The notes below the pieces were generated by a model, which saw nothing but the letters and a program-made list of their open reading frames with translations, ran no database searches and was not told where the DNA came from. Shown here piece after piece: positions 1 to 40,000 of a stretch of 40,000 bases of DNA (positions are counted from its first letter, which is position 1; the number at the start of each line of letters is the position of its first letter). Source of the stretch: Abyssogena phaseoliformis symbiont OG214 (GTDB lineage Bacteria > Pseudomonadota > Gammaproteobacteria > PS1 > Pseudothioglobaceae); contig NZ_AP012977.1 in the NCBI RefSeq assembly GCF_016592595.1, positions 1,239,912-1,279,911 on the forward strand, in the 5' to 3' direction. The position numbers and the translations under genes were made by a program.

Positions 1-18823: not shown

Positions 18824-19552
18824 AACTACTTTTGCAACCCCAAACGAACTAACCAACAATAATGCACCACCCACCCAGCGCTTAAATAAATCGTCATTCT
18901 CTATAATTCTTTGGTGCAATTTAAGCCCGATAATATGCCCAACTGCAGCTATAGGAATCAAACTCAGAGACAATTGCCAATCAATCATCACGCCAAATGT
19001 CACAAAAGTGCTCATCTTAATACCCACCAAAATAAACCACAATACAAACAAAGTATTACGCAGATATTCCTTCGCCACATGGCGCATATACACAACCACA
19101 ATCAAAGGCGCACCAGTGAGCGAAATACCTGCCACATAGCCACCCAATATGAGTAGTAATTTATCCGCCCACGGTCGATGTGAGGTAATTTTTTGGTTAG
19201 AAATCCAAATAATTGAATAAAAAATCGTGATTGAATACACAAACACAATCATCACCTTATCAGGGAGTGATAGCAACCCAAATACCCCAATCAAAGTCGG
19301 AGGAATAATCCATAAGAGTGATTGCTTGAGGTAACACCAATCCACTTGCTTAATAGACTTAAACAAAGTCAATGAAGAGAAAAACAACAAATGAAGCCCA
19401 ATTATAGGCAACCAATAAACAGGTGATGCGCCCACTAGCAACATCAGCGGCAATCCAAGTGCCGCACCACCAAACCCAAGCCCCGTGCGCACAAACCCTG
19501 CCCACATAAAAATCAGGCCCACTAAAAATAATTCTGTATTAGAAAAGACCAT
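18812..19552 (-). CDS. TauE/SafE (TSUP) family anion/sulfite exporter-like membrane protein
   Basis: 246 aa, about 8 TM segments, with glycine-rich G(L/F)GGAALGLPLM and GGYVAGISLTGAP repeat halves typical of the TSUP family. Confidence 0.75.
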   Translation of the reverse strand: MVFSNTELFLVGLIFMWAGFVRTGLGFGGAALGLPLMLLVGASPVYWLPIIGLHLLFFSSLTLFKSIKQVDWCYLKQSLLWIIPPTLIGVFGLLSLPDKVMIVFVYSITIFYSIIWISNQKITSHRPWADKLLLILGGYVAGISLTGAPLIVVVYMRHVAKEYLRNTLFVLWFILVGIKMSTFVTFGVMIDWQLSLSLIPIAAVGHIIGLKLHQRIIENDDLFKRWVGGALLLVSSFGVAKVVMQF

Positions 19553-19573
19553 ATTCTTAACTATTTACCAACA

Positions 19574-20551
19574 CTACAGCCTATCCAACGGCGACACCAC
19601 CTCTTGTCCGCCTTGGCGTAATACATGCGTATAAATCATCGTTGTTTGTATATCGCTATGCCCTAATAATGCCTGAATGGTGCGAATATCCGTACCTGTT
19701 TGCAATAAATGCGTGGCAAATGAATGCCTAAATGTGTGCGCTGATACTTTTTTATCAATACTTCTACATTTTTTAACCGCCACTTTAATGGCTTTGTTCA
19801 CCGCTGATTGGTCAATATGATGTCTTCTCTCAACACCACTTCTTGGATCAGTTGCAATATTTCTACTAGCAAATACATATTGCCAGCCAAACTCCTTATT
19901 AGCATTCGGATATTTTTTAGCCAAAGCATTCGGTAAATAAACACCGCCATAACCCTCTTTTAGATCCATCAAGTGCCTTTCTTTTCTTTGCAACAAACAG
20001 GCTTTTAATAACGGGATTAATTTATTAGCAAGTGGCGTCACCCTATCCTTTTTACCCTTGCCATCCCGAATAGTTATTTGACAATATTCAAAATCAATAT
20101 CCTGAACCCTCAAGCGCACCAACTCAGAAATTCGCAAACCACCGCCATATAGTAACTGCACCATTAAAATATTTGTGCCACTAAGTTTCGACAACACTTT
20201 TTTTACCTCTTCGATACTTAACACTGCAGGAATGCGTGGTTGTTTCTTGCTACGTACCGCCTGCACATTTTCGAGTGGTTTGCTTAGCACCTTACTGTAG
20301 AGAAAAACCAACGAATTTAACGCCTGATTTTGAGTGCTTGCTGCCACATTTTGCTTTACCGATAAATCCGTTAAAAAATGCTCAACCTTATGTTCAGAAT
20401 TCTCAAACAGTTCCTGTTTGTCCCTCATTTGTGAAAACTTAATAAATCGCTTAACCCAATCGCAATATGTATTTTCTGTTTTATAAGCATAATGCATCCG
20501 CCGCATCAGCTCTCGCATTTTCTGAATGACGAGTTTATTTTCTATTATCAT
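19574..20551 (-). CDS. intI: Integron integrase (IntI family tyrosine recombinase), apparently intact
   Basis: 325 aa. N-terminal YKTENTYCDWVKRFIKF and STQNQALNSLVFLY. Catalytic R (GGLRISELVRLRV), HTFRHSFATHLL and IYTHV. The IntI-specific insertion is present: LPNALAKKYPNANKEFGWQYVFASRNIATDPRSGVERRHHI. C-terminal GGQEVVSPLDRL. Confidence 0.9.
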   Translation of the reverse strand: MIIENKLVIQKMRELMRRMHYAYKTENTYCDWVKRFIKFSQMRDKQELFENSEHKVEHFLTDLSVKQNVAASTQNQALNSLVFLYSKVLSKPLENVQAVRSKKQPRIPAVLSIEEVKKVLSKLSGTNILMVQLLYGGGLRISELVRLRVQDIDFEYCQITIRDGKGKKDRVTPLANKLIPLLKACLLQRKERHLMDLKEGYGGVYLPNALAKKYPNANKEFGWQYVFASRNIATDPRSGVERRHHIDQSAVNKAIKVAVKKCRSIDKKVSAHTFRHSFATHLLQTGTDIRTIQALLGHSDIQTTMIYTHVLRQGGQEVVSPLDRL

Positions 20552-20732
20552 GATAATTAGATTAAATTATGTAATTAATTTTTTTACTTAAATAGCACAT
20601 ATTAAGTAAAAATTTATTTTAGACCAAGAAAGTGGCAAGAATACAACATTTTTTACATAGTATTATTTTTAATAGCGTGTATAAAGGAATATGTCCTTAT
20701 ACTAAATAGTTATGCATTTTCCGTTGTTAGGA
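20552..20732 (+). other. attI region (candidate crossover core GTTAGGA at 20726-20732)
   Basis: Very AT-rich 180-bp spacer between the intI start and the first cassette-like ORF frame. That frame opens directly after the TAG embedded in GTTAGG. A CCCCAA...TTGGGG inverted repeat follows at 20737-20762. The exact site is not provable by eye. Confidence 0.3.
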
Positions 20733-20844
20733 TACACCCCAAAATTCTCAAAAAACTTGGGGGGATATATGGGTCAAAATTAGCAATGGTGAGAATTATA
20801 TTTATCGAATTGCTTTAGAAGCAAGACCATCCATTGGTTTCACA

Positions 20845-21081
20845 ATGAAATCAATGGAAATTGATTACGACTCACATTTAGAATTAAGGCAAAGTGTAGA
20901 GTTCCAGCTAAAATGTGAAAATGGTCTTTATTCGAGTGCATTAAGAGTTCAAAAAGCTGGGTTTTTCGGAAAATTTTTAGCCCATTGGAAGCGCCCTGAT
21001 CCAGATTACAGAGTACCAATGCAATTAGGAATTGTTGGTTTCTTACTTGGTCTTATTCTTGGAATGATTGGTTATGCATAA
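20845..21081 (+). CDS. Cassette ORF: hypothetical 78-aa protein with C-terminal TM anchor
   Basis: ORF ends ...MQLGIVGFLLGLILGMIGYA and its TAA (21079-21081) lies inside the attC inverse core. The frame is open upstream to 20731 without a start codon, so the gene may itself be 5'-truncated. Confidence 0.45.
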   Translation: MKSMEIDYDSHLELRQSVEFQLKCENGLYSSALRVQKAGFFGKFLAHWKRPDPDYRVPMQLGIVGFLLGLILGMIGYA

Positions 21082-21132
21082 CAAATCATTCCAGCCGACC
21101 GCTAACGCGTCGGCTGAATTCAAGCGTTGGCC
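21076..21132 (+). repeat. attC site 1 (best preserved)
   Basis: GCATAAC-AAATCATTC-CAGCCGAC-CGCTAACGC-GTCGGCTG-AATTCAAGC-GTTGGCC. Inverse core RYYYAAC-like and core GTTRRRY-like. The 8-bp perfect inner arms extend to ATT/AAT if one C is left extrahelical. The end sequences resemble the classical aadA 59-be (TAACAATTC...CAAGCCGAC...CTCAAGCGTTAG). Confidence 0.8.
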
Positions 21133-21765
21133 ATTATTGATGATTTAGGTGCAATTGTCATCATAGCTATTTTAATTATGTTGAATTTTTTCGGTGTGTC
21201 GAAAAAAAAGCAGCCTACTTTATTGTTGGTACAATATTATGGATAGGTGTTTTTAAAATCAGGCGTTCACGCTACGTTAGCAGGTGTTGCGTTAGCGTTT
21301 ACAATTCCACTCAATGCAAGGGATGAAAATAAACAACCATTTTCTCCTCTTAAGGAGATAGAACATAGCCTTCATTCTTGGGTTGCTTTTTTTATTCTCC
21401 CGTTCTTTGCTTTTGTAAATACAGGGGTAAATATTACAGAAATATCAATTAGTCAAATGTCTGGAGGCGTGCCACTTGGCATTATGCCAGGTCTTTTTTT
21501 GGGTAAACAACTTGGTGTATTTGGTTTTAGTTTTTTAGCCATCAAATTAAAGTTAGCAAAACTGCCTAAGGGTAGCAACTGGATACAACCATATGGTGTG
21601 TCTGTATTAACTGGCATCGGATTTACTATGAGTTTATTTATAGTTTCTTTGGTATTTGAAGATGATAGTCTTTTTCAATACACGGATAAATTGGCAATAC
21701 TTATTGGTTCATTCGTATCTGGTATAGTTGGGTATCTGATTCTTAAAACAGGAAAAACCACATAA
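21128..21765 (+). pseudogene. nhaA: Na+/H+ antiporter NhaA, 5'-truncated at the attC core, with an internal deletion and frameshifts
   Basis: TTG GCC ATT ATT GAT GAT TTA GGT encodes LAIIDDLG (the NhaA Asp-Asp motif) and starts within the GTTGGCC core. About 20 codons are missing relative to E. coli NhaA after AIVIIA. Frameshifts occur at the A8 run 21202-21209 and near 21255. The C-terminal 170 aa (KSGVHATLAGV...GIGFTMSLF...) are intact to TAA 21763-21765. Confidence 0.8.
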
Positions 21766-21804
21766 CAAAGCATTAAACCACGCCTTACACACCCAAGGTT
21801 AAAG
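21760..21804 (+). repeat. Short attC-like element after the nhaA remnant
   Basis: ACATAAC overlaps the stop codon (TAACAAAG, like the other attC left ends) and the element ends with GTTAAAG. There is no convincing inner palindrome, so it is either degenerate or coincidental. Confidence 0.3.
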
Positions 21805-21856
21805 AATTAAAAATTCCTAACCCCTACCCTCCACCTCACATCTACCATTGTATCTG

Positions 21857-21875
21857 TATAATTCTTGCCAAGAAT
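21857..21875 (+). promoter_or_regulatory. TATAAT box overlapping a 15-bp palindrome upstream of the MNT-HEPN remnant
   Basis: TATAAT at 21857-21862 and ATTCTTG-C-CAAGAAT at 21861-21875, about 45 nt upstream of ATG 21917. This architecture is typical of autoregulated TA promoters. Confidence 0.3.
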
Positions 21876-21916
21876 AACATTAACACCTAACCAATAAACA
21901 CCCTTAACCAAACTAA

Positions 21917-22812
21917 ATGAAAGACTCCCTAAAGCACTTACCTAATAACAAAGCAAATCCACTTAAGGCGAATTCTCCAAGTTATTCGTGAGGAGTTTGA
22001 CTCGGTTGTGGGTACGGCTTCGGGCAAAAGGAAAACGGGTAAGTTGATTAAGGTTATTCTGTTTGGTTCGCATGCTACGGGTAAGTGGGTGAATAAACCA
22101 GAGATTGGTTATATCAGTGATTATGATATTTTGGTGATTGTTAATCAATATGACTTAGTGGCAAAGCTTGATTTGTGGAATACGATTGAGGATAGAGTAA
22201 GAGTCTTTTTGACACCACCTTTTAAACCAGAATGTAACTTGACTGTACATACGCTAGATGAGGTTAATAATTCGCTTAAAGAAGGATAATACTTCTTTAC
22301 TGATACAAAGGGATCAGGGAGTTGTGTTGTATGAGTTTAATAGGAAAGAATTGGCTGTACCGGGGTACTTAACCCAAAAAGCATGCAAGAAAATGGCAAT
22401 AATAGACTATGAAGAGTGGTTTGGTGGCGCTAATGAACTCTTAATTAGTTATAAGGCAAATTTTAAGAGAGGAAGTTACAAACTATCTGCGTTTGAACTC
22501 CACCAAGCTACTGAATACTATTACTATTACTCTTGCTTGTCTTTGGTGCTAACTCAATACAAATCATAATTTACAACAACTTGGCTCAATGGCAGTCCAT
22601 CAAGATGAAGCATTAATGGCTGTCTTCCCACAAGACAGTAAGTTTATAAACACCGTTGTTTTTAACTACTCAAAGAAGCCTATGTTAAAGCACGCTATTC
22701 TAGGCATTATAAAATCACCGAAGAAGAGTTAAACTATTTAAGTGAGAGAGTCGTTCACTTGCAAACTCTAACCAAGCGGCTTTGTGAGGAAAAGATTAAG
22801 TCGTTTGGTTAA
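21917..22812 (+). pseudogene. Minimal nucleotidyltransferase (MNT) plus HEPN domain gene(s), heavily disrupted
   Basis: MKDSLKHLPNNK, then a frameshift to QIHLRRILQVIREEF...KLIKVILFGSHATGKWV...SDYDILVIV (the NTase GS...D.D motif). Next ...HTLDEVNNSLKEG, TAA, YFFTD, a shift, then GVVLYEFNRKEL...AFELHQATEYYY. Further shifts lead to ...LLKEAYVKARYSRHYKITEEELNYLSERVVHLQTLTKRLCEEKIKSFG (HEPN R-x4-6-H region) and the stop at 22810-22812. Confidence 0.7.
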
Positions 22813-23098
22813 AAACCAGCAAGTTTATGACTATTAGATTAATGAAGCAGGCTACTTCTTGCAACACTAAATACCCATAGGTATTCCAGAAAAATTTATG
22901 CCTAAATAGCCTGTTTCTTTCAATATAAAGAGAAAATTCAATTATTAGAAAGCAAAGATTTGGAGAATTTTACAGATGGAGATTTTAAAAAATACAGCAC
23001 TCTTCAAAAACAAAATCCAAACAGAACAAGAGAAAAGTATTAAGCAAAAACTCTCTGAAATTCAGACTATGCTAAAAAGCAAACAGTAAGAATAATTT

Positions 23099-23369
23099 AT
23101 GCCAACTATATCCATGTTTTATGGTGTTCTTATCAGAATATTTTTTCATGATACGGGCAGACACCGCTCGCCACATATTCATGCAGAATATCAAGGAGAA
23201 GTTGGCGTTTATGCGATAAAAGACGGTCAATTGCTTTCAGGTAATTTACCCCCTAAAAAACATAAATTAGTCGTTACTTGGATTGAAATCATTATGATGA
23301 TTTAAAGGCAGATTGGGGCTTGCTGTTAATGGTAAAAAGCCCTTTCCTATTAGAGGACTTGACCAATGA
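23099..23369 (+). pseudogene. DUF4160-family protein with two 1-nt deletions near the 3' end
   Basis: MPTISMFYGVLIRIFFHDTGRHRSPHIHAEYQGE... is a typical DUF4160 N-terminus. After WIEI the expected H.DDLKADWGL and AVNGKKPFPIRGLDQ segments lie in the two other frames (shifts at about 23290 and 23320). The last frame ends at a TGA overlapping the next ATG. Confidence 0.65.
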
Positions 23370-23596
23370 TAATCACTCAAATAGAACCACAAGTAAACCA
23401 CAAGTTACGTATATCTACAAAAGATGGTCGGACAGGTTTATTTGATGTGTTACCCTATTTGAACTCTGAAGCATTTGTAGATCTACAAGATAATGATAAT
23501 TTTATAAAAATCAGAAATGGAAAATATTTTATTGAGTGGGATTGTGGGTCGGACTTATCAGCAGACACAATCGAATCTGAGTGGAAAGTCATCTAA
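23366..23596 (+). CDS. DUF2442-family protein (usual partner of DUF4160)
   Basis: 76 aa, intact (MIITQIEPQVNHKLRISTKDGRTGLFDVLPYL...IEWDCGSDLSADTI). Its TAA sits in the attC inverse core ATCTAAC. Confidence 0.65.
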   Translation: MIITQIEPQVNHKLRISTKDGRTGLFDVLPYLNSEAFVDLQDNDNFIKIRNGKYFIEWDCGSDLSADTIESEWKVI

Positions 23597-23647
23597 CAAA
23601 TCATACCAACCAACTGCTTACGCATCGACTGAATTCAAGCATTAAAT
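23591..23647 (+). repeat. attC site 2 (decayed copy of attC 1)
   Basis: ATCTAAC-AAATCATAC-CAACCAAC-TGCTTACGC-ATCGACTG-AATTCAAGC-ATTAAAT. Colinear with attC 1. Of about 8 differences before the core, 6 are G/C to A/T, and they break the inner stem and the crossover G. Confidence 0.7.
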
Positions 23648-23869
23648 GCAAAAGCTGCACTAGATGCTGTTGGAGCCAAACCACATGATGTCGTCATTGC
23701 GCGTATTTACATGATTAACCTTACACCTAAAAGATTAGAAGAAGTTATACCTTCGTTTTTAGCCACTTTTTAAGGCGCTCAACCTTGTATCACTGGTGTT
23801 AGTATGGAGGTACTTGCTGCACCTGATTTACAAGTTGAGATGGAATTGGTTGTAAAACTTCCAGATTAA
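23642..23869 (+). pseudogene. RidA/YjgF-family protein, C-terminal fragment starting at the attC core, with an in-frame TAA
   Basis: LNAKAALDAVGAKPHDVVIARIYMINL...FLATF-TAA-GAQPCITGVSMEVLAAPDLQVEMELVV aligns with the C-terminal half of E. coli RidA (SLDNVKAIVEAAG...DIVKTTVFV...P.RS.VEVA.LP....IEIE). The N-terminal half is absent. Confidence 0.6.
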
Positions 23870-23914
23870 TCCTCATTAGGTAATTTACTAGTTCGTCGAA
23901 TTCAAGCGTTATAA
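23867..23914 (+). repeat. attC site 3 (right half conserved, left half diverged)
   Basis: ...GTTCGTCGAATTCAAGCGTTATAA shares the GAATTCAAGCGTT right end and a GTTATAA core. The left half (TAATCCTCATTAGGTAATTTAC) no longer pairs with it. Confidence 0.55.
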
Positions 23915-23939
23915 TTTTTAAGAAAAGAAAAATCGTAAA

Positions 23940-24104
23940 ATGAAGCAAATCAACATTCAATATTACAAAACAAAGATTGGCGAATTAATTCTTGACTCTT
24001 ATGATGACAAACTTTGTATTCTTAATTTTAAATACCGAGGAATGAGAACAGCTGTTGATAATAGAATTAAAAACGGATTAAAGGCTAAATTTAGAGAAGA
24101 ATAA
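23940..24104 (+). pseudogene. Methylated-DNA--protein-cysteine methyltransferase (Ogt/MGMT-like), N-terminal fragment only
   Basis: MKQINIQYYKTKIGELILDSYDDKLCILNFKYRGMRTAVDNRIKNGL resembles the N-terminal domain of cassette-borne MGMT-like proteins. The ORF stops after 54 aa and the catalytic PCHR domain is absent. The stop is embedded in TAACAATTCAAG, which looks like a collapsed attC. Confidence 0.5.
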
Positions 24105-24158
24105 CAATTCAAGATGGGTTATTTCCAAATAATATGCAAATGGATTGTATTTTTTACT

Positions 24159-25484
24159 CTATTTGAAAATGTTTGATAGTTTTTCAGCACCTTGTTGAGC
24201 AATAATTTTATCTTTAGCTTCAACCATCACTCTAATAAGTGACTCTGTGCCTGAAATGCGGATTAATACTCGACCCTCATCACCAAGTGTTTGCTCAACT
24301 TCGAATTGAGTTTGTTGTAGTTTGGTGTGATTTTCAAGATTAATTCTTGTTTGGGTTTTAACATTAATTAAAACTTGTGGATATTTACTCATTGATTGCT
24401 TTAACTTAGCAAGGCTGGATTGGCTTTTTGCCAGTACTTCTAATACTTGCAAAGCAGAAACAATGCCATCGCCAGAGGTGGTTTTATTCAGGCATATAAT
24501 ATGCCCTGAACCTTCGCCACCTAATATTGAACCGCTTTTTTGCATTTGCTCCATCACAAAGCGATCACCCACATCAGTTTCGATAAATTTAATGTCTAAA
24601 TCTCTTAGTGCATGGTGCATACCTAAGTTACTCATTTTTGTACCGACCACTGTGTTATTAACTAGCCTGCCTTGAGATTGCCAAGCTTTGGCGATAATAA
24701 ATACCAGCTCGTCGCCATCAACCAACTCGCCATTTTCATCAACCATCATTAAGCGATCGCCATCGCCATCAAAAGCAATGCCCAAATCTGCTTTTGACTC
24801 TAATACAACTTGTTGCAGATGTTTGGTGTCGGTTGCACCACAATGCTCATTAATATTAAAGCCATCTGGTGTGTTGTTGATGATATTAATATTTGCACCC
24901 AGCTCTGAGAACACGCTTTGGGCAATGTGATAAGTAGCGCCATTTGCGCAATCAATGACGATATTAAGCCCTAAAAGACTTTGTGCTCGATCAAACGTTG
25001 ATTTGCAAAATTCGATATAACGCCCAAGCGGTTGTTCGTGTCTATGGGCTTTGCCAATCTTGTCAGCACCCACACTAACCATAGGCTCGGCTAATTTTTT
25101 CTCAATTTCGCTTTGGTCTTGGCTGCTTAATTTAAGGCCTTTGGCGGAAAAAAACTTGACACCATTGTCTTGAAAATGATTATGTGAAGCGCTAATGACT
25201 ACGCCAGCACTGGCATTATAAGTTTGCGTTAGGTAAGCAACTGCAGGTGTTGGCATCGGACCTAGCAAGCCAACATCAACACCGGCAGATAAAAAACCTG
25301 CCTCAAGTGCAGATTCAAATAAATAGCCAGATACGCGAGTATCTTTGCCAATAATAACACTGGCTTTACCTTGTTTGGCTAGTACCGAGCCAACTGCCCA
25401 ACCTAATTTTAAGAAAAAATCAGCGGTAATAGGCTCAACACCCACCTTACCACGTATGCCATCAGTACCAAAATAATTACCCAA
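24159..25484 (-). CDS. glmM: Phosphoglucosamine mutase
   Basis: 441 aa with GTDGIRG and the phosphoserine loop [13 protein letters not shown]. Confidence 0.95.
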
Positions 25485-25485
25485 T

Positions 25486-26292
25486 TTACTCTCCTGCTAC
25501 GCTTTGTAAAACCTTAAACGCATCTTTAGTTTCTAAAACATCGTGCACACGTACAATATTTGCACCGTTTTGAGATGCTATTATAACGGTTGTTACACTG
25601 CCAATCATTCTTCCGTCTGTGTTTCTATTATTAAGCATACTACCAATCATTGACTTGCGTGACATGCCAACCAAAATTCTCAAACCAAAGCTTTTAAACT
25701 CGTCAAGGCGACGTAGAATTTCAAGATTTTGATTGAGTGTTTTGCCAAAGCCAAAACCTGGGTCTAGAATAATCTTATTTTGGCTAATACCGACACCAAT
25801 GCAAGCTTCAATTCTTTGATCAAAAAAGTGTTTTATTTCATCAATGACATCTGTATAAACAGGGTTATTTTGCATTGTTTTAGGTTCGCCTTGCATGTGC
25901 ATAAGGCATACGTCCTTAGCAGTTGATGCTGCCACTTCAAGGGATGATTTAGTCTGCAAAGCGCGTACATCATTAATCATACTTGCCCCTGCCTCAATGG
26001 CAAGTTGCATGATTTGTGCTTTTGAAGTGTCAATGGAAATTGGCACACTGATTAACTTAGATAACGCTTTAATAACAGGAATAACACGGCTGACTTCGTC
26101 ATCAATTGACACTTGTGGGGCATTTGGTCTGGTTGATTCGCCACCAATATCAATCATATCAGCACCTTGGTCGACCATCAGTTGAGCCTGATTAATGGCT
26201 TTATCAATGGCAAGATATTGCCCGCCATCTGAAAAAGAATCGGGCGTGGCATTAAGCACACCCATAATCATTGTATTAGGAGATTGCATCAT
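25486..26292 (-). CDS. folP: Dihydropteroate synthase
   Basis: [32 protein letters not shown]. Start set at the MMQSP methionine (26292), because the longer ORF overlaps the ftsH 3' end. Confidence 0.92.
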
Positions 26293-26329
26293 GATGTGGC
26301 GGCAATGTTCAAAAACAGGACAAAGAAAA

Positions 26330-28252
26330 CTAAGCGACTTGTTCGGTAGAACCTCCACTTAATGGCTTTTCGTCAGAATCTTTATTACCGTTATCCAGTT
26401 CAACACCCGAACCCAACTCGGTAGAGGCAACATCAGAATCAACAATTACGGCTGATTCACGTATTGGTTTCCTGTTCATCAAATCGTCAATTTGCTCTTT
26501 GTCAATGGTTTCAAACTCCATTAAAGCTTTGCTCATTTCAATTAAGATGTCTTTATTGTCTTTTAAAATTTTTGCAGCTATTTGATAATTGCTATCAATA
26601 ATTTTACGAATTTCAACATCAATGGTTTTAAAGGTGTCTTCTGAAATATGCTTATGCTTGGTAACTTGTCGACCTAAAAACACTTCCCCCTCATCTTCGC
26701 CGTACGCTAAAGGTCCTAATGTCTCAGACATACCCCATTGTTTGACCATTTTGTGTGCAATTTCTGTTGCGCGTTCAATATCATTACTCGCACCAGTGGT
26801 GACGCTATCTGCACCGTAAATTAACTCTTCTGCAATGCGCCCACCAAAAAGCGAGGCCACTTGAGAATTTAGCTTGCGCTTAGAAATGCTATAACTGTCT
26901 TTTTCTGGCAAGAACATCGTCACACCTAATGCTCTACCCCTTGGAATGATGCTTACTTTATACACAGGGTCATGCTCAGGCACTAACCGACCTACAATAG
27001 CGTGACCTGCTTCATGATAAGCAGTCATTTCTTTTTCGGCCTCATCCATTGCCATAGATTTGCGTTCAGAGCCCATCATAATTTTATCTTTGGCTTTTTC
27101 AAACTCTTGCATACCAACTAATTTTTTATCCTTACCCGCTGCAATTAACGCAGCCTCATTAGTCAAATTAGCAAGGTCTGCGCCAGAAAACCCTGGTGTG
27201 CCTTTGGCAATATTGATTGATTTAACATTTTTTGCAATAGGTAATTTGCGCATGTGGATTTTTAAAATCGCATCACGGCCATTAATATCAGGCAAACCTA
27301 CCGTAACTTGACGATCAAAACGACCTGGTCTTAATAAAGCAGGATCTAACACATCTGGTCTATTGGTTGCAGCAATGACAATCACACCTTCAGAACCTTC
27401 AAAACCATCCATTTCAACCAACATTTGGTTTAATGTTTGTTCGCGCTCATCATGACCACCACCCATACCAGCACCACGTTGGCGGCCTACAGCATCAATT
27501 TCATCAATAAAAATAATACAGGGTGCGTTTTTCTTTGCTTGTTCAAACATATCACGAACGCGTGACGCTCCAACACCAACAAACATTTCTACAAAATCAG
27601 AGCCTGAAATAAAAAAAAATGGCACATCGGCTTCACCCGCAATCGCTTTAGCTAATAAGGTTTTTCCTGTGCCTGGAGGACCCACCAAAAGCACACCTTT
27701 GGGGATTTTTCCGCCTACTTTAGTGAATTTTCCGGGGTCGGATAAGAAATCTACCAGTTCACTCACATCATCTTTAGCTTCATCAACACCGGCTACATCA
27801 TCAAAAGTAGTATCAGATTCGTCCTTGGTAATTAAGCGTGCTTTGGATTTACCAAAACTCATTGGGTTTTTTCCGCCCATTGCACCGCCAATGCCCTTCA
27901 TGGTGTAAAGAACGACACCAATTAATAATAAAATTGGTGCTAAAGAAATGATTAATTGCTTGAAAAATCCGTCTTTTTCAGGCGGTTTAGCAACCACGTT
28001 AACGCCGTTGTTCAATAAATCGCCCATCAGGCCTAAATCACCTGGGCTATAAGTTGAAAATTGCTCACCACCAGCGCCCACACCAGTAATATTACTACCA
28101 GCAATCGTTACTTTGGATACGTCGCCTTGCTTAATGCTTTGAATAAACTGAGAATAAGTAATATCGTTTTTTTGATCGCCCACTTGGAACTGACTGAAAA
28201 TCGAAGTAAGGACACTACCTAAAACCAACCAAAGTAATAAATTCTTAAACAT
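26330..28252 (-). CDS. ftsH: ATP-dependent zinc metalloprotease FtsH
   Basis: Two N-terminal TM helices, Walker [17 protein letters not shown] region, zinc motif HEAGHA. Confidence 0.97.
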
Positions 28253-28403
28253 AATGTAAAAAATATTGTAAAAAAAATAAGAGGATGATTATACCCTATT
28301 GCGTACTTGTATATGGTCTGATGGCGTTTTTTAAAGGTTTATCTACAAATGAATTCAAATTCTGTCATAATTCTTATCTTAATTAATAGATACTATTAGA
28401 ATC

Positions 28404-28856
28404 GTGTCAAAAATCAACTTATTAGCCGCTACTATTATCATAACACTCCTTAATTCTTGCGGGTTTCATGCGCCATATAAAAACTCAGCCATGAATGCCT
28501 CTATTGCCAGTAGCCGTCATAATGCTTTTGCTGATGAATTACAAAAGCGTTTTAATCAAGACATGCCTCAAACTCTAGTTGTTCAAGTGGGTGCTGAAAA
28601 TCAAAATCAACGCACGGCTTCATACACCTCAAGCAATGAAGCCAGTAGTTACACACTAAGCCTAAGCGTGCCTATTAAAGTCTTTAATCAGCACAAAAAA
28701 CTATTACTGTCCCAAACTTTCAGTGCTAATACGTACCTGAATAAGATGGGCGCATCCCAAGCAGACAGACTTCAAATTGAAGAGGGTTACCAGCAATTGC
28801 GCCATTTAATAATCAGGCAGCTGTTAAGAAAATTATCCAAACTTAATGAAAATTAA
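28404..28856 (+). CDS. lptE: LPS-assembly lipoprotein LptE (RlpB)
   Basis: GTG start, lipobox LLNSCGFH, 150 aa, immediately upstream of holA as in many Proteobacteria. Confidence 0.75.
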   Translation: MSKINLLAATIIITLLNSCGFHAPYKNSAMNASIASSRHNAFADELQKRFNQDMPQTLVVQVGAENQNQRTASYTSSNEASSYTLSLSVPIKVFNQHKKLLLSQTFSANTYLNKMGASQADRLQIEEGYQQLRHLIIRQLLRKLSKLNEN

Positions 28857-29865
28857 ACCGCAGCAACTCAACACCCAATTAGCCAATAAACTTGATACTA
28901 TTTATTTTGTTTTTGGTGCCGAAATTTTACTCATTGAGCAAAGTCTAACACAAATAAACAAAGCAGCAAAACAAGCTGAGTTTGACGAACAAGTAAGCTT
29001 TGAGATTGATGCTAATTTTGATTGGAATCAAATCTTTGGAGAAATCTCAGCCGCCTCGCTTTTTTCACCAAAACGCATTATTAAATGCCGATTAAAAACA
29101 GGAAAAATTAGCATTAAAGGCGCCAAAGCATTGGCTGAAATTGCCAGCACTCTACCTGATGATATTTTGTTGATTGTTTCCACTGGCAAACTGGACATGG
29201 CACAGCAAAAGAGTAAATGGTTTAAAACACTAGAACAATTTGGCAGTGTTGTCCAATATTTTGAAGTGCAAAGCAATCATTTAGTTGGCTGGATTGCAAA
29301 TCACATGGCAAAATTAGAGCTTGAGGCCAATACAGAAATTGCACAAAGTATTGCTTTTTGCACAGAAGGCAATCTGACCGCCTCTATGCAAGAAATTCAA
29401 AAACTAAAAATGGCCTATCCAAATGGCAAAATCAACACACAAGAATATCTTGAACAAGCCAATCAGCAATCTAAATACACTGTTTATGGCTTAATTGATG
29501 CAGCTTTATTTGGCAATAGCAATCAGGTTAATAAAATTTATCAAACCTTAATCTCTGATATGGCTATGCCAATTCAACTAAGTAGCTCCTTGTACCGAGA
29601 AATTAAATCAGTGATTGAAATGTCAATTGAGCTTAAACAGGTGAAAGATATTAATACAGTCTTACAAAACCATCGAGTTTTGAATAAAAGAAAACCTGTT
29701 ATTACTAATGCACTAAAACGCCATCCTTATCAGCGTTTGCAAAAATTATTATTATCACTAGGTCGTATTGACCGCTCAATCAAAGGCATGGATAATCTTA
29801 ATGTCATTGATGAATTGCACACATTATTACTAAGTTTGGCTGGAAAAACACAATGGGCTCAATAA
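28846..29865 (+). CDS. holA: DNA polymerase III delta subunit
   Basis: 339 aa. N-terminal [15 protein letters not shown]. Conserved lptE-holA synteny. The assignment rests on size, position and general similarity. Confidence 0.8.
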
Positions 29866-31112
29866 AAAATTTAATCACTACACTGGGTGAAAATGCAAAA
29901 AACGCTGCAAAAACACTACGTAGTGCCACAACAGTAGCTAAAAACAGTGCACTAATCAATATTGCCAATCAAATTGACCAAAATAGGACGAACATACTTA
30001 AAGCTAACGAGCAAGACCTTACCAATGGCAAAAATAAAGGGCTGGAAGTGACGCTATTTGATAGGCTCATGCTTGATAATGAGCGTCTTAATGGCATTAT
30101 TGAAAGTCTGAATCAAATTGGCAATCTGCCAGACCCTATTGGTGAAATTACAGACTTAAAATACCAACCAAGTGGTATTCAAGTGGGTAAGATGCGCGTG
30201 CCACTCGGTGTATTGGGGATTATTTATGAATCTCGTCCTAATGTTACTATTGATGCTGCAGCACTTTGTTTAAAATCAGGCAATAGTGTTATTCTACGTG
30301 GTGGGTCAGAAGCCATACATTCTAATCATGCGCTTTATGCCTGTGTCAAGCAAGGCATAACACAAGCAGGCCTTAATGAAAATTGCGCACAACTCATTGA
30401 CACTCAAGATCGTGAAGCTGTGATTGAGCTGGTTAAAGCAAGTGATTATATTGATGCTATTATTCCTAGAGGCGGTAAAGGCTTGGTTGAAGCTATTAGT
30501 AACAGCGCCAAAGTGCCTGTTATCAAACATTTAGATGGCATTTGCCACACTTACATTGATAAAGATGCCGATACACAGAAAGCCATCAGCATTGCCTTTA
30601 ATGCCAAAACGCGCCGTTATGGTGTGTGTAATGCCACTGAAACCTTGCTAGTTCACAGATCGGTAGTAGGTAGAATATTACCCGAACTGATCGAGCAATA
30701 CTTAGTAAAAGGAGTGGAATTACGCGGTTGTGAAGAGACTATAAAGCTGTCAAATAAAATCATTGCAGCCACCGAAAAAGACTGGAATACAGAATATTTA
30801 GATGCAATTTTATCCATTCGGGTTGTTAACTCAATGAGTGATGCCATTAAACATATTGATAAATATAGTTCAGGTCACACTGAATCAATCGTGAGTGAAA
30901 ACTACACTCGTTCACGCCGTTTTATTACCGAAGTAGATTCTGCCTCAGTCATGATTAATGCCTCCACTGGCTTTGCCGATGGCTTTGAATATGGCTTGGG
31001 TGCAGAAATCGGTATCAGTACTGACAAATTCCACGTGCGTGGCCCTGTTGGCTTGGAAGGATTAACCTCACAAAAATTTATCGTCCTAGGTGACGGACAC
31101 ATCAGACAATAA
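29853..31112 (+). CDS. proA: Glutamate-5-semialdehyde dehydrogenase (gamma-glutamyl phosphate reductase)
   Basis: 419 aa. [32 protein letters not shown] (catalytic Cys), [23 protein letters not shown]. Confidence 0.95.
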
Positions 31113-31118
31113 AAAAAC

Positions 31119-32303
31119 ATGGACATAGAACAAGCACTGGCTATTTTTGTGCATGGCGCTGATGAGATATTGCCACTTGATGAACTCAAGGAAAAACTTA
31201 AAAAAGACAAACCACTACGCATCAAAGCAGGTTTTGATCCAACCGCGCCTGATTTACATTTAGGGCACACGGTTTTAATCAATAAACTCAAGCAATTACA
31301 AGGTTTGGGGCATGAAATATTGTTTTTAATTGGTGATTTCACCGCCATGATTGGCGACCCAACAGGCAAGAATAAAACTCGCCCTCCACTCTCACGACAA
31401 CAAGTTCAAGAAAACGCCAAAAGCTACACCAAACAAGTATTCAAAATCTTGGATAAAGACAAAACCACGGTCGTATTTAACTCGCAGTGGATGGACAAAA
31501 TGACATCAATGGCATTTATCCAACTCGCTAGTAAACAAACGGTTGCTAGAATGTTAGAACGCGATGATTTTTCCAAACGCTACAAATCAGGGCAAGCTAT
31601 TTCTACCCACGAATTCTTATACCCTTTGGTTCAAGGCAATGATTCTGTTGAACTAAAAAGCGATGTAGAAATCGGTGGCACGGATCAAAAATTTAACTTA
31701 TTAGTGGGCAGGGAACTACAAAAACAAGCAGGACAAGAGCAACAAGTTATTCTCACCATGCCGATTTTAGAAGGCTTGGACGGTGCGCAAAAAATGTCAA
31801 AATCCTTAGACAACTACATCGGTATTGATGATGCGCCTGATAAGATGTTTGGCAAAATTATGTCAATTTCTGATGAATTAATGTGGCGTTATTTTGAGTT
31901 GTTAAGTTTCCAAAGTTTAGAGGCCATTGCTGATTTAAAACAAGCAATGGCGCAAGGTAAAAATCCAAGAGATATTAAATTTATCCTGGCTGATGAGATC
32001 ATCACCCGCTTTCATAATATTAGTGCTGCCGAACAAGCGCAGCAAAATTTTATTGATCGCTTTAGTAAAAATAAAATGCCTGATGAAATGGGTGAATTCA
32101 GCTTTAAAGTTGGCATAAAAATTGCCAATTTACTTAAAGATGTTGGACTTTGTCCCAGTACCTCAAACGCCTACCAAATGATTAAACAAGGTGGCGCTAA
32201 AATCAATGGCGAAAAAATCATAGACAAAAACCTTGAGCCAGAAACTGGCACAAACGTTTATCAAGTAGGCAAACACAAATTCGTAAGAGTGACAATTCAA
32301 TAA
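31119..32303 (+). CDS. tyrS: Tyrosine--tRNA ligase (type 2)
   Basis: [13 protein letters not shown] (HIGH) and KMSKS motifs, C-terminal S4-like domain. Confidence 0.95.
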
Positions 32304-32317
32304 AAAAGTGTTATAAT
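32289..32317 (+). promoter_or_regulatory. Putative ssrA promoter embedded in the tyrS 3' end
   Basis: GTGACA (32289-32294), 17-nt spacer, TATAAT (32312-32317), 7 nt upstream of the tmRNA 5' GGGG. Confidence 0.55.
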
Positions 32318-32324
32318 GACCCTG

Positions 32325-32671
32325 GGGGATGACATGGCTTCGACGAGGAGTTGGATCTCAAGAACGCATGCCGAGGATAAAGACAACTCGTAAAATACGC
32401 TTTAAAAAGATAGTTGCAAACGAAAACAACTACGCTCTAGCTGCATAGCTAGCCGTTGCTTAGAGGGTGTCTGTACTTTTAGGATGACGGTCGCTTACAG
32501 ACTCGCTAGAATTATTTTTTCCACGTAATTCGGTTAAAACTTGTTGGAAATCGCTACTTACGTCCCTGATGGTCGGGTGGTAGGCGGCTAACTAAAATAG
32601 ACCAAGCTAAGCATGTAGACTTCTTGTTTGAAAGTTTTCGGACGCGGGTTCAATTCCCGCCATCTCCACCA
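32325..32671 (+). ncRNA. ssrA: tmRNA (SsrA), tag peptide ANENNYALAA
   Basis: 5' GGGGATGACATGGCTTCGACG pairs with 3' ...CATCTCCACCA. T-arm GGGTTCAATTCCC. Tag reading frame GCA AAC GAA AAC AAC TAC GCT CTA GCT GCA TAG at 32416-32448. Confidence 0.95.
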
Positions 32672-32676
32672 AATTA

Positions 32677-32695
32677 AGCCATTATTGGCTATTTC
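32677..32695 (+). terminator. Weak hairpin after ssrA
   Basis: AGCCA-TTAT-TGGCT (32677-32690) followed by ATTTCT. The stem is short. Confidence 0.25.
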
Positions 32696-32708
32696 TAAAA
32701 CACGTCAA

Positions 32709-32954
32709 TTAATCGTTAATCGAATAACAAGCCACACCGCCCTTTTGTGAGCCTGCTGCAAATAGGCAACGCGTATTGGGATTATCAGCAGGTGTCCATT
32801 CGTATACTCGAACATTCCAGCCTGGTGTTTCAATTAAATATTCTGAGGTTGGCGTGACTGTTTTAACGCCCATTGTAGTTATTTTTTCCCACAACCCAGC
32901 ATGAGCTGGGGTTAAAAGTAGTATGACAATAAATGCGATTAACTTAATTCTCAT
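32709..32954 (-). CDS. Small secreted hypothetical protein (81 aa, two Cys)
   Basis: Signal peptide [19 protein letters not shown]. Mature part GLWEKITT...[37 protein letters not shown]. The ATG overlaps the rhlE stop (ATGA). Confidence 0.55.
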
Positions 32955-34234
32955 GTTGTTTTCCTTGTAGATTTTTTATTGTTTGATTTGTTTTCTTGAG
33001 AAAAGCTATTTTTGTTGTATCTAGGCTTATTACGACTCTTATTTTTTTTTGGTTTTTTAGTTTTTGGCGGTAAGGTTTTTTTGCCCGATTTTGGCAAATT
33101 GTGTTCTGGTACAAATCCTTCTACCATTACGCGATCTAATTTATTTTGAATGAGGTGTTCAATATCAAATAATTGCTTAGCTTCATCAGCACTAACTAAT
33201 GAAATCGCCTCGCCTTTTGAACCAGCACGACCCGTACGACCAATACGATGCACATAATCTTCTGGTACATGTGGCAGGTCAAAGTTAACGACATGTGGCA
33301 ATTGATCAATATCAATACCCCTTGCTGCAATATCAGTTGCCACTAACACATTCACCTTGGCATTTTTAAAATCTGCCAAAGCTCTTGTGCGAGCGCCTTG
33401 GCTTTTGTTGCTATGAATAGCAGTTGCACTAATTTTTTTCTTTTCTAATTGAGTGGCAATGCGATTTGCACCGTGCTTAGTACGACTAAATACCAGCACC
33501 TGGTACCAGCTATGTTCTTGAATAAGGTGTGTGAGTAGTGCTTGTTTTTTGGATTTATCAACAGGATGAATCCACTGCTTTACCGCTTTAACGGTGGAAT
33601 TTCTCGGGGTAACTGATATTTCCACAGGATTATTAACCAGACTCTTTGCCAGTGTTCGAATGTCATTAGAAAAAGTGGCTGAAAACATGAGTGTTTGTTT
33701 TTTTGGTGGTAGAATCTTTAGAATTCGCTTAATATCATAAATAAACCCCATGTCTAGCATTCTATCTGCTTCATCAAATACAACGATTTCTAGCGTGTCA
33801 AATTTCACTGTATTTTGAGAATATAAATCCAACAACCGCCCTGGCGTGGCGACTAAGATATCAACGCCACCACGCAACTTTCGCATTTGTGGATTAATCT
33901 TTACACCACCAAACACCACACTTGATTTAAGCGGTAAATGCTTGCCATAAGTCGTTACACTATCGCTGACTTGTGCGGCTAATTCACGCGTGGGGGTTAG
34001 AATTAGTGTACGAACCTGATTGGATTTTGTGGGGCTACCTTTTGATAATATTTCAAGAATAGGTAGAGTGAATCCTGCTGTTTTTCCCGTGCCGGTTTGA
34101 GCGGCGGCCATAACATCTTTGCCTTTTAAAATAGCTGGAATAGCTTGAACTTGTATTGGTGATGGCTCGCTGTATCCTTGCTGCTCGATGGCTTTAAGAA
34201 TTAAATCAGACAAGCCTAATTTTGAAAAACCCAT
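32951..34234 (-). CDS. rhlE: DEAD-box ATP-dependent RNA helicase (RhlE-like)
   Basis: Q-motif, [16 protein letters not shown] and [10 protein letters not shown] motifs. Basic Lys/Asn-rich C-terminal tail. Confidence 0.93.
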
Positions 34235-34380
34235 ATTAGAGAATATTTTAAATAAAGACAGGCATTTTACATTAGCATCCTATAATGGATATATAAATAA
34301 ATATCAGACTGTTAAAAGTCCATCTGAGGTGCTGTATATTGTCAGCCCCCTTATAAAGGATCTTAAAGAGCGAAATATCG

Positions 34381-34565
34381 ATGAATAAATGCCAACAACA
34401 AAGCGTCCAATACCCTTATTGTGGCGAGTTAATTGAACTGAACATTGATTGTTCGGCACCTAATCAAAGCTTCACCACATAGAAGATTGTTCAGTTTGTT
34501 GTCATCCAATTAATATAGACTTTGATCAACAAGTACATTTACAAGTGACCCATGAAAATGAATAA
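34381..34565 (+). pseudogene. CPXCG-motif cysteine-rich small protein, frameshifted
   Basis: MNKCQQQSVQYPYCGELIELNIDCSAPNQSFTT then stop. The other frame continues IEDCSVCCHPINIDFDQQVHLQVTHENE to TAA 34563-34565. The first Cys of the CPxCG motif reads Tyr (TAC). Confidence 0.55.
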
Positions 34566-34578
34566 GCTTTAAAAGTTT

Positions 34579-34812
34579 TTAGGTGTCTTCTTCTGGCGTA
34601 CGTGTTTTGATACTGAGTGCATGAAGTGTACCATTGGTAATTTCTTCATTCATAACAGCAAGTACCATTTTTTGCCTAGCCAATAGTGACATACCCTCAA
34701 AAATTGGCGACACTACTTTTGTTGAACAACTACAACCATCACCCTCCATAGTAACTGTTGAATTTTCTATTCCTGCTTGAATTTTTGCTTGAATTTCTTC
34801 TAATATCATCAC
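34579..34812 (-). CDS. BolA/IbaG-family protein
   Basis: 77 aa. ...VVSPIFEGMSLLARQKMVLAVMNEEITNGTLHALSIKTRTPEE matches the BolA fold signature (F.G...L.R...V......I....HAL...T.TP.E). Confidence 0.8.
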   Translation of the reverse strand: MMILEEIQAKIQAGIENSTVTMEGDGCSCSTKVVSPIFEGMSLLARQKMVLAVMNEEITNGTLHALSIKTRTPEEDT

Positions 34813-36093
34813 CTATACTCCAAACGTGCCTTTAAGTGCAAAGAAAAATAAAATAGACATGATTGCACCTGCGGGTAAAGTAATTAACCAAGATAAGAAA
34901 ATTGTATTAATAACCCGCATGTTAAGTGCTGCCACACCTCTAGCAATACCAACACCCAATACTGCCCCTACCAAAACCTGCGTGGTTGACACAGGAATGC
35001 CTGTTGATGAAGCCAAAACTACCGTTGTTGCAGCAGCCAATTCAGCGGCAAAGCCACGAGAAGGGGTAAGTTCTGTAATGCCTTTACCAATGGTTTTCAT
35101 CACTTTAAATCCATAAGTCACCAAACCAAATACAATACCACCACCACCAACCAGCAAAACCCACGAAGGTACGGCACTTTTTGAAGCAATATCGCCACCA
35201 ACTTCCACAATACTATAGACCGCAGCCAGCGGGCCAATGGCATTAGCAACATCGTTAGAGCCATGTGCAAATGCCATGGCAGATGCGGTAATTACCATAA
35301 GCACAGCAAAAAGCTTTTCCATATTGGCGTAATGGAAATCTTTGTCGTCCTTAGGGTCTATCTTGATACGCCTCATAATAAACGCAGCAATCACAGCTGC
35401 CAAGATACCAACTGCAACTGCAATCATCACACTTAAGGAGGCATCTTTAGAGATATATTTTAAAGCCTCGACATGTTTGAGGCCTTTAAATAGCGTGACC
35501 AATGCAATGATAAAACCAACAAAAAATACATAAAATGGTAAGTATTTTTTAGCATTGGCTAGTGGGTCTTTGGTGTCAATCACCAAGGATTGTAAACTTT
35601 TAAAGATAATAACAGCGAGCGTACCGGCAAGCACTGGGGATGCCACCCAACTCATCACAATTTTAATCACTTTATCCCAAGCAACTGCATCAACGCCTAC
35701 GCCTACTGCACCAAAACCAACAATAGCACCAACAATTGAATGTGTCGTAGAAACTGGCCAGCCTAAAGATGAGGCAATCAACAACCATGTGCCTGCCGCT
35801 AAAAGCGAAGCAAGCATGCCATATACTAATAAGTGCGGGCTATCGGTGAATAATGTTGTATCTAAAATGCCTTTACGAATAGTGGCGGTCACCTCTCCAC
35901 CCGCAAGAATTGCACCTGCAAATTCAAAAATAATTGCAATAACAACTGCTTGCCTAAAGGTAATAGCGCCAGAACCCACCGAAGTTCCCATGGCATTAGC
36001 AACATCGTTAGCACCAATACCCCAAGCCATAAATAACCCAAATCCAATCGCCAACATAATAAAAATATCAGCATAATTTGCAATAATATCCAT
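34813..36093 (-). CDS. Inorganic phosphate transporter, PiT family
   Basis: 426 aa with the duplicated GANDVANAMGT / GSNDVANAIGP signature. Confidence 0.93.
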   Translation of the reverse strand: MDIIANYADIFIMLAIGFGLFMAWGIGANDVANAMGTSVGSGAITFRQAVVIAIIFEFAGAILAGGEVTATIRKGILDTTLFTDSPHLLVYGMLASLLAAGTWLLIASSLGWPVSTTHSIVGAIVGFGAVGVGVDAVAWDKVIKIVMSWVASPVLAGTLAVIIFKSLQSLVIDTKDPLANAKKYLPFYVFFVGFIIALVTLFKGLKHVEALKYISKDASLSVMIAVAVGILAAVIAAFIMRRIKIDPKDDKDFHYANMEKLFAVLMVITASAMAFAHGSNDVANAIGPLAAVYSIVEVGGDIASKSAVPSWVLLVGGGGIVFGLVTYGFKVMKTIGKGITELTPSRGFAAELAAATTVVLASSTGIPVSTTQVLVGAVLGVGIARGVAALNMRVINTIFLSWLITLPAGAIMSILFFFALKGTFGV

Positions 36094-36103
36094 GACAGTC
36101 TCC

Positions 36104-36781
36104 TTATCTTGCTAGTAGTACTTCTAGTCTTGAACCAACTTTTTGCGCAGCATCTGCAAGCTCACCCAACCATTCCACAGCACGATAATAAAACATAACA
36201 TCAACAGGTGGTAAACTAGACTCTAGTGGAAATAATTTAGCACGAATTTCATGCTGAATTTTGTCAGATTTACTTTCAAGCTCATTCACATCCTTAATAA
36301 TAGAACCAACAACTTTACGCTCACGACTACCAAATGCAGTTTCTAGCAACTCATCCAACTCATTAACGGCTTTAAGCGCCATGGATGATGTTTTGATACA
36401 AACCTTAGTCAGTTCTATAACATCATCAAAAATCTCATCTGGCAAAGCCATCTTACGATTAATCATCAAACCCGAAACATCCTTAGTAATGTTGGCAATA
36501 GAGTCTTGAACCAGCAATAAATCAAGCAAGTCTCTACGTGAAAAAGGCATCATAAATGTTGAAGGCAAACTCAAACGCAACTTCTTTTTAAGAATGTCTG
36601 CCTCGCCTTCTTTGGTACCGATATCGCTTCTAATTTCTTCAGCTTGCACCCAATCTTGAGCATGGATGGCGACCATAAAACCGTTGAGCTCTGAAATGCA
36701 TGAGTGCACTTGTGTCATATGTTTTTGTAATGGACTAATGGGTGATTTACCAAATAGGCCGTCAATTATATTTTTAGCCAT
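36104..36781 (-). CDS. DUF47 / TIGR00153 PhoU-like protein (PiT accessory)
   Basis: 225 aa helical protein directly upstream of the PiT gene, the usual pairing (KSPISPLQKHM...EGEADILKKKLR...). Confidence 0.8.
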   Translation of the reverse strand: MAKNIIDGLFGKSPISPLQKHMTQVHSCISELNGFMVAIHAQDWVQAEEIRSDIGTKEGEADILKKKLRLSLPSTFMMPFSRRDLLDLLLVQDSIANITKDVSGLMINRKMALPDEIFDDVIELTKVCIKTSSMALKAVNELDELLETAFGSRERKVVGSIIKDVNELESKSDKIQHEIRAKLFPLESSLPPVDVMFYYRAVEWLGELADAAQKVGSRLEVLLAR

Positions 36782-36827
36782 TTTATTTACCTTATTTTTT
36801 TTAATATCTTTAAATGCAAATTTTCTA

Positions 36828-37025
36828 TCAAAAAGATGAGTTGTTAACCTTATTTTTCATATTTTTTTTAAGTTCTAAGTTTGTCTGCTCTTCGTCAAAT
36901 AAAATGCGCCACCCCTCTCCTTCTAAATCGTCAAATTGACCATTTTTAATGCTTATCATTAAAAGAATAACAAGAACAACGCCAACAAAAATCATACTGG
37001 GAATTAGCCAATAAATTACATCCAT
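36828..37025 (-). CDS. ccoS: cbb3-type cytochrome oxidase maturation protein CcoS/FixS
   Basis: MDVIYWLIPSMIFVGVVLVILLMISIKNGQFDDLEGEGWRILFDEE. Start taken at this Met rather than the ORF start at 37055. Confidence 0.8.
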   Translation of the reverse strand: MDVIYWLIPSMIFVGVVLVILLMISIKNGQFDDLEGEGWRILFDEEQTNLELKKNMKNKVNNSSF

Positions 37026-37207
37026 TTTTCTTCCTTTTTTACTAAAAAACAACATTAATGTCTTTTATTTTTTTAACCATTAGTAAGAATTTTGCATTAA
37101 TTTTCTCATAATTAACAAAAATGTATCAAATCTTACTCATTTAAATTGCACAAAATGTCTATATAAATTTTACAAAACTAACTCAAATACATTCAAATAA
37201 CAAATAC

Positions 37208-37238
37208 AAAAGTGACAAAAGTGACAAAAGTGACAAAA
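37208..37238 (+). repeat. Tandem 9-bp repeat (AAAGTGACA x3 plus a partial unit) upstream of accA
   Basis: aaagtgaca aaagtgaca aaagtgaca aaag at 37208-37238. A TATAAT lies at 37263-37268, and accA starts at 37306. Confidence 0.9.
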
Positions 37239-37305
37239 GCTAAAAATACCAGTGTTTCTGCTATAATTCTAAACATTGATATATGAACGAATTTTAAACC
37301 AGAGT

Positions 37306-38256
37306 ATGAACTTAGATTATCTTGATTTTGAACAACCCATTGCCGAGCTAGAGGAAAAAATACAAGCGCTTGACAATATTAAGGACAAAGCAGACATTGT
37401 TAATGAAATGAAGGCGCTTAAAGTCAAGAGCAGTGCTTTAACCAAAAAAATATTCTCCTCTTTAAGTGATTGGCAAATATCCCAACTAGCACGCCACCCT
37501 AAACGTCTTTATACACTTGATTATATTGCTCATGTATTTGATGAGTTTACTGAATTACACGGCGATCGTGCCTATGGTGATGACCATGCTATTATTGGCG
37601 GCATTGCAACATTAGATGCCCAGCCAGTAATGTTTATTGGTCAGCAAAAAGGACGAACCACTCAAGAAAAACTCAAATACAATTTTGGCATGCCTAGGCC
37701 TGAGGGCTATCGCAAAGCCTTGCGTTTAATGAAACTGGCTGAAAAATTCTCAATGCCCGTTGTTACTTTTATTGACACGCCTGGTGCCTACCCTGGTATT
37801 GGTGCTGAAGAGCGAGGTCAAAGTGGGGCCATTGCTAAAAACCTATTTGAAATGTCAACCCTTGCAACACCCATTATCTCGGTAATTATTGGTGAAGGCG
37901 GTTCTGGTGGTGCGCTAGCAATTGGTGTGGCAGATACAATCATGATGTTTAAATACAGTATTTACTCCGTGATTTCCCCAGAAGGCTGCGCTTCCATTTT
38001 ATATAAAGATGCCACCAAGGCTAACCTTGCAGCTGAATCCTTAAAGTTAACCTCAACCCATCTTAAAGAAGAAGGATTGATTGACATCATTATTGATGAG
38101 CCATTAGGCGGCATCCACCGCGACCCTTCGCAAGCAAAAGTGCTACTAAAAGAGGTGTTAACACAACAACTCAATAAGATTAAACAACTGCCAATAGAGC
38201 AGTTGTTACAAAACAGACAAGAAAAACTCTTAAGTTTTGGAAGATTTAAAGACTAA
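37306..38256 (+). CDS. accA: Acetyl-CoA carboxylase carboxyltransferase alpha subunit
   Basis: [19 protein letters not shown] start. [18 protein letters not shown] and [11 protein letters not shown] motifs. Confidence 0.95.
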
Positions 38257-39409
38257 AGATTTATTTCTTAAGGGTAAGCAAATTATCCTTGGTCTTAGTG
38301 GTGGTATTGATTCTATCGTACTGTTGCATTATTTAAACACGCACTATCCCAATAAAATAAGCATCATTCATTACAACCATCATTTGTCTCAATATTGTAA
38401 CGAATGGGATAAGTTTTGCGAAAAACTATGCTTAAGCCTTAATATTACCTATTTAAGTATTGATTTATTTTTTGATAATACATCTAATATCGAAGAAAAT
38501 GCACGCAAAAAACGCTATCATTCGCTATCTAACTCATTAAAAAAAAATGAGGTGCTTTGCACGGCGCACCATCAGAACGACCAAGCAGAAACCCTACTTC
38601 TACAACTGTTCCGTGGTAGTGGCGTCAAAGGATTAGCCGCCATGCCTAAAGAAAAACCTTTAGGCAAAGGTGTTCACTATCGTCCTTTTTTAACAATTAA
38701 CAAGTCTCAAATTATTGATTATGCTAATAATAACAAATTAAACTGGTTAGAAGACGATAGCAACAAAAATACCGATTTTAGGCGTAATTTTTTGCGCTTA
38801 GAAATTCTACCTAAATTATCTGACGTGTATAAAAATTTAACCAGAACACTTGCCAGAAGCGCAAAACACCAATCAGAAGCCTTAAAACTTATATGTGAAT
38901 TAGCTGATATAGATATTAAGACACATCACATTATCAATAATACCAATCGCATCGATACAAGCAAACTTATCAAACTTGAAACCCACAGAATTAAAAATAT
39001 TCTTCGTCATCATCTAAATTTGCTTAACTTTTTAACACCTAGCGATAAAATAATGCACCAAATTATTGAACTACTACACACAAAAGAAGATGCCAACCCT
39101 TTGGTGTGTTGGGATAAATATGAGATTAGACGTTACCAAAATGAATTATATTTCATCAATAAAGCCCTACTAAGAAAAAACGAATCTTGTCCATTTTATG
39201 AAGAATTTAAGAATTTTAAAAAATTTTCAATTCGTTATCGACAAGAAGGTCAGCGCATTAAATTACTAGGAAAAACGCACACTCAATCACTAAAAAAAGT
39301 CTTACAAGAGGCTAGTATTCCGCCTTGGGAAAGGAGTCAGTTAAAAATGTATTACATTGATAATAAATTATGCGCTATTGAGCGTATCGGTAAAGTATCT
39401 AATGCTTAG
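38237..39409 (+). CDS. tilS: tRNA(Ile)-lysidine synthase
   Basis: PP-loop [32 protein letters not shown] start is inferred, since there is no in-frame ATG or GTG before the PP-loop. It overlaps the accA end. Confidence 0.88.
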
Positions 39410-39458
39410 AGAAATAAATCTTGCTTATTCCAAGTGAATAGTGATGTTTCTTGCTAGC

Positions 39459-39896
39459 TTAGTAAGGATTGTTAATTCCAATTTTTGCTAAAATTTGCAC
39501 CTCTAGGCTTTCCATTTGCTGCGCATCTTTAGTATCAATATGGTCATAGCCTAATAAATGCAACGTACTGTGAATTGCCATATGAGTTAAGTGGTCATTA
39601 AAAGATTTATGCTGTTCAATAGACTCTTTTAAAACAACCTGCGTGCAAATTACCACATCGCCTAAAATCGCCTCATCAATTTCAATCGGCAAATCACTTA
39701 GGAATGACAATACATTAGTGGGCTTGTCCTGATGACGATAAATTTTATTAAGATTTTGAATTTCTGCTTCATTAACCAATCGAATCAACAACTCGCTTTC
39801 ACCCTTACCCAGCTCTTTAATTACTGTCTGCAAAGTGCAGCTTAAATCATGCTCATTAATAGATAAATCATGAATACTATTTTGAATAACCACCAT
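39459..39896 (-). CDS. ybeY: Endoribonuclease YbeY (rRNA maturation factor)
   Basis: 145 aa with the zinc motif HMAIHSTLHLLGYDH. Confidence 0.93.
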   Translation of the reverse strand: MVVIQNSIHDLSINEHDLSCTLQTVIKELGKGESELLIRLVNEAEIQNLNKIYRHQDKPTNVLSFLSDLPIEIDEAILGDVVICTQVVLKESIEQHKSFNDHLTHMAIHSTLHLLGYDHIDTKDAQQMESLEVQILAKIGINNPY

Positions 39897-39960
39897 ACTT
39901 AATCTCGGGCTTAATGATATTTGTTGATAAAATAGCTTATTTTATCAAAAGTCTATTATC

Positions 39961-40000
39961 TTGTCATCAATCGTTGAAGTTGCTATACCCGTACCACTAA
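39961..40000 (+). CDS. priA: Possible start of primosomal protein N' (PriA), truncated by window end
   Basis: Only 13 codons: (TTG) SSIVEVAIPVPL, resembling the canonical PriA N-terminus (V.VA.PVPL). Too short to be sure. Confidence 0.3.
   Translation, partial: MSSIVEVAIPVPL

Follow-up and report, generated by a model that had tools for sequence, protein, structure and literature searches.

Recombination by integron integrases (IntI) at secondary sites is said to have been described by Francia in 1993 and by Recchia in 1994, and laboratory assays, together with a few resistance cassettes, document recombination of this type well; natural footprints that have become fixed and allow both parents to be reconstructed have been described less often. 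According to Loot et al., cassettes are inserted by IntI1 at genomic attG sites, which have a GWT consensus, and when excision involves nearby genomic sites, pieces of the genome are lost (bioRxiv 10.1101/2022.09.11.507474). The locus analysed here carries two junctions that have in common with attG recombination the G/TT crossover and, clearly so at the second junction, a short, GWT/GTTRRRY-like partner in otherwise ordinary DNA. In contrast to that laboratory work, the events at this locus are natural and fixed, lie inside a sedentary array and truncate the ORFs of other cassettes, and one of the two targets was possibly ATT rather than GWT. Off-target rearrangements made by IntI1 on plasmid R388 likewise have GTT/GTTRRRY-like junctions outside att sites (Souque et al. 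2023, PMC10127599); those, however, were laboratory-selected events that inverted DNA between attI-like sites, and the deletions seen alongside them were not integrase-mediated, whereas the deletions at our locus are anchored on an intact attC. Abnormal cassette boundaries within arrays are also described for fused and truncated class 1 cassettes (PMC4670013), the fused ones arising when the attC of the upstream cassette is lost; here the upstream attC is intact and the 5' half of the downstream ORF is missing. Finally, attC clusters without an integrase, known as CALIN/SALIN elements (PMC4889954), resemble both the attC clusters that lie far from intI in this genome and the array remnants without intI in sister genomes, although the locus itself keeps a complete intI and attI. 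The class of reaction is already known from experiments, and what is new is a natural, fixed pair of junctions with reconstructable parents in a small genome. Sister genomes supply the pre-deletion state of both junctions, pointing to integrase-type deletions within a sedentary chromosomal integron. A literature search that combined integrons with the names of vesicomyid symbionts found no paper containing the word integron.

The locus lies within a stretch of 40,000 nucleotides (hereafter the window) of the complete genome of the Abyssogena phaseoliformis symbiont OG214, which measures 1.54 Mb with 37% GC and belongs to a genus with genomes of 1.0-1.6 Mb. Both the size range and the GC content are like those published for vesicomyid clam symbionts (1.02-1.59 Mb, 31-37% GC; bioRxiv 10.1101/2020.02.01.930370). 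IntI scores 429 bits against the NCBIfam 'integron integrase' model (cut-off 265) over the full profile (positions 1-315), contains the Pfam domains Phage_integrase and SAM_4, and is 94% identical to the IntI encoded at the syntenic site of G004, a genome of the same genus. Starting in the left flank, homology between the window and G004 (92.6%) covers intI and ends at GTTAT (20709-20713), and beyond 20713 the first cassette differs between the two genomes; we therefore placed the attI crossover at this point (Table 1). The predicted attI adjoins intI, with cassette insertion at G/TT, and its TTATGC exactly complements the R'' of attC1 (GCATAAC). When cassette 1 is circularised, its start TTATGC and this R'' (21076-21082) pair at 7 of 7 positions as R''/R'; the 78-aa ORF that it carries has no Pfam or NCBIfam match. 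The window contains an integron-type tyrosine recombinase, attC palindromes and an attI, and the locus is a small sedentary chromosomal integron comprising intI, attI, one intact cassette and then an eroding array. In two sister genomes, G011 and G002 (loci L115 and L116), both the TauE-family gene that occupies positions 18812-19552 of the window and intI are missing; left-flank homology there stops at about window position 18188 and gives way to ~1.2 kb of unmatched sequence in which, judged by eye, there is a possible glyoxalase/VOC-like C-terminal remnant. The integron locus has eroded independently in each lineage.

Table 1. Features of the integron locus, in window coordinates, and distant attC-family sites, in genome coordinates. 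CM, covariance model.
Feature	Position	Strand	Details
intI, intact integron integrase, 325 aa	19574..20551	-	NCBIfam TIGR02249, Pfam
Predicted attI crossover, G/TTATGC	20709..20715	+	cut between 20709 and 20710
Cassette 1, complete, 417 nt	20710..21126	+	78-aa ORF 20845-21081
attC1, R' core GTTGGCC at 21126-21132	21075..21133	+	CM R1 80.8 bits, E 1e-19
nhaA remnant, residues 159 to end	21127..21765	+	91.4% nt identity to G010 orthologue
Eroded left part of nhaA's own attC	21759..21791	+	weak CM match, 11.4 bits, E 2.5
Broken nucleotidyltransferase/HEPN gene	21960..22810	+	Pfam Polbeta/NTP_transf_2 and HEPN on separate ORF pieces
DUF4160/DUF2442 (DhiT-like) two-gene cassette	22845..23641	+	Pfam PF13711 and PF10387
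attC2, core ATTAAAT	23590..23648	+	cut between 23641 and 23642; CM R1 63.8 bits, E 6e-15
RidA-like 3' fragment	23642..23869	+	PF01042, E 1.3e-5, 25.6 bits; one in-frame TAA
attC3, eroded last attC of the array, core GTTATAA at 23908-23914	23863..23915	+	CM 9.8 bits, E 7
Distant attC-family sites, own genome (G000:C1)	721564-722278, 740366-741311, 564056-564113, 1283083-1283142		

In order to identify attC sites we used a covariance model (R1) built on 16 attC of the local family from three sources, G008, G004 and the window. The cells of this alignment were paired in 87.9% of cases, as against 11-37% in slid controls, and two pairs show compensatory changes; the members have the imperfect R''/L''...L'/R' palindrome, the extrahelical base and the AAC...GTT ends of attC sites. 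Significant matches within the window were limited to attC1 and attC2. The first of these matches, at 98% identity, a G008 attC that continues GTTATGTG. The fourth base of R' is A in nearly all members of the family and G at attC1; G occurs in one further case (GTTGAGAC in G004), and two other sites of the family have no GTT core at all. The GCATT core variant of attC2 is also present in five family attC of relatives (four in G008 and one in G011). At the end of the array, attC3 retains an intact right arm (GTCGAATTCAAGCGTT) and a left part that is common to G011 and G002, with a sub-threshold score in the model. Outside the window, six further sites of the family lie far from intI in the same genome (Table 1). 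Two CALIN-like pairs are among these distant sites, and the pair at 740-741 kb encloses a cassette whose R'' and R' complement each other perfectly (GTTAGCCC / GGGCTAAC). The scattered sites are compatible with integrase activity off the platform, and rearrangement of an older array also fits.

Directly beyond the crossover of attC1 the frame from 21127 reads LAIIDDLGAIVIIAI. With its frameshifts read through, this sequence aligned to two stretches of solved NhaA structures, residues 159-183 and residues 187-381, and the first alignment identifies the DD pair of LAIIDDLG as D163/D164. The C-terminal 172-aa ORF matches PF06965 positions 213-374 (E 1e-57), and the nhaA remnant is the one match to PF06965 in the whole genome. 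Whole-genome tblastn with the N-terminal halves of seven homologues returned noise (best E 0.3), and with blastn equally empty, inversion or translocation of the 5' half was ruled out. The truncation is specific to this genome, with the 5' half deleted rather than moved. In these respects the preliminary description of the locus, which had reported an nhaA cut at the G/TT crossover of an attC, with the D163/D164 segment at its start, everything upstream absent and deletion favoured over inversion, was accurate. Its account of later decay was borne out as well by comparison with G010, the relative that carries the only close orthologue: the remnant has lost 60 nt at 21163/21164, where the flanks in G010 are a 10-nt direct repeat, TAGCTATTTT, and has gained two A at 21202-21209, making a run of A8 where G010 has A6, and one T at 21250-21254 (T5 versus T4), the two frameshifts compensating each other. 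The 60-nt loss is a classic slippage deletion between two TAGCTATTTT copies. Limited to residues 159 onward, with a 20-codon gap and two frameshifts, the remnant does not encode a full-length, 12-TM NhaA with D163/D164 (PF06965/TIGR00773) and is a pseudogene of the family rather than a functional member.

Both parents of the attC1-nhaA junction can be read from relatives. In G010 the nhaA sequence is ...ATGATA/TTGGCCATT, family attC in G008, G004 and the window's genome continue ...AAGCGTTA(T/G)G..., and the window has AAGCG/TTGGCC. Parentage switches within the TT of the core, which places the break within the 2 nt common to both parents, that is, at one of 3 positions in a cassette of 417 nt; strand exchange by IntI occurs at the G/TT core (PMC2811028). 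The start that results violates the rule for cassettes, as would be expected of a secondary junction: it complements no R'' downstream, and at the five positions after GTT it shares 0 of 5 with the GTTATGTG that nhaA's own R'' predicts. TTGGCC is not a native cassette start: the R'' of nhaA, ACATAAC, predicts GTTATGT, exactly as in G010, and cassette 1 follows this rule at 7/7. That R'' lies at 21760-21766, in what is left of nhaA's own attC; it overlaps the stop codon and is conserved in G010, and the remnant, sub-threshold in the model by itself, sits where the attC of the cassette is expected. Complementarity of R'' and R', taken together with the fourth base of R', offers a simple test for non-native cassette boundaries.

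A second junction of the same kind is found at attC2. The array content between the two junctions includes the broken nucleotidyltransferase/HEPN gene and the DhiT-like cassette, which scores 63.7 bits against NCBIfam toxin_DhiT (below its cut-off) and for which we propose the start TTAGAT, since this would complement the R'' of attC2, ATCTAAC. Directly after attC2, the translation LNAKAALDAVG... corresponds to PF01042 positions 51-119 of 121, at a score slightly below the Pfam cut-off, which puts the fusion with attC2 at codon ~51 in a RidA-like gene; an intact native ridA is present elsewhere in the genome. At this locus G011 and G002 have the same RidA-like gene and retain its 5' part, and they read TTTCG/TTAAAT at the breakpoint. 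The target, GTTAAAT, agrees with GTTRRRY at 7 of 7 positions, a motif with a frequency of one per 832 positions in the genome, and homology switches inside the GTT, the bases CGTT being common to both parents. The sequence upstream of the breakpoint in G011 and G002 is absent from the genome, except for the common left flank, and this absence indicates a second deletion with its left end at the crossover of an attC. The core of attC2 is now A/TT (GCATT) rather than G/TT, which we assume to reflect a later G-to-A change.

We consider it likely (probability roughly 0.75) that the integron integrase made both junctions by way of secondary sites, either directly or through insertion followed by excision. 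Both junctions fall at the G/TT of an att site, as products of secondary-site recombination do, and both cores and both targets are on the + strand, the direct orientation that deletion needs. Such a junction is present at each of the two intact attC of the window, and the integrase itself is intact. If the left breakpoints were random, their joint occurrence at these positions would have a chance of roughly 3/417 x 5/800, or ~10^-4 to 10^-5, a figure that we estimated from how long the cassettes are and from the number of positions (3 and 5) at which each break may lie. From these junctions we infer that IntI catalysed the deletions. IntI would have paired the attC crossover with a secondary, attG-like site inside each ORF, in direct orientation, and recombination would have removed the 5' half of the ORF along with any cassettes in between. 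This could have happened by a one-step deletion between attC and the secondary site, by a deletion between attI and the secondary site, after which cassette 1 entered attI in the normal way, or by insertion of a cassette at the secondary site followed by ordinary excision between two attC; the three routes yield the same product and are indistinguishable by sequence alone. The later decay of nhaA, through slippage between the 10-nt repeats and two homopolymer indels, was ordinary mutation.

The main weakness of attributing the junctions to the integrase is the nhaA target, which in G010 is ATA/TTGGCC, with A/TT rather than G/TT; set beside GWT/GTTRRRY, the G010 target reads ATTGGCC, and more distant homologues read GCA TTA at the same point. 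For IntI1, a mismatch between the partners at the first nucleotide lowers recombination 10^3- to 10^4-fold (PMC2811028). The G010 copy, from which the target is read, is itself a decaying pseudogene, and the base that this lineage had at the time of the event may have been a different one. In addition, two junctions are a small sample, and many deletions in the lineage are not due to an integrase. The two junctions provide concrete substrates with which to ask how far an IntI outside class 1 depends on the G of GTT. A broader proposal, which we put forward as speculative and rather improbable, is that off-target deletion between attC and secondary sites is recurrent and directional, tolerates a non-GWT, A/TT target in spite of the mismatch at the first nucleotide, and helps to dismantle the eroding array and perhaps neighbouring DNA as well. 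The setting would be one of reduced genomes, probably restricted to hosts, that keep the integrase intact while its array erodes.

The principal alternative is that both deletions were illegitimate, arising from microhomology or replication slippage independently of the integrase, and ended at attC cores by chance. The bases common to the parents at the junctions, TT and CGTT, could act as microhomology, and the locus is prone to deletion, as seen from the many deletions in sister genomes and the slippage deletion within nhaA; the ATT at the nhaA target in G010, a poor site for IntI, also agrees with this explanation. Chance would, however, have had to place two independent left breakpoints within 3-5 indistinguishable crossover positions, at the only two intact attC, and to place one right breakpoint in a perfect GTTRRRY, the 1-in-832 motif. 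Of the ordinary deletions, the single one that nhaA allows us to reconstruct relied on direct repeats of 10 nt and has no connection with an attC. Slippage at a hairpin, moreover, usually removes the hairpin, whereas here the whole hairpin was kept and the sequence downstream was lost. In G008 (C50, locus L028, oriented ~9088) there is an attC with a collapsed central part (TAACAAATCATTCCAGCCGACTTCTACATATCAAGCGTT), the internal hairpin loss that is expected of slippage, contrasting with the intact attC1 and attC2. Slippage after stalling at a hairpin was rejected as the cause of the junctions on the reasoning that it does not predict retention of a whole attC with loss of what lies downstream. 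Weighing these points, we regard integrase-independent deletion as unlikely.

The preliminary description had combined integrase-mediated recombination with the premise that normal cassettes do not carry a housekeeping antiporter, and had placed the secondary site in a chromosomal nhaA resident beside the integron. An integrase event remains the best explanation and has gained a second junction, but the premise is wrong for this lineage. G010, in which a 3' remnant of intI survives, is syntenic with the window on both flanks at ~92% identity, and its orthologous nhaA pseudogene extends upstream of the window's breakpoint. There, an attC (28 bits) ending AAACG/TTATGT is followed by a leader of ~20 nt, an ATG, codons that match residues 13-72 of the NhaA of G026, a gap, and residues 145 to the end; the stop falls within ACATAAC, which complements the cassette start GTTATGT exactly (R''/R' 7/7). 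The ORF is bounded by attC, with a start complementary to its own R'', and the upstream attC together with this complementarity establishes nhaA as a bona fide cassette in the lineage. Alignment with relatives, which the preliminary description had suggested as a check, did reveal coding sequence continuing upstream of the breakpoint, although in an array cassette. The assumption that nhaA cannot be cassette-borne is corrected by this locus.

A resident gene would be in keeping with the lack of any other nhaA in the genome, and with G017 and G020, family-level relatives in which a native nhaA lies ~1-2 kb from an IntI-like gene. Against it stand the position of the G010 nhaA inside the array, with its upstream attC, its complementarity and a downstream attC remnant, and the divergence of the gene itself: identity between the remnant and the intact native NhaA of G004 is only 67%, as compared with 94% for IntI. 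Its best match, at 80%, is in G026, a member of another family, followed by matches of 73-76% in vent-type Mariprofundaceae and Nitrospinota, and the distribution of the best matches over other families and phyla also argues against a resident gene. A search of genome contigs with the NhaA fragment retrieved chromosomal homologues only, from vent-type taxa and at <=76%, none of which looked like the same cassette. No attC-like sequence was present 3' of the nhaA stop in seven relatives (G026, G004, G020, G035, G033, G021 and G017). In G017 and G020 it is the 3' side of the integrase, not the array side, that faces nhaA. The intact native nhaA genes of G020 (C13, locus L031, 5729-9822) and G017 (C18, 21411-23587) converge on the integrase, with two genes in between in G020, and the IntI-like integrases near them are 47-52% identical. 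That a resident housekeeping nhaA was cut is, on this evidence, very improbable.

Least probable of the alternatives, and hardly credible in our view, is that the piece starting with TTGGCC is a native mobile cassette for a truncated protein, or else an artefact of assembly: positions 21127-23641 do formally start with TT and end with an attC, but TTGGCC complements no downstream R'', the nhaA coding sequence of G010 continues upstream of this point, an exact 26-mer scan of metagenome contigs contained 0 other copies of the segment right of the junction, and an independent Logan contig from run SRR12077200 repeats window positions 18247-21850 at 99.97% identity, the 28-mer across the attC1-nhaA junction included. 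Neither of the two outcomes that the preliminary description had named as fatal to its reading, a truncated nhaA borne as a cassette in relatives or a misassembled junction, was observed; nhaA is indeed cassette-borne in relatives, but without a cut at this point. A single event for both junctions, in which a composite unit was excised and reinserted, was set aside, as it takes more steps than two deletions.

Other loci of relatives add some minor observations. A survey of 19 attC of relatives for ORFs open from the boundary yielded no clear further case. In G004 (C1:1288500-1292500, locus L146, 2033-2269), an attC of 84 bits with R' GTTATGTT is followed by a 60-codon ORF, with other large ORFs nearby, and may represent another abnormal attC junction. 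The 60-codon ORF (MFLGKTVDNTVQEKNITFPTDSKLL...) presumably resembles an internal part of an IS5-type transposase. Within the window, positions 22920-22960, upstream of an ORF at 22976-23089, resemble positions 23940-23975 at the start of an ORF at 23940-24104. In G010 these two similar stretches are apparently the endpoints of a deletion, with 23 nt of G010 aligning to both.
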